This document shows positions 1 through 64,000 of a stretch of DNA of 64,000 nucleotides, piece after piece. Both the position numbers and the translations under genes were made by a program. The stretch covers positions 1-64,000 of the forward strand of contig CAVWIH010000026.1 in the NCBI GenBank assembly GCA_963755025.1, given 5' to 3'. The notes beneath the pieces were generated by a model. The model saw only the letters and a program-made list of their open reading frames with translations, did not search any database and was not told the DNA's origin. Every line of letters starts with the position of its first letter. Position 1 is the first letter of the stretch. Source of the stretch: an uncultured Actinomycetes bacterium. Lineage in GTDB: Bacteria > Actinomycetota > Thermoleophilia > UBA2241.

Positions 1-90
1 CTCGATGATCGGCAATCCGAGCCGCGGCAACTGGATCATGCTGAAGACGTTCATGTCGGGCGGTTCGGGCTCGATCATGCGTATTCTCAT
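1..90 (-). CDS. 5' end (runs off window) of probable B12-binding radical SAM protein
   Basis: ATG at 90 preceded by GAGGTGAG; MRIRMIEPEPPDMNVFSMIQLPRLGLPIIE resembles the N-terminal PxLGL segment of B12-binding radical SAM enzymes; only 30 codons visible. Confidence 0.5.
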   Translation of the reverse strand, partial: MRIRMIEPEPPDMNVFSMIQLPRLGLPIIE

Positions 91-243
91 ACTCACCTCA
101 ACTGCCCTGCGGGCTTCTGGCGACGCCTACGCGAACACGCGCGGCGGGGGGACATATGGTCGGACGTGAATCAATCCACGCTACCGCACCGGTACGCTCC
201 AAGTCAAAACGCGTGCTCGAGCTCTGGGCTCGCGCGGCGGGGG

Positions 244-1226
244 CTACAGCAGGTGGATGAGGGCGTAGGCGCCGGCGGCCATGAGGCCGCCGCCGGCAGC
301 GTGAACACCCAGGCCCACGCGATGGAGCCGGCCACGCTCCACTTGACCTTGCGCAGGCCGCGGGTAGCGCCGGCGCCCATGATCGAGGCGGTGATCGACT
401 GGGTCGTCGAGATCGGAAAGCCGAAGTGGGCGGCGGTGTAGATGACGGCCGCCGAGCTCGTGTCGGCGGCAAAGCCGTGGATGGGGTCGAGGCGCACGAC
501 CTTCTGGCCCAGGGTCTTGATGATGCGTCGCCCGCCCGAGTAGGTGCCGAGCGCCATGGAACAGGCGGCCACCACGATCACCCAGCTGGGGATCGACGCG
601 CTCGCGGCGAGGTGGCCCGACGTGATCAGCGCCAGGGTGATCACGCCCATCGTCTTCTGGGCGTCGTTGGAGCCGTGGGCGAAGGCCACGGCCATGCTCG
701 ACAGCGGCTGCAGGCGGCGAAAGCGGCGCTGGACCGGCGCCGGCGCCCAGCGGAACACGAGCAGCAGCAGCGCGTTCATGAGCAGGAAGGCGACCAGCAG
801 GCCGATCACCGGCGAGCTCACCATGGGCACGATGACCTTGTGCACGATGCCGCTCCACTCGACGCCGCTCGAGCCCACGGCGACCAGGGTGGCCCCCACG
901 AGGCCGCCGATCAGCGCGTGCGATGAGCTCGAGGGAATGCCGAAGTACCAGGTGATCAGGTTCCAGGCGATGGCCCCGGCGAGGGCGGCGAGCACCACGG
1001 TCTGCGAGTCGGTGGGCAGCGTCACGAGGCCCTTGCCCACGGTCTTCGCCACGTTCTGGCCGGCGAAGGCGCCCAGCATGTTGAAGGCGGCGGCCATGAG
1101 CAGCGCGACGCGTGGCGACAGCGCGCGCGTCGAGATAGAGCAGGCGATGGCGTTGGCGGAGTCGTGGAAGCCGTTGGTGAAGTCGAAGGCCAGGGCGACC
1201 GCGATGATGGCGACGAGCAGCAGCAT
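244..1226 (-). CDS. PiT-family inorganic phosphate transporter (apparent indel near 290)
   Basis: DFTNGFHDSANAIA, PSSSSHALIGG, HGSNDAQKTMG and PISTTQ motifs; last helix continues in the 244 frame; start overlaps the DUF47 stop (TGATG). Confidence 0.92.
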
Positions 1227-1843
1227 CAGGTGTTCTTGAGCACGATGCTTTCGAGGATGTTGGCGATGTCCTCGCATTGGTCCATCGCGCCCTCGAGCGT
1301 CGTGTAGATGTCCTTCCACTTGATGATTTCGCACGTCTCCATGCCGCCGTCGAACAGCTCGGCGACGGCGTCGCGGTAGAGCCGGTCGCCGTCGTTCTCG
1401 AGGCGGTTGATCTCGATCCAGTGGTCGTCGAGGCCCTTGCGCTTCTCGAGGCCGTCGATGGCGATGCGCAGCACGGCCGTCTGCTTGGCGAGCACGGCGG
1501 CCTGCTCGACGGCGTGGCTCGTGGGCTGCTCGATGCGGTAGAGCACCATGAGGTCGGCGGTCGCCTCGATGCTGTCGAGGATGTCGTCGAGGGTCGAAGC
1601 CAGGTCGTAGATGTCCTCGCGGTCGAGCGGCGTGACGAACGTCTTGGCGAGACGCTTGATGATGTCGTGCACGACCTTGTCGCCGACGTGCTCAAGCTCG
1701 ATCAGCTCCCGCGCTGCGCCTTTCAGTGTGCTGAAATCGTTCATGGCGCTGGCCAGGAGCTGCGCGGCCTGATCGAGTGTGGTCGCGAACTCGGAGAACA
1801 GGCGGAAGTACTCGCGCTCCTTTGGAACGAGGCTGAGTTTCAC
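1226..1843 (-). CDS. DUF47 / PhoU-like phosphate transport regulator
   Basis: EHVGD...TFVTPLDREDI...LDDILD and ENDGD...KWKDIY motifs; GTG start with AGGAGG RBS; classic partner of PiT. Confidence 0.92.
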   Translation of the reverse strand: MKLSLVPKEREYFRLFSEFATTLDQAAQLLASAMNDFSTLKGAARELIELEHVGDKVVHDIIKRLAKTFVTPLDREDIYDLASTLDDILDSIEATADLMVLYRIEQPTSHAVEQAAVLAKQTAVLRIAIDGLEKRKGLDDHWIEINRLENDGDRLYRDAVAELFDGGMETCEIIKWKDIYTTLEGAMDQCEDIANILESIVLKNT

Positions 1844-2102
1844 GCGTTCGCCTCCTGAAGGGGGTCGTCGACAACGGTGCGCCCTCCGGCGGAGGGCGCC
1901 GCCGTATGTTAACGGAGCGTGAGCAAGGTGCAAGCCGAGGGTGTGCGGTTGCAGAGCCACCCCGCCTTCGGTAGCCTGACCCTCGCGTCCATCGCGGCAC
2001 CAGCCGCTGTTCGGCGCATCTTGTATCAAGCTTCTTGTCCGTGCGCGACCCGCGCCGGTGTAAGAAGGTCTCGCTGACGGCAGCAGTGCGAAGGAGGACC
2101 TG

Positions 2103-2753
2103 GTGACCGACGAACTCTACTCTCAGATGGCCCAGTCAGTGATCGACGGCGAAGACGACACCGCCGCCGCGCTGGCCCAGAAGGGCCTCGACGCCGGCCT
2201 CTCGGCCGCCGACATCCTCGACAAGGGCTTCGTCAAGGGCATCGAGCACGTCGGCGAGCTCTTCGGCAAGGGCGAGTTCTTCCTGCCCGAGCTGGTGCAG
2301 GGCGCCGAGGCCATGAAGGCCGCCGTGGCCGTCCTGCAGCCCGCCCTCGACGCCTCCAAAGAAGGCCGCAAGGCGACCGGCATCGCCGTGGCCGGCACCG
2401 TGGCCGGCGACATCCACGAGATCGGCAAGACCATCGTCTGCTCCATGCTCTCAGCGGCCGGCTTCGAGGTCACCGACGTGGGCTGCGACGTGGCCCCCGA
2501 GACCTTCGTCGCCAAGTGCGAAGAGGTCAAGCCCAACCTCCTGCTGCTCTCCGCCCTGCTGACCACCACCATGCCCAACCAGGCAAAGACCATCGAGGCC
2601 CTGAAGGCCGCCGGTCTGCGCGACTCCATCAAGGTCATGATCGGCGGCGCCCCCACGACGCGCGCCTGGGCCGACGAGATCGGCGCCGACGGCTACGCCG
2701 AAGACGCCATCGAGGCCGTAGCGGCCGCCAAGACCCTGCTGGGTGTGGCCTAA
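2103..2753 (+). CDS. Methyltransferase cognate corrinoid protein (MtmC/MttC-like)
   Basis: Cap domain (GEFFLPEL) plus GDIHEIGK (DxHxxG), SALLTTT and GGAP motifs; GGAGG RBS. Confidence 0.92.
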   Translation: MTDELYSQMAQSVIDGEDDTAAALAQKGLDAGLSAADILDKGFVKGIEHVGELFGKGEFFLPELVQGAEAMKAAVAVLQPALDASKEGRKATGIAVAGTVAGDIHEIGKTIVCSMLSAAGFEVTDVGCDVAPETFVAKCEEVKPNLLLLSALLTTTMPNQAKTIEALKAAGLRDSIKVMIGGAPTTRAWADEIGADGYAEDAIEAVAAAKTLLGVA

Positions 2754-2804
2754 GGGTCGACCGAGCTCTGCCCACTCGTGGGCAGACCCGTGGCAACGCT
2801 TGGG

Positions 2805-2843
2805 GGGCGGGCGGCGCGCAAGGCGCGCCGCCCGCCCTCTTTT
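2805..2843 (+). terminator. Intrinsic terminator after corrinoid gene
   Basis: 15-bp stem GGGCGGGCGGCGCGC/GCGCGCCGCCCGCCC followed by TCTTTT. Confidence 0.7.
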
Positions 2844-2874
2844 GACGATTGGCCGCGGGTATACTAGCCCGGCA

Positions 2875-4044
2875 GTGCTGCCCGACCCCGACACCTATCT
2901 CGACCAAGTCGAGGAACGCTTCGCGACGTCGACCGATTTCACGATCGGCCTCGAAGAGGAGTACCAGATCCTCGACCCCGGCAGCCTCGCCCTCACGGGC
3001 GCCTACGAGCTGCTGCGCGACAGCGCGCCGCCGGCGCTGCGCGACCAGATCTTAGGCGAGCTGATCTCGAGCGAGATCGAGATCGCCACCCCCAAGTGCG
3101 AAGACTTCGACGAGGCCGCGCGCGACGTGACGGCGCGCCGCCTCGCTCTGTTCGCCCACGCGCGCGAGCAGGGCTACCTGCTGGGCGCGACCGGCACGCA
3201 CGCCTTCTCGTCGTGGCAGGACCAGCGCATCATCGACACGCCGCACTACCGCGGCGTCGAAGACAAGCTGCAGTACGTCGCCTGGCGCAACAACACCTGG
3301 AGCCAGCACATCCACATCGGCATCCGCGGCATCGACCGCGCGATCGCCGTGTGCGACGCCATGCGCGCCTTTCTGCCGCACCTGCTCGCCCTGTCGGCCA
3401 ACTCGCCCTGCATCGACGGCGTCTGGACGCACCTGCACTCGGCGCGCACGCAGACCTTCGTGCGCATGTTCCCGCGCTGCGGCATCCCCGACATCTTCGG
3501 CACCTGGGCCGAACAGCGGCGCTACTTCGAGCTGCTCTTCTCCACCGACTCCATCCAGGAGTTCACGCAGGTCTGGTGGAGCGTGCGTCCGCACCACTCG
3601 TACGGCACCGTCGAGGTGCGCATCTGCGACGTGCAGACCGAGCCCTGGCAGACCCTCGCCGTGCACTCGCTGGCGCTGGGCCTGGTCGCCACCCTGGCGG
3701 GTATGGTCGACGAGGGCCGGCCCCTGCCGGTGCGCGAGACGCGCTGGATCGAAGAGAACCTCTGGCGAGCCATCCGCTACGGCCTCGACGGCAAGCTCAT
3801 CGACTGGGACCGCGGCGTCGAGCAGCCGGCGCCCGAGGCGCTGCGCGGGCTCGTCGAGTGGGTGCGGCCGGCCGCCGAGAATCTGGCGCTCACCGCCTAT
3901 CTCGACGACGTCGAACGCCTGCTGACCGAGGGCAACGGCGCCCAGCGCCAGGGCCGGCTGCTGGCCGCGGGACGCTCCATCCACGAAGTGCACGCCGATG
4001 CGGTCGCGCTGGCCAACGCGATCCCCGCCGACGACCGGAGGTGA
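2875..4044 (+). CDS. YbdK-family carboxylate-amine ligase (GCS2)
   Basis: TIGLEEEYQILDP, HIHIG, LALSANSP, WWSVRPH and GTVEVRICD motifs; start uncertain (GTG 2875 follows TATACT at 2860-2865). Confidence 0.88.
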   Translation: MLPDPDTYLDQVEERFATSTDFTIGLEEEYQILDPGSLALTGAYELLRDSAPPALRDQILGELISSEIEIATPKCEDFDEAARDVTARRLALFAHAREQGYLLGATGTHAFSSWQDQRIIDTPHYRGVEDKLQYVAWRNNTWSQHIHIGIRGIDRAIAVCDAMRAFLPHLLALSANSPCIDGVWTHLHSARTQTFVRMFPRCGIPDIFGTWAEQRRYFELLFSTDSIQEFTQVWWSVRPHHSYGTVEVRICDVQTEPWQTLAVHSLALGLVATLAGMVDEGRPLPVRETRWIEENLWRAIRYGLDGKLIDWDRGVEQPAPEALRGLVEWVRPAAENLALTAYLDDVERLLTEGNGAQRQGRLLAAGRSIHEVHADAVALANAIPADDRR

Positions 4045-4051
4045 CGGCCCC

Positions 4052-4711
4052 ATGACCAACGACGAACGCGCCGCGGGCGACGAGCGTCCGCTGACCGACC
4101 AGGAGCGCGCCGACCTGTACCGCGAGCAGCTCAAGGCGCTGCACGTGGTCGACCTGGTGCGCGACATGATGGTGACCCTGGTCACCGTGGGTTACGAGAA
4201 GCTGGGCCTGACCGACCAGACCAGGGAGCTGCGCGACCTGCGCGACGCGCGCGTGGCGATCGAGGCGTTGCGCCGCCTGATCGAGGTCGTCGAGGCCGAG
4301 GGCGACCCCGACATCGCCAGCCTGCGCTCGACCCTCGCCCAGATGCAGCTGAACTTCGCGCGGGCCAGCACCGAGCCGCGCCCGGCCGCCGAGAGCGCCG
4401 CCCGTTCGGCCGCCGAGCCCGCCCCTTGGGCCGCCGAAAGAGCCCCTGAGGCCGCCGAGAGCGACGCACCTTCGGCTGCCGAGCTCGCTCCTCAGGCGCC
4501 TGAGAGCGCTCGCCCGCCGGCGGCGGGGGAATCTCCCCAGAGTGCATCATCCGAGGCTGAGTCTCGTGCTGCGGTCGAGGGTGAAGGACAGGCTGCGAAG
4601 GGCCCCGCGGAGCCCAAGCCGGCCAAGAAGCCGGCGGCCAGAAAGCCTGCCGCCAAAAAGAAGGCCACGACGGCCAAGAAGCCCGCGGCAAAGAAGCCGC
4701 CGACCAGCTAG
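4052..4711 (+). CDS. DUF1844-like protein with long Ala/Pro/Glu linker and Lys-rich KKPAA tail
   Basis: GYEKLGL...RDLRDARVAIEAL...LRSTLAQMQLNF resembles DUF1844; GGAGG RBS. Confidence 0.6.
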   Translation: MTNDERAAGDERPLTDQERADLYREQLKALHVVDLVRDMMVTLVTVGYEKLGLTDQTRELRDLRDARVAIEALRRLIEVVEAEGDPDIASLRSTLAQMQLNFARASTEPRPAAESAARSAAEPAPWAAERAPEAAESDAPSAAELAPQAPESARPPAAGESPQSASSEAESRAAVEGEGQAAKGPAEPKPAKKPAARKPAAKKKATTAKKPAAKKPPTS

Positions 4712-4749
4712 GGCCGTCGCGGCGCGGCGGCGCGGCGCGGCGCGGTGAG

Positions 4750-4806
4750 GTCAGCGGCGCGGCGCGGTGTCAGCGGCGCGGCGCAGTGAGGTCAGCGGCG
4801 CGGCGC
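4750..4806. repeat. Three copies of GTCAGCGGCGCGGCGC (duplicated 3' end and stop of the nitrilase gene)
   Basis: Seen directly; the third copy is the end of the CN hydrolase CDS. Confidence 0.6.
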
Positions 4807-5619
4807 CTGGCGCTGCTGTTCGGCGACCGGCTCGACGAGCGAGCCGTAGAGCTCGGGCCGGCGGTCGGCCAGGCAGGCGTGGCTGTCGGGGCGCCCGGCG
4901 CGCACTTCGTCGACTATGCGCGGCCGCATCTCGGCGATCAGCATCTCGGCCCGGTCGCCGGCGTCGGCCAGGACCTGGCCCGACGGGTCGACGATGCGGC
5001 TGTGGCCTGCGAACTCGGAGACGCCGTTGTCGCCGGCGTGGCCGGCGGCCGCCAAAAAGCAGCCGTTCTCGATGGCGCGCGACACGGTGGCCACCTGCCA
5101 GATGCGCAGGCGGGTCTTGCCGAAGGCCGCGACCACGATGAGCAGCCGCGCTCCGGCCAGGGCGAGCGCGCGCGAGATCTCGGGAAAGGCAATCTCGTAG
5201 CAGACGAGCACGCCGCACGGCCAACCGGCGATCTCGCCGGTCCACAGCGTGTTCCCCGGGGTGAAGAGCTCCTTCTCGGCGCGGAACAGGTGGGTCTTGG
5301 CGTAGCGCCCGGGGTCGTGGTTGGGGCGCAGAATGGCGACCGCGTCGTAGAGCACCCCGTCGCGCAGGTCGGGCACGCCCACCACGGCGGAGACGCCGAG
5401 CGTGTCGACGGCCGCCTGCATGCGGGCGAGCGCAGCTCGCGCCTGGGCGGCGCGCTTGACCATGGCCTGGTCGACGAAGTAGCCGCCCAGGAACAGCTCG
5501 GGAAAGACGACCAGCTCGACGCCGTTGTCGCGGGCGTCCTGCAGGCGCGCCAAGCCGGCCCGCAACGTTTGGATCATGTCGGGCGGAGCACTCAGACTTT
5601 GCACGACGCCGATACGCAT
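4792..5619 (-). CDS. Nitrilase-superfamily carbon-nitrogen hydrolase
   Basis: Catalytic E-K-C context FPEL, YAKTHL, VCYEIAFPE; RAIEN and GHSRIVDPSG motifs. Confidence 0.92.
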   Translation of the reverse strand: MRIGVVQSLSAPPDMIQTLRAGLARLQDARDNGVELVVFPELFLGGYFVDQAMVKRAAQARAALARMQAAVDTLGVSAVVGVPDLRDGVLYDAVAILRPNHDPGRYAKTHLFRAEKELFTPGNTLWTGEIAGWPCGVLVCYEIAFPEISRALALAGARLLIVVAAFGKTRLRIWQVATVSRAIENGCFLAAAGHAGDNGVSEFAGHSRIVDPSGQVLADAGDRAEMLIAEMRPRIVDEVRAGRPDSHACLADRRPELYGSLVEPVAEQQRQAPRR

Positions 5620-5621
5620 GG

Positions 5622-6353
5622 CTACCCCTTGGAGGCTTCCCAGAACAGGCGCTCCTCGAGCGTGTCGCCCGGAGCGACGGTGATGAACTCGTCGTCGTCG
5701 GCCGGCGCCCCCACGAGCTTTTCGAGCAGGCGCAGCGAGCCCGGCAGCACCTCGAGCGGCAGGTCGTAGAACTCGCAGACGGTGCGCAGGTAGGGGTCGT
5801 AGGCGGCGAGGTCATAGGTGCCGGTGTCGACCAGGGCCACGCGCCGGTAGTGGGCGAGGATGAGGTGGGCGATCTCGCGCGCCTTCTGCTCGCCGTATCT
5901 CGGGACCATCTCGAGGTACTCGTGGTAGGGGTCGCGGATGTATTCGATCCAGCCGCGCGTGTAGTAGTAGGTGCCGGGGCAGCCGGTGAACTGGCGCAGG
6001 TATTCGTCGCGCGAGCCCAGCAGGATGGCGATACAGTCGTCGACCGCGGGCAGCACGAGGCGGTGGGGCCCGGCGACCAGGCCGGCCGTGCCGTTGGAGC
6101 AGCGCCCGTAGGCGAGCAGGATGGTGCGCGCCCCGGGGGTGGCCGCGATGCGCTCGTTCAACTCGGCGCGCAGGCGCTCGGGGTAGTTGTGCAGCTGGCC
6201 CTCGCAGTACTCGACCTCGAGGTCGCCCGCCACGCGGCTGACTTCGTCGCGCAAGGTGTCGCAGGCGATGATCTTGGGCGGCAGCTGGCCGGTCGGCAGC
6301 TCGCCGGTCGGCTGGTCGGTGTGGCTGGAGGGCAGGTGATCCATATCACTCAC
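5622..6353 (-). CDS. DUF1638 domain protein
   Basis: IIAC, LHNYPERL, YGRCSNG, DDCIAILLG and GTYYYTRGW motifs. Confidence 0.8.
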   Translation of the reverse strand: MSDMDHLPSSHTDQPTGELPTGQLPPKIIACDTLRDEVSRVAGDLEVEYCEGQLHNYPERLRAELNERIAATPGARTILLAYGRCSNGTAGLVAGPHRLVLPAVDDCIAILLGSRDEYLRQFTGCPGTYYYTRGWIEYIRDPYHEYLEMVPRYGEQKAREIAHLILAHYRRVALVDTGTYDLAAYDPYLRTVCEFYDLPLEVLPGSLRLLEKLVGAPADDDEFITVAPGDTLEERLFWEASKG

Positions 6354-6386
6354 AGGGTAGCGCGCGGGGCGGGCGGACGCGACTGC

Positions 6387-8036
6387 TCAGGCCGTGGTCG
6401 CCCGCTGGCGTTTCATGGCGTACATGCTGCGGTCGGCGGCCAGCAGGAGCTCTTCGGGCTCGCACCAGCCCGAGGTCTGCAGGCCCATGCTGGCGCGCAG
6501 GGGAGAGCCGTCGGGCGCGCGCCGGTTGCGGCGGTCGATGGCGGCGTCGATCTTGGCGAGCACCTGGTGGGCGCCGCGGGCGTCGGTGTCGGGCATGAGC
6601 ACCACGAACTCGTCGCCCCCGTAGCGCGCCACGGTGTCGGTCTCGCGGCAGCTGTCGGCGAGCAGCTGGGCGAGCTCGCGCAGGGCGCGGTCGCCGGCCA
6701 TGTGGCCGCGCTCGTCGTTGGTCGCTTTAAGGTCGTCGACGTCGATGAACAGCAGGCTGATGAGGCCGCCGTTGCGGTGCACGCCGCGCATGGCCTGGTC
6801 GAGCGAGAGCTCGAGGTAGCTGCGGTTGAAGACGCCGGTGAGCCCGTCGGTGCGCGCCAGCACGTCTTTTTCGCGCATGAGGCGCTGGTTCTCGAGGGCC
6901 ACCGTGGCCTGGCTGGCGAAGGTCGCGAGGATCGTCTTGTCGTCGTCTGAGAAGCGTCGCGGGCGTTCGAAGAACACAGACAGCGCGCCCGAGGTGCCCT
7001 TGTACGACTGCAGCGGCGCCGTGAGAAAGGCGCGGTAGCCGCCGGCGGCCACGATGGCGGCGTCGGACAGCGGCTCGAGGTCGACGTCGTTCACGGCGAT
7101 CGGCACGCCGTCGCTGATGGCGCGCCCCGACGCCGACTTGTCGAGGGGCAGCACGAACACGCGGCAGAACTCGGGGCTCAGGTTGTGGACCTCGTCGGCC
7201 ACCAGCGTGCCGTCTTTGAGCATGAGCAGCGCGGCCTTTGAGGCGTTCATAAGGCGCGCCGCTTCGGCGACCACGGTGGGCGACACGGCGTGGGTGCCCA
7301 GGCTGCGGTTGACGGTCTCGACCGCCTCGAGCAGGCGCCGTTCGCGCTCGACGCGGTCGATCTGCTCGCGGAACAGCAGCGCGTGCTCGATCGCCGAGGC
7401 GAGCTGCGCGCCGGCGGAGCTCGCGAAGTAGACGTCGTCGGCCGAGTAGGAGCGCGTGTCGCGGGTAGCCACGGCCATCACGCCGAGCAGGCGGCCCTGG
7501 GCTTTGAGCGGCGTCGCCAGGATGGTGGCGAGGCCCTCGGCGGCGGCCAGCGGCAGCGTCTTGTTGGCGGCGACGTCGTCGACCACGACGGTCTGCTGCT
7601 CGCGGGCCACGAGGCCCACGACGCCCTCTTGCGCGCCGATCGTCGAGATGGAGCCGGCGTAGCCGGCCGACACGCCGCGATGCAGCGCGAGCTGCAGCGA
7701 TTCGTTGGAGGCCAGGACGATCCAGCCGGCGTCGACCTGCAGGATCTCGATCGCCTTGTCGAGGCCGGTGTTGAGCACGGTGGAGAGGTCGAGCGACGAG
7801 TTGACCGCCGACACGATGGCGTTCAGGGCGACGAGCTCCTGGTTGCGGCGCTCGACTTCGCGGGCGAGCTCGCTGGGCGGCCGCGTGTTGTCGGACAGCC
7901 GGCAGCCGGAGCAGGTGCGCAGCGCGACCTCGCGGGTTGGGCCCAGGACGAAGGGATCGCGTTTTCGACAGTACCAGACATCGATGGCGTCGCCGTCAAG
8001 GTCGGCCTGGTAGGAGTCGAGGAATTTGCAGTCCAT
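6387..8036 (-). CDS. GAF-GAF-GGDEF diguanylate cyclase with short Cys-rich N-terminus
   Basis: TDGLTGVFNR, intact RYGGDEF with RxxD I-site (RETD); two GAF-like regions; ATG 8036 with GGGAGG RBS. Confidence 0.9.
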   Translation of the reverse strand: MDCKFLDSYQADLDGDAIDVWYCRKRDPFVLGPTREVALRTCSGCRLSDNTRPPSELAREVERRNQELVALNAIVSAVNSSLDLSTVLNTGLDKAIEILQVDAGWIVLASNESLQLALHRGVSAGYAGSISTIGAQEGVVGLVAREQQTVVVDDVAANKTLPLAAAEGLATILATPLKAQGRLLGVMAVATRDTRSYSADDVYFASSAGAQLASAIEHALLFREQIDRVERERRLLEAVETVNRSLGTHAVSPTVVAEAARLMNASKAALLMLKDGTLVADEVHNLSPEFCRVFVLPLDKSASGRAISDGVPIAVNDVDLEPLSDAAIVAAGGYRAFLTAPLQSYKGTSGALSVFFERPRRFSDDDKTILATFASQATVALENQRLMREKDVLARTDGLTGVFNRSYLELSLDQAMRGVHRNGGLISLLFIDVDDLKATNDERGHMAGDRALRELAQLLADSCRETDTVARYGGDEFVVLMPDTDARGAHQVLAKIDAAIDRRNRRAPDGSPLRASMGLQTSGWCEPEELLLAADRSMYAMKRQRATTA

Positions 8037-8171
8037 GAGCCTCCCTATAGTAGCATAGGCCCTCGTCGCCCCGGGCCGTGATGCCCTGGTCCGCGCCGTG
8101 CCTCGCGGCCCGGTCGCCGGCCCGGTATCTCCCTGCAAAGCGGCGACGTCGGCGGTCGAAGGAGGACAATC

Positions 8172-9024
8172 GTGAAGATTCAGAGCGTACTGGTCGCGGG
8201 GGCCGGACAGATGGGCGCCGGCATCGTGGCCGCGGCCGTCCAGGCCGGGGTGCAGGCGACCATGATCGATATCGCCGACGAGTACGTCGCCAGGGGCAAG
8301 GCAGGCATCGAAAAGCAGTTCGCGCGGGCCGTCGAGAAGGGCCGCATCGAGCGCCGACGAGCGCGACGCCGCCCTCGGCCGCATCAAGACCGGGCTCGAC
8401 CTGGCGGCCGGCACCGGCGCCGACCTGTTCATCGAGGCGGCGCCCGAGTCGCTCGACATCAAGCGCGACCTGTTCGAGCGCGCCTCGGTGCTGCTGCGTC
8501 CCGACGCCCTCATCGCCAGCAACACCTCGAGCCTGTCGATCACCACCCTGGCCGCCTGCGTCACGCACCCCGACCGCTTCGTCGGCATCCACTTCTTCAA
8601 CCCCGTGGCGGTCATGGCGCTGGTCGAGGTCGTGCGCGGCACGGCCACCTCCGACGACACCGTGGCGACCGCGCGCGAGTTCTGCGAGGCGCTAGGCAAG
8701 ACGCCGATCACCGTCAAAGACTCGCCGGGCTTCGTCGTCAACCGCATCCTCTTTCCCATGATCAACGAGGCCGCGCAGGCGCTCGCCGAAGGCGTGGCGA
8801 GCGCCGCCGACATCGACACCGGCCTCAAGCTGGGCGCCAACTTCCCGATGGGCCCGCTGGCCCTGGCCGACCTCGTCGGCCTCGACACCAGCAAAGCCAT
8901 CCTCGAGACGCTCGAGCGCGAGCTGGGCGACTCCAAGTACCACCCCTGCGCCCTGCTCGGCGAGCTCGTCGCCCAGGGCAAGCTCGGCCGCAAGAGCGGC
9001 GCGGGCTTCTTCACCTACCGATGA
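8172..9024 (+). CDS. hbd: 3-hydroxybutyryl-CoA / 3-hydroxyacyl-CoA dehydrogenase (indel near 8355)
   Basis: GAGQMGAGI Rossmann motif, ASNTSSL, GIHFFNP, PGFVVNR, PMGPL and GRKSGAGF. Confidence 0.88.
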
Positions 9025-9645
9025 GCGCCGGCGCACGCGACGGCGAGCCGGCGAGCGGCGGCGAGCGTCCGGCCGCCCCGGCGCGCACGGGCTACGTGCA
9101 GGTCTACACCGGCGACGGCAAGGGCAAGACGACGGCCGGCTTTGGCCTGGCCATGCGGGCCGCCGGCCACGACCTGCGCGTCCTCGTGCTGCAGTTCATG
9201 AAGGCCGACCCCACCTGGGGCGAGATCGTCTCGGCGCGCCGCCTGGGCATAGAGATCGAGCAGGTCGGTCTCGACCACTGGGTGCACGTCGGCGGGGTCA
9301 CGCCCGCCGACCTGCGCGCGGCCGCCGCGGGCTTTGCCCGGGCGCGCGACCTGGTCGGTGAGCGGCGCCTACGATCTGGTGGTGCTCGACGAGCTCGCCA
9401 CCGCGCTCTACTTCGAGCTCGTCCCCCTGGCCGACGTGCTCGCCTTGCTGGCCGCCAAGCCGTCGCACACCGAGCTGCTGCTCACCGGACGGCGCGCCCC
9501 CGACGAGCTCATCGCGGCCGCCGACCTGGTCAGCGAGATGCGTCCGGTCAAGCACTACTTCGACGCGGGCGTGCACGCCCGCGAGGGCATCGAATACTCG
9601 GCACGAGATCGCAAACGAGACCGGTCGACGATCGACCTGACGTAG
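9021..9645 (+). CDS. cobO: Cob(I)yrinic acid a,c-diamide adenosyltransferase CobO/BtuR (indel near 9355)
   Basis: YTGDGKGKTTA, QFMK, YDLVVLDE, LTGR, ADLVSEM, KHYFD and REGIEY motifs. Confidence 0.88.
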
Positions 9646-9654
9646 GATAGCGCC

Positions 9655-10992
9655 GTGACCCACACCCTCATCTACCCGCACACCTCCCGCCACAACGACG
9701 CCGGTCACCTCGAGATCGGCGGCTGCGACGTCGTCGAGCTCGCCGCGCGCTTCGGCACGCCGCTGTTCGTCTACGACGAGCAGACGCTGCGCGACCAGTG
9801 CCGCGCCTACACCGCGGCCTTCGCCGACCGCACGGCCCACTCGCGCATCGTCTACGCCAGCAAGGCGTTCTCGTGCCGCGCCATGATCGAGCTCATCGCG
9901 CAAGAGGGCCTGGCCTTAGACGTGGCCTCGGGCGGCGAGCTCGCGGCCGCGCGCGCGGCCGCCTTTCCGCCCGGCGACATCTTCTTTCACGGCAACAACA
10001 AGACGCCCGCCGAGCTCGAGCTCGCGCTCGACTACGGCATCGGCTACGTGGTCGTCGACTCGCTCTCCGAGATCGCCGCGCTGCACGACGCTGCGGCCCG
10101 CCGCGGCGTCGTGCAGCAGGTGCTCGTGCGCCTCACGCCGGGCGTCACGCCCGACACCCACGCCGCGGTGCAGACCGGCCAGCCCGACTCCAAGTTCGGC
10201 TTTGGCCTGACCGACGGCCAGGCCGCCGAGGCGCTGGCGCGCTGTCTCGCGGCACCCAACCTCGAACCGGTCGGCGTGCACGCCCACATCGGCTCGCAGA
10301 TCTTCGACCTGTCGTCGTACCGCCGCGAGGTCGAGGTGCTCATGGACGCGCTCGCCCACTGGCGCGCGACGCTCGCCTTCGAGTGTCGCCTGCTCAACCT
10401 GGGCGGCGGCCTCGGCATTCGCTACACCGCCGGCGACGAGCCCTCGTCGATCAACGAGCTCGCCACGGTGGCGACCACGGCGCTCGACGCCGAGCTCGCC
10501 CGCCGCGACCTGACGCCGCCCACCGTGCTGGTCGAGCCCGGCCGCTCCATCGTGGGCACGGCGGCCGTCACCCTCTACCGCGTGGGCACCATCAAGCCGG
10601 TGCCCGACGGGCGCACCTACGTGGCGGTCGACGGCGGCATGTCCGACAACATCCGGCCCATGCTCTACGGCTCGCGCTACGAAGCCATGATCGCCAACCG
10701 CGCCGACACGCCGGCGACCTTCGAGACGACGGTCGTCGGCAAGCACTGCGAGTCGGGCGACGTGCTGGTGCGCGACGTGGTCATCGCCCCGCCCGAGCTG
10801 GGCGACGTGCTGGTCACGCCGGCCACCGGCGCCTACGGCTACGCCATGGCCAACAACTACAACGGCCAGCCGCGTCCGGCGGTGGTCATGGTGGCCGGCG
10901 GCGAGGCGCGCGTGATCATCGCGCGCGAGACGTGGGATGATGTGCTGCGGCTGCAGCAGCCCCTGGCGGGCGCGCCGGCCGCACGCGCCTGA
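9655..10992 (+). CDS. lysA: Diaminopimelate decarboxylase
   Basis: YASKAF PLP lysine, HIGSQIF, EPGRSIV, KHCESGD and GAYGYAMANNYN. Confidence 0.95.
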   Translation: MTHTLIYPHTSRHNDAGHLEIGGCDVVELAARFGTPLFVYDEQTLRDQCRAYTAAFADRTAHSRIVYASKAFSCRAMIELIAQEGLALDVASGGELAAARAAAFPPGDIFFHGNNKTPAELELALDYGIGYVVVDSLSEIAALHDAAARRGVVQQVLVRLTPGVTPDTHAAVQTGQPDSKFGFGLTDGQAAEALARCLAAPNLEPVGVHAHIGSQIFDLSSYRREVEVLMDALAHWRATLAFECRLLNLGGGLGIRYTAGDEPSSINELATVATTALDAELARRDLTPPTVLVEPGRSIVGTAAVTLYRVGTIKPVPDGRTYVAVDGGMSDNIRPMLYGSRYEAMIANRADTPATFETTVVGKHCESGDVLVRDVVIAPPELGDVLVTPATGAYGYAMANNYNGQPRPAVVMVAGGEARVIIARETWDDVLRLQQPLAGAPAARA

Positions 10993-11084
10993 GCGCGGCG
11001 CGCGAACGAGGCGGCGGAGCGGCGGCCTGCGGCGCACGGCGACAGAGCTGACAACCAGGTAACGGCACTGACGAAAGGACAGCG

Positions 11085-12372
11085 GTGGACGAGGTCGGCA
11101 TCGGACTTGTGGGGTACGGCACGGTAGGCTCCGGCGTCGGGCGGCTGCTGCACGAAGGCGCCGACGAGATCCGCCTGGCGACCGGCAAGGACGTGCGCCT
11201 GCGCACGGTCTGCGAGCTGTCGCCCGAGCGCCGCGCCCAGGTGCCGCCGGGCGTGCACGTCACGACCGACTTCGCCGAGCTCGTCGCCGACCCCGCCATC
11301 CACATCGTCATCGAGCTGATCGGCGGCATCGAGCCGGCGCGCACCATCCAGCTCGCCGCCCTCGCCGCCGGCAAGTCGGTGGTGACCGCCAACAAGCAGC
11401 TCCTCTCGCAGCACGGCGCCGAGCTGCTGCAGACCGCCGAAGACCACGGCGCCTTCTTGCGCTTCGAAGCAAGCTCGGTGGGCGCCGTGCCGGTGATCAA
11501 GGTGCTGCGCGAGTCGCTCGCCGCGGCGCGCATCACCGGCGTCATGGGCATCGTCAACGGCACGACCAACTACATCCTCTCGGCCATGGCGCAGAGCGGC
11601 GCCGAGTACGCCCCGACGCTGGTGCAGCGCCCAGGAGCTGGGCTACGCCGAAGCCGACCCCACCGAGGACGTGACCGGCAAGGACGCGGCCGCCAAGATG
11701 GCGATCCTCTCGTCGATCGCCTTTCACAGCCGCGTCAACCTGGCCGACGTCGAGCACCAGGGCATCGAGTCGATCACCGACGTCGACGTGGCCTACGGCA
11801 AGGCCGCTCGGCCTCGTGCCCAAGCTGCTCGGCGTGGCCAAGCTCATCGACGGGCCGCGTCAACGTGCGCGTCTACCCCTGCTTCATCCCGACCGAGCAT
11901 CCGCTGGCCGGCGTCTCGGGCGCCTACAACGCCGTGTTCCTCGAGTCGCGACAGCTTCGACAACATCATGCTCTTCGGCCCCGGCGCCGGCGGCACGCCG
12001 ACCGCCTCGGCGGTGATCGGCGACGTCATCTCCATCGTCAACACGGCGGCCGGCGGCTACATCCGCAACTGCACCTGCTACAAGGACCTCGGCTTCTACC
12101 CGAGCGCCGAGGTGGTCTCGCACTTCTACCTGCGCGTGCGGGTGGCCGACGAGCCCGGCGTGCTGGCCGCCATCGCCGGCGTGTTCGGGCAGGAGGGCGT
12201 GAGCATCCAGTCCATGCAGCAGAGCGGCGAAGAAGACGCGGCCCAGCTCGTGCTGGTCTTTCACCCGGTGCGCGAGGCCGCCTTCTTCGGCGCCCTCGCC
12301 CGTATCGAGGCGCTGCCCGTCGTGCGCAGCCGCCCGAGCGTCGTGCGCATCGAGGGCCTCGATGGCCGCTGA
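11085..12372 (+). CDS. hom: Homoserine dehydrogenase with C-terminal ACT domain (several indels 11620-11950)
   Basis: [31 protein letters not shown] and [13 protein letters not shown] spread over three frames. Confidence 0.9.
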
Positions 12373-13540
12373 GCTCGCCGGCGGCGGGCGCGGCCGGGGC
12401 GTGATCGCCCACTACCGCGCCTACCTGCCGGTCACCGACGAAACGCCGATCGTCACCCTGGGCGAGGGCGACACGCCGCTCGTGGCGGCGCCCCACCTGG
12501 GCGCCGCGCTGGGCGTCGAGCTCTTCCTCAAGCTCGAGGGCGTCAACCCCACCTGCTCGTTCAAGGACCGCGGCATGACGATGGCCGTGACCAAGGTCGT
12601 CGAAGAGGGCTTCAAGGCCGTCATCTGCGCCTCGACGGGCAACACGAGCGCCTCGGCGGCGGCCTACGCGGCCAAGGCCGGCATACGGGCGATCGTCGTC
12701 ATCCCCGAGGGCAAGATCGCCATGGGCAAGCTCGCCCAGGCGGTCGCCTACGGCGCCCACGTGGTCTCCATTCCGGGCAACTTCGACGTCGCCTTCGACG
12801 TGGTGCGCGCCGCCGCCGCGGCCCTGCCCATCGCCCTGGTCAACTCGGTCAACCCCTTCCGCATCGAGGGCCAGAAGACCGGCGCCTTCGAGATCTGCGA
12901 CGCCCTCGGCGGGCCGCCCGCCTACCACTGCATCCCGGTGGGCAACGCCGGCAACATCACGAGCTACTGGAAGGGCTACCGCGAGTATCGCGAGGCCGGC
13001 GTCACCGACCGCCTGCCCGTCATGTGCGGTTTTCAGGCGGCCGGCGCGGCGCCGCTCGTGCTGGGCCACAAGGTCGAGGCGCCCGAGACCATCGCCACCG
13101 CCATCCGCATAGGCAACCCGGCGCGCGCCGACGAAGCGCTGGCCGCCGCGCACGACTCGGGCGGCTTCATCGACTCGGTCACCGACGACGAGATCCTGGC
13201 CGCCTACAAGCTCGTGGCGCTCACCGAGGGCGTGTTCTGCGAGCCGGCGAGCGCGGCCTCGATCGCGGGCCTGAAGAAGGCCCGCGACCAGGGCCGCATA
13301 CCGGCCGGCGCCGTGGTCGCCTGCGTGCTCACCGGGCACGGCCTCAAAGACCCCGACACCGCGGTGCGCACCGCGGCGCAGCCCGTCTTCACTCAAGACG
13401 CGCTGGCCGAGATCGAGCGCGCCCTGGCCACGCCCGCCGTGCCCGCCGGCTTCGCCGCGCCCGTCACGGCCGGCGCGGGCGCTGGGCCGGCAGGCTCCGA
13501 CGCCGCCGCCACGCCCGCCGAGCGCGCGACAAGGGCGTGA
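12362..13540 (+). CDS. thrC: Threonine synthase
   Basis: [41 protein letters not shown] and LTGHGLKDP. Confidence 0.95.
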
Positions 13541-13670
13541 CCTGCGCGCCTGCGGGGTATGCCTGCGGGGTATCCACCAGCGCCGAGGGCCGGCGGCGCC
13601 GCCAGCACGAGCTTCTGACCGGTCGGCTTGCCCGTAGTACGCCCGTGTGTGAAAGGAACATCCCTCACCC

Positions 13671-15941
13671 ATGGATCCTGAAAAGCCGCCGAAGCGCCGC
13701 TCTTCGGCCGCCGGGGAACGCCGCATCGCCCAGCCTCTGCCCCCCGAGACCGAGATCGTCATAGGTGACGAGCGCTTCGAGTCGCTCGGCCAGGCGAGCG
13801 CGGTCGAGGCCGCCGAACGCTACGTCATGACCGAACCGCGCCGCCGCCGCCTGGTCATCAAAGAGGACGAGCTCCTCATGTACACCGACGATGAGGGCTT
13901 CATTCCCGCGGCCGAGAGCTCGTCGCTGGGCCTTTACTTTCGCGACACGCGCTTTCTGTCGCGTCTCGAGATGACGATCGGCGGGCGGCGGCCGGTGCTG
14001 CTCTCGTCGACCGCCGAGCGCAACTACGTCTCGTCGGCCGAGTTCACCAACCTCGAGATCAAGGCGCCGGGCGGCGAGAAGATCCCGCAGACCTCGGTGC
14101 ACGTGCGCCGCACGCGGCTCGTGTCGGACCGCATCTACGAGCTGCTGCGCATCAAGAACTACCACTCGGCGCCGGTCGAGGTCGACATAGAGCTCACCTT
14201 CGACGCCGACTTTCGCGACATGTTCGAGGTGCGCGGCACGCGCCGCCACAAGCGCGGCACGCGCCTGGCGCCCAAGGTCGACGGCTCCACCCTGACGCTC
14301 GCCTACTACGGCCTCGACGAGGTGCTGCGCAAGACGATCGTGCGCTTTGCCCAGCCGCCGGCCCGCCTGCGGGGCGGCACGGCGAGCTTTCGTGTGAGCC
14401 TCGCGCCGCGCGAACGCAAGGTGGTGCGCTTCTCGATCGAGGTGGCCGTGCCCGACGCCCCGCCCTTGAGCGACGGCGACTTCACGGCGCGCCTCACCGA
14501 CATGCGCCGCGACTACGAGCGCTCCTTCGCCGGCGCGACCGGCATCTTCACCGACTCCGAGCAGGTGACCGGCGTGCTGCGCCGCGGCCAGGCCGACCTG
14601 CGCATGCTCTCCATGGACACGCAGTACGGCCGCACCTACGCGGCCGCCGTGCCCTGGTTCGTGGCGCCCTTCGGGCGCGACTCGATCATCGCCTGCCTCG
14701 AGACGCTCATGCTCGACACGCGCCCGGCGGTCGACGCCGTGCGCTTTCTCACGCGTCTGCAGGGCCGCACCGACAACGCCTTCCGCGAGGAGGAGCCCGG
14801 CAAGATCCTGCACGAGCTGCGCCGCGGCGAGCTCGCCGCCCTCAAGGCCATCCCCCACACGCCCTACTACGGCGCCGTCGACTCGACCGCGCTCTACCTG
14901 TTGCTCGTCTGCGAGGTGGTCATGTGGACCGGCGACCTCGAGTTCTTCGAGCTGCTGCGCGAGCCCATCGAGGCCGCCCTGCGCTGGATCGACACCTGCG
15001 GCGACGCCGACGGCGACGGCTTCGTCGAGTACCAGCGGCGCTCGCGCGCCGGCCTCGAGAACCAGGGCTGGCGCGACGCCCGCGACGCCATCGTGCACCG
15101 CGACGGCACGCCGGCGCAGGGGCCCATCGCCCTGGCCGAATCGCAGGCCTACGTGTACTACGCCAAGCGCCGCCTCGCGATTCTCTTCGGGCAGCTCGCC
15201 GACGTCGAGATCTCGGAGCGCCTGCAGGCCGAGTCGCAGGCCCTCAAGCTGCGCTTCAACGAGCGCTTCTGGATGGACGACGAAGGCTACGTGGCGATGG
15301 CCTTGGACGGCGACAAGCGCCAGGTCAAGACCATCGTCTCGACGGCCGGCCACTGCCTCTGGTCGCGTATTCTGGCCGACGAGCACGTGCCGGCCGTGGC
15401 CGAGCGCCTGCTCTCGCCCGACATGTTCTCGGGCTGGGGGGTGCGCAGCATGTCGAAGGCGGCGGCGCCCTACAGCCCCATGAGCCTCTACAACGGCAGC
15501 GTCTGGCCGTACGACAACGCGCTCATGGTCACCGGCCTCAAAAAGCACGGCTTCACGCAAGAGGCCAACCGCCTGGCCGGCGCCCTGTTCGACGCGGCGC
15601 TCGAGCAGCAGTACTCGCGCCTGCCCGAGTTCATCTGCGGCTTCACCCGCCAGGCGGTCAACCGGCCGGTGGCCTACCCCATGGCCTGCTCGCCCGACGC
15701 GCCGGCCGCCGGCGCGCCGTTCCTCATGCTGCAGGCCATGCTCGGCCTGTTCGCCAGCGCCGCCGAGAACGTGCTCTACGTGCACAACCCGTCGCTGCCC
15801 AAGTGGCTGAACGAGGTCACGCTCTCCAACCTGAGCGTGGGCCGCTCAAAGCTCAGCCTGCGCTTTCGACGCGACGGCAACCAGACCACCTTCTCGGTGC
15901 GCGACAAGCAGGGCGGCGTGCGCGTCGTCGTCGTGGAATAG
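13671..15941 (+). CDS. Amylo-alpha-1,6-glucosidase / glycogen-debranching-like glycoside hydrolase
   Basis: GLYFRDTRFLS, ADFRDMFEVRG, PWF..FGRDS, EEPGKILHELR, NQGW.D, NGSVWP.DN and RLPE..CG motifs. Confidence 0.85.
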   Translation: MDPEKPPKRRSSAAGERRIAQPLPPETEIVIGDERFESLGQASAVEAAERYVMTEPRRRRLVIKEDELLMYTDDEGFIPAAESSSLGLYFRDTRFLSRLEMTIGGRRPVLLSSTAERNYVSSAEFTNLEIKAPGGEKIPQTSVHVRRTRLVSDRIYELLRIKNYHSAPVEVDIELTFDADFRDMFEVRGTRRHKRGTRLAPKVDGSTLTLAYYGLDEVLRKTIVRFAQPPARLRGGTASFRVSLAPRERKVVRFSIEVAVPDAPPLSDGDFTARLTDMRRDYERSFAGATGIFTDSEQVTGVLRRGQADLRMLSMDTQYGRTYAAAVPWFVAPFGRDSIIACLETLMLDTRPAVDAVRFLTRLQGRTDNAFREEEPGKILHELRRGELAALKAIPHTPYYGAVDSTALYLLLVCEVVMWTGDLEFFELLREPIEAALRWIDTCGDADGDGFVEYQRRSRAGLENQGWRDARDAIVHRDGTPAQGPIALAESQAYVYYAKRRLAILFGQLADVEISERLQAESQALKLRFNERFWMDDEGYVAMALDGDKRQVKTIVSTAGHCLWSRILADEHVPAVAERLLSPDMFSGWGVRSMSKAAAPYSPMSLYNGSVWPYDNALMVTGLKKHGFTQEANRLAGALFDAALEQQYSRLPEFICGFTRQAVNRPVAYPMACSPDAPAAGAPFLMLQAMLGLFASAAENVLYVHNPSLPKWLNEVTLSNLSVGRSKLSLRFRRDGNQTTFSVRDKQGGVRVVVVE

Positions 15942-15950
15942 GAGAGCGCC

Positions 15951-16739
15951 ATGGCCCCCTTCGTCATCGCCCACGTCTCCGACTTTCACGCCGGCTCGCC
16001 GTACTTCGTGGCCAACCTCATGGACCGCGCCGTCGTCGAGCTGAACGAGCTCAGACCCGACGTGGTGGCGGTCACCGGCGACCTCACCAACGAGGGCTTC
16101 AAGCAGGAGTTCCAGGTGGCCAAGAGCTACCTCGACCGCCTCGAGTGCCCCCACCTGCTGGTGATTCCGGGCAACCACGACTCGCGCAACGTGGGCTACG
16201 TGCACTTCGAGCACCTCTTCGGGCCGCGCGCCGTGGTGCTGCACACCGGCGACATCTCGATCGTGGGGGTCGACTCCACCGAGCCCGACCTCGACTACGG
16301 CACCATCGGCCGCTCGCGCTACGGCTGGCTCGAGGAGCAGTTTTCGGTGCCCGCCCGCTTTCGCATCTTCATGCTGCACCACCACCTGCTGCCCATCCCC
16401 GGCACGGGGCGCGAGCGCAACATGGTCTACGACGCCGGCGACACCCTCGAGGTGCTGCAGCGCTGCAACGTGAACCTCGTGCTGTCGGGCCACAAACACG
16501 TGCCGCACGCCTGGCATTTTGAGAACATGTTCGTGGTGAACGCCGGCACGGTCTGCTCGCTGCGGCTGCGCGGCGACACCCGGCCCTGCTACAACATCGT
16601 GACGATCGACGACGACCACGTGCGCGTCGAGCGCAAGTACCCCTTCCACGGCACCGAGACGATCATCGAGTTCTCGCCCTCGACGCTGCACTACCAGAAG
16701 TTCGCCGGCCGGCCCGACGAGCGCCGGCTGCAGAAGTAG
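15951..16739 (+). CDS. Calcineurin-like metallophosphoesterase (Icc/CpdA-like)
   Basis: HVSDFH, TGDLT, PGNHD, LHHH and SGHKH motifs. Confidence 0.9.
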   Translation: MAPFVIAHVSDFHAGSPYFVANLMDRAVVELNELRPDVVAVTGDLTNEGFKQEFQVAKSYLDRLECPHLLVIPGNHDSRNVGYVHFEHLFGPRAVVLHTGDISIVGVDSTEPDLDYGTIGRSRYGWLEEQFSVPARFRIFMLHHHLLPIPGTGRERNMVYDAGDTLEVLQRCNVNLVLSGHKHVPHAWHFENMFVVNAGTVCSLRLRGDTRPCYNIVTIDDDHVRVERKYPFHGTETIIEFSPSTLHYQKFAGRPDERRLQK

Positions 16740-16759
16740 GGCGGGGCCGCAGCCACAAA

Positions 16760-16808
16760 CAAGCCCGCACCAGACGGCAAGCCCGCACCAAGCGACAAGC
16801 CCGCACCA
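16760..16808. repeat. 18-bp-period tandem repeat, core CAAGCCCGCACCA x3
   Basis: Copies start at 16760, 16778 and 16796. Confidence 0.7.
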
Positions 16809-16863
16809 CGTACCACGAAGACCTGCTGTTCGAAGGCCGACCGCACAACCGACGGGGGGCGGC

Positions 16864-18531
16864 GTGGACCCAAGCAGCGTCAACCCGACTAGCGGCAACC
16901 CAGGCGACGCGAGCCCGAGCGGAGCGGCTCCCGGCGGAGCGGCTCCGAGCGGCGCTGATCCAAGAGAGCCCGCGATCGCGCTGATCGACGGCGAGCACTA
17001 CCCGGCGGTCGTGGTCGACACGCTGCGCGAGCTCTCGGCGCGCTACCGGTTCGTGGCCGCCCTCTTTCTGGGCGGCGGCGAGAAGCTGCGCGCAGGCGAT
17101 GCGCGCGGGCTCGACGAGCTCTACGGCCTGCCGGTCACGCCGGCGCCGGTCGCCGCGCCGGGCGCGCCGGCCGGCGAGCGCGGCGCGGCTGCCGCGGGCG
17201 CCGGAAGCGGCGGCGCCGCAGGCGCCGCCGCCCTGCGCGGCGCCCTCGCCGGGCTGCTGGCAGGCTCGGGCGCGCGAGTGGTCGTTGACGTGTCCGACGA
17301 ACCGGTGCTAGGGTACGAAGAGCGGTTCCAGCTCATCAGTGTGGCGTTGTCTTGGGGTGCACGCTACGTGGGGGCCGACTTTCAGTTCTCACCCCAGTCT
17401 CTTGCACGACTCTCCAGCAAGCCGTCGCTTGCGATCATAGGAACCGGAAAACGGGTCGGAAAGACCGCCGTGAGCGGGCTCTTCGGCCGGCGGCTCGGCG
17501 CCCGTTACGGGCTCGAGCAGGTGGTGATCGTGGCGATGGGGCGCGGGGGACCGGCGGCTCCGCAGGTGGTCCGCGGCGGCGACAAGCTCGGCGCCAAGGG
17601 CCTGCTGGCCGTCTCAAGGCAAGGCCTGCATGCAGCGTCCGACTACCTCGAAGACGCCGTGCTGACCGGCGTGACAACGGTCGGTTGCCGGCGATGCGGC
17701 GGCGGTATGGCGGGGGCTTCCATGAGCGACACGGTGGGCGCAGCCCTCGGTGTCGTACACGACATGGACGCCGCCATCGTGATCTTCGAGGGCAGCGGTT
17801 CGGCGATACCGCCGGTGCAGGCGCAAGCGGTCGTCTGCGTGGCTTCGGCCTCGCAGCCGCCCGAGTACATAACAGGGTATCTGGGTACGTATCGAATGCT
17901 CATTTCCGACGCACTCTTCCTCACCATGTGTGAACCACCCTTCTGCGATGCAGCTCGCGTGGCCACGCTGCGCGACGCCGTCCTCGCCACAAACCCCGAC
18001 ATCGACGTCGTGCCGACCGTCTTTCGGCCGCGGCCGGTCGACTCCGTCGCCGGCCGCCGGGTGGCCTACTTCTCAACGGCGGCGCCCGAGAGCGCCGGCC
18101 TGCTGGCGCGCCACCTCGAAGAGGTCCACGGCGCCAGGGTCACGCTGGTCTCTACCGACCTCGCGCGCCGGCCGGCGCTGCAGCAGGCGATCGCCGCCGC
18201 CGGCAAGGCCGACGTGTTCCTCACCGAGATCAAGGCGGCGGCCGTCGACGTAGTCGCCGAAGCCGCCGCGGCGCAGGGTAAAGAGCTCGTCTTTTGCGAC
18301 AACGAACCGGTGGCCCTCGACGGTCGCGACCTGTCGGCCACCATCGACGGGCTCACCGACACGGCGCTGGCGCGCTACGCGGCGGGGCAGTACGGCCCGC
18401 CTCAGGGCGCCGCCGCGCCACACAGCGCCGCTTCACACGGTGCCGCGTCATACGGGGCCGCGTCACACGAGCCGGCGCCACACAAGCCGGCGCCACACGA
18501 TTCCGATCCCACCGAGAGGGGGCAGTCATGA
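16864..18531 (+). CDS. cpgS: Cyclic 2,3-diphosphoglycerate synthetase
   Basis: ALIDGEHYP, DVSDEPVL, GTGKRVGKTAVS, AMGRGGP, HAASDYLED, GCRRCGGG, EGSG and TEIKAAAVDVV match archaeal CpgS; start uncertain. Confidence 0.85.
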   Translation: MDPSSVNPTSGNPGDASPSGAAPGGAAPSGADPREPAIALIDGEHYPAVVVDTLRELSARYRFVAALFLGGGEKLRAGDARGLDELYGLPVTPAPVAAPGAPAGERGAAAAGAGSGGAAGAAALRGALAGLLAGSGARVVVDVSDEPVLGYEERFQLISVALSWGARYVGADFQFSPQSLARLSSKPSLAIIGTGKRVGKTAVSGLFGRRLGARYGLEQVVIVAMGRGGPAAPQVVRGGDKLGAKGLLAVSRQGLHAASDYLEDAVLTGVTTVGCRRCGGGMAGASMSDTVGAALGVVHDMDAAIVIFEGSGSAIPPVQAQAVVCVASASQPPEYITGYLGTYRMLISDALFLTMCEPPFCDAARVATLRDAVLATNPDIDVVPTVFRPRPVDSVAGRRVAYFSTAAPESAGLLARHLEEVHGARVTLVSTDLARRPALQQAIAAAGKADVFLTEIKAAAVDVVAEAAAAQGKELVFCDNEPVALDGRDLSATIDGLTDTALARYAAGQYGPPQGAAAPHSAASHGAASYGAASHEPAPHKPAPHDSDPTERGQS

Positions 18532-19463
18532 CCGACGACGTCGAGATGGTGGTCGTCACCCGCGACCCGCAGCTGCCCTACTCCAAGGGCCTCATGGCGC
18601 AGGCCCTCATGGCCACCGGCCTGCCGCCCGAACGCGCCTACCAGATCGCCTCGGCGGTCGGCGAGCGCCTGCACGACAGCCGGCAGGGCACCATCACCCT
18701 GCAGGGCCTCGAAGAGATCGCCACCGAGGTACTCGGCGACGACGACGGCAAGGCCACCATCGCCCGGTTTCGCAAATGGCAGAACCTCACGCGGCTGGCG
18801 CAGCCCCTGGTCATACTGGTGGGCGGCACCACCGGCGTCGGCAAGAGCACGCTGGCCACGCAGATCGCCCATCGCCTGGGCATCTCGCGCGTCGTCTCGA
18901 CCGACACCGTGCGCCAGGTCATGCGCGCCTTCTTCGCCCCCGACCTCATGCCCGAGATCCAGTACTCGTCGTTCGAAGCGGCCGCCGGCGTGCGCATTCC
19001 GCTGCCCGACTGGAGCGACGTCGACGAAGCCGGCTTCATCGAGCAGGCCAAGAGCATCGCGGTGGGCGTCAACGCCGTCGTCGACCGCGCCATCACCGAG
19101 GGCCAGCGCACCATCATCGAAGGCGTGCACCTCGTGCCCGGCTTTCTCGACCGCAGCCGCTGGAACCAGGCCGTGGTGGTCGAGGTCGTGCTCGCCATCC
19201 GCGACCTCGAGCGGCACCGCAGCCACTTCTACGTGCGCGAGTGGGAGACCGACGGCATCAGGCCGCTGCGCCGCTACATCACCGGGTTCCCCAAGATCAG
19301 AAAGGTCCAGGACTACATTCTCGCCCAGGCCGCAAAGCAGGGCGTGACCGTCCTCGAGAACGACAGCATCGACCAGACCGTCAAGGCGGTCATGGCCCAT
19401 GTGCTCGACGCAGTAGCCGACTACACCCAGCCGGCGCCCGCACCCAAAGCAGTAGGAGGATGA
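18528..19463 (+). CDS. pgk2: 2-phosphoglycerate kinase (ATP-cone plus P-loop)
   Basis: PYSKGLMA ATP-cone, GGTTGVGKST, STDTVRQVMR, IIEGVHLVPG; ATGA overlap with cpgS. Confidence 0.85.
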   Translation: MTDDVEMVVVTRDPQLPYSKGLMAQALMATGLPPERAYQIASAVGERLHDSRQGTITLQGLEEIATEVLGDDDGKATIARFRKWQNLTRLAQPLVILVGGTTGVGKSTLATQIAHRLGISRVVSTDTVRQVMRAFFAPDLMPEIQYSSFEAAAGVRIPLPDWSDVDEAGFIEQAKSIAVGVNAVVDRAITEGQRTIIEGVHLVPGFLDRSRWNQAVVVEVVLAIRDLERHRSHFYVREWETDGIRPLRRYITGFPKIRKVQDYILAQAAKQGVTVLENDSIDQTVKAVMAHVLDAVADYTQPAPAPKAVGG

Positions 19464-19695
19464 TGGAGCCCATCGCCGACACCGTGAGCACCCGCGACCC
19501 GGTACGCAACACTCAAGCCGCGCGCGGCGGTGCCGATATCGCTACCATCCCATCCCAGGTGCTCCCTCACATGGCCGAACGGCAACGCCGGTTCGGACCG
19601 ACAGAAAGGAGCCCGCGCTTGGGCATCTCACACCGGACGAACCCCCACATCGCCGGTCGCCCGACCCAACCGAGAATCCCGATCGCGAGACAATC

Positions 19696-19699
<4 letters not shown>
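19460..19699 (+). pseudogene. Internally deleted transaldolase / fructose-6-phosphate aldolase (Fsa/TalC) relic
   Basis: MMEPIADT then VSTRDPVRNTQAARGGADIATIPSQVLPHM aligns with Fsa N-terminus (MxxxxDT) and C-terminal SxRxPxxxxxAAxxGADIATIPxxVLxxM; AGGAGG immediately upstream; tal commonly lies upstream of rho. Confidence 0.65.
19513..19539 (+). promoter_or_regulatory. sigma-28-type promoter upstream of rho
   Basis: TCAA-N15-GCCGATAT; could be coincidental because it coincides with TQAA..GADI codons. Confidence 0.4.
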
Positions 19700-21835
<2,136 letters not shown>

Positions 21836-22031
21836 GCGCGAAAGGGGCGGCGGCCGGGGCCGCGCAGCCGGGCGCGCCGCGTCGCGGCCGGCGCGCAGCC
21901 GGTCCGGCCGCTGGTTTTGCGACGGGAACAGTAGTAGTAGAGGGGATGGAGCAAGCCGCGCGCTCGCGTGAGCCAAGGCGGACGTGCTACCATATCGTGC
22001 TTCATCCCAGTCATCGAAGGGACGACGGTTC

Positions 22032-22251
22032 ATGAAGAAAGACATCCATCCGCAGTACGTCGAGGCGACCGTGCACTGCTCGTGCGGCAACACCTTCACG
22101 ACGCGTTCGACCAAGCCCGAGCTCAAGGTCGAGATCTGCGCCCAGTGCCATCCGTTCTACACGGGCAAGCAGAAGCTGATCGACTCCGGTGGCCGCGTCG
22201 AGCGTTTCCAGCGCCGCCTGCAAGAAGGTCAACGAGGTACACGCGAGCTAG
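22032..22251 (+). CDS. rpmE: 50S ribosomal protein L31, zinc-binding (C+) type (probable indel near 22222)
   Basis: [30 protein letters not shown]; likely true stop TAG 22249-22251. Confidence 0.93.
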
Positions 22252-22258
22252 CGCGCCG

Positions 22259-22994
22259 ATGGCCGCGACGCTCGCCGTCACTCTTCTCGCCCACACACCC
22301 GACCCCGACCGCGCCGTAGCGGCCGCGGGCCGGCTGTGCTACGCGCCGGTCTCGGCCGCCGAGCTCACCGAGACCATGAGCGACGACGACGTCGCCCGCC
22401 TCGTGCGCGGGCCTCGTGGCGTCGGGTCACCACTCGGCGCTCGAGCACGCCTCGTTCACCTTCGCCGTCGACGGCGTCTCGCGGGCCTGCACGCACCAGC
22501 TCGTGCGCCATCGCGTGGCGAGCTACAACCAGCAGTCCCAGCGCTACGTCAACTTCAGTCACGGCGACGCCTTCGTGGTGCCGCCCTCGGTGGCCGCCAA
22601 CCCCGCGGCCCACGAGGTCTTCGTGGCGGCCATGGGCCACGCCCGCGAGGCCTACGACCAGCTGGTCGAGCTCGGCATGGCCGAGGGCCGCAGCCGCGAG
22701 TCGGTCCAAGAAGACGCGCGCTTCGTGCTGCCCAACGCCGCCGAGTCCAAGATCGTCGTCACCATGAACGCTCGCGAGCTGCGCCACTTCTTCGCCGTGC
22801 GCTGCTGCAACCGCGCGCAGTGGGAGATACGGGCGCTCGCCTGGGAGCTGCGCGGCCTCGTCAAGCAGGTCGCTCCGGCGCTCTTCTACAAGACCGGTCC
22901 GGGCTGCCTGTACGGCACGTGCCCCGAGGGCAAGATGACCTGCGGCAAGCCCTACGACGCAGCGCAGGTCGACGGCGCCGGAACGGCGGAGTGA
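22259..22994 (+). CDS. thyX: FAD-dependent thymidylate synthase (indel near 22410)
   Basis: [22 protein letters not shown] ThyX motif, EDARFVLP and RAQWEIR. Confidence 0.92.
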
Positions 22995-23969
22995 GCGCGC
23001 GGCGCGCGCCGCGGGCGCTGCGGCTGGGCGCGAACGCCATCCACCTGCTCGCCCTGAGCGCCGTGCGGCGCGCCGCCGTCGGCGGCCAGGCGGTCATGGA
23101 GGGCGTCATGATGCGCGGCGTCGACAACTGGTCGCTGGCCGTGCGCCGCCCCGACGACTCGATCTTCGTCGAGTCGTGGCCGCTCGTGTCGTACATGAAG
23201 CGCTACCCCGTCCTCAAGCTGCCCATCCTGCGCGGCATCACCGCCCTGGTCGAGTCGCTCGTGGTCGGCATCAGGGCGCTCACCATCTCGGCCAACGAGT
23301 CGACCGGCGAAGAGACGCAGGAGCTCACCAAAAAAGAGATCGGCGTCACGCTGGTCGTGGCCTTCGCCTTCGCCATCGGCGTGTTCTTTCTGGCGCCGCT
23401 GGGCATCACGCGCATCTTCCGCGCGCAGCTCGGCAGCGGCTTCGTCTTCTGGCTGGTCGAGGGCCTCGTGCGCGTCGACCATCTTCGTGATCTACCTGCT
23501 CATCATCACCCGCTTTCGCGACCTGCGCCGCGTGTTCGAGTACCACGGCGCCGAGCACAAGTCGATCCACGCCCTCGAGCACGGCGACGAGCTCACCGTG
23601 GCCAACGTCGACAAATACAAGACCCTGCACCTGCGCTGCGGCACGTCGTTCCTGCTCGTCGTGATGGTCGTCTCCATCCTCGTCTTTGCCTTCGTGCGCT
23701 GGCCGGTGTGGTACCTGCTCATCCTCTCGCGCATCGTGCTGGTGCCGCTCATCGCCGGCGTCTCCTACGAGATCATCCGCCTGGCCGGCCGCCACGAGAC
23801 CAACCCCGTGGTGCGCGTGGTCATGGCGCCGGGCCTCGCCCTGCAGTGGATGACCACCAAGCCGCCCGACTCGGCGCAGATCGAGGTCGCCATCGAGGCC
23901 CTCGAGCGCATCGTCGAGCTCGAACCGCAGACCGGCCCGCCCGAGAAGGGCATCGAGGTGATGGCCTAG
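22991..23969 (+). CDS. DUF1385 membrane protein (indel near 23480)
   Basis: [22 protein letters not shown] and HLRCGTSF motifs; usual position between rpmE and prfA. Confidence 0.88.
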
Positions 23970-24109
23970 CCATCGCCCGCCGCGGCGCCGTTCGCGCCGC
24001 CCCGTGCGCGCGTCGCTCCGCCCGCCGCCCCGCGTCGCTCCGCCGCCCCGGTCGCGCAGCGCCGCGCCGCCTGCGCCGCCACTTCAGCTTGGCCGCCGGG
24101 CATGACAGG

Positions 24110-24115
24110 TATAAT
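24110..24115 (+). promoter_or_regulatory. Housekeeping sigma -10 element upstream of prfA
   Basis: Perfect TATAAT in GC-rich intergenic DNA 66 nt before the ATG. Confidence 0.55.
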
Positions 24116-24180
24116 CACAGGCGAGCGCCACCGGCGCGCGGCCCACCCCCGAGGCGCCGTTCATCTAAGGATCTTGTGCC

Positions 24181-25395
24181 ATGACCGACGTGATCGACAA
24201 TCTGATCGACGAGATAGAACGCTCCTACGCGGAGCTCACCGAACAGCTCTCCGACCCCGAGCTGCTGGCCGACCGTAGCCGCTACACGGCGGCCGCGCGG
24301 CGCCACGCCGAGCTGTCCGACGCGCACGCCCTGGCGCTGCAGTACCGCGAGGCCGAGCGCGCCGCCGCCGAAGCCGAGGAGATGCTGGCCGCCGACAGCG
24401 CCGCCGGCGCGGGCGGCGGCGGCGGCGGGTCGGGCGGCGGCAGCGGTGGCTCGGGCGGCAGCGGCGGCTCGGGCGACGGTGCGGGTGACGGCGGCGCGGG
24501 CGCCGGCGGCGACGGCGGCGCGCTCGACGACGAGATGCGCAGCTACCTGCAGCAGGAGCTCCACGACAGCCGCCACCGCCAGGCCGAGCTCGCCGAAGAG
24601 ATCCGCACGCAGATGCTCACGCGCGACCCCAACGACGCCAAAGACGTGATCATCGAGATCCGCGCCGGCACCGGCGGCGACGAAGCCGCCCTCTTTGCCG
24701 GCGACCTCTACCGCATGCTCTACCGCTACGCCGAGAAGAAGGGCTACGAGGTCGCCGAGCTGTCCAAGTCCGAGTCCGAGTCGGGCGGCTACAAGGAGCT
24801 CATCTTCGAGGTGCGCGGCCGCGGCGCCTACTCCATGTTCAAATACGAAGGCGGCGTGCACCGCGTGCAGCGCGTGCCGGTGACCGAGTCGCAGGGCCGC
24901 ATCCACACCTCGACGGCCACGGTCGCCGTGCTGCCCGAGGCCGAAGAGGTCGAGGTGCAGATCGACCCCAACGAGCTGCGCATCGACATCTTCCGCTCGA
25001 GCGGCCCCGGCGGCCAGTCGGTCAACACCACCGACTCGGCGGTGCGCATCACCCACCTGCCCACCGGCCTCGTGGTGAGCTGCCAAGACGAGAAGAGCCA
25101 GCTGCAGAACAAGGAGCAGGCCCTGCGCATCCTGCGCGCCCGCCTGTTCGACATAGCCCAGGCCGAGCAAGACAAAGAGACGGCCGCCCAGCGCCGCAGC
25201 ATGGTGGGCACCGGCGACCGCTCGCAGAAGATCCGCACCTACAACTTCCCGCAGAACCGGGTGACCGACGTGCGCATCGGCCTCACCAGCCACCGTCTGG
25301 CGGCCATCCTCGAAGGCGACCTCGACGAGTTCACCGAGGGCCTCGCCGCCGAGGCGCGCCGCAAACAGCTCGCCGCCGTCGCCGCCGAAGCATGA
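24181..25395 (+). CDS. prfA: Peptide chain release factor 1 with Gly-rich insertion
   Basis: [16 protein letters not shown] (PxT), GPGGQSVN and IRTYNFPQ. Confidence 0.96.
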
Positions 25396-26360
25396 CCGAA
25401 CCGACGCGGCCGCCCACGGTGCGCCACGTGCTGGCGACCGAGGCGCGGCGACTGCGAGCGAGCTCGCAGTCGCCGCGCCTCGACGTCGAGATCCTGCTGG
25501 CCCACGTGCTGGGCATCACCCGCGAGCGCCTCTACGCCGAGCCCGAGCGCCAGCTCAAGCCGGCCGAGCTGGCGCGGCTGCGCGAGCTCGTCGCCCGCCG
25601 CGCGCGCCACGAACCGGTCGCCTACCTCACGGGGCGCAAGGCGTTCCACGACATCGAGCTCGGCGTGAACGAGCACACCCTCATTCCGCGGCCCGAGACC
25701 GAGACGCTGGTCGAGGTCGCCCTCGAGAAGCTGGCCGAGCTCGACGCCTGGCGGCGCCACAAGGAGCCGCCCCACGAGATCGACGCCGGCCCGCCGCGCC
25801 CCGAGCGCCTGCACGAGCCCCACGAAGGGCCCCGCTACGAGCCGCTGCGCGTGCTCGACATCGGCACCGGCAGCGGGGCCGTCGCCCTGGCCATCGCCCA
25901 CGCGCGGCCCGACGTGCGCGCCGTGGGCGTCGATGTGAACTACCGCGCCCTCGAGCAGGCGCGCCTGAACGCCGAAGCGCTCGGCCTGGCCGGGCGCTGC
26001 CGCTTTTTGGCGAGCGACCTGTACGCCGAGGTGCCGCGCGGCAGCCTCTTCGACCTGATCGTCTCGAACCCGCCGTACGTGGCCGACGGCGAGCTCGCCG
26101 CCACGCCGCCCGACGTGCACGCCTACGAGCCTCACGTGGCGCTGCTCGGCGGCGAGCGCGGCCTCGACTTTTACCACCGCATCGTGCCGGCCGCGCCCGA
26201 GTTCCTGGCGCCGCGCGGCGTTCTGGCCGTCGAGATCGCCGAGCAGCGCGCCGTCGAGGTCGCCGCCATCTTCCTCGAGGCCGGCCGCTTCGAGCGGATC
26301 GAGTTGCGCAACGACCTGGGCGGCCGGCCGCGCGTGGTCGTCGCCCGCGAGCGCGAGTAG
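25392..26360 (+). CDS. prmC: Release factor glutamine methyltransferase
   Basis: [17 protein letters not shown] and SNPPY; follows prfA. Confidence 0.93.
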
Positions 26361-26372
26361 GGCGGCCGGGCC

Positions 26373-27111
26373 GTGAGCCGCTACGAGAAGGCGCGCGGCA
26401 TCATCCTCTCGAGCCGGCCGCTCGGCGAGGCCGACCGCATCGTCAGCCTGTTCAGCCGCGAGCTCGGCCGGCTCGACGCCGTGGTCAAGGGCGTGCGCCG
26501 CACAAAGTCGCGCTGGGGCGGGCGGCTCGAGCCCTTCGGCGTGGTCGACCTCGTGCTCTTTCGGGGGCGCTCGCTGTACACGATCACCTCGGCGCAGCTC
26601 GTGGCGGCCTTCTCGCACGTCAGAGACGACCGCGAGGCCATGGCGGCGGCGGCCCTTGCCTGCGAGGCGGTCGCCGGCCTGTTCGGCGAAGAGGAGGCCA
26701 ACGAGCGCGTCTTCAACCTGCTGGCGCGCTCGCTCACCGAGATCGACCGCGGCTTCGTGGGCCCGGCGCGCAGCTCGCCGCTGGTGCTCGGCGTGCTCAT
26801 GAAGCTGCTCCACGAGGCCGGCTACCTGCCGGTGCTCGACCAGTGCGCCGCCTGCGGCTCGGGCGGCCTGGCGCTGGCCTTCTCGGCGTCGCGCGGCGGC
26901 CTTGTGTGCGAGTGCTCCATAGGCGAGGGCGTGCCGGTGACCCCCGAGGCGGTCGACGGCCATGCGCGCCTCGGTGGAGCTGCCGCTCGCCGAGCTGCGC
27001 CTGCAGGGCCCCGCCGACGGCGCCGAAGAGGCTCTGCGCCACATCCACCAGCTTTACACCCACGAGACCGGCAACCGCCTGCGCGCCCTGCGCTTCGCCC
27101 AGGCGAGGTAG
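26373..27111 (+). CDS. recO: DNA repair protein RecO (indel near 26960)
   Basis: GEADRIV, KGVRRTKSRWGGRLEPF, CxxC...CxC zinc site; ends GNRLRALRFAQAR* in shifted frame. Confidence 0.9.
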
Positions 27112-27431
27112 CGCGGGCGGGCTTCGCCGCCGCGCTCGGGTCGCGCCGCCGGTCGCGGCGCCCCGTTGCGCTCGGTCCGCGCCGCGCTCCGTCCGCGCCG
27201 CCGCCACTCCAAAACGGCGCACCGTCGCGGTGTCGCTGGCCGCGATGGCCAAAGGGCGACGGGGGTCGAGCCCGCCCCCACCGTTGACCTGAGGGGCCGA
27301 CGCTGCGAGGCTCAGGGCATCGCAGAGAGCGTTTCGGGAGCGAGCCTCAAGGGGGGCGACTCGCGACCGGGGGACGAAGCACAAGCACAGCTGCAACCCG
27401 CACGGGCCCTTCGCGAACAGGGAGGTCGGAG

Positions 27432-30095
27432 TTGATCAAGCTACGGCTCACGCTCAACGGGATCCCGCGCCAGGTGGTGACCGACCCGCAAGCGATCCTG
27501 CTCGACGTGCTCAGGGACAGGTTCCGGCTGACCGGCGCCAAGCAGTCGTGCGACCGCAAGGGCCAGTGCGGCGCCTGCACGGTCATCGTCAACGGCAAGG
27601 CGACGCGCTCGTGCCTGACCAAGATGGCCCGCCTCGACGGCGCCGACATCATCACCATCGAGGGCCTGGGCACGCCGGCCAACCCGCACCTCATTCAAGA
27701 GGCCTTCGTGCTGGCCGGGGCCGTGCAGTGCGGCTTCTGCATCCCCGGCATGATCATGGCGACCAAGGCGCTGCTCGACGCCAACCCAGATCCGACCACC
27801 GAAGAGATCAGGCACGCCCTGCGCCACAACCTCTGCCGCTGCACGGGCTACGTGAAGATCGTCGAGGCGGTCAAGCTGGCCGGCGCGTTCTTGCGCGGCG
27901 AGACCACGCCCGACGCGCTGCGCCCCGACCCCGACGGCGCCAAGATCGGCGTGTCGCATCCGCGTCCGTCGGCTATCATCAAGGCCTGCGGCGTGGCCGA
28001 GTTCACCGCCGACATCGAGCTGCCGGGCGCGCTCGAGCTGGCCGCCGTGCACAGCCCCATCGCCCACGCCAGTGATCCGCGGCATCGACACGGCCGCGGC
28101 GGCCGCCATGCCGGCGTAGCCGGGGTGCTGACCGCCGCCGACATCAAGGGCTCGAACCGCCACAACTACATGGTGGCCGACCGGCCGGTGCTCTGCGAGG
28201 ACCGCGTGCGCTACATCGGCGACCCGGTCGCCGTGGTGGCCGCCGAGACGCGAGAGCAGGCTCTCGCGGCGGCGGCGGCCGTCGGTGGTCGACTACGAGC
28301 CGCTGCCGGTGGTGGGCTCGCCCCAGGAGGCGATGGCCGACGGCGCCCCCAGATCCACGCCGAGTGGTCGAACGTCTGCCTCACGCAGCCGCAGATCAAG
28401 GGCGACGCGGCCAAGGCGTTCGCCGAGGCCGCCGAGGTCGTCGAGGCCCACTTCGTCACGCAGTGCAACCACCAGGCGCCGCTCGAGCCCGAGGTCTCGC
28501 TGGCCTACTTCGAGGGCGAGGGCGACGACGCCCAGCTCGTCGTGGTGGGCCGCAGCATCAACATCCACAAGCACCTGGCCATGCTGCAGGAGGCCACCGG
28601 CTGGGAGAACATGCGCTACGAAGAGGCCTTCGTGGGCGGCCAGTTCGGCATCAAGATCGACGTCACCTCCGAGGGCCTCACCGCCGCCGCCGCCATGCAC
28701 TTCCGCCGGCCGGTGCGCTACATCCCGAGCCTGCAGGAGTCGATGTACTTGAGCCCCAAGCGGCACCCCTTCGACATGAAGGTCAAGCTCGGCGGCCGAC
28801 GCCGACGGCCGCCTCACCGCCCTCGGCATGGACATCCTGGTCGACAACGGCGCCTACAACTCCATGGGCAACGTCGTCATGATGCGCGCCATGCATGATG
28901 CTGTCGGGCTCCTACAACATTCCCAACGTCGACGCCCTGGCGCGCCTCGTCTACACCAACAACCCGTGGGGCGCCGCGGCGCGCGGCGCGGGCCCGCCCC
29001 AGACGCACTTCGCCCTCGAGAGCGCGCATCGACATGCTGGCTCGCAAGCTCGACATCGACCCGCTCGAGTTCCGGCGGCGCAACTCGCTGCTGCCCGGGC
29101 CAGACCAAGTCGACCGGCTCGGTGGTCGAGGAATGGCCGTTCCCCGAGCTGTGCGACGCCATCAAGCCGGCCTACGACCGTGCCGTGGCCGAGGCTCGCG
29201 AGCAGCAGCACGAGCGCCAAGCGGCGCGGCGTGGGCGTGGCCGCCGGCGCCTTCGGCATAGGCGGCCCCGGCGACCAGAGCATGGTCGCCATCGAGCTCG
29301 ACCCCGACGACGGCGTGACCGTCTACGGCGCCGTCGCCGACCCCGGCGAGGGCAACGACTCCATGCTGCTGCAGCTCACCGCCGACGCCCTCGACCTGCC
29401 CCTGCACAAGGTGCGCCTGCAGACGCGCAGCACCGAGAACACCACGGCCAACGGCCCCGCCGCCGCGAGCCGCCACACCTACATGTCGGGCGGCTCGCTG
29501 CTCGACGGCATCGGCCAGCTCAAGGCGGCCCGCGCCGAGTCGGGCGCCACCACCTACGCCGAGCTGCAGGCCGCCGGCCGGCCCACGCGCTTCATGGGCA
29601 CCAAGAAGATGGTGGTCGGGGCGCTCGACCCGCAGACCGGGCAGGGCCCGTCGTTTGAGTCGCAGGTGCACGCCCTGCAGCTCGCCGAGGTCGAGGTCGA
29701 CACCGCGAGCGGCGAGGTGCGCGTGATCCGCATGACCTGCGCGGTCGACGCCGGCCGCGTCATCCACCCGCTCAACTTCGCCGGCCAGATCGAGGGCGGC
29801 ATGGACATGGGCGTGGGCCTCGCGCTGCGCGAGAGCTACGTGCCCGGGCAGACCAAGGACTGGGTGACCTTCAAGTACCCCAGCATGCGCACCGCCTTCG
29901 ACATGGACGTGGTCGTGCGCGAGTCGCCGCGGCCGCACGGCAGCAACGGCTCGGTGGGCGTGGGCGAGATGACCCTGGTGGCCACCGCGCCGGCCGTGCT
30001 CAACGCCATCGACGACGCGGTCGGCGTGCGCATCTACGACCTGCCGGCCACGCCCGACCGGGTCGAAGGCGGCCCTCGCGACGGCGGTGCGGTGA
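27432..30095 (+). CDS. Mop-type molybdopterin aldehyde oxidoreductase (2x[2Fe-2S] plus Moco domain); many indels
   Basis: CDRKGQCGAC, QCGFC, NLCRCTGY, HQAPLEPE, GGQFG, ARGAG, GQIEGG and GVGE motifs; TTG start with GGAGG. Confidence 0.88.
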
Positions 30096-30474
30096 CCCTC
30101 AGCGCGCAGCGCGATCAGAACGGCGGCGGCTCGGGCCACGAGTTCGGCCTGAGCCGCCGGCCGCGCACGATCGCCGGGCGCATCGTGACCTTCGACAACG
30201 AGGGCTTTCTGTGGAGCGCCGACGACTGGAGCGAAGAGGTGGCCGCCGCCCTGGCGGCCGAAGCCGGCGTGGCCGCGCTCGACGACACGCAGTGGCGCGT
30301 GCTGCGCTTCTTGCGGGCCTACTTTCGCGACAACGGCCGCGCCGCCGCTCAACCGGGCGCTGGCGGCGGGCACCGAGATGCCCCTTCTGCGGCTCGAGAG
30401 CCTGTTCCCGGGGGGCATCAAGCAGGGCGCCCGCCGGCTCGCCGGCCTGCCCAACCCCAAGACCTGCACTGTGA
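30092..30474 (+). CDS. TusE/DsrC-family sulfur relay protein, single C-terminal Cys (indels near 30345 and 30468)
   Basis: DNEGFL..DDWSEEVA, QWRVLRFLR.Y and LFPGG..RLAGLPNPKTC. Confidence 0.8.
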
Positions 30475-30492
30475 GGCGCTCGGCATGACAGC

Positions 30493-31716
30493 GTGCAAGC
30501 GCGCCGTCGCTCACCGGGGGCGCGCCCGCAGCGACGCGCCTGCCGCATAGCGGGCGCGCCCGAGCGGCTGGTCTACTCTAGACAACGCGGCCACGTCGTT
30601 CCCCAAGCCGCGCGCCGCCCTGCAGCGCGCCTTCGAGACCTACACGCGCCTGGGCGTCTCGCCGGGGCGCGGCGGCTACGACCTCTCCGAGGAGGCATCG
30701 GCGTACGTCGAGGCCGCCCGCAGCCGTCTCGCCGCATTCTTCGGCGCGCCCAACCCCGAGCGCGTCGTGTTCGCCGCCAACGCCACCGACGCCCTCAACC
30801 TCGCCATCCAGGGCATGACGCGCCCCGGCGACCACGTGGTCTCGACCCGCCTCGAGCACAACTCGGTGCTGCGCCCGCTGTGGCACCTGCGCGAGGCCGG
30901 GCGCATCGCCTTCGACCTGGTGCCCTTCGACGGGCAGGGGCTCGTCGACCCGGCCGCGGTGGCGCGCGCCATCCGCCCCGAGACCAGGCTGGTCGTGGTC
31001 TCCCACGCCTCGTCGGTGCTGGGCACCGTGCAGCCGGTCGCCGAGATCGCCGCGGCCTGCGCCGCGCGCGGCGTGCCGCTGCTGCTCGATGCGGCGCAGA
31101 GCGCCGGCCACGTGCCGGTGCGCCTGAGCGACTGGCAGGTGAGCGCCATCGCCTTCACCGGCCACAAGGCGCTGCTCGGTCCGTCGGGCAGCGGCGGCCT
31201 GGTCGTGGCGCCCGACACCGAGATCGCCCCGACCCGCTTTGGCGGCACCGGCGTCGACTCGGCGAGCCTCGTCCACACGCCCACCTACCCGCACCGGCTC
31301 GAGGCCGGCACGCTGAATCTGCTGGGCATCATCGGGCTGAACGAGGGGCTGGCATTCGTGGAAGCAGAGGACATGGCCGCGGCGCAGGAGCGCGAGATCG
31401 CCTTGGCGCGCCGCCTGCGCGAGGGCCTGGCGGCGCTGCCCGGCGTGGCCGTCTACAGCCCCGTGCCGCGCGACGGCGACGTGCCCATCGTCACCTGCAA
31501 CGTGACGGCGATCGCGCCCTCCGACGTGGGCGCCATCCTCGACGGCGACTACGGCATAGCGGTGCGCACCGGCCTGCAGTGCGCGCCGCTCGTGCACCAC
31601 GACCTGCGGCACCGCCGAGCAGGGCGCCGTGCGCTTCAGCCTGGGCCACTTCACGAGCGCCGACGACGTCGCCTGGGCGCTGCAGGCGATGACCGCCATC
31701 GCGCAGAGCGCCGTAG
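30493..31716 (+). CDS. Class V PLP aminotransferase / cysteine desulfurase-like (ends approximate, indels near 30577 and 31610)
   Basis: LDNAATSFPKP, EHNSVLRP, DAAQSAG, TGHKAL (PLP Lys), EAGT, RTGLQCA and VRFSLG. Confidence 0.85.
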
Positions 31717-31860
31717 CGCGGTTCGCGTTCGAGGCGGCCCAGATCGCTCGCTGGGCTCGCGCGGGCTTGCGCCGAGCGCGCGCCCCGCGTGCTCGCGCCG
31801 AGGCGAGCGCGGCGAAGGCCGCTGCGCCCCGGCGACGCTCCGCCCGAGGCCGGGCGCGTC

Positions 31861-33307
31861 CTACTTCTTCAGCTTCATCGCGAGCGCGTCGGCGTTGCCG
31901 GCCGTCGTGGTGACGCTGCCGGCGGCGAACACGCCGGTCGGGCTCAGGCACAGCGCGTCGCACTGCGCGCCCAGAACATCGGGGCCGCTCCACCGGCTGA
32001 GCCAGGCGCGCGCGCCCGACGGCGAGTAGCGCGCCGCCAGGAAGGTGTCGATATTCTTGCCGACGTCGTAGCCGCCGGTGAAGATGGTGCCGGCCGCGTC
32101 GCAGGCGACGTCGTTCCAGACGGCCTGGTGGGTGAGCGAGTCGTAGGCGAGGCGCTGCCAGGTGAGCCTGCCGGTCGCGCTGTAACGCAGCACGAAGGCG
32201 TGTTCGCGGGTGACCGGAGTGTCTATGCCGGCGCCGACGACCACGGCGTTGCCGTGCGCGTCGACCGCCAGCGCGCGCGAGTACTCCGCGGTCTTGGCGA
32301 GCTCGAGCCAGGTGCGCACCCAGAGCCGCCTGCCGGCCAGCGTGTACCTGGCGAGCACGACGCGCTGGTCGCTCGCGCTCGTGGCCTCGTAGCCGGTCAC
32401 CCAGAGCGACGTGCCGCGCAGCGCGATGGCGGTGCCGCCGTCGCTCAGGTGCCTTGGGTCGGCCACGCGCGCGCTCCACGAGACGCGTCCGCTGCCGGCG
32501 CCGAAGCGCACCGTGATGAGGTCGAGGTCGCCGCGCGCGCTCTGGCCGACGCCGGTGACGTAGGCGTTGCCGGCGCCGTCGAGCACCAGCTTGCGGCCCT
32601 CGTTGAAGCTGTGCGCGGCGCCTGCGTAGCCGCGCTTCCAGATGAGGTGGCCGTCGCTGCCCAGCTTGCGCACCACCAGGGCGCTCACCGGGCCGCCGGG
32701 GTGCGTGCCGGTCTGCACCGAGCCGCACACGTAGATCGAGCCGGCGGGCGTGCAGGCGACGTCCCAGGCCTGCGCGTTCCAGCCGACGCCGGCCTTGGCC
32801 GGGAAGGTGCGCTGCCACAGGGCCACGCCGGCGGCGCTCCACTTGGCCACGACCCACTCGCGGCCGCTGGTCGCCGTGGCGTTCGTGCCCACGGCGATCA
32901 CGCGCGCCGCTCGAGTCGACGGCGATCGCCGCGACGGTGTCGCCGAGGTGCTCGGCGGGGTTGTCCCAGGTGCGGCTCCAGAGCAGGTGGCCGGCGGCGG
33001 CGTCGTTGCCCGAGAAGCGCGCGACCATGAGGTCGGAGGTGCCGGTCGCCAGGTCGAGGTCGGACTCGCCGCCGGCGTAGAGCGAGCCGTTGGCGCCCCG
33101 CGCCACGTCGACCCAGCGCTCGGTGTTGGCGGTGGGACCGATGACGTTCGTCCACAGGCCGCGCGGCGGCAGGGTGGCGGCGCGGGCCGGCGCAGCCGCG
33201 CCCGCGCACACGGCGCAGGCCGCGGCGACGAGCGCCAGCAGCGCGACCGCGAGCGTCCGGCCCGGTACGCAGGTGCGTACGAAGGAACGACGAGAATGCC
33301 CGCGCAT
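31861..33307 (-). CDS. Secreted beta-propeller-repeat protein (indel near 32905)
   Basis: SRRSFV..hydrophobic..ARA Tat-like signal; repeated AVDxxGNxxVxG / ARYxxxGxxxW blades. Confidence 0.7.
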
Positions 33308-33556
33308 GACTGCCCCCCAGCTGTAGCCCACTTCTCCCGACGAGGAGTATACGACTCGGCTCCCACGAAGGACCGAATAGGCAGGACGGCCGCCGTTGCA
33401 GGCGCACGCGAAGAGCGTAGGCAGAATGGGATACGGGGGCCGTGCGACGGGGCCGGGCAAGCCGCCGCGCGACCGCCGGGGTGGGGGGAGCGCCAAAGGT
33501 CGCGCGCCATCTGCTTGATCGGCGCGCAATGGCCGAGCCGAGCCTGTGGGTCCGGC

Positions 33557-34066
33557 CTACTCCGTCAGGTCGATCTGGCGCAGCTCGTCGAGCAGGTCGC
33601 CGCCCTTGTCGGGCGAGAAGCCGCGGCCGTCGAACCAGCGCACCACGCCGTCGGCGTCGAGCAGCACGACCGAGGCGCCCACGAAGCCGTCGTCGCCGAG
33701 GAACTCGTGCACCGGCACGCCCTCGCCGTACAGGGTGACCACCTGCGGCCAGAGCACGCGGGGCACGCCCTTGCGCATGCCGTTGTCGATCCAGCCGGCC
33801 CAGGGCCGGTAGGCGATCGCCGGTATGGTCGGCACCTCGTAGACCGTCAGCCCGGGCTCGCGCACGGCGAGGAACTCAAGCCAGCTCGACACGTCGACCT
33901 GGGCCATGCGCTGGTAGGCGACCAGCAGCACCGAGGGGGCGCCGAACAGGTCGTCGGGAAAGCACACGTTCTCGCCCGACAGCGCCGTGCCGGTGACGGT
34001 CGGAAAGCGGCGGCCGACCGGGTCGGGGACGGGCGTCTCGTCGGAATCGCGCAGTGGAAAGCTCAT
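33557..34066 (-). CDS. Thioredoxin-fold protein (ATP10-like), no CxxC
   Basis: FPTVTGTALSG...PDD, WIDNGMRKG and VLLDADGVVRW pattern. Confidence 0.55.
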   Translation of the reverse strand: MSFPLRDSDETPVPDPVGRRFPTVTGTALSGENVCFPDDLFGAPSVLLVAYQRMAQVDVSSWLEFLAVREPGLTVYEVPTIPAIAYRPWAGWIDNGMRKGVPRVLWPQVVTLYGEGVPVHEFLGDDGFVGASVVLLDADGVVRWFDGRGFSPDKGGDLLDELRQIDLTE

Positions 34067-34358
34067 AACCCCAGTCTGCCCGCTGACGGCGGTTCCAAGT
34101 ATGGGCCATTCGCCTAGGGGTGGCCCACGCGTGCCGGCAGACGCGGGCCGGCGGCTGAGCGTTGAAGCGCTGGGCGGGCGCCTCGAGGTCCGGGCTGCCT
34201 TTCCCGAGCAGACCGTCGGGCTCGAGGTCGGCAAGGGCGGCAACGCGCGCCGCCGGCGCAAGCAGGCGGACGCCTCGTAGACGAACGCTACACCCGGCGA
34301 GCGCGCGAGGCGCGCTCGCCGTGAGCGGCGCTACCCTGGATCTGGGTCTGCTTGCGGC

Positions 34359-36047
34359 CTACTTCGCCCCGAACTGCTCGAGCTGCCGGCGCAGCTCACG
34401 CGGCGTGATGCGCAGCCAGTCGGCCGCCTGCTCGAGCGGACACGACGCGCGCTTCGAACAGCGCCAGCACCTGGGCGCGCATGCGCCCCGGCACGCGCAC
34501 ACCCTGCGGCGCTATGCGCCACGGGTTCTGCGACTGGCCGGGCCGCGACTCGGCAGTGAGCACCGAGAGCGTGTCGCGCAGGCCGCCCAGAAAGATCTGC
34601 CGCGAGATGAGCCGCGCCTCGCGGGCGCGCAGCTGCTGGTCGAGCAGTCGCAGCTGCGTGGGGCCGGCGAGTATGCCGGCCGCCTTGGCGCGGTAGCGAG
34701 CCACCCAGAAGCTCACGCCAAAGTGGTTGGCCAAACGCACGACGGTGTCGACGGCCTCGGCGGCGGGGTCGCGCGCGACTGCGCGCGACCCCGCCGCCGC
34801 ACCGTCCATCTCATACCAGCGGCGCACCGCGGCGAGCGGCGCGACGAACTCCTCGGCGAAGGCGTTGGCGTCGGTCTCGTGGCGGCTGCGCCCCGACCAG
34901 TCGATGCGCTCGTCGTAGGCCTCGCCGTGGCCGAGCGCCAAGTGGGCGAACTCGTGGGCCAGGGCGAAGCGCTGCATGGCGACCGGCCGCCCAAAGCCGT
35001 TGACGAAGATGAAGGGACGGACGGCGGGTGGGGCCGCGGCGCGGGCGGCCGAGGCGCTGCCCGGCGCGGCGCTGCTCGCGGCGGCGCGGGCTGCCGCGAG
35101 CGTTTGATAGCGCGGCGCCTCGGGCCGCTGCCGCGCCGGGCGCGCCGCCGCCTGCGGCGGCGCCAGCCCGCGGCGCCGCGACCAGCGCGCAGGCGCCGTG
35201 GGGCGTGTCGCGAGTCGAGGCGGGCGTGGACGACGTCGACGCCCGCCGCCTCGAGCAGCGGCACGAGATCGGGCAGCGGGCCTTCGTCGCCGGCGCCCAG
35301 CTCGTGGCGCCAGAAGCGCGCCAGGCGCACCGGGTCGGCGTGCGTGGCGTGGGGCAGGGCGGCGAACGGCGAGGCGCGCTCGAAGTCGGCGTCGTGGGGT
35401 TCGCCGCTGGCGCCGGCCAGCGCCTCGACGTCGAGGGCGTCGCGCACGACCTCGGCGAACAGCGCCGGCTCGAGGCCGCGCGGCCGCGCGCGGCCGCGCG
35501 GCACGTCGGGCGCTTCCATGGCGAGGTCGCCGGGAGGACTCGCGCCGAACGACGGGCCGAACGACGCGGCGCCCAACAAGGTGTCGCCGGATGACAGTCG
35601 CACCGGCGCCGAGGCGGAGCTCGCCGCCGCCGGGCCTTCGTGCCCGGCGGGACCCGCGGCGGGATCGCGTGCGCCTTCGCTCGGGCCGCGCCGGCCTTCG
35701 GCGCGTACCGCCCGAGCATTACTGCGCGGCGCGGCGGGCTCGTCCCACGGTTCCTGCGGCGACCGGGGCGACTGGAGCATCATCTCGGCCGCGTACGGGT
35801 CGCCGGCGCCAGCGTCGGCCGGATCGGGCGCGAGCAGCACGCCGGGGTCGATCGCCAGAATGCGGGCGAGCTGGCTCACCTGCGCCGCCGACAGCCGGCG
35901 CTGGCCCGACTCTATGCGGCTGAGCGCCGACTGGGTCAGCTCCATGCGGCGGGCGAGCTCGCGCTGCGTCAGGCCGGCGGCGTCGCGCAGCCGCGCCAGG
36001 CGGCGGCCGAGCTCGCGCTCGTGTGAGTAGCCCCGCTCGTCGTCCAC
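34359..36047 (-). CDS. XRE-family HTH regulator fused to ImmA/IrrE metallopeptidase (indels near 35180, 34990 and 34440)
   Basis: LGRRLARLRDAAGLTQRELA..SRIESG HTH; FIFVN, RFALAHEFAH (HExxH), ETDANAFA and HFGVS; GTG with GAAGGAGG RBS. Confidence 0.8.
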
Positions 36048-36130
36048 CGGTCCTCCTTCAGCCTCGGCGCCGCGTCCGACTTTCCCCTGAGTCAAGTCTA
36101 TACCCGTCTTTTCCGTCCGACGTGATGTTA

Positions 36131-36144
36131 GTATGTCATCATAC
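36131..36144. promoter_or_regulatory. Candidate operator GTATG-N4-CATAC in AT-rich divergent promoter region
   Basis: Inverted repeat between the divergent XRE-IrrE and ARPP-1-like genes. Confidence 0.35.
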
Positions 36145-36213
36145 CGAGGAACAATGGTTGCGCGGACGATGTCTCAGAGGCATCGAGCCAGCCGAGCCCA
36201 CGAGGAGGACGCT

Positions 36214-37393
36214 ATGGAAGCTGCGCCAAAGACCGACTACCACGGCCACCCCGGTCGCCCCGGACCGCCCGCCGCCTTCGCGGCTGCGCTGCGGCTGGGC
36301 GCGCCGCAGAGTCACGGCAGCCTCACGGTGGTGCCGCTCGCCTTCTGGCGCGACCGCGGACCGCACTACGACACGCTGGCGGCGGCGCTGCGCGCCGGCA
36401 CCCTCCACGTCACCGAGATCAGCGCCGGCGGCTCGGTGCCCGAGCTGAAGGTGATCAACCAGGGCGCCAGGGCCGTGCTCATGCTCGACGGCGAGGAGCT
36501 CGTGGGCGCCAAGCAGAACCGCGTGTTGAACAGCGCCGTGCTGGTGCGCGAGCACAGCAGCCTCGTGGCACCGGTGAGCTGCGTCGAGGCCGGCCGCTGG
36601 AACTACAGCGGCCACGAGTTCCACGACGAGGAGGTCGTGGTGCACGCCAGGGTGCGGCGCGCCGTGCACGAGTCGGTCTCGATGAGCCTGAGCGCCGCAG
36701 GCGCCCACCGCTCCGACCAGGGCCGCGTGTGGGCCGAGGTCGCCGAACTGCAGGAGTTCGCCGAGCACGCCTCGCATACCGGCGCCCACCGCGACGTCTA
36801 CGCGCAGCGCGCCGGCGACATAGCCGGCTACCTGGACGCCTTCCCGCGGCAGCGCGGCCAGCACGGCCTGCTGGTGCTGCGCGACGGCGCGGTCGTGGGC
36901 CTCGACTTCGTCTCGCGCGCGGCCGCCTACGTCCAGCTGCACGACAAGCTGCTGCGCAGCTACGCGTTCGATGCGGTGACGCGGGAAATGAGCCAGGGGC
37001 GGCGACCGGCCGCGCCGCGCGGCGGTGGGCGGGTGGCCGGTTCGAAGCGCGGGAAGGACACGGGCGCGAGTGGCGGGTCCGGCGGGGGAGAGGGCGAGAG
37101 CGTGGGGCTGCGCCCCGACGCCGCCCTCGCGCGGGCCGCCGCGTTCCTCGAGGCGATCGGCGGGCTGCCGAGCCGCAGCTTCAAGTCGCCGGGGCGCGGC
37201 TGCGACGTGCGCTACTGCGGGCGACGGCATCTCGGGGGCGGCGCTTGAGGTGCGCGGCGTGGTGGTGCACGGAGCGTTCTTTGCGGCTGAGGATGCGCGC
37301 GGCGGCGGCGAGTTGGTCAATGCGGATGCGCAGGCGGAGCTGAGGATGGCGGGGTTCGATCGGAGGAGGGCGTATCTGGAGGGGCTGGTCTGA
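36214..37393 (+). CDS. ARPP-1 / DUF6569-like domain protein (indel near 37222)
   Basis: VTEISAGGSVPEL, LDGEELVGAKQNRVLN, VSCVEAGRW, SDQGRVW and KLLRSYA; GAGGAGG RBS. Confidence 0.75.
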
Positions 37394-37448
37394 GAGGACC
37401 GAGCGAGGCCAGCCAGCTTGGTGGTCCTCGCGGCGACTCAGAGAACCG

Positions 37449-37485
37449 GACTGGTGGGGCGGCGCTGCGCGCCGCCCCACCAGTC
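37449..37485. terminator. 17-bp perfect hairpin downstream of ARPP-1-like gene
   Basis: GACTGGTGGGGCGGCGC-TGC-GCGCCGCCCCACCAGTC. Confidence 0.55.
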
Positions 37486-37641
37486 TTAGAACAGCGGATC
37501 GCTCCCGAGCACGTGGATCTCGGCGGTGCACTTGGAGCGCGTCGACGTCGAGGGTCGGCTCGGTGTGGAGGGGTGGCGGCACTTCGACGAGCCAGGGTTC
37601 GAGGTCTTTCTCGAGGGCGTGCAGGCGCTGGCTCTCGGCTC

Positions 37642-37968
37642 ATGATCGATTCGCACGACGGCTTCCCCGAATCACTGCGGGCGTTCGTCGACGGGGAGGA
37701 GTGGACCTTTGCCAAGACGATGCCCGAGTGGCCTCACGAATACATAGTCCGCGACCGGGTCGACGGGGAGCTCTTCGAGCGCCTGGTCACCCACATTCGC
37801 GACCACGGCTACGAGGGCCGCTTCTACGAGAGGGTCATCACCTACTACGAAGAGGCGGACCTGGTCTACTGGACGATGGGCGCGCCGCTCCGCGAAACGA
37901 CCATCGTCAACCGGTGTCACAGCGAAGACACTTATGCACACCGCCTCAGCCTCGGCACGCTGCCGTAG
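37642..37968 (+). CDS. Small conserved hypothetical protein
   Basis: Aromatic-rich globular sequence WTFAKTMPEWPHEY...YWTMG..TTIVNR; function unknown. Confidence 0.65.
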   Translation: MIDSHDGFPESLRAFVDGEEWTFAKTMPEWPHEYIVRDRVDGELFERLVTHIRDHGYEGRFYERVITYYEEADLVYWTMGAPLRETTIVNRCHSEDTYAHRLSLGTLP

Positions 37969-38245
37969 CCGGGGGTCTCAGGGTTGCCTCGGCCCTCCGC
38001 CGCGCGGTGGCCCGGCGCCGCTTCGGCGCTCTGTCTACACCCCGCTTGCCTCCGGACGCGGTTTCATCGGCGTCTCGCAGATGCTACGGAACGCAGCCAG
38101 CGCTCGGAGGCAGGCCCTCTTGAAGGCGGAGGGAATTGCTCGGCGGCCGGCGTGAGCGCTCGGAGCAGGGTGGCATAGACCGGGAAGAGCACCGTAGAAG
38201 GAGGGCGGGGCTGCACCCGCCCGCCATGCTTACCCCGACCGTGGC

Positions 38246-38422
38246 TAGGTACCCAACCCCACCCTTCGTAGGCACGCCCCGCACACTTGCCCCGCGTCCA
38301 TCAACTCTGCCCCCGTCGGCGTCGATGAGTTTGGTAACACCCCGGCGACTGGGCGACCTTGGCCATTCGGCCTGACCCTCGAAACCGGCGGCAGCCACAC
38401 CCCGCGTTCGAGGAGACAGCCC
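38246..38422 (+). promoter_or_regulatory. Conserved upstream module copy 1: 23-bp-spaced TRGGYA boxes, GCACACTTG, sigma-28-type promoter, structured leader
   Basis: TAGGTA 38246 and TAGGCA 38269; TCAA(38301)-N16-GTCGATGA(38321); homologous to 41398 and 48878 copies. Confidence 0.65.
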
Positions 38423-41110
38423 ATGTTCGCAAGCCGCGCAGGCGCCACGTCGCAAGGATTGGCGGCCGTACCGCCGCAAGGGCCGACCGCTCCGCAACGA
38501 TCGTCGACCATCTTGCCGCAGTCGTCGGCCAGCTCACAGGGTCCGTCGGCCGCGCCGCCACGAGCGCCGCACCGCCCCCGCGCCGCGCGCCTGCGGACCA
38601 CCGCCCTGCTCGTCCTCGCCCTCATCGCCCTAGCCTTGGCCGCCGTCTTCCTCGTGGGCCTGGCCGTGCCGAACGCCGCCCTCGCGGCTAACCAGAAGCC
38701 CTCCGTCACGAGCCTCAGCCCGGCGAGCGGCACCACCGCGGGTGGCACCACGGTGACCGTCAGCGGTCGCGCCTTCACCAGTTTCGGGCGCAGCCTGGTC
38801 ACCAGGGTCGTGTTCGGCGCCAAGGTGGCGCACTACCGCGTCGGAGCGCACAGCACGGTCATCTGCACGGCGCCCGCCGGCACGGGCACCGTCAACGTGT
38901 TCGTCACCACGAAGGGCGGCACCACTGCCAAGGTGAGCGCCGACCGCTACGCCTACAAGGCCCCCATCGTGGCGCCCGCCATCACCGCCTTCGCCTTCGC
39001 GGGTCGCGACACGACCATCAGCGGCGTCATCGACCAGAGCGCCCACACCATCGCCGCGACGGTACCCTTCGGCACCAGCCTCACCGCGCTCGTCGCGACG
39101 TTCACGACGACCGGCTCCGCGGTCAAGGTGGGCGGCGTCGCGCAGGTAAGCGGCGTCACCGCCAACGACTTCAGCGCCCCCGTCGTCTACACGGTCTCTG
39201 CCGCCGGCGCCCCCGCGCAGAGCTACACGGTGACCGTCACGGTCGCGCCCAGCTCGGCCAAGGCGATCACCTCCTTCGGTTTCGACGGCCTCGACCCCGC
39301 CGTCACCGGCACGATCGACCAGAGCGCGCACACCATCGACCTGACCGTGCCCTACGGCACGTCGCTCGACGGACTGGTCGCGACCTTCACGACCACCGGT
39401 GCCTCGGTCTACGTCACCGGCGAGACCCAGTCCAGCGGCCACACGGTCCAAGGCTTCAGCGACCCCGTCGTCTACAAGGTGGTCGCGGCCGATGGCTCCA
39501 ACCAGGACTACACGGTGACCGTCACGGTCGCCGCCGATCCCGCCAAGGCGATCACCGCCTTCAGCTTCGGCGGCCTCGATCCCACCGTCACCGGCGCCAT
39601 CGACGAGACGGCGCACACCATCGCCCTGACCGTGCCCTACGGCACCGACCCGAGCGAGCTGATCGCGAGCTTCACGACCACCGGCGCCTCGGTCGCCATC
39701 GGCGACGTCGCGCAGACGAGCGGGGCCACCGCCAACGACTTCAGCGACCCCGTCACCTACACCGTGACCGCGGCCGACGGGACCACGCAGGACTACACGG
39801 TGACCGTCACGGTCGCCGCCAGCCTCGTCGTGGGCCAAAGCTACGGCGGCGGCGTGGTGGCCTGGCTCGCCGATCCCGGCGACCCGGCGGCCGAGCAGAG
39901 CGGCCTGATCGCCGCCACCGACGACCTCGTCGCGCCATGGGCGCCCGACGGCGACGAGACGACCTCTGTGCCGGGTACCGGCACCGCGCTCGGCAGCGGC
40001 TCGGCGAACACCACCCTGATCATGCTCCAGTACGGCCCCGGCGAGTACGCCGCGAGCGTGGCGCGCGCCTACAACGGCGGCGGCTTCAGCGACTGGTACC
40101 TGCCCAGCAAAGACGAGGTGGCCCAGCTCTACGCAAACGAAGACCAGATAGGCGGCTTTGACGGCGACGACTACTGGAGCTCTTCCGAGTACACCGCCGG
40201 CAACGCCTGGGCCGAGTACTTCTATCTGGGCGTCCCGTTCAGCGGCGCCAAGCACTTCGAGGAGAGGCTGCGGCCCGTGCGCTCGTTCCCGGCCGACCCG
40301 GCCAAGGCGATCGGCTCGTTCACGTTCCCGGCCAGCACCGCCACGACCATCGACCAGAGCGCCCACACGATCGCCGTGACCATGCCCTACGGCACCGACC
40401 TGAGCGATCTGACGGCGAGCTTCACCACGACCGGCGCGGTGGTCGCAGTGGGCAACACCCCGCAGGCGAGCGGCACCACCAGCGACGACTTCAGCGACCC
40501 CGTCACCTACACGGTGACCGCCGCCGACGCCTCCACGCAGGACTACACGGTGACCGTGACCGTCGCTCCGGCGCCTCCCCAGATCGAGGCCGTCGACCCG
40601 CCCTGCGGGCCCATGACCGCCGCGACGGGCGTCACGATCACCGGCAGCGGCTTCACCGGCGCCACCGCGGTGCGCTTCGGCGCGGCGGCGGCCACGAACG
40701 TCGTCGTGGTCAACGACACGCAGATCACCTGCACCGCGCCGTCCTCGGCGCAGAGCCACACCGTCGACGTGACCGTGACCACCCCGGCCGGCACGAGCGC
40801 CCTCACCGGCGGCGACACCTACAGCTACCTCCCCGTGGTGCTCGGCCTCAGCTCCTACGTCGGTGACCTCGACGGGGGCGCCACCATCACGATCACCGGC
40901 GAAGGCTTCACCGGCGTTACAGCGGTCGCCTTCGGTGTGAACGACCCGGCCACCGACGTCGTCGTCGTCAACGACACGCACATCACCTGCACCGTGCCCG
41001 CCTGGATCCCCCAGATCTCGCAGCACGCGAGTGTGACGGTGACCGGTCCGGCCGGCACGAGCAACGGCGCGTTCGACGGCGTCTCTTACTACTACTACGA
41101 GATGGACTGA
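38423..41110 (+). CDS. Exported surface protein: IPT/TIG, Ig-like (DUF5018-like) repeats, DUF1566/Lcl-like insert, two IPT/TIG
   Basis: Hydrophobic segment ending ALA; repeats AKAITxF..GxIDQSAHTI..VPYGT..NDFSDPVxYTVTAADG; DWYLPSKDE..YWSSSE..RPVRSF insert; GAGGAG RBS. Confidence 0.8.
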   Translation: MFASRAGATSQGLAAVPPQGPTAPQRSSTILPQSSASSQGPSAAPPRAPHRPRAARLRTTALLVLALIALALAAVFLVGLAVPNAALAANQKPSVTSLSPASGTTAGGTTVTVSGRAFTSFGRSLVTRVVFGAKVAHYRVGAHSTVICTAPAGTGTVNVFVTTKGGTTAKVSADRYAYKAPIVAPAITAFAFAGRDTTISGVIDQSAHTIAATVPFGTSLTALVATFTTTGSAVKVGGVAQVSGVTANDFSAPVVYTVSAAGAPAQSYTVTVTVAPSSAKAITSFGFDGLDPAVTGTIDQSAHTIDLTVPYGTSLDGLVATFTTTGASVYVTGETQSSGHTVQGFSDPVVYKVVAADGSNQDYTVTVTVAADPAKAITAFSFGGLDPTVTGAIDETAHTIALTVPYGTDPSELIASFTTTGASVAIGDVAQTSGATANDFSDPVTYTVTAADGTTQDYTVTVTVAASLVVGQSYGGGVVAWLADPGDPAAEQSGLIAATDDLVAPWAPDGDETTSVPGTGTALGSGSANTTLIMLQYGPGEYAASVARAYNGGGFSDWYLPSKDEVAQLYANEDQIGGFDGDDYWSSSEYTAGNAWAEYFYLGVPFSGAKHFEERLRPVRSFPADPAKAIGSFTFPASTATTIDQSAHTIAVTMPYGTDLSDLTASFTTTGAVVAVGNTPQASGTTSDDFSDPVTYTVTAADASTQDYTVTVTVAPAPPQIEAVDPPCGPMTAATGVTITGSGFTGATAVRFGAAAATNVVVVNDTQITCTAPSSAQSHTVDVTVTTPAGTSALTGGDTYSYLPVVLGLSSYVGDLDGGATITITGEGFTGVTAVAFGVNDPATDVVVVNDTHITCTVPAWIPQISQHASVTVTGPAGTSNGAFDGVSYYYYEMD

Positions 41111-41204
41111 CCGGCGCGCCGCACCGGCCCGCACGCTGGACCGGACCAGAGGGGCGACCGGGGCGTTGGACTCAAAGCAGCCGGCGGTCTCACAGGCGCA
41201 TGAG

Positions 41205-41250
41205 CAAGACGGCGAGGGGGCCCGCGAAAGCGGGCCCCCTCGCCGTCTTG
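41205..41250. terminator. 21-bp perfect hairpin with GAAA loop
   Basis: CAAGACGGCGAGGGGGCCCGC-GAAA-GCGGGCCCCCTCGCCGTCTTG; near-identical hairpin at 43880. Confidence 0.75.
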
Positions 41251-41390
41251 CCGCGCTTGTCCGAGCGCCCGAGCGACGCCGTCTGCCGCGCTTGTCCGAC
41301 GCCCGAGCGACGCCGTCTGCCGCGCTTGTCCGGCGCCCGAGCGACGCCGTCCGCCGCGCCTGTCCGACGCCCGAGCGACGCCGTCTGCCG
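41250..41390. repeat. Tandem repeat, about 34 bp x4, no spacers
   Basis: Unit GCCGCGCTTGTCCGACGCCCGAGCGACGCCGTCT. Confidence 0.85.
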
Positions 41391-41397
41391 CCAGACC

Positions 41398-41572
41398 TGG
41401 GTACCCGACCCCACCCTCGCTAGGCAAGCTCCGCACTCTTGTCCCACTCCCTCAACTCCGCTCCCGTACGAGCCGATGAGGTTGGTACGACCCCGGCGAC
41501 TGGGCGCACCTCAGCCATTGGCCTGAACTAGGAGCCGGCGGCAGCCAGACCCCGCGTTCGAGGAGACAGCCC
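41398..41572 (+). promoter_or_regulatory. Conserved upstream module copy 2
   Basis: TGGGTA 41398 and TAGGCA 41421; GCACTCTTG; TCAA(41452)-N16-GCCGATGA(41472). Confidence 0.65.
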
Positions 41573-43774
41573 ATGTCCGCAAGCCGCGCAGGCGCCCCGT
41601 CGCACCGATCGGCGCCACCGCCGCACCCGGCGGTCGCGCCACCGCACCCCACTGCCACATCGCCGCACCCGGCGGTCGCGCCACCGCACCCGTCTGCCAC
41701 ATCGCCGCACTCGTCCCACCGCCCGCGCGCGGCGCGCTCGCGGGCCGTGCCCCAGCTCGCGCTCGGTCTGATCGGCTTGGCCCTGGTCGCAGTCTTCCTG
41801 GTGGGCATGGCCGCCCCGAGCGCCGCCTTTGCGGCCAACAAGAAGCCCTCCGTCACGAGCCTCAGCCCGGCCAGTGGCACCACGGCGGGCGGCACCATCG
41901 TGACGGTCGACGGCCGCGCCTTCACCAGCTTCGGCCGCAGCCTGGTCACCAAGGTCACGTTCGGCAAGAAGGCGGCGCGTTACCACGTGAACGCCTATAG
42001 CCAGGTGATCTGCACGGCGCCCCCCGGCAAGGGCACCGTGAACGTGATCATCACGACCAAGGGTGGCACCACCGCCAAGGTGAGCGCCGACCATTACACC
42101 TACAAGGCTCCCATCGTGGCGCCGGCCATCACCGCCTTCAGCCTTCCGGTGGACGACGCCACCGTCCACGGCGTCATCGACCAGAGCGCCCACACCATCG
42201 CCGTGACCTTGCCCTACGGCACCAGCGTCACCGCGCTCGTCGCGAGCTTCACCACCACCGGCTCCGCCGTCAAAGTGGGGGGCGTCGCCCAGGTCAGCGG
42301 CGTCACCGCCAACGACTTCAGCGCGCCGGTCATCTATACGGTGAGCGCCGCCGGCGCCCCGTCGCAGAGCTACACGGTGACCGTCACCGTCGCGCCCAGT
42401 TCGGCCAAGGCGATCACCTCGTTCGGTTTTGCGAACACCGAACCCGGCGTGACCGGCACGATCGACCAGAGCGCTCACACCATCGCCGTGACCGTTCCCT
42501 ACGGCACCCCGCTCGACGGACTGGTCGCGAGCTTCACGACCACCGGCGCCGCGGTCAAGGTCGGCGACGTCACCCAGGTTAGCGGCACGACCCACAACGA
42601 CTTCAGCGACCCGGTCGTCTACACCGTGACCGCGGCCGACGGCTCGACCCAGGACTACACCGTGAACGTCACGGTCGCCCTCAACCCAGCCAAGGCGATC
42701 ACCGCCTTCAGCTTCGACGGCCTCGATCCCGCCGTCACCGGCACGATCGACCAGACCGCGCACGCCATCACGCTGACACTGCCGTTCGGCGCCAGCACGA
42801 GCGGCCTTGTGGCGAGCTTCACGACCAGCGGCGCCTCGGTCGCGGTCGGCGACGTCGCTCAGGTCAGCGGCACCACCGCCAACGACTTCAGTGAGTCGCT
42901 GGTCTACACGGTGACCGCCGCCGACGGCTCCACGCAGGACTACACGGTGACCGTCACGGTCGCGCTCAACCCCGCCAAGGCGATCACCGACTTCGACTTC
43001 TACGGCCCCGATCTTGCCGTCGGCATGATCGACCAGAGCGACCACAGCATCGCCGTGACGGTGCCGGGCGGCACCGACGTGAGCGACCTGGTGGCGAGCT
43101 TCACGACCACTGGCGCCTCGGTCGCCGTGGGCGACGTCGCCCAGGTCAGCGGCACGACCGCCAACGACTTCAGCGACCCCGTCACCTACACGGTGACCGC
43201 CGCCGACGGATCCACGCAGGACTACACGGTTACCGTGACCGCCGTGTGGGCGCGTCCCGAGGTCGACGAGATCGCTCCGTCGAGCGGTCCACTCATCGAG
43301 GGTGGGGACGTCGATGTCTTCGGCCGCGGCTTCACCGGCGCCACCGCGGTGCACTTCGGTACGCAGGAGGCCATGGACTTCTTCGTGATGGATGACTCGG
43401 AGATGATCTGCTTCGCGCCGCCCGCTATGGAGACCGGCAGAGTCGACCTGACTGTGACCTCACCGGCCGGCACGAGCGCCACCTCGAGCAGCGACCAGTT
43501 CACCTACCTGCCCGAGGTCGACCGCGTCAGTCCGAACAGCGGTGACACTGATGGCGGCTACACCGTCACGATCGAAGGCATGGGTCTCGACGGCGCCACC
43601 AACGTCGACTTCGGTGCCAACAACCCGGCCGTCATCACCTACGATGACTATGATGAGATCCAGTGCATCGTGCCCGCCTGGTTGCCGCAAGACCCCCTGG
43701 ACTCGCCGGTCACGGTCACCGTCCCGGCGGGCACGAGCAACGGCTGGCTCACGTTCCACTACGAAGCCGACTGA
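41573..43774 (+). CDS. Paralogous exported IPT/TIG plus Ig-like repeat surface protein (no DUF1566 insert)
   Basis: Clear paralog of 38423 gene; Pro/His repeat N-terminus, hydrophobic signal, four Ig-like repeats and two C-terminal IPT domains. Confidence 0.82.
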   Translation: MSASRAGAPSHRSAPPPHPAVAPPHPTATSPHPAVAPPHPSATSPHSSHRPRAARSRAVPQLALGLIGLALVAVFLVGMAAPSAAFAANKKPSVTSLSPASGTTAGGTIVTVDGRAFTSFGRSLVTKVTFGKKAARYHVNAYSQVICTAPPGKGTVNVIITTKGGTTAKVSADHYTYKAPIVAPAITAFSLPVDDATVHGVIDQSAHTIAVTLPYGTSVTALVASFTTTGSAVKVGGVAQVSGVTANDFSAPVIYTVSAAGAPSQSYTVTVTVAPSSAKAITSFGFANTEPGVTGTIDQSAHTIAVTVPYGTPLDGLVASFTTTGAAVKVGDVTQVSGTTHNDFSDPVVYTVTAADGSTQDYTVNVTVALNPAKAITAFSFDGLDPAVTGTIDQTAHAITLTLPFGASTSGLVASFTTSGASVAVGDVAQVSGTTANDFSESLVYTVTAADGSTQDYTVTVTVALNPAKAITDFDFYGPDLAVGMIDQSDHSIAVTVPGGTDVSDLVASFTTTGASVAVGDVAQVSGTTANDFSDPVTYTVTAADGSTQDYTVTVTAVWARPEVDEIAPSSGPLIEGGDVDVFGRGFTGATAVHFGTQEAMDFFVMDDSEMICFAPPAMETGRVDLTVTSPAGTSATSSSDQFTYLPEVDRVSPNSGDTDGGYTVTIEGMGLDGATNVDFGANNPAVITYDDYDEIQCIVPAWLPQDPLDSPVTVTVPAGTSNGWLTFHYEAD

Positions 43775-43879
43775 GCTCTGCGTCGGGCTGGACCTGCGCA
43801 GAGGGCCGGCCCTGCGCGTCGGGCCCACCTTGCGCGTCGGGCCGGGTGGGCCGACGGTCTCACAAGCGGCGCGCGTACG

Positions 43880-43917
43880 AACGGCGAGGGGCCCGCGAAA
43901 GCGGGCCCCTCGCCGTT
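43880..43917. terminator. 17-bp hairpin with GAAA loop between convergent genes
   Basis: AACGGCGAGGGGCCCGC-GAAA-GCGGGCCCCTCGCCGTT. Confidence 0.7.
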
Positions 43918-43988
43918 GTCTTCGCTCGGCTCACATCGCGCGGCGCTCCGCGCCGGGCGGCCGACCCCGCGCCCGCGCGGGGCGCGCG

Positions 43989-45200
43989 CTACCTCACCGA
44001 GAACGTCTTCATCGCGGACTTGCAGGCCGTGCAGCCCTTCGTGCTCGAGTAGGTCACCTGCATCTCCCACGCGCCCGCGTAGGCGAGCTTGCCCGAGGCG
44101 GTGAGCTTGCCCGACGAGCTCGCCCTCATCGTCAGCGTGCTGCGCAGGTGCCAGAACAGTACCTTCTTGCCGTTCACCGTCTTGGTCTCGCGGTGCCAGA
44201 GACGCAGTCTCGACGTGCCTTTGGCGGCCGCGGCGGGCGGCGTCAGCGTGGCCGCGAAGGCGAGCTTCTTGCCGTGGGTCAGCCGGGCCCCCTTGGCGGC
44301 GGACACGCTCGGCCTGGTGAGGCTCGTCGAGACCAGAAGGTTCATGGTGATCGGCGACGCCGTGTTCGACTCGACCTCGAAGTGCCCCACGCCCTTCCCA
44401 GTCGACTGGCCGGCGTCGTCGACGCCCGCCTTGTAGGGCACGCCGCCGAGCCAGACCTTGGCGTAGCCGTCTTCGTCGAACAGCAGGGTGTACCAGCTGT
44501 CGGTCGCCAACGTGGGGTCGGCGGAGTAGGTGAACCGGCCGTTCGCGTCGGTCGTGACCTGGTTCTCGTCGATGGGCGTGTCGCCCACCGTCACCTTGTC
44601 GTAGTGGAAGATCGACACCGTGACGTTCTGAAGCGGCAGGCCGGTGCTCGCGTCGAGCACGGTGCCGTCGATGGTGCCGGCGTAGGGTTCGAGGACGGCG
44701 TCGACGCCGGTCTTGTAGATGCCGGTCGGGGCGACGGCGAAGCTCGACGCGATCTCCTGCGCCTGCCAGTCCCACTGCCAGATGTCCGCCTGGGCGAAGA
44801 AGCCTTCGGCGTTGTCGTACCACTGCGGCCGGTAGATCGTGTCGACCCCCACGGTGGGGGCCCAGAACAGCACGGCGTAGGTGCCTTCGTAGCCGGGATC
44901 GTTCTGGTCGGGGGGTCCCCAATAGCCCGTGTCGTAGGAGAGTGTGTAGTCGCCGTCGATGTCGGTGTACTCGTCGTCGGCGGCGAACCAGGGGTCGTCC
45001 GCGTCGGGGGTGATCGTGTTGCGATAGAGGATCACGTGCACGTCCTGGAGCGGCGCGCCGGAGCCGTCGGTGACCTGGCCGGAGACGTGGAAGGGGGGAA
45101 TGGTGTCGGCGCGGGCCTGGCCCGCCCAGACCGCCATGGCGGCCGCGCCGGCGACCACCAGCGCGACGCACAGGAGCAAATGCATGCGGTTGCCGATCAT
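43989..45200 (-). CDS. Secreted protein with two carboxypeptidase-regulatory-like beta-sandwich domains and basic C-terminal domain
   Basis: Signal peptide ending ARA; SGQVTD..GAPLQDVHV and GTVLDASTGLPLQNVTV..TTDANGRF; Lys/Arg-rich tail. Confidence 0.7.
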   Translation of the reverse strand: MIGNRMHLLLCVALVVAGAAAMAVWAGQARADTIPPFHVSGQVTDGSGAPLQDVHVILYRNTITPDADDPWFAADDEYTDIDGDYTLSYDTGYWGPPDQNDPGYEGTYAVLFWAPTVGVDTIYRPQWYDNAEGFFAQADIWQWDWQAQEIASSFAVAPTGIYKTGVDAVLEPYAGTIDGTVLDASTGLPLQNVTVSIFHYDKVTVGDTPIDENQVTTDANGRFTYSADPTLATDSWYTLLFDEDGYAKVWLGGVPYKAGVDDAGQSTGKGVGHFEVESNTASPITMNLLVSTSLTRPSVSAAKGARLTHGKKLAFAATLTPPAAAAKGTSRLRLWHRETKTVNGKKVLFWHLRSTLTMRASSSGKLTASGKLAYAGAWEMQVTYSSTKGCTACKSAMKTFSVR

Positions 45201-45404
45201 CTTGAACCCCCCAGTCCTGGACCCGATTGACCCTGCTCGAGTCGGCCCCTGCCTCAGAGAGATCCTGAAGCGAAAGGCCCTACGATAATGACCATCTTAT
45301 GTGAGCAGGGAGCGCGGGCGCCAGCGGTCGCCCGGCGGGCCTGACGCACCGGCTCGACAAGCCCATCGCGCCGGCCGTATCGTGGAAGGCCTGCTACGAA
45401 AGGC

Positions 45405-48400
45405 GTGTCTGGCATGTCCCGCTTGCTCTACCGACTCGGCGCCTGGTGCGCGCGGCGCAAGGTCGTCGTCTTTCTGGCTTGGCTGGCGGTCATCGCCCTG
45501 GTGGCGGCCGGCGTGGTCGCCTTTGGGCTGCGCACCAACAACGACGTCACTCTGCCGGGCACCGGCGCCCAGCACGCCTCCGACATCCTGCGCCAGAGCT
45601 TTCCGCCCCAGCAGAACAGCCAGAGCCCGGTCGTCTTTCACGCAACGCAGGGCAAGGTCACCGACGCCGGCAACAAGCGCGCCATCGAGAGCTCGCTCGC
45701 CGCCATCGCGCACGCCGGCCACGTGGCCACTGTCACGAGCCCCTTCTCGCCGCGCGCCGGCAAGCCGCAGGTGAGCGCCGACGGCACCACGGCCGTCGCC
45801 GAGGTGCTGCTCGACGTCAACGGCTTTCAGCTCACCAAGCAGGTCGCCGCCAGCGTGATGGCCGGCGCCGACCCGGCGCGCAAGGCCGGCCTGCAGGTCG
45901 AGGCCGGCGGGTCGCTGGGCACCGTGATCTCGCAGACCAAGCCGCGCGGCAGCGAGCTGATCGGTACCGTGGCGGCGGTCATCATCCTGGCCTTCACCTT
46001 CGGCTCGCTGGTCGCCGCCGGGCTGCCGCTGGTGACCGCCCTGATCGGGCTGGGGATAGGGCTGGGCCTCGTCGGCCTGCTCGGCCACCTCGTCGCCATT
46101 CCCGACTCGGGGCCCACCGTGGCGGCCATGATCGGCCTGGGCGTGGGCATCGACTACGCGCTCTTCATCGTCTTTCGCCACCGCGACGAGCTCGCCGCCG
46201 GCACGCCGGTCGCCGAGTCGATCGCGCGCACCATGGCGACCTCGGGCAGCGCCGTGGTGTTCGCCGGCTGCACGGTCATCATCGCGCTGCTCGCCTTGCT
46301 CGTGTCGCGCGTGCCGCTGCTGGGGGCGATGGGCTACGCCGCCGGCATCGCCGTGCTGGTGGCGGTGCTGGCCGCGATCACGCTGCTGCCCGCCCTGCTC
46401 TCGCTGCTCGGCCACCGCATCGACGGGCTGCGGCTCGGCGGGCGCCGGGCCGCTGTGCGGCAGGGCGCCGGGGCGGCGACGGTCGCCGCCGGGGCGGCGG
46501 GGGAGGCCGATGCGCAGACCGCCGCTACGGCGGCGGGGGAGACTGGTGCGCAGCCTGCCGCGCGTTCGGGCGCCGACAACGTCTGGGGGCGCTGGGCGGC
46601 GCTCGTCACCCGGCACCCGTGGCTGGCCCTCGGCGCCGCCCTGCTCGTCATGGTGCCGCTGGCGCTGCCCACGCTCACCCTCAAGCTCGGTCAAGAGGAC
46701 GTGGGCGTGACGCCCACCTCGACCACGCAGCGCCGCGCCTTCGACCTGGTCTCCTCGGCCCTCGGCCCGGGCGCCAACGGCCCGCTGGCGATCGCCTCGC
46801 GGTTCGACCCGGTGGCCACGCCCAGCACCGAGTACACCACTGACAACAACAAGGCGCAGGCCCTCAAGCGCCAGATCGACGCCGGCCGGCGCAGCCTGAG
46901 CGCGAAGAGCGCGGCGCTCAAGAAAGAGCACGCCGCGCTGACCGCCGACCAGGCCGCGCTGCAGGCGCAGTCGGCGCAGCTGCACGCCGGCCAGAGCGCG
47001 CTGCAGTCACAGGCGGCCGCCTTGCAGGCACAGAGATCGCAGTTACTCGGCGAGGAGGCGGCTCTGACGGCAAGAAAGGATCGCCTCGCCGCCGAGTCGC
47101 AGGCCCTGGCCGCCAGGGGCAAGGCGCTGGCCGCGCAGATCGCCGCCGTGCAGCAGCAGATCGCCGCCTCGAGCGACCCGGCGCAGGTAGCGCAGCTCGA
47201 GGCGCAGCTCGCCGCGCTCGCGGCGCAGGCCCAATCGGTCCAGGCGCAGAGCGCGGCGCTGCAGAAGCAGGCGGCGCCGCTGGTCGCCCAGGGCAAGCGG
47301 CTCGCCGCTCAGGGCGACGCGCTCGCTGCGCAGGGCGATACGCTCAGCGCGCAGGGCGCGGCGCTGCAGGCCAAGGCGAACGACCTCGCGGCTCAGGGCG
47401 CGGCGCTGAAGCGCCGCGCCGCCAGCCTCACGAGCCGGGCCGACCAGCTCCGCCAGGAGCAGCGCCGTCTCACCGCCCAGGGCAAGCAGGCCGAGGCGCT
47501 CAAGAAGAAGCTCACGGCTATGCTCACCAAGGCGGGCGGCGAGGCGCGCGCCACCGACCCGCGCGTGGTGGCGCTGCAGGACGCGCTGGCGCGCACGGCC
47601 GGCGTGGCCTCGGTCTCCCCGCCGCGCGTCGACAAGGGCGGCGACGCCGTCATGCTCGGCGTCACCGCCACGACGCGCCCGGCCGACCCCAAGACGGTCG
47701 CCCTCGTGCGGCGCCTGCGCGACACTGTGATCCCGGCGGCCACCAAGGGCCAGGGCGTGACCGCCTACGTGGGCGGCAAGACGGCGGCCTTCGTCGACCT
47801 GGCGACGCTCATCGGCGCGCGCCTGCCGCTCGTGATCGCCACCGTGCTGGCGCTGAGCTTTCTCGTGCTGCTGCTCGCCTTTCGCTCGCTGCTCGTGCCG
47901 CTCAAGGCGATCCTCTGCAACCTGCTCGCGGTCGCCGCGGCCTTCGGCATCATCACGGCCGTCTTTCAGTGGGGCTGGGGGCTGAGCCTGGTCGGCCTGG
48001 CCAACCCCTACGGCACCGTGCCGATCGTGAGCTACGTGCCGCTGCTCATGTTCGCCGTGCTGTTCGGCATGTCGACCGACTACGAGGTCTTTCTCATCAG
48101 CCAGATCTTTCAGTTCCACGCGGCGGGGCAGGGGCCGCACGAGGCGGTGCGCTCCGGCGTGGGCACGAGCGCCCGGGTGATCACCGCCGCGGCCGCGATC
48201 ATGGTGACGGTCTTCGCCAGCTTCGTCTTGAACGGCGACCCGGTGATCAAGGAGTTCGGCGTGGGCCTGTCGATCGCCATCCTGCTCGACGCCACCATCG
48301 TGCGCCTGGTCATCGTGCCGGCCACCATGGTGCTGCTCGGCGAGTGGAACTGGTACCTGCCGCGCTGGCTGCAGTGGCTGCCGCGCATCGACCTGCCGCA

Positions 48401-48461
48401 AGAGGCGCCGGCCGGCGGCGCCGGCGAGGCGCCGGCCGGCGAAGCCGCGCCGGCGGGGTGA
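45405..48461 (+). CDS. MMPL (RND) family transporter with long Gln/Ala heptad coiled-coil insertion
   Basis: FGSLVAAGLPL, GLGVGIDYALF, GSAVVFAG, FRSLLVPLKA, FGMSTDYEVF, DATIVR and WNWYLP. Confidence 0.92.
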   Translation: MSGMSRLLYRLGAWCARRKVVVFLAWLAVIALVAAGVVAFGLRTNNDVTLPGTGAQHASDILRQSFPPQQNSQSPVVFHATQGKVTDAGNKRAIESSLAAIAHAGHVATVTSPFSPRAGKPQVSADGTTAVAEVLLDVNGFQLTKQVAASVMAGADPARKAGLQVEAGGSLGTVISQTKPRGSELIGTVAAVIILAFTFGSLVAAGLPLVTALIGLGIGLGLVGLLGHLVAIPDSGPTVAAMIGLGVGIDYALFIVFRHRDELAAGTPVAESIARTMATSGSAVVFAGCTVIIALLALLVSRVPLLGAMGYAAGIAVLVAVLAAITLLPALLSLLGHRIDGLRLGGRRAAVRQGAGAATVAAGAAGEADAQTAATAAGETGAQPAARSGADNVWGRWAALVTRHPWLALGAALLVMVPLALPTLTLKLGQEDVGVTPTSTTQRRAFDLVSSALGPGANGPLAIASRFDPVATPSTEYTTDNNKAQALKRQIDAGRRSLSAKSAALKKEHAALTADQAALQAQSAQLHAGQSALQSQAAALQAQRSQLLGEEAALTARKDRLAAESQALAARGKALAAQIAAVQQQIAASSDPAQVAQLEAQLAALAAQAQSVQAQSAALQKQAAPLVAQGKRLAAQGDALAAQGDTLSAQGAALQAKANDLAAQGAALKRRAASLTSRADQLRQEQRRLTAQGKQAEALKKKLTAMLTKAGGEARATDPRVVALQDALARTAGVASVSPPRVDKGGDAVMLGVTATTRPADPKTVALVRRLRDTVIPAATKGQGVTAYVGGKTAAFVDLATLIGARLPLVIATVLALSFLVLLLAFRSLLVPLKAILCNLLAVAAAFGIITAVFQWGWGLSLVGLANPYGTVPIVSYVPLLMFAVLFGMSTDYEVFLISQIFQFHAAGQGPHEAVRSGVGTSARVITAAAAIMVTVFASFVLNGDPVIKEFGVGLSIAILLDATIVRLVIVPATMVLLGEWNWYLPRWLQWLPRIDLPQEAPAGGAGEAPAGEAAPAG

Positions 48462-48464
48462 GCG

Positions 48465-48497
48465 CCCCACCCCGCGTAGGCAGCGTCCGCACACTTG
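48465..48497 (+). promoter_or_regulatory. Truncated copy of the upstream module
   Basis: CCCCACCCCGCGTAGGCA-N6-GCACACTTG, lacking the first box and the sigma-28 elements. Confidence 0.5.
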
Positions 48498-48499
48498 CT

Positions 48500-48759
48500 G
48501 GCGGTCCCTGAGCGCGGAGTCCGGGGGCAAAGGCGGCGGCGATCTCATCACCATCACTGGGGCGGGCTTTACGGGCGCCACCGAGGTCGACGTTGGCGCG
48601 GGCAACCCGGCCGGCGATGTGAGCGTCGACTCCGATTCGCAGATCACCTGCACCGTCCCCGCCTGGGACCCGAGCGGCACCGAGCTTCCGTACGTGACGG
48701 TGACGGTCCCGGCCGGCACGAGCGGGGGCGCTCGACGGCGTCACCTACCACTACCTGAG
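48500..48759 (+). pseudogene. Remnant C-terminal IPT/TIG domain of a third surface-protein paralog
   Basis: GGGDLITITGAGFTGATEVDVGAGNPA..QITCTVPAW..VTVTVPAGTS matches the last domain of both paralogs; no start or signal peptide. Confidence 0.65.
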
Positions 48760-48877
48760 GCGCTGACCGGCGGCGGTGAGCGGCCGGAGCGCGCGAAGCG
48801 TGACGCGCGCGCGGAGCGCTCTCGCGCCGCCCGATCGGTCGCAGGCGACGCCGGCAGCGCGGACCAGGCGCCCCCGC

Positions 48878-49049
48878 TGGGTACTGCGCCCCAGCCCTGC
48901 TAGGCACCCTCGGCACACTTGCTCTGGGGCCGTTAACTCCGGCCTGGCGGGGGTCGATAGCTTCAAGTAGACCCCGGCAAGGGGACGGATCGGCCGCTTG
49001 GCAGACCCGCGCGGTTCGAAGCCGGGAGCTAAGCGGCAGGAGGCAGATC
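48878..49049 (+). promoter_or_regulatory. Conserved upstream module copy 3
   Basis: TGGGTA 48878 and TAGGCA 48901; GCACACTTG; TTAA(48933)-N16-GTCGATAG(48953); ACCCCGGC leader; AGGAGG RBS. Confidence 0.6.
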
Positions 49050-49410
49050 GTGGGCGAGCAAGACGTGGGGCGGGCGGGCCGGCACACGGTACCGGCAGCG
49101 CCGCGGCTCACTCGTTTGGGCGCTCGCGAGGGCGCGTCGTTGGCACGGTCGGGTTCGCGCCGGCCGTCGTCGTCGCCCTTCGGCTTTCATGTAGAGGCCC
49201 CGGCGTTGCCGGGCGCCGGTGAGGTCGTGGCGTGGCTGCCGGGAACCGACGAGCTCGCGCCGTCGCTGTTCGGCGCCGCGGAGCTCGAGCCGGCTTCGCC
49301 GGGCGACCCGAAGACGCGCCCTGTCGCGTATAGCGTCGCTGTTCACCGCGGGCCTGCTCGGTGTCGTCGTGGCGCTCCTGTTCGTGCTCGCCGCGGCCGC
49401 GCCGCGATGA
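49050..49410 (+). CDS. Hypothetical protein with probable C-terminal membrane anchor (assumes indel near 49330)
   Basis: GTG with AGGAGG RBS; shifted frame ends SLFTAGLLGVVVALLFVLAAAAPR*. Confidence 0.4.
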
Positions 49411-49429
49411 CCGTGTCGTTACAGCAGAA

Positions 49430-49479
49430 CGTCGCCGAAACGACGCCCGCGGTGGTACCCGCGGGCGTCGTCGGCGACG
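49430..49479. terminator. Long hairpin between convergent transcripts
   Basis: ACGACGCCCGCGG-TGGTAC-CCGCGGGCGTCGT extended by CGTCGCCG/CGGCGACG. Confidence 0.65.
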
Positions 49480-49550
49480 CCTGCTTGTGCGCCCGTCTGG
49501 CGGGCGGCTACGTCAGCGCGATCGAGCGCGCACGACTTAGCGGGAGTCGG

Positions 49551-49643
49551 TCAGTCCCACTTCCACCACGCGCCGCTGGCGACGGCCAGGGCGACGACGA
49601 GCGCCAGGCCGATCACGACTCTGCTGTACATGAACCTTTTCAT
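49551..49643 (-). CDS. 30-aa peptide MKRFMYSRVVIGLALVVALAVASGAWWKWD
   Basis: Purine-rich RBS GAGAGGGA, ATG to TGA; same architecture as neighbouring peptide; absent from ORF track. Confidence 0.7.
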   Translation of the reverse strand: MKRFMYSRVVIGLALVVALAVASGAWWKWD

Positions 49644-49697
49644 GTTCCCTCTCTCTCGTTCACAGTTCCGCTGTGCGCCTTGGGCTGCAGCCGTGGT

Positions 49698-49793
49698 TCA
49701 GCACCACTTCTTGGCCGCGCCACTCGCCAGGGCGATCGACGCGATCAGCGCCACCATCCCGAGCCTCGGGTACTTGCCGTACAAGACTTTCAT
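49698..49793 (-). CDS. 31-aa peptide MKVLYGKYPRLGMVALIASIALASGAAKKWC
   Basis: GGGAGG RBS 5 nt before ATG; shares ASGAxxKWx ending with the downstream peptide. Confidence 0.72.
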   Translation of the reverse strand: MKVLYGKYPRLGMVALIASIALASGAAKKWC

Positions 49794-49884
49794 CTCAACC
49801 TCCCTTCGGTGACCCTTCCTGCTTGACCCTGTCACCACGCGCCGGGTCTGCGCGCCGAGCATCGACTGGTCCCACCGCTTCTCT

Positions 49885-49912
49885 ATATCGGCATCGCCTC
49901 TGTCGGACTTCA
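49885..49912 (-). promoter_or_regulatory. sigma-28-type promoter for the peptide pair
   Basis: Minus strand TGAA-N16-GCCGATAT about 90 nt upstream of the first ATG. Confidence 0.6.
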
Positions 49913-50161
49913 CTTTTGAGGCTGGCGGCGTGAGCGCAGAAACTGCCTGCAAAACGCGGGAATCAGCGAAACGCGATACTAACGTGGCAACACGTACGCC
50001 GTTGGGGAGGGGTCGCGTGGGGTGGCCGGCGGCGCCGCGAGCAGCGCGCCGTGGCGTGTCCCCCAACGAGCCGCCGACGAGCGCATCCGAGCCTGCGGCG
50101 GTATGATGCCCGACACGGATGGCGCGCCCGGCGCCCCACGATCTCAGTGAAAGGCGGCCCG

Positions 50162-50560
50162 ATGAAACCCGAGAACCTCGGCGAGTACCGCGGCCACCGC
50201 GTGACGCTGGACTGGCGCGAGGGCGGCATCGAAGAGCTGCGCATCGCCTGGACCGACTGGCTGCTCTCCATCGACGAGCAGACCTTTTACCTGGGACAGG
50301 ACACGCGCTTCGTCGAAGACGTCCTCGACTGCGACTTCGCCGACTTCGTGGCGGCGGCCCACAGGCGCGCCGACCTGATCGTGCCGGTGGGCTCGCCGGC
50401 CGGCACCGACTACGACCACGAGCTGCTCAAGGCGACCCTGGCCGCCGGCGTGCTCGACGCGCTCGAGGCGCTCTACCGCGAGCGCGGCGAGGAGTTCCTC
50501 GAGGTCGTGGGCGAGCTCGACCCCTGGGCGCTCACGGCGAACGCCAACTACGACTCGTAG
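50162..50560 (+). CDS. Acidic hypothetical protein
   Basis: Host-like codon usage; TATGAT -10 at 50102; no family recognised. Confidence 0.6.
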   Translation: MKPENLGEYRGHRVTLDWREGGIEELRIAWTDWLLSIDEQTFYLGQDTRFVEDVLDCDFADFVAAAHRRADLIVPVGSPAGTDYDHELLKATLAAGVLDALEALYRERGEEFLEVVGELDPWALTANANYDS

Positions 50561-50722
50561 GGGCGCCCATAGGGCCCACGGGCCGCAGGAGCGGCAAGCC
50601 TCAGCTTTCGCTAGAGGGTTAGCTCTGCGGTCTCGGGCTGTGCCGGCCGGCTCACGGTCTCGATTCGCGGCAAGCTCAGACACAGAGGTCGTGCCGAGCC
50701 CCGGCGGGGCCCCGATCGCCTG

Positions 50723-51073
50723 CTACTTCAGCCCGAGCGACACCTTGAGCGCCTGATCGACCGCCGCCATCGTGGGGCCGGACAGCGTTGCGAGCCTGTC
50801 TTCGAGCCAGGCGCTGGGCACTGTGCTGATGGTCTCGCAGTGGACGACGGCGGCCTGGCCGGGCTCGGCGGCCGCCAGCCTGACGAGGAAGGGGTAGTCG
50901 GGCCGCGGAGCGGTGGAGACGAGCGCCACGATGGTGCTCGGCGACGAACGGTTGCCGACGTCGTTCTGCACGATGAGCGCCGGACGGCGCCCCACGGGCG
51001 CCGGGAATGTGACCCAATAGACGTCGCCGCGCGCGGGCGCTGCCCGAGGCGCGGCCGGGGCGGCCGGAGTCAC
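50723..51073 (-). CDS. PemK/MazF-family toxin
   Basis: RGDVYWV, RRPALIVQNDVGN, CETISTV and VDQALKVSLGL. Confidence 0.88.
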   Translation of the reverse strand: MTPAAPAAPRAAPARGDVYWVTFPAPVGRRPALIVQNDVGNRSSPSTIVALVSTAPRPDYPFLVRLAAAEPGQAAVVHCETISTVPSAWLEDRLATLSGPTMAAVDQALKVSLGLK

Positions 51074-51155
51074 TCGAGGCCCACTCGCACGGGCGCGCCG
51101 TACGGGCGCGTGTCTGGTACGACGGGCGGGGCTTTGACCGGCGGAGCGGCCGGCA

Positions 51156-51398
51156 TCATTCGGGGAACGCTCGGACGGCGACGTTCGCGAGCGCCGCGAC
51201 GACGTCGAGCTGGCTGGCTCCGACGTCGGCGTAGCCCTGCGCCAGGCGTTCGGCCAGCAGATGGTCGCGCAACAGATCGAGAGCTTCGATCACGATCTGC
51301 GTTTTGCTTTCGTGGCGATCGGCGGCGAGCTGCGTGAGGAAGGCGTTGGCGGTGTCGGGCAGACGCACCTGCACCGGCGTGGTAGCGACACGAGACAT
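51156..51398 (-). CDS. Ribbon-helix-helix antitoxin
   Basis: PVQVRLP..LTQLAA..SKTQIVIEAL RHH pattern and LAQGY motif; upstream of toxin; GGAG RBS. Confidence 0.75.
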   Translation of the reverse strand: MSRVATTPVQVRLPDTANAFLTQLAADRHESKTQIVIEALDLLRDHLLAERLAQGYADVGASQLDVVAALANVAVRAFPE

Positions 51399-51646
51399 GA
51401 GCCGACTCCATTCTTCATGACCACAAGTATCAGTCGGCCGCGTGCCGCCTGCAAGCATTGTGCACCGCACGTCTGCATGTCTTCAACCATGCAAAGATGC
51501 TTGCGAGAAGCGGCGCGCGACGGGCGGGAGCGCTTGCACCAGGCCCCGTCACGACCGGCAGAACGGCCCCGACGCCCGATCGACGGCTCGGGCGAGCCCT
51601 TCTGTTAGATTCTGATAGAATCCGACACTCCCGATTTGGAGCGGTC

Positions 51647-52662
<1,016 letters not shown>

Positions 52663-52666
<4 letters not shown>

Positions 52667-54975
52667 GCGCCGCCGGCTGGCTGTTCGAGATCGGCGTCGA
52701 AGAGCTGCCCTACAAGACCTGTCAGTCGGTCCTTGCGCAGCTGCAGGGCAAGGCCACGGCCGAGTCGCCGGGCATGGTCTACGAGGCGCTCGCCGCCGCG
52801 CGCCTGCTGGGCGACGGCGGCGCGGCGGCCGACCGCGCCACCGACCCCGCCGGCTTCGCCGAGGCGCGCCTGAAGGTGATGATCGCGCCGCGGCGCATCG
52901 CCGTGTGGGTCAAGAACGTGCCGCGCGAGCAGACCGCCCAGACGCTGCGCCACCGCGGCCCACTCGCCAAGGTCGCCTTTGGCCCCGACGGCGCGCCGAC
53001 CAAGGCCGGCGAGGGCTTTGCCCGCGGCAAGGGCATCAAGCCCGGGCAGCTCGTGCGCGAGACGGTCGACGGCAACGAGTTCGTGGTCGCCGTGGTCGAA
53101 GCCGAGCGCCTGCCCGCCGAGCGCGTGCTGCCCGACATCTGCCGGCGCCTCATCACCGGCCTGCAGATCCCGCGCGGCATGCGCTGGGGCGCGCGCCCGG
53201 CCGGCGCCGACGACTACCTGCGCTTCTCGCGTCCCATCCGCTGGCTGGTCTGCATCTTCGCCGGCCAGCCCGTGCCCTTCGACTTTTACGACCTGCGCGC
53301 CGGCGCGGTCACGCAGGGCCACCGCGTGCTCGGCCGGCCGCTGATCGTCGACCACGCCAGCCACTACGAGCGCCACCTGCGCGAGCAGCACGTGATCGCC
53401 GACCATAACGAGCGCCGCCGCCTTATCGTCGAGGGCCTGCACGCGGCCGCCGGCCGGCTCGGCGGGCGCTGGTCCGACCCGGCCGGCGTGCTCGAAGAGA
53501 ACATCTACCTGGCCGAGTGGCCCAGCGTGCACTCCGGCGCCTTCGACGAGCGCCACCTGCGCCTGCCGAGCGAGGTCCTGATCACCGCCATGCAGGCCCA
53601 CCAGCGCTACTGCCCGGTCGAAGACGCGCCGGCGAGCTGCGCCCCGCCTTTCTCTACGTCTCCAACGCCGACCCGGCTGCCGCCGCGCTCATCACGCACG
53701 GCAACGAGCGCGTGCTCGAGGGCCGCCTGGCCGACGCCGAGTTCAGCTACGACCGCGACCTGGCCGAAGGGCTCGAGGCCATGGCCGGCCGCCTGGGCGA
53801 GGTCGTCTTTCACGCCAAGCTGGGCTCGCTCGCCGACAAGTCGGCGCGCATGGTGGCCCTCACGCAGTGGCTGGCCGGCGTGGTCACCGCGCGCGACGGC
53901 GGCCGGCCGCGCGCTCGCCGCAGCCGCCGACACCGCCGCCGCGGTCGCCGCGGCCGCCGACCAGGGCCTCACCGTGCGCGTCACCGACGAGCTCGCCGCC
54001 GCCGTGATCGCCGCCAAGTTCGCCAAGGCCGACCTGGTCAGCCAGGTCGTCATCGAGTTTCCCAGCCTGCAGGGCCGCGTGGGCGGCCACTACGCCGACA
54101 AGGCCGGCGCCGCGCCGGCCGTCGCTCAGGCGATCGCCGACCACTACCAGCCGCTCTCGGCCGTGGCGCCGCTGCCCGGCAGCCTGGCCGGCAGCCTGGT
54201 GGCCGTCGCCGACAAGATCGACAACATCGCGGGCGCCTGGCTGGCCGGCAACAAGCCGTCGGGCTCGCGCGACCCCTACGGCCTGCGGCGCGCCGCCATG
54301 GGCATCGTGCGCATCGCCTTAGAGCACGACCTGCGGGTCTCGCCGCGCACCCTTGCCGCGGCGGCCGTGCGCGTCTACGCGCAGCCCGCCGACGCGACCA
54401 AGGCGGTGCTGCCCTCGAAGGCGTCGGGCCCCGACCCCGAGGGCGCCATCGCGGCCTTCATCTGGGAGCGCCTCGAAGCGTTGCTGCTCGACGAAGGCCT
54501 GCCCTTCGCGCTGGTCGAAGCGGCGCTGGGCGCCGCCGCCCAGGGCGCCGACCTGTCGCGCGTGGCCGCGCTCGCGCGCACCTTCGCGCGCGTCGAACAC
54601 GAAGCGTTCTTCAACGACCTCGTGGTGGCCTTCTCGCGCCCGGCGGCCCTGGCCGCCAAAGCCGAGGCCGAGCCCGGCGGCGTGGCCGCCGCGCCCGACC
54701 CTGCGCTGTTCGCAGACGAGGCCGAGCACGCCCTGGCCGCCGCGCTCACCGAGGTGCGCGGCCCCATCGGCACGGCGCTGGCCGGCGGCGACATCGAGGC
54801 GGCGCTCTGCGCCGCCGCCGCCCTGCGCGCCCCGGTCGACCGCTACTTCGAGGCCGTCCTGGTCATGGACAACGACCCCGCCGTGCGCGCGAATCGACTC
54901 GCGCAGCTGCGGCAGGTAACCTTCCTGCTCGGCGGCCTCGGCGATCTCGCCCGGCTGCCCGTTCAGCAAAGTTGA
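52663..54975 (+). CDS. glyS: Glycine--tRNA ligase beta subunit (compensating indels near 53630 and 53900)
   Basis: [47 protein letters not shown] and RANRL. Confidence 0.93.
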
Positions 54976-55174
54976 CGAGCGTTCCGTCACAGTCGACGAA
55001 CGCCCGCGTATGAGAAGGCGAGCGCCTCGTCCCATCCGGCGCGCGCTCGCGTTGCACAAACACGAAAGGTGAACACTGCTTCCCAGGCGCAAGGCAAGCC
55101 GCGCCTGGGCCGATGAATGCCGACGGGGAGAACGAGACAGCCCCGGGACCGTGGTGCTCCAGGAGGAAGAATCG

Positions 55175-57892
<2,718 letters not shown>

Positions 57893-57914
57893 GCCCAGAG
57901 AAGGGGACGGCGCG

Positions 57915-58580
57915 GTGGCCGGCACGAACGTGCTTTCCACGGCCGACGGCCGGACGCTGCTCGTGCGTCCGGGCGTGCGTACCGACGCGCGCGCCGTCCG
58001 CGACCTGATCGACGCGGTCGCGGCCGAGCCCGAGGTGCCGTTGCTCGCCACCCCGGGCAGCATCGCCCTGCACGACATACGGGGCCTCATAGTGAAGAGC
58101 GCGCACGACTCGCGCAGTCTCTTCCTGGTAGCCGAGGTTGCCGGCGTTCTCGCCGGCAACCTCGGCGGTTCCGGGGTCGGTTTTGCGCCTTCGGCCCACG
58201 TCTTCGAGTTCGGCATGTCGGTGGGCGCCGACTACCGCGGCGTGGGGGTGGGCGGCGCCCTGCTCGAAGCGGCCGTCGCCTGGGCGACCGAGCAGCGCTA
58301 CCTCAAGGTCGTGCTTTCGGCCTTTCCCCACAACACGCGGGCCATCGCCTTTTACGAACGTCACCGGTTCACGTTCGAGGGCCGCCGCGCCCGCCAGTTC
58401 CACCGCGGCGACCGCTACATCGACGAAGTCCTCATGGCGCGCCCGATCGGGGCGTGGGCGGCCGAGAGCGGCGGGGCCGGGGTCGGCGGAGGGCCCGCGG
58501 CCGAGCCCGGTGGCGAGCCCGCGGCCGAGACCGGCGGGCAGCTCTCCGAGCCCGGCGGCGAGCCTGCGGCCGGGGCTTGA
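57915..58580 (+). CDS. GNAT-family N-acetyltransferase
   Basis: FGMSV..YRGVGVGGALL acetyl-CoA motif, NTRAIAFYERHRF and EG. Confidence 0.85.
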   Translation: MAGTNVLSTADGRTLLVRPGVRTDARAVRDLIDAVAAEPEVPLLATPGSIALHDIRGLIVKSAHDSRSLFLVAEVAGVLAGNLGGSGVGFAPSAHVFEFGMSVGADYRGVGVGGALLEAAVAWATEQRYLKVVLSAFPHNTRAIAFYERHRFTFEGRRARQFHRGDRYIDEVLMARPIGAWAAESGGAGVGGGPAAEPGGEPAAETGGQLSEPGGEPAAGA

Positions 58581-58582
58581 CC

Positions 58583-59134
58583 GTGAAACGCTACGGACGA
58601 GTCCTGGTGCCCATCGGCTGGCTCATCCTCATGCCGCTGCCGGCTCTCGCCTTCTACTGGCTGGGGCTGATCAAGATCAGCCGGGCCCACGGCACGCTCA
58701 TCTCGCACGGTGCCCTGCACGACACCACCGCGCCGGGGGTATGGGCGGGGCTTGCCGTCGTGTATCTTGTGTGGATCGTGGCCCTCACGGTGGCCAGCAT
58801 CTGGACGCTCGACCACCTCGGTTACCACTATCAGGCGTACGACCGGCCCAAGCGCCCCACGCGTCGCCAGCGGCGCCGCCAGCGAGCCGGCCTGCGCTAC
58901 CAGGCGGCGCGCCAGCAGGCCAACCGCGACGCGCTCGCCGAGATCGCGCGCGAGTCGCGCAAGGCGGCTCGCCAGGTCGACGACGAGGGAGCCGGGCAGG
59001 GCGGCGGCGCGCCGAACGTGCAGGGCGGCGGCGCCGCAGGCGCCGCCGACGGTGCGAGCGACGGTCCCGGCCACGACGCCGCCGAGAAACGCGGCCACGA
59101 CGCCGCCGACGAAGGCGGCCACGAAAGGAAGTAG
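58583..59134 (+). CDS. Hypothetical membrane protein (two TM helices, basic cytoplasmic segment)
   Basis: Two hydrophobic helices then Arg-rich stretch; tightly packed between GNAT and dnaG. Confidence 0.55.
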   Translation: MKRYGRVLVPIGWLILMPLPALAFYWLGLIKISRAHGTLISHGALHDTTAPGVWAGLAVVYLVWIVALTVASIWTLDHLGYHYQAYDRPKRPTRRQRRRQRAGLRYQAARQQANRDALAEIARESRKAARQVDDEGAGQGGGAPNVQGGGAAGAADGASDGPGHDAAEKRGHDAADEGGHERK

Positions 59135-59136
59135 TC

Positions 59137-60978
59137 CTGGCGCGCATCGTCAAAGCCAGCATCGAACGGGTCGTGGCCACCGCCGACATGCTCGAGGTGG
59201 TCGGCCAGTACACCCAGCTAAAGAAGGCCGGCGCCAACTACATGGGGCGCTGCCCGTTCCACGACGAAAAGACGGGCTCGTTCTCGGTCAACCCGGTCGA
59301 GAAGCTCTACTACTGCTTCGGCTGCGGCGAGGGCGGCGACCTGCTCTCGTTCGTGCAGAAGAAGGAGAACCTCGACTTCGCCCAGGCGGTCGAAGCCCTG
59401 GCCGACCGCTTCGGCGTGCAGCTCGACTACGAAGAGTCGAGCGGCCGCATCGACGCCGACCGCAAGCGCCGCGATCGTCTCATCCGCCTGCTCGACCTTA
59501 CGCGCGTCTACTACGAACGCGTGCTGTGGGAGGCGCGGGCGGCGCAAGCCGCCCGCGCCTACCTGGCCGCGCGCGGCCTGGGCGAAGAGGTCTGTCGCGA
59601 GTTCCAGCTGGGGTTCTCGATGGCGGGCTGGGCCAACCTGCGCGACTCCGCCGCCAAAAAAGGCTTCAGCGAGCGCGAGCTCATCGACGCCGGCCTTGTC
59701 GTGCCGGGCAAGAAGGGCGGCGTCTACGACCGCTTTCGCGGGCGCCTCATGTTCCCGCTCTCCGACGAGCGCGGCCGCGTGCTGGGCTTTGGCGCACGCA
59801 CGCTGGGCGACGACAAGCCCAAGTACCTGAACTCGCCCGAGACCGCGCTCTACCACAAAAGCGAGGCCCTCTTTGGCCTCGACCGCGCCAAGGCGAGCGC
59901 CGCCAAGCTCGATCGCCTGTTCGTGGTCGAGGGCTACACCGACGTCATCGCCCTGGTGCAGGCCGGCGTGACCAACGTGGTCGCCTCGATGGGCACGGCC
60001 TTCACCGAGGAGCAGCTCAAGCGCCTCACGCGCCACACGCGCAACCTCTTTCTGTGCTTCGACGCCGACGCCGCCGGCCTGGGGGCCATGAACCGTGCCC
60101 TCGAGCTCGCCCGGCGCCTCGGCGCGACCATGCACGTGGTGCGCATTCCCGACGGCTTAGACCCCGCCGACTACGTGCTCGCCGGCAACGACGGCGAGGC
60201 GTTCGGGGCGCTTGCCGCTCGAGCGCAGACTCTGCTACAGTTCCAAACTCACACCGTGCTTGCTTCTCACGACCTTCAGACCGTGGACGGTCGTATGCGG
60301 GCATTTGCCGTCTTGCGGGGCATCCTCGCACAGGCGGCCGGCCCCCTCGAGCGTGACGAAGAGGTCCGGTACGTCGCCGACAGGCTGCAGCTGAGCGAAG
60401 ACAACGTCAGGTTCTTGCTCAGCGACGAAGCGGCCTCCGCCGGCGCGCGGCGCGCGGCCCTCATGGGTGGCGCGACGGGCGGCGGGGCGCGACCGCGTCC
60501 CGAGACCCGTCGCTCAGCCGAGGAGCGCGTCCTGATGGGCACGCACGAGCTCGAGGTGAGTTTCCTCGCCGCCTGCCTGGCGTTGCCCGACCCGGGGCGC
60601 GACTATCTCCTCGCCATCGACGAGGGCTTCTTCTCAAGCGAGCCGTCGCGAGGGGCTTACCGCACCGTCGCTGCGCGGTTAAGCCCCCAAGCTGCAGGGA
60701 AAAAGAGCCAAGGGCACGGGAAGGTGAGAGACGGGGACGCCGCCGACGACGGCACTGTGGCAGCCGTCGTGGTGAGGGCGGCGGGCGAGTCGTTTTCGCC
60801 GGTCGTCTTACAGGAGCTGTTTCTGAGGGTGCAGGAGGCCCAGGTCGGTCGCCTCATCGCGAAACTCAAGGCGACCGTCTCGCATGACGACTCTGAGGAA
60901 GAGGCCAGGCTGATCGAGCTCGAAAGCATGCGCCGCCAGATCCGCGAGGAGCTGCGCGGCCTGCCCGTCGAGGCGTGA
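59137..60978 (+). CDS. dnaG: DNA primase (apparent CTG start)
   Basis: CPFHDEKT..CFGC zinc domain, DRFRGRLMFP, KYLNSPET, VEGYTDV and DAD TOPRIM motifs. Confidence 0.95.
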   Translation: MARIVKASIERVVATADMLEVVGQYTQLKKAGANYMGRCPFHDEKTGSFSVNPVEKLYYCFGCGEGGDLLSFVQKKENLDFAQAVEALADRFGVQLDYEESSGRIDADRKRRDRLIRLLDLTRVYYERVLWEARAAQAARAYLAARGLGEEVCREFQLGFSMAGWANLRDSAAKKGFSERELIDAGLVVPGKKGGVYDRFRGRLMFPLSDERGRVLGFGARTLGDDKPKYLNSPETALYHKSEALFGLDRAKASAAKLDRLFVVEGYTDVIALVQAGVTNVVASMGTAFTEEQLKRLTRHTRNLFLCFDADAAGLGAMNRALELARRLGATMHVVRIPDGLDPADYVLAGNDGEAFGALAARAQTLLQFQTHTVLASHDLQTVDGRMRAFAVLRGILAQAAGPLERDEEVRYVADRLQLSEDNVRFLLSDEAASAGARRAALMGGATGGGARPRPETRRSAEERVLMGTHELEVSFLAACLALPDPGRDYLLAIDEGFFSSEPSRGAYRTVAARLSPQAAGKKSQGHGKVRDGDAADDGTVAAVVVRAAGESFSPVVLQELFLRVQEAQVGRLIAKLKATVSHDDSEEEARLIELESMRRQIREELRGLPVEA

Positions 60979-61067
60979 GCGCGAGAGCTCAGGTCGCAGG
61001 CCACGACCGCACACCGCAGGCAGGATCGCCCGGCCGCACACGAGGTTAGAAGGCAGTGAGGAGAACG

Positions 61068-62186
<1,119 letters not shown>

Positions 62187-62321
62187 TGCGGCGCGCGCCG
62201 ACCGATCGCCAGCCGGCTCGCGACGGGCGCACCGCTCGCCGAAGCCGACGACCGCACGCCGAGGCCAGACCGCACCCCTAGGCCAGAACGCTCACCCAGA
62301 CCTACCAAAGGACACACCCGC

Positions 62322-62729
62322 ATGAGCGACTCCGCCGTCACCGGCGCAAGCGAACCTACGCCGGGCGTCGAAGTACCAGTACGCGGTGGCATCTCAGGCA
62401 CGGTGGTCAGGGTGCGGCTCGGGGTGGTCCTCGGGTTCGTCGCCCTGATCGTGGCGTTCGCGCTGCTCGCCGTCGTGATCTCGGGCGAGCATCTGTGGTG
62501 GGGCGTGCCGCTCGCCGTCGTGGCCCTCGCCGTCTCGGGCTACGCCGCCTTTCTGGGTATCTACGGCGTGATCCGCTACGGCCTGTTCACCGAGGGCAAC
62601 ACGGGCAGCGAGGTCGCCGGCGAGCTGCACCTGTCAAAGATCGCCTGGACCGCCGGCATCGTCTCCGAGATCGCCCTGCTGCTCACGGTGGCCCTGTGCG
62701 TGGCGCTCATCGTGAGGGCAGTGGGCTAA
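62322..62729 (+). CDS. Hypothetical membrane protein (about three TM helices)
   Basis: AAGGA RBS; three hydrophobic segments. Confidence 0.6.
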   Translation: MSDSAVTGASEPTPGVEVPVRGGISGTVVRVRLGVVLGFVALIVAFALLAVVISGEHLWWGVPLAVVALAVSGYAAFLGIYGVIRYGLFTEGNTGSEVAGELHLSKIAWTAGIVSEIALLLTVALCVALIVRAVG

Positions 62730-62889
62730 AGGCCCCGCCCTGCGGCGCAAAGGCGCCGCCTCGCGGCTGCCCTTGGGCCGCCGCGCTTGCGAGCTGCGGC
62801 TCGGCCGCGTCGCGGCTACGGCTCGCGGCCGCGGGCGCACGTTTGAGCGACAGGCTGGCGTGGCCTATACTTCGTCGGCCGGAGCCCGT

Positions 62890-62965
<76 letters not shown>

Positions 62966-62975
62966 AATTTTGCAG

Positions 62976-63034
62976 GAGTCCCCGCAAGCGGGGAGCGTCG
63001 GCCCAAGGCCGACGCCGCTTGCGGGGACTTTTTG
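62976..63034 (+). terminator. Intrinsic terminator after tRNA-Asn
   Basis: AGTCCCCGCAAGCGG...CCGCTTGCGGGGACT followed by a T run. Confidence 0.7.
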
Positions 63035-63197
63035 CGCTCCGGTCGTATTCCGACTCCTCAGGCGTCCCGCGCGACGATAGGGCCGCCCGCGGGCGCCGGC
63101 TGGCGACGCGCTGAGGTCGTCGCTGCAGATCCCACCAATGAGCTTCGTCTTGCCGCCACGCGCGGACTGCCGATGGCCGGAGGCGGCCACGTCGTTG

Positions 63198-63938
63198 CTA
63201 TGGGGACGGCGGCGCTTCGAATCTCGTCGTCAGTGACGTAGCCGCCATGGCCGCGACGAGCCTGTCGTAGTCGTACGGCACGCGCACGAATTCGGCCAAC
63301 GTCTCGCCCGTTTCGAGCCTCTCAGGTTGCACGATGGCATAACACACACGCCAGTCACCGTCCTTGGGCCTCCCGCCGCTGCCCACATTGACGAAGGCCG
63401 TGCCGTCGACCTCGCGGACGTAGGGGATGTGGGTGTGGCCAAAGATGATCGCCCGATACGGGTTCGCCGCAGCCAGGCGGGCAAGGCTGGTCTGCGGGCG
63501 ATCCTCGAAGAGGTACTCGTTGATACGCCGCGGGCTGCCATGCACGGCGAGCAGCTCGCCGGCGGGCGTCTCCAGCACGAAACGATCCACGAGGGTGCGC
63601 AGGTAGGCGCGCGTCTCGGGGTTCGTCGTCTGCTCGGTCCAGGCGAGCGAAGCGGCGCCCTCGGCGCGCTGCTCGTCGGTCTTATAGGCGCAGCCGCAGT
63701 CGCCGGTCTCGAAACCGATGCCCTGGTCGTAGTTGCCCATCACGGTGGGGATGGCGCGATCGCGCACCAGTTGGGCGACCTCGTTGGGAGAGGGACCGTA
63801 GCCCACGAGGTCGCCGAGGCAGAGCACGTCGGGCACACCTCGTCGATCGACATCGGCGAGGATGGCCTCGAGGCCGGGGAGGTTGCCGTGCACGTCGGAG
63901 AACACCGCGATCGGCCCGTTCATCGTCAGTCGCTTCAT
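63198..63938 (-). CDS. Metallophosphoesterase (YfcE-like, type often found in ars clusters)
   Basis: SDVHGN, LGDLVGYG, MGNYD, CGCAY, HGSPR..NEYL, GHTH and NVGSGGRPKDGD. Confidence 0.85.
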   Translation of the reverse strand: MKRLTMNGPIAVFSDVHGNLPGLEAILADVDRRGVPDVLCLGDLVGYGPSPNEVAQLVRDRAIPTVMGNYDQGIGFETGDCGCAYKTDEQRAEGAASLAWTEQTTNPETRAYLRTLVDRFVLETPAGELLAVHGSPRRINEYLFEDRPQTSLARLAAANPYRAIIFGHTHIPYVREVDGTAFVNVGSGGRPKDGDWRVCYAIVQPERLETGETLAEFVRVPYDYDRLVAAMAATSLTTRFEAPPSP

Positions 63939-63945
63939 GGCACAC

Positions 63946-64000
63946 TCACCGCGCGGCCAGCTCGTCGAGCCATTCGCGGATACGCATCTCGATGGCGTCG
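63946..64000 (-). CDS. 3' end of probable LMW-PTP-fold arsenate reductase ArsC
   Basis: DAIEMRIREWLDELAAR* resembles the ArsC terminal helix; only 17 residues visible. Confidence 0.4.
   Translation of the reverse strand, partial: DAIEMRIREWLDELAAR

Follow-up and report, generated by a model that had tools for sequence, protein, structure and literature searches.

The locus analyzed here raises the question of whether the enzyme that degrades cyclic 2,3-diphosphoglycerate (cDPG) is encoded next to the enzyme that makes it. In a stretch of 64,000 nucleotides from an uncultured member of the Thermoleophilia (GenBank assembly GCA_963755025.1, contig CAVWIH010000026.1, positions 1 to 64,000; hereafter the window), a metallophosphoesterase gene (MPE) precedes cpgS, a homologue of the cDPG synthetase gene, and an earlier note on this DNA had proposed MPE as a candidate cDPG hydrolase. 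An activity that hydrolyses cDPG to 2,3-diphosphoglycerate (2,3-DPG) is on record: it is described in the accessible part of the review PMC1224877, and cDPG hydrolase activity of Methanothermobacter thermautotrophicus is named in the title of Sastry 1992, as cited in the accessible part of PMC10690619. These sources bear out the statement of the note that the activity had been reported in methanogens. The note had also believed the hydrolase gene to be unassigned. No gene assigned to the hydrolase was found in the literature searched, which did not include the primary hydrolase papers, and no publication pairing 'diphosphoglycerate synthetase' with 'metallophosphoesterase' was found either; this agrees with the belief but does not prove it.

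The features of the locus are listed in Table 1. The source genome is a 3.37 Mb, 84%-complete assembly in which MPE is present in a single copy; its nearest protein relatives carry names that indicate Thermoleophilia. The five metal sites that had been read in the protein (DxH, GD, GNHD, H and GHxH) were all located, at D11-F-H13, G43-D44, G74-N75-H76-D77, H143-H144-H145 and G180-H181-K182-H183, and their residues were invariant in a 32-sequence alignment of relatives. Pfam Metallophos (PF00149) matched the protein with 63.7 bits against a gathering cut-off of 21.5 bits (E 4e-17). The AlphaFold model (pLDDT 90.7, pTM 0.90) together with a Foldseek search of the PDB indicated the two-layer beta-sandwich fold; the search gave 420 matches at E <= 0.001, and all of those listed belong to the metallophosphoesterase superfamily. 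The top solved folds were GpdQ (E 7e-16) and Rv0805 (E 2e-15), with TM about 0.67 and 21-24% identity, and purple acid phosphatases ranked 8 to 21. No membrane segment was predicted in MPE (maximum 19-residue hydropathy 1.18), and peripheral membrane association may occur.

Table 1. Position of the features of the MPE locus in the window and, in the last line, of an archaeal-type locus on a metagenome contig
Feature	Position	Strand	Remarks
Glycoside hydrolase, GDE_N_bis / MGH1-like type, 756 aa	13671..15941	+	Pfam GDE_N_bis 5.3e-62, MGH1-like_GH 1.5e-16
GGAG, ribosome-binding-like site	15941..15944	+	6 nt before the MPE ATG; direct sequence reading
MPE, TGRERN-loop subfamily, candidate cDPG hydrolase	15951..16739	+	ORF from ATG to TAG, 262 aa, 29.9 kDa, pI 6.2
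Codons of H143-N157 (HHHLLPIPGTGRERN), metal-binding His and invariant loop of the subfamily	16377..16421	+	
18-bp tandem repeat in the MPE-cpgS spacer, 2.8 copies	16759..16808	+	core CAAGCCCGCACCA, three exact copies
cpgS, cyclic 2,3-diphosphoglycerate synthetase homologue	16864..18531	+	longest ORF; homology begins near residue 37
2-phosphoglycerate kinase (2PGK) homologue	18525..19463	+	NCBIfam NF003259 6e-86, 288.6 bits, below the 343-bit cut-off
cpgS-2PGK-CBS-double MPE	L126 10243-12194		also at L127-L129, L137, L138, L148, L153, L176, L190, L198

In an NCBIfam search MPE reached no curated cut-off: the protein scored 44.9 bits against 225 for the CpdA equivalog model NF008359, 42 against 400 for SpdA (NF050112), 25.8 against 350 for LpxG (NF033458) and 71.1 against 420 for the anti-phage DS9 model (NF053862). 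A look-up in the ESM Atlas returned its own family only. MPE is a clear member of the metallophosphoesterase superfamily, in a distinct cross-domain subfamily of its own.

The best solved match, GpdQ of Enterobacter aerogenes (PDB 2ZO9, 3D03 and 2DXL; phmmer E 9.1e-12, Foldseek E 6.8e-16, TM 0.67), has the same two-metal set as MPE. On the other hand, GpdQ is only 21-22% identical, has HHPPLPLG where MPE has HHHLLPIPGTGRERN, acts on a simple glycerophosphodiester according to its entry title, and showed no link to cpgS. Rv0805, the class III cyclic-nucleotide phosphodiesterase of Mycobacterium tuberculosis (PDB 2HY1 and 3IB7), also has the fold and the metal ligands of MPE, but it is 23-24% identical and carries HHPP... 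in place of the loop. The five-motif active site common to MPE and Rv0805, and the names '3',5'-cyclic AMP phosphodiesterase CpdA' and 'Icc protein' given by source annotation to relatives of MPE, would suit an ordinary cyclic-nucleotide phosphodiesterase (CpdA/Icc) found beside cpgS merely through inherited gene order. We consider this very unlikely, given how far MPE falls below the curated CpdA cut-off and how distant it is from both solved relatives; moreover, its pairing with cpgS is kept in two gene orders and across domains, and it is present or absent together with cpgS, as described below.

The loop that directly follows H143-H144-H145 (residues 146-157, LLPIPGTGRERN) had been called distinctive in the note. 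The description holds in so far as the loop is missing from the nearest solved relatives, GpdQ and Rv0805, but it is common to all members of the subfamily, including the copies that lie away from cpgS. The subfamily pattern is HHHxxPxPxTGRERN after the fourth metal motif (residues 143-157 of the window MPE), and P150, T152, G153, R154, E155, R156 and N157 were invariant in 14 sequences from Actinomycetota, Thermococcus and Methanobacteriaceae. This region is the least certain ordered part of the MPE model (pLDDT about 70). The idea that the TGRERN loop is specific to cpgS-linked copies was rejected because unlinked paralogues carry it too, indicating that the loop marks the subfamily and not the linkage. 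The unlinked copies formed one clade inside the bacterial group of the tree. In three Thermoleophilia genomes (L113, L114 and L115) they adjoin copper P-type ATPase and rhodanese genes, at L117, L120 and L122 they adjoin genes for CofC, an FrhB-like protein or GpsA (glycerol-3-phosphate dehydrogenase), and one genome (G051) retains a loop-bearing paralogue without cpgS.

MPE had been placed immediately upstream of cpgS. It does precede cpgS, but 124 nt separate its stop codon from the first possible cpgS start, a GTG; the 2PGK start overlaps the cpgS stop by 7 nt. The cpgS product matched the solved cDPG synthetase of Methanothermus fervidus (PDB 8ORK, E 2.7e-94; 9SXB, E 4.6e-90), and its Walker A residues K196, R197, G199, K200 and T201 were invariant in the alignment. 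No Pfam or NCBIfam model matched the window cpgS. Its residues from about 95 to 135 form an Ala/Gly-rich insert, and the match to the solved archaeal enzyme is split into 37-95 and 136-487. The MPE-cpgS-2PGK block is flanked by lysA-hom-thrC and rho-rpmE-thyX.

The glycoside hydrolase gene stops 9 nt before the MPE start. Among close relatives it was found upstream of MPE in the family of the window (f1) only; it is also upstream at 13 of the best 80 genome loci described below and at two metagenome loci (L193 and L197), and the loci that have it include distant lineages, with 43-48% identity. The gene is a lineage-specific neighbour outside the conserved core. It was rejected as the working partner of MPE, since most of the loci that keep MPE-cpgS lack it. 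A link between a glycosyl-glycerate-type hydrolase (GDE_N_bis / mannosylglycerate-hydrolase-like) and a glycerate-derived solute is conceivable.

The association of MPE with cpgS was determined in 61 genomes of close relatives, each searched with the MPE and cpgS proteins. Both genes were present in 41 genomes, MPE only in two and neither in 18, most of the latter being 96-100% complete. In all 41 genomes with both, the genes lie side by side on one strand with MPE first. Of the two genomes with MPE only, G008 has a contig that stops one base beyond the match, and the copy in G051 is a 47%-identical paralogue. One genus (g10) is itself divided, with both genes in two genomes and neither gene in five. 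Twenty loci were fetched from four families, and all 20 had the order MPE-cpgS-2PGK; of the three proteins encoded there, MPE was the best conserved (59-95% identity; cpgS 41-73%, 2PGK 44-87%).

The profiling of the TGRERN-loop subfamily against cpgS that the note had called for was carried out in 301 evenly drawn Actinomycetota genomes (296 of high quality), with E <= 1e-30 for MPE, cpgS and 2PGK. The MPE subfamily was found in 175, cpgS in 177 and 2PGK in 176 of them. MPE and cpgS occurred together in 174 genomes, MPE only in one (G051), cpgS only in three (G088, G247 and G317) and neither in 123, so that MPE was present in 174 of the 177 cpgS-bearing genomes; the subfamily is thus co-distributed with cpgS and not distributed independently of it. 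For 2PGK and cpgS the corresponding numbers were 174 with both, two with 2PGK only and three with cpgS only. MPE tracks cpgS as tightly as does 2PGK, the accepted pathway partner. The three genomes with cpgS only (93-95% complete) gave generic phosphoesterases only, with best E values of 2.9e-14 to 8.3e-8 when queried with a profile. The tallies include eleven unpublished genomes (G306, G153, G272, G283, G087, G071, G182, G206, G115, G229 and G134), all of which have both genes; leaving them out, both genes occur together in 163. These counts overstate the number of independent events, because related genomes are not independent and whole families carry or lack the set. In family f9 both genes were found in 21 of 21 genomes, on different contigs where coordinates were compared (G143, G169 and G315). 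The presence of cpgS homologues in 177 of 301 Actinomycetota genomes makes them far commoner in bacteria than the literature consulted suggests.

A wider scan used one genome per species and a pattern derived from a 15-sequence cpgS alignment; at least 567 of 598 matched stretches were confirmed as cpgS, and the best 80 were kept. Nearly all of these best 80 are labelled Actinomycetota (Thermoleophilia, Gaiellaceae, Rubrobacter, Coriobacteriia, Acidimicrobiia, Euzebyaceae and Aquicultor), and named cpgS representatives also came from Cloacimonadota, Bipolaricaulota, Eremiobacterota and Asgard archaea. Among the best 80 of at least 567, 78 loci had enough upstream sequence, and at 66 of these the gene directly before cpgS is MPE. 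At 13 Rubrobacter-type loci MPE-cpgS is kept and 2PGK is not downstream, indicating that MPE is the closer partner of cpgS there. Ten of the genomes behind the 12 loci with no MPE beside cpgS were searched (one of the genomes without adjacent MPE that were searched, G062, is unpublished): an unlinked copy, with 44-54% identity, turned up in seven of them and no copy in the other three.

Archaeal-leaning cpgS representatives were chosen from a FastTree tree, and metagenome contigs were scanned with an alignment headed by the Thermococcus-type cpgS, which gave 80 archaeal-leaning loci. The bacterial order, with MPE upstream, was present at 19 loci and a second order at 13; cpgS-2PGK with no MPE in the flanks was present at four, and cpgS alone, with neither MPE nor 2PGK nearby, at 44. 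The second order, seen on Thermococcus-like and other contigs, consists of cpgS, 2PGK, a gene for a CBS-pair protein of 136-150 aa and a double MPE of 499-518 aa, tightly packed on one strand at 11 loci and convergent at two. The identity of the CBS-pair protein was confirmed in all nine cases tested, and L148 lacks the CBS gene. At L126 the double MPE is 91% identical to a Thermococcus aggregans protein, and its named relatives come from Palaeococcus, Pyrococcus yayanosii, Theionarchaea, Methanofastidiosia, Thermoplasmatota and Desulfurobacterium. Like the window MPE, the double MPE of Thermococcales is encoded with cpgS and 2PGK, and in its N-terminal domain it shares with the window MPE 44% identity, all the motifs and the TGRERN loop. 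In contrast to it, the archaeal protein is encoded downstream and not upstream of cpgS, is preceded by the CBS-pair protein and is fused to a second domain in which the metal motifs have decayed (GNHD to GHND, GHxH to GHGG, no DxH). The protein thus has the look of a fused pseudo-dimer.

The subfamily also has single-domain members of 244-256 aa, with names from Methanobrevibacter and Methanobacteriaceae, in which the invariant P-x-T-G-R-E-R-N is likewise present. The Methanobacteriaceae include Methanothermobacter, the source of the reported hydrolase activity. Two of the 44 loci with cpgS alone (L192 and L200, both of low GC) look like methanogens: cpgS lies beside genes for methenyl-H4MPT cyclohydrolase, ComA and a CCG-domain (cysteine-rich) protein, with no 2PGK or MPE in the flanks, suggesting that the genes are dispersed in that kind of methanogen. 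The Methanothermus fervidus cluster, sought among the cpgS representatives with three short motifs, was not found. Because MPE and cpgS are co-distributed and are joined in two independent operon architectures, in bacteria and in archaea, their tie is well supported, and a functional connection of MPE to the cDPG pathway is highly probable.

In metallophosphoesterases a metal-bridged hydroxide splits phosphodiesters as well as the pyrophosphate diesters found in nucleotide sugars, and the weak matches of MPE to LpxG and SpdA are consistent with such superfamily chemistry. As cDPG is itself a pyrophosphate diester, in cyclic form, an enzyme of this fold would be naturally suited to opening the ring to give 2,3-DPG. 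The enzyme would be a soluble two-metal-site phosphoesterase, and its cross-domain subfamily would be dedicated to the cDPG pathway. The metal-bridged hydroxide would attack the cyclic pyrophosphate of cDPG, opening the ring to 2,3-DPG, and the highly anionic substrate would be bound by the invariant arginines, R154 and R156 of the flexible loop after the metal-binding histidine among them. Following pathway logic, 2PGK and cpgS would spend two ATP on making cDPG, the hydrolase would free 2,3-DPG, and 2PGK working in reverse could give back 2-phosphoglycerate and ATP. According to the title of van Alebeek 1991, as listed among the references of PMC10690619, 2PGK is able to consume 2,3-DPG in reverse. 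Synthesis of cDPG would require no third enzyme and the hydrolase would be the sole step missing from the cycle; MPE, cpgS and 2PGK together would make a complete cycle in which phosphate, carbon and energy are stored and released. In the archaeal form, the neighbouring CBS-pair protein would be in keeping with a catabolic step that is gated.

The substrate of MPE, the direction of the cycle and its regulation are what we infer from the data and did not observe. From the chemistry of the fold and the logic of the pathway, we give about an even chance to the reading that MPE opens the cDPG ring, that is, acts as a cDPG hydrolase. A fuller version is put forward tentatively, with a chance somewhat short of even: MPE may be the long-missing cDPG hydrolase and, with cpgS and a reversible 2PGK, may form a self-contained three-gene phosphoanhydride store, charged with ATP and discharged on demand, that occurs widely among Actinomycetota (about 58% of the species sampled) and among archaea of several orders, where a CBS sensor protein together with a fused pseudo-enzyme domain would gate the archaeal form.

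The same genomic linkage would be expected if MPE were instead a phosphatase acting on 2,3-DPG or another phosphoglycerate of the pathway, trimming or recycling an intermediate without opening the cDPG ring. The fold does include monoesterases, among them the purple acid phosphatases that appeared in the fold search, and a role in holding 2,3-DPG low would fit. However, the nearest folds and sequence relatives, GpdQ and Rv0805, are diesterases, it is less easy to see why an operon would drain the substrate of its own cpgS, and the reverse reaction of 2PGK named in the title of van Alebeek 1991 can already use up 2,3-DPG. We regard a phosphatase of this kind as unlikely, though as a serious alternative to ring opening.

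MPE could also belong to the cDPG module with a different job, clearing a side product of the kinase or the synthetase, acting on an end product derived from cDPG in bacteria, or serving chiefly as a regulatory partner. Linkage alone names no substrate; MPE is better conserved than either biosynthetic enzyme, and the archaeal fusion to a degenerate domain and the pairing with a CBS protein hint at regulation. In addition, cDPG has been reported from hyperthermophilic methanogens only, according to the accessible part of PMC10690619, and by that account has never been shown in bacteria, so that the product of the bacterial pathway is itself presumed. The invariance of the metal ligands throughout the subfamily, on the other hand, argues for catalysis. 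We know of no candidate side product of 2PGK or cpgS, which also speaks against this alternative, and on balance we hold such a role to be unlikely but, like the phosphatase, a serious alternative.

Returning to the hydrolase reading, the cDPG hydrolase of Methanothermobacter thermautotrophicus catalyses the very reaction proposed for MPE, and MPE has relatives in the Methanobacteriaceae. That enzyme is known as an activity, which the accessible part of PMC1224877 describes as membrane-bound and inhibited by K+ and phosphate, whereas the window MPE looks soluble; the lack of a predicted membrane segment counts against the reading. So does gene order, in that a hydrolase transcribed together with the synthetase would create a futile cycle unless it were regulated after translation. 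Also against it are the three of 177 cpgS genomes with generic phosphoesterases only, the 12 of 78 loci without an adjacent MPE, the 44 of 80 metagenome loci with cpgS alone, the loop-bearing paralogues beside copper ATPase and rhodanese genes, and the copy retained without cpgS in G051.

A storage role for cDPG has been proposed, and the accessible part of the review PMC1224877 treats it together with cDPG hydrolysis. In Pyrococcus yayanosii the two genes for cDPG synthesis respond to pressure stress (accessible part of PMC4890121). The compound is studied as a protective solute with industrial uses, structures are available for the enzymes that make it and its one-step enzymatic preparation has been published, as stated in the accessible parts of PMC10690619 and PMC12136491. 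A named hydrolase candidate makes the turnover of cDPG directly testable, since the compound can now be made enzymatically (accessible part of PMC12136491), and the candidate would be of use for cDPG production strains, in which the hydrolase must be absent. If the three-gene store exists as proposed, cDPG would be a common bacterial metabolite and not a curiosity of hot-spring methanogens, and the presence of the gene set in 174 of 301 Actinomycetota genomes raises the question of what cDPG does in soil, wetland and gut-type bacteria.

The spacer between MPE and cpgS has features of its own. The core of its 18-bp repeat, CAAGCCCGCACCA, is present there in three exact copies, where chance would give 0.19 matches over the entire window, and the repeat may represent a binding site or an expansion specific to the strain. 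A promoter and terminator scan of 13400-19800 gave no promoter-like and four terminator-like sites, against 2.5 expected. Contigs from four wetland or permafrost RNA libraries, of four studies, matched parts of the glycoside hydrolase, MPE, cpgS and 2PGK genes, mostly with 90-95% likeness. One of them crosses the junction of the glycoside hydrolase and MPE genes, and another joins the end of MPE to cpgS with 239 nt of the spacer skipped; the bin 16775-16968 of the window was covered by no RNA-library contig, a gap to which we attach no meaning. These contigs come from relatives and are evidence of presence, not proof of a single transcript.

Further upstream, the homoserine dehydrogenase gene (11085-12404) looks frameshifted: the long ORF is Arg-rich nonsense past about residue 187, homoserine-dehydrogenase-like sequence goes on in an overlapping ORF (11671-12372), and the Pfam catalytic domain is found in two pieces. 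The frameshift could be an assembly error or could mark a pseudogene.

Follow-up and report, generated by a model that had tools for sequence, protein, structure and literature searches.

Two adjacent micro-ORFs, here called A and B, lie on the minus strand of a 64,000-nucleotide stretch of DNA from an uncultured actinobacterial genome (the window, meaning the whole stretch that was analysed). Judged from sequence they are real genes: the pair recurs in related genomes, its dN/dS values lie between 0.23 and 0.34, and the ORFs keep a fixed length beside spacers that vary. Our leading and still tentative reading, to which we give somewhat less than an even chance, is that A and B would be single-pass membrane micro-proteins of the WhiG/c-di-GMP regulon that act within the membrane on a module of MASE9 and DUF5317 proteins.

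Micro-ORF A (49698-49793, minus strand, ATG at 49793) encodes 31 amino acids, MKVLYGKYPRLGMVALIASIALASGAAKKWC, in which an N-terminal GKYPRL motif is followed by a hydrophobic core and then by ASGAAKKWC. Micro-ORF B (49551-49643, minus strand, ATG at 49643) encodes 30 amino acids, MKRFMYSRVVIGLALVVALAVASGAWWKWD, which start with MKRFMYSR, continue with a hydrophobic core and end in ASGAWWKWD; Trp codons are abundant in it. Purine-rich ribosome-binding sites stand 5-6 bases ahead of each ATG, GGGAGG for A (49799-49804, minus strand) and AGGGA for B (49646-49650, minus strand), the latter within the A-B spacer (49644-49697, minus strand). The two adjacent minus-strand micro-ORFs, each with its own ribosome-binding site, that the first-pass annotation had described can be read directly from the sequence. 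Both peptides combine a basic N-end, a hydrophobic core and SGAxxKW close to the C-end. Their layout is that of n-, h- and c-regions, with a charge of +3 in the n-region, 13-15 residues in the h-region and ASGA as the c-region, and small residues occupy positions -3 and -1 of the putative cut. Each is shorter than 50 residues and holds one hydrophobic stretch of 16-19 residues with Lys/Arg on one side and Lys-Trp on the other, the make-up expected of a single-helix membrane protein. Their description as unannotated holds only in part: some public records list B-type ORFs as 'hypothetical protein' (27 proteins, without Pfam domain). The related public records are Actinomycetota or Thermoleophilia assemblies; one is labelled Alphaproteobacteria.

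A six-frame scan of the whole genome (3.37 Mb, 70.7% G+C) for G[AGS]xxKW(x0-2)-stop gave four matches, namely A, B and the two members of a second tandem pair at C17:110499-110937, which exceeds what chance would give. When the window and C17 loci were aligned, the promoter, a leader block and both ORFs were found to be common to them, and the flanks to differ. With B as query, matches were found in all 11 other genomes of the genus, at one to three copies each, with an A-type match a short way upstream. The search for homologous micro-ORFs that the first-pass annotation had proposed uncovered a second pair in the same genome and homologues in relatives.

Beyond the genus, a profile built from 22 peptides of both types found matches in 39 of 401 genomes sampled from the class (E up to 0.01), a tally that includes one weak match in a 342-aa frame (G349) that was not used, and part of which must be false positives, since of 21 further loci from this search that were read, 17 carried a micro-ORF with the motif and four weak ones did not (L075, L078, L079 and L080). 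By family, matches were found in 20 of 79 sampled genomes of the window's own family, leaving 59 with none, and in 12 of 76 of a second family, where a single peptide occurs (for example ...LVLASGAGWKWH). Pairs also occur in other genera of the uncultured Thermoleophilia-like lineage. Among 400 other genomes sampled from the phylum, three matched weakly, G419 and G624 among them, and no claim is based on those two. Run against 1.84 billion representative proteins, the profile also recovered 51 metagenomic protein clusters (E up to 0.001). Their members are all 21-84 aa long, and the match is C-terminal in all except two, where a longer called frame runs past it; within the 51 clusters the motif was never found as a domain of a larger protein.

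Searches of Pfam and NCBIfam (E up to 10) brought no family to its cut-off for A or B, Rfam gave no match in 48500-51500 (E up to 1), and the ESM Atlas returned only 'hypothetical protein' clusters, each scoring <0.9. There is no match to a type I toxin or other known family, and by these comparisons the peptides form a family without detectable relative. A literature search, with the supplementary WhiG target tables of PMC12871210 outside its scope, turned up no account that ties micro-proteins to MASE9, HD-GYP or DUF5317, and nothing on DUF5317.

The family comprises two recurring subtypes: A carries G(K/R)YPR(L/V), and B has (S/N)(R/K) ahead of a run of hydrophobic residues. In tandem pairs the order is always A then B. 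M1 and the S, G, A, K and W of SGAxxKW are invariant in 22 of 22 aligned peptides, which agrees with the earlier proposal of selection on the motif. Pairwise Nei-Gojobori estimates of dN/dS, a comparison likewise proposed at the outset, were 0.34 for A and 0.23 for B, over 22 and 20 distinct sequences respectively. In the A set, dN is inflated by a few peptides from other genera that have the same length but align slightly out of register; in the B set, some sequences were retrieved with a DNA pattern in which part of the motif codons was fixed. Third codon positions are the most variable, and across loci the spacers differ in sequence and length and the ORF lengths stay constant. What follows KW is not fixed: the final residue varies, may be lacking or gives way to a longer end (KW, KWAR, KWDW, KWGC, KWNH). 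A 23-aa variant of A, termed A' (L011, L031), was seen in three genomes of the genus and may stem from a single inherited deletion; most of its hydrophobic core is gone and AAKKW(G/S) is kept, which suggests that selection acts on the C-terminal tail and not on the helix.

The pair is preceded by a sigma-28/WhiG-type promoter, with a -35 element TGAA at 49909-49912 and, 16 bases after it and 92 bases before A, a -10 element GCCGATAT at 49885-49892 (both minus strand). Compared with the published WhiG2 consensus, T(A/C)AA-N16-GCCGATAA (PMC12871210), the window promoter departs at one base of the -35 element and at the final base of the -10 element; the promoter of the C17 paralogue reads TAAA-N16-GCCGATAC. 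The general pattern T[N]AA-N15-17-[GC]C[CT]GAT[AG], which also fits the flagellar consensus used in PMC8325347, was found before 19 of 29 tandem pairs and 1 of 12 single copies, and in those pairs it sits 63-103 bases ahead of A; the TGAA of the window aligns with T[ACT]AA in 19 of the 29. It is concentrated in the pairs that are linked to enzyme genes (15/16, against 4/13 solo pairs, the window pair included). Genome-wide, TNAA-N15-17-GCCGATA was observed 20 times, compared with one to three times in each of six first-order Markov simulations, and its TAAA version five times, compared with none or one. The sigma-28-type promoter proposed from the letters alone is thus borne out by the published WhiG2 consensus, by the C17 paralogue and by its presence at 19 of the 29 pairs. 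No sigma-70-type promoter was found on either strand, the antisense strand included.

With the start of transcription placed about 7-9 nt after the -10 element, a putative 5' leader would span 49794-49878 (minus strand), carrying the block GGTGGGACCAG near its 5' end together with GGGAGG. The leader blocks are conserved across the loci of the genus. A conserved leader RNA structure was considered and is not supported: across 14 leaders RNAalifold found no more than 6 consensus pairs (-0.47 kcal/mol), and the hairpins noticed by eye in leaders vary between loci. Downstream of B, a long G+C-rich hairpin occupies about 49422-49488 (minus strand) and has no U-tract; a simple terminator scan of the minus strand likewise found no U-tract terminator. 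The strong hairpin that had been noted downstream of the pair was corroborated by folding: the 153 nt from 49400 to 49552 reach a minimum free energy of -92.8 kcal/mol (z = -5.2), and none of 200 shuffles folds as well. The hairpin is probably a terminator or 3' stabiliser.

Contigs from four metatranscriptome runs, belonging to four studies, cover 49465-49923, with the reservation that RNA libraries can hold DNA. Two whole contigs from two studies (343 and 382 nt) fall wholly inside the unit and end at 49864 and 49866, which is 10-14 nt inside the proposed start, a position that contigs cannot map. Downward, RNA-library contigs reach 49465, within the 3' hairpin; no such contig covers 49250-49464 or 49924-50100, and this is not evidence of transcript ends. 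At the C17 paralogue, a 337-nt contig runs from B to 208 nt past its stop, inside the HD-GYP ORF. The contigs are weak evidence, consistent with expression and at C17 with co-transcription, with the proviso that a contig over two genes does not prove one transcript.

In Actinomycetota, WhiG (sigma-28) is restrained by the c-di-GMP-armed anti-sigma factor RsiG (PMC8325347; PMC12871210), and both partners appear to be encoded here. WhiG lies at C7:4111-4920 (NF004935, 365 bits against a cut-off of 343; TIGR02479, 271 bits against 189.6). A strict scan of the genome for the RsiG motif E-x3-S-x2-R-x3-Q-x3-D gave no match, and a relaxed scan returned a variant with H in place of Q in a small RsiG-like protein, which Pfam then confirmed (PF22802, 59 bits, cut-off 27). 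Across the class sample WhiG exceeds its cut-off in 343 of 401 genomes, so its presence does not discriminate carriers of the peptides. Flagellin was not found in this genome, which is 84% complete. WhiG-type sites also precede a prepilin-type (type IV) pilin gene, the C3 MASE9-HD-GYP gene and the MFS gene divergent from it, a gene for a GH123-like protein and a 78-aa ORF; the C13 MASE9-HD-GYP gene, which has no micro-ORFs, carries the near-match promoter TCCA-N16-GCCGATAC. The WhiG regulon of Rubrobacter comprises pili and c-di-GMP enzymes (PMC8325347), and the targets predicted here, type IV pilin and HD-GYP enzymes, resemble it.

The resemblance to described WhiG/RsiG regulons of Actinomycetota thus extends to the promoter consensus and to the presence of WhiG and an RsiG-like protein. 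Micro-ORF targets set the present case apart, as the accounts of those regulons drawn on here describe none; the supplementary tables of PMC12871210 may list small hypothetical proteins, and Thermoleophilia has no occurrence in its main text. Taken together, promoter and regulator genes suggest that A and B belong to the WhiG regulon.

The genomic context of the family was examined in 20 loci of 9-16 kb, in which genes were called by a heuristic based on G+C at third positions and 164 proteins were scanned with Pfam, and in a set of 41 non-redundant units (29 tandem pairs and 12 singles). Genes for c-di-GMP enzymes, mostly MASE9-HD-GYP phosphodiesterases, lie directly downstream on the same strand in 24 of the 41 units: tblastn found a homologue of HD-GYP or DUF5317 in 23, and one further unit, L071, has a GGDEF gene. 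The first-pass annotation had mentioned similar micro-peptides beside membrane HD-GYP, GGDEF or kinase genes in related taxa, and this proves correct for HD-GYP and GGDEF genes and, in a distant family described below, for one kinase. Its statement that no receptor is adjacent is accurate for the window copy and fails for the C17 copy, which ends 59 bases before a 436-aa MASE9-HD-GYP gene (G000:C17:109132-110439; PF20972 42 bits, PF13487 120 bits), with DUF5317 next. Within the genus, the distance from the stop of B to the HD-GYP start is 58-64 nt.

The C17 arrangement is repeated in six other genomes (G005, G010, G011, G022, G312 and G006). DUF5317 precedes the enzyme, a MASE9-HD-GYP-GAF-GGDEF protein, in G024 and G013. 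Pfam identified MASE9 together with HD_5 at G000:C17 and in G005, G010, G011, G022, G024, G312, G006 and, from the second family, G279; the second-family genome G226 encodes a GGDEF-HD-GYP protein with a MASE9-like N-terminal membrane part (hhalign 95.8%, E 6.7e-9). All nine aligned HD-GYP homologues keep the catalytic motifs HDLGK, HHE and GYP unchanged, and each of the 13 enzyme-linked long loci has an adjacent DUF5317 homologue. A more distant family of the phylum (G590) has a 32-aa ORF, with the C-end ...LAAALGAPNKWI, which stands 136 bases ahead of a membrane histidine kinase whose N-terminal part is weakly MASE9-like (hhalign 79.8%, E 1.4e-5). The outputs of the downstream sensors thus differ (HD-GYP, HD-GYP-GAF-GGDEF, GGDEF-HD-GYP, histidine kinase). 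MASE9 (PF20972) is the domain directly downstream of the linked copies and a candidate partner; it is not the family of the peptides themselves. The pairs have MASE9-HD-GYP, DUF5317, YaaH-type, PMT and MFS genes among their neighbours, and the 164 flanking proteins scanned included no Rap, Rgg or RRNPP-type receptor.

This arrangement could also be read as one of cis-acting leader peptides (upstream ORFs) whose translation would govern transcription or translation of the HD-GYP operon, the solo copies being leftovers of duplication. The ORFs do lie in the leader of the HD-GYP unit, 58-64 nt from its start codon in the genus, the 5' leader can be viewed as structured and conserved, and the richness of B in Trp codons would suit such a role. 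Conservation runs along the whole peptide, however, as the low dN/dS indicates, and there are two paralogous peptides, not one. Moreover, the family persists as solo units with a promoter and their own 3' hairpin, no HD-GYP remnant follows the pair in the window, and the same peptides stand before sensors with different outputs in distant lineages. We regard control in cis as distinctly unlikely.

No sensor gene lies beside the window copy or 12 other tandem pairs. The window copy is flanked by an MMPL transporter gene, a 169-aa ORF of unknown function and a MazF-type pair. That it might carry a decayed HD-GYP start was considered and dropped, as tblastn of the C17 proteins against 48300-50100 of the window found no remnant of HD-GYP or DUF5317. 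The MazF-type gene, 1.1 kb away, bears on a further possibility, that A and B are type I toxin-like or membrane-perturbing peptides expressed under WhiG and restrained by RNA structure or antisense RNA. Their size, a hydrophobic helix that is charged or aromatic at one end, the presence of several copies per genome and a structured leader ahead of the ribosome-binding site would all suit such peptides. Against this, the Pfam, NCBIfam and Rfam searches described above were empty, no antisense promoter of the sigma-70 type was found, the order is invariably A then B, and the synteny with c-di-GMP enzymes is conserved across families, which we would not expect of toxin-antitoxin loci. We consider a toxin role very improbable. 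The leader-peptide and toxin explanations fit the data less well, and the remaining probability lies with functions not considered here.

Returning to the in-membrane reading, we infer membrane insertion, topology, binding partner and effect on activity as follows. A and B would be paralogous, each probably a single-pass protein with its N-end inside and its C-end outside. The helix of about 16-19 residues would end, toward the outer leaflet, in a patch of small residues, A-x-A-S-G-A, with Lys-Trp as an anchor at the outer interface. The ancestral unit would have consisted of a WhiG promoter, A, B, a MASE9-HD-GYP phosphodiesterase and a DUF5317 membrane protein, and the window copy would be a dispersed solo paralogue that supplies the same peptides in trans from its own WhiG-type promoter, with its own 3' hairpin. 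The peptides would bind the MASE9 sensor domain, DUF5317 or both within the membrane and tune c-di-GMP hydrolysis. A feedback may follow, in which low c-di-GMP frees WhiG, WhiG raises the peptides and the phosphodiesterase, and c-di-GMP changes in turn.

An intramembrane ligand for a membrane sensor had been named as the second option in the first-pass annotation, and the synteny favours that reading. Action within the membrane agrees with the argument, made by the authors who defined MASE9, that its ligand binds within the membrane (10.1101/2021.11.05.467447); the part of that paper drawn on here names no MASE9 ligand or accessory peptide. The peptides are not obligatory subunits, because 59 of the 79 family genomes gave no match and, of the three MASE9-HD-GYP genes present here, two lack micro-ORFs. 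A complex prediction for MASE9 residues 1-235 with the peptide alignment, run without controls, gave no answer (very low score, low mark), and it speaks neither for nor against binding.

The option that the first-pass annotation had placed first, with a 5-mer as the released product, is that A and B are bare signal peptides, and thus pheromone precursors. Sec or YidC would insert them, signal peptidase I or an intramembrane protease would cleave them behind A-S-G-A, and the released xxKW(x) 4-6-mer would be an extracellular cue sensed by MASE9-type enzymes. Comparably small peptide precursors exist in Bacillus Phr and streptococcal SHP/XIP. The +3 n-region, the 13-15-residue h-region and the small residues of ASGA at -3 and -1 all suit this proposal, Lys-Trp is invariant after the putative cut, the A' variant retains AAKKW despite its lost core, and the peptides are linked to membrane sensors. 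We note that the n-h-c layout and the small -3/-1 residues fit a cleavable signal peptide just as well as they fit a patch for helix packing, and we count this against the in-membrane reading, as we do the A' variant and the 13 tandem pairs, the window pair included, that have no sensor gene beside them.

Other observations weigh against a released pheromone. The residue after KW, which would belong to the product, is variable, missing or extended; the Gly at -2 is invariant, and signal peptidase I is not known to require Gly there. The A' variant could not use Sec export, and no conserved exporter, peptidase or oligopeptide importer (Opp) was found beside the pair in the scanned flanks. Moreover, the outer loops of MASE9 are short and poorly conserved, and ligand binding is predicted within the membrane (10.1101/2021.11.05.467447). 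A secreted cue is in our judgement unlikely, while carrying appreciable weight.

Among known systems, the signal-peptide-like pheromone precursors Phr, SHP and ComS/XIP resemble A and B in their very short length, basic N-terminus, hydrophobic core and conserved C-terminal tail containing Trp. A and B differ in belonging to another phylum and in having no adjacent genes here for a cytoplasmic receptor of the Rap, Rgg or ComR type, an exporter or Opp. Among small membrane proteins, MgrB and SafA regulate the membrane sensor PhoQ, and MzrA regulates EnvZ. By analogy, the nearest known kind for A and B would be such small transmembrane regulators of membrane sensors, MgrB and SafA for example. 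The shared features are one transmembrane helix (predicted for A and B), a length of tens of residues, co-regulation with the pathway that is modulated (here the 24 of 41 units upstream of c-di-GMP enzymes and the WhiG-type promoter at 15 of 16 linked pairs) and a proposed action on the membrane or periplasmic part of the sensor. A and B are nevertheless unrelated to MgrB, SafA and MzrA in sequence, the sensors to which they are linked are MASE9-type c-di-GMP enzymes and not PhoQ or EnvZ kinases, they are two tandem paralogues upstream of the sensor in one unit, and their binding is a prediction only.

In a more specific and more far-reaching form, the in-membrane reading would make A and B the missing intramembrane ligands or accessory subunits of MASE9 domains. 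They would then serve c-di-GMP enzymes, and a histidine kinase in one lineage, as a dedicated micro-protein input within a self-contained loop, where c-di-GMP, acting by way of RsiG and WhiG, would fix peptide levels and the peptides would fix c-di-GMP hydrolysis; this we hold to be possible and on balance doubtful. With solo copies such as that in the window, a cell could on this view adjust the amount of peptide separately from that of the enzyme. Many c-di-GMP enzymes begin with a membrane domain of the MASE type. If the in-membrane reading is true, the micro-ORFs would represent a class of targets that predictions of WhiG regulons based on start codons may miss, and they would place second-messenger turnover under small-protein control in a deep, uncultured actinobacterial lineage.

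The leader of the first micro-ORF of the tandem pair, ORF A, carries two conserved blocks at the loci of the genus (for example at locus L034, positions 1727-1830, minus strand). One of these, CACTGGGACCAG, lies immediately downstream of the -10 element of the WhiG-type promoter, and the other, GGTCGATCTGGTGGGGATC, precedes the ribosome-binding site. They are separated by a variable stretch that appears hairpin-like in single sequences, and the consensus fold of the genus leaders is weak.

At two loci ORF A is replaced by a variant of 23 aa, A' (L011, 1639-1710, and L031, 1641-1712, both on the minus strand; MEFPAGKRATLTRFALVAAKKWG or MKLLTGTWSTFARLALVAAKKWS), which is without the SGA motif and without most of the hydrophobic core. 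The partner ORF B is normal at both, and a GGCAGCCTGATAG-like sequence upstream of A' takes the place of the WhiG-type promoter. An A'-like start was also seen upstream of B at a further locus, L016.

Local duplication of the A/B unit was found in two genomes. In one (G009, contig C37, 95110-96308; L098) two tandem pairs lie ~960 nt apart, and in the other (G022, contig C2, 273110-279897; L090) two pairs in inverted orientation are ~6.3 kb apart, with the HD-GYP gene adjoining only one of them. The enzyme-linked module is in decay at two further loci, L093 (G058, contig C1) and L094 (G288, contig C8). All that is left of the HD-GYP gene in the former is a match of 63 aa, and in the latter the gene lies in three pieces; in G058 the B-type ORF also has an internal TAG, while DUF5317 is still intact.

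A typical A/B pair also occurs in a record labelled "uncultured Alphaproteobacteria" (CAVXNH010000096.1; L052). Because all remaining records with the pair are labelled Actinomycetota, Actinomycetes or Thermoleophilia, this record is probably mislabelled or a mixed bin.

Within the window, an MMPL transporter of 1018 aa (45405-48461, plus strand) has two membrane halves separated by a long Ala/Gln-rich, coiled-coil-like insert. Gene calling in the ~1.1 kb between this gene and ORF B (48462-49550) returned no confident gene; the frames there are all short and low-scoring, among them one of 94 aa (48619-48903, plus strand) and one of 63 aa with a hydrophobic tail (49219-49410, plus strand). At a distance of 1.1 kb from ORFs A and B there is a PemK/MazF-type toxin gene (50723-51073, minus strand; PF02452, 70 bits), and the 104-aa ORF directly upstream of it (51156-51470, minus strand; no Pfam match) is likely its antitoxin partner.

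WhiG-like sites were also found elsewhere in the window genome. The MASE9-HD-GYP gene on contig C13 (88688-90100, minus strand; L106), a paralogue at 76% identity of the gene on contig C17, resembles the latter at the start of its leader and carries TCCA-N16-GCCGATAC as a WhiG-like site, but no micro-ORFs were found there. A sigma-28-like site, TCAAG-N-GTGCCGATA, is located at about 19513 of the window (plus strand), and the 448-aa ORF that starts 193 nt downstream may be an additional WhiG target.
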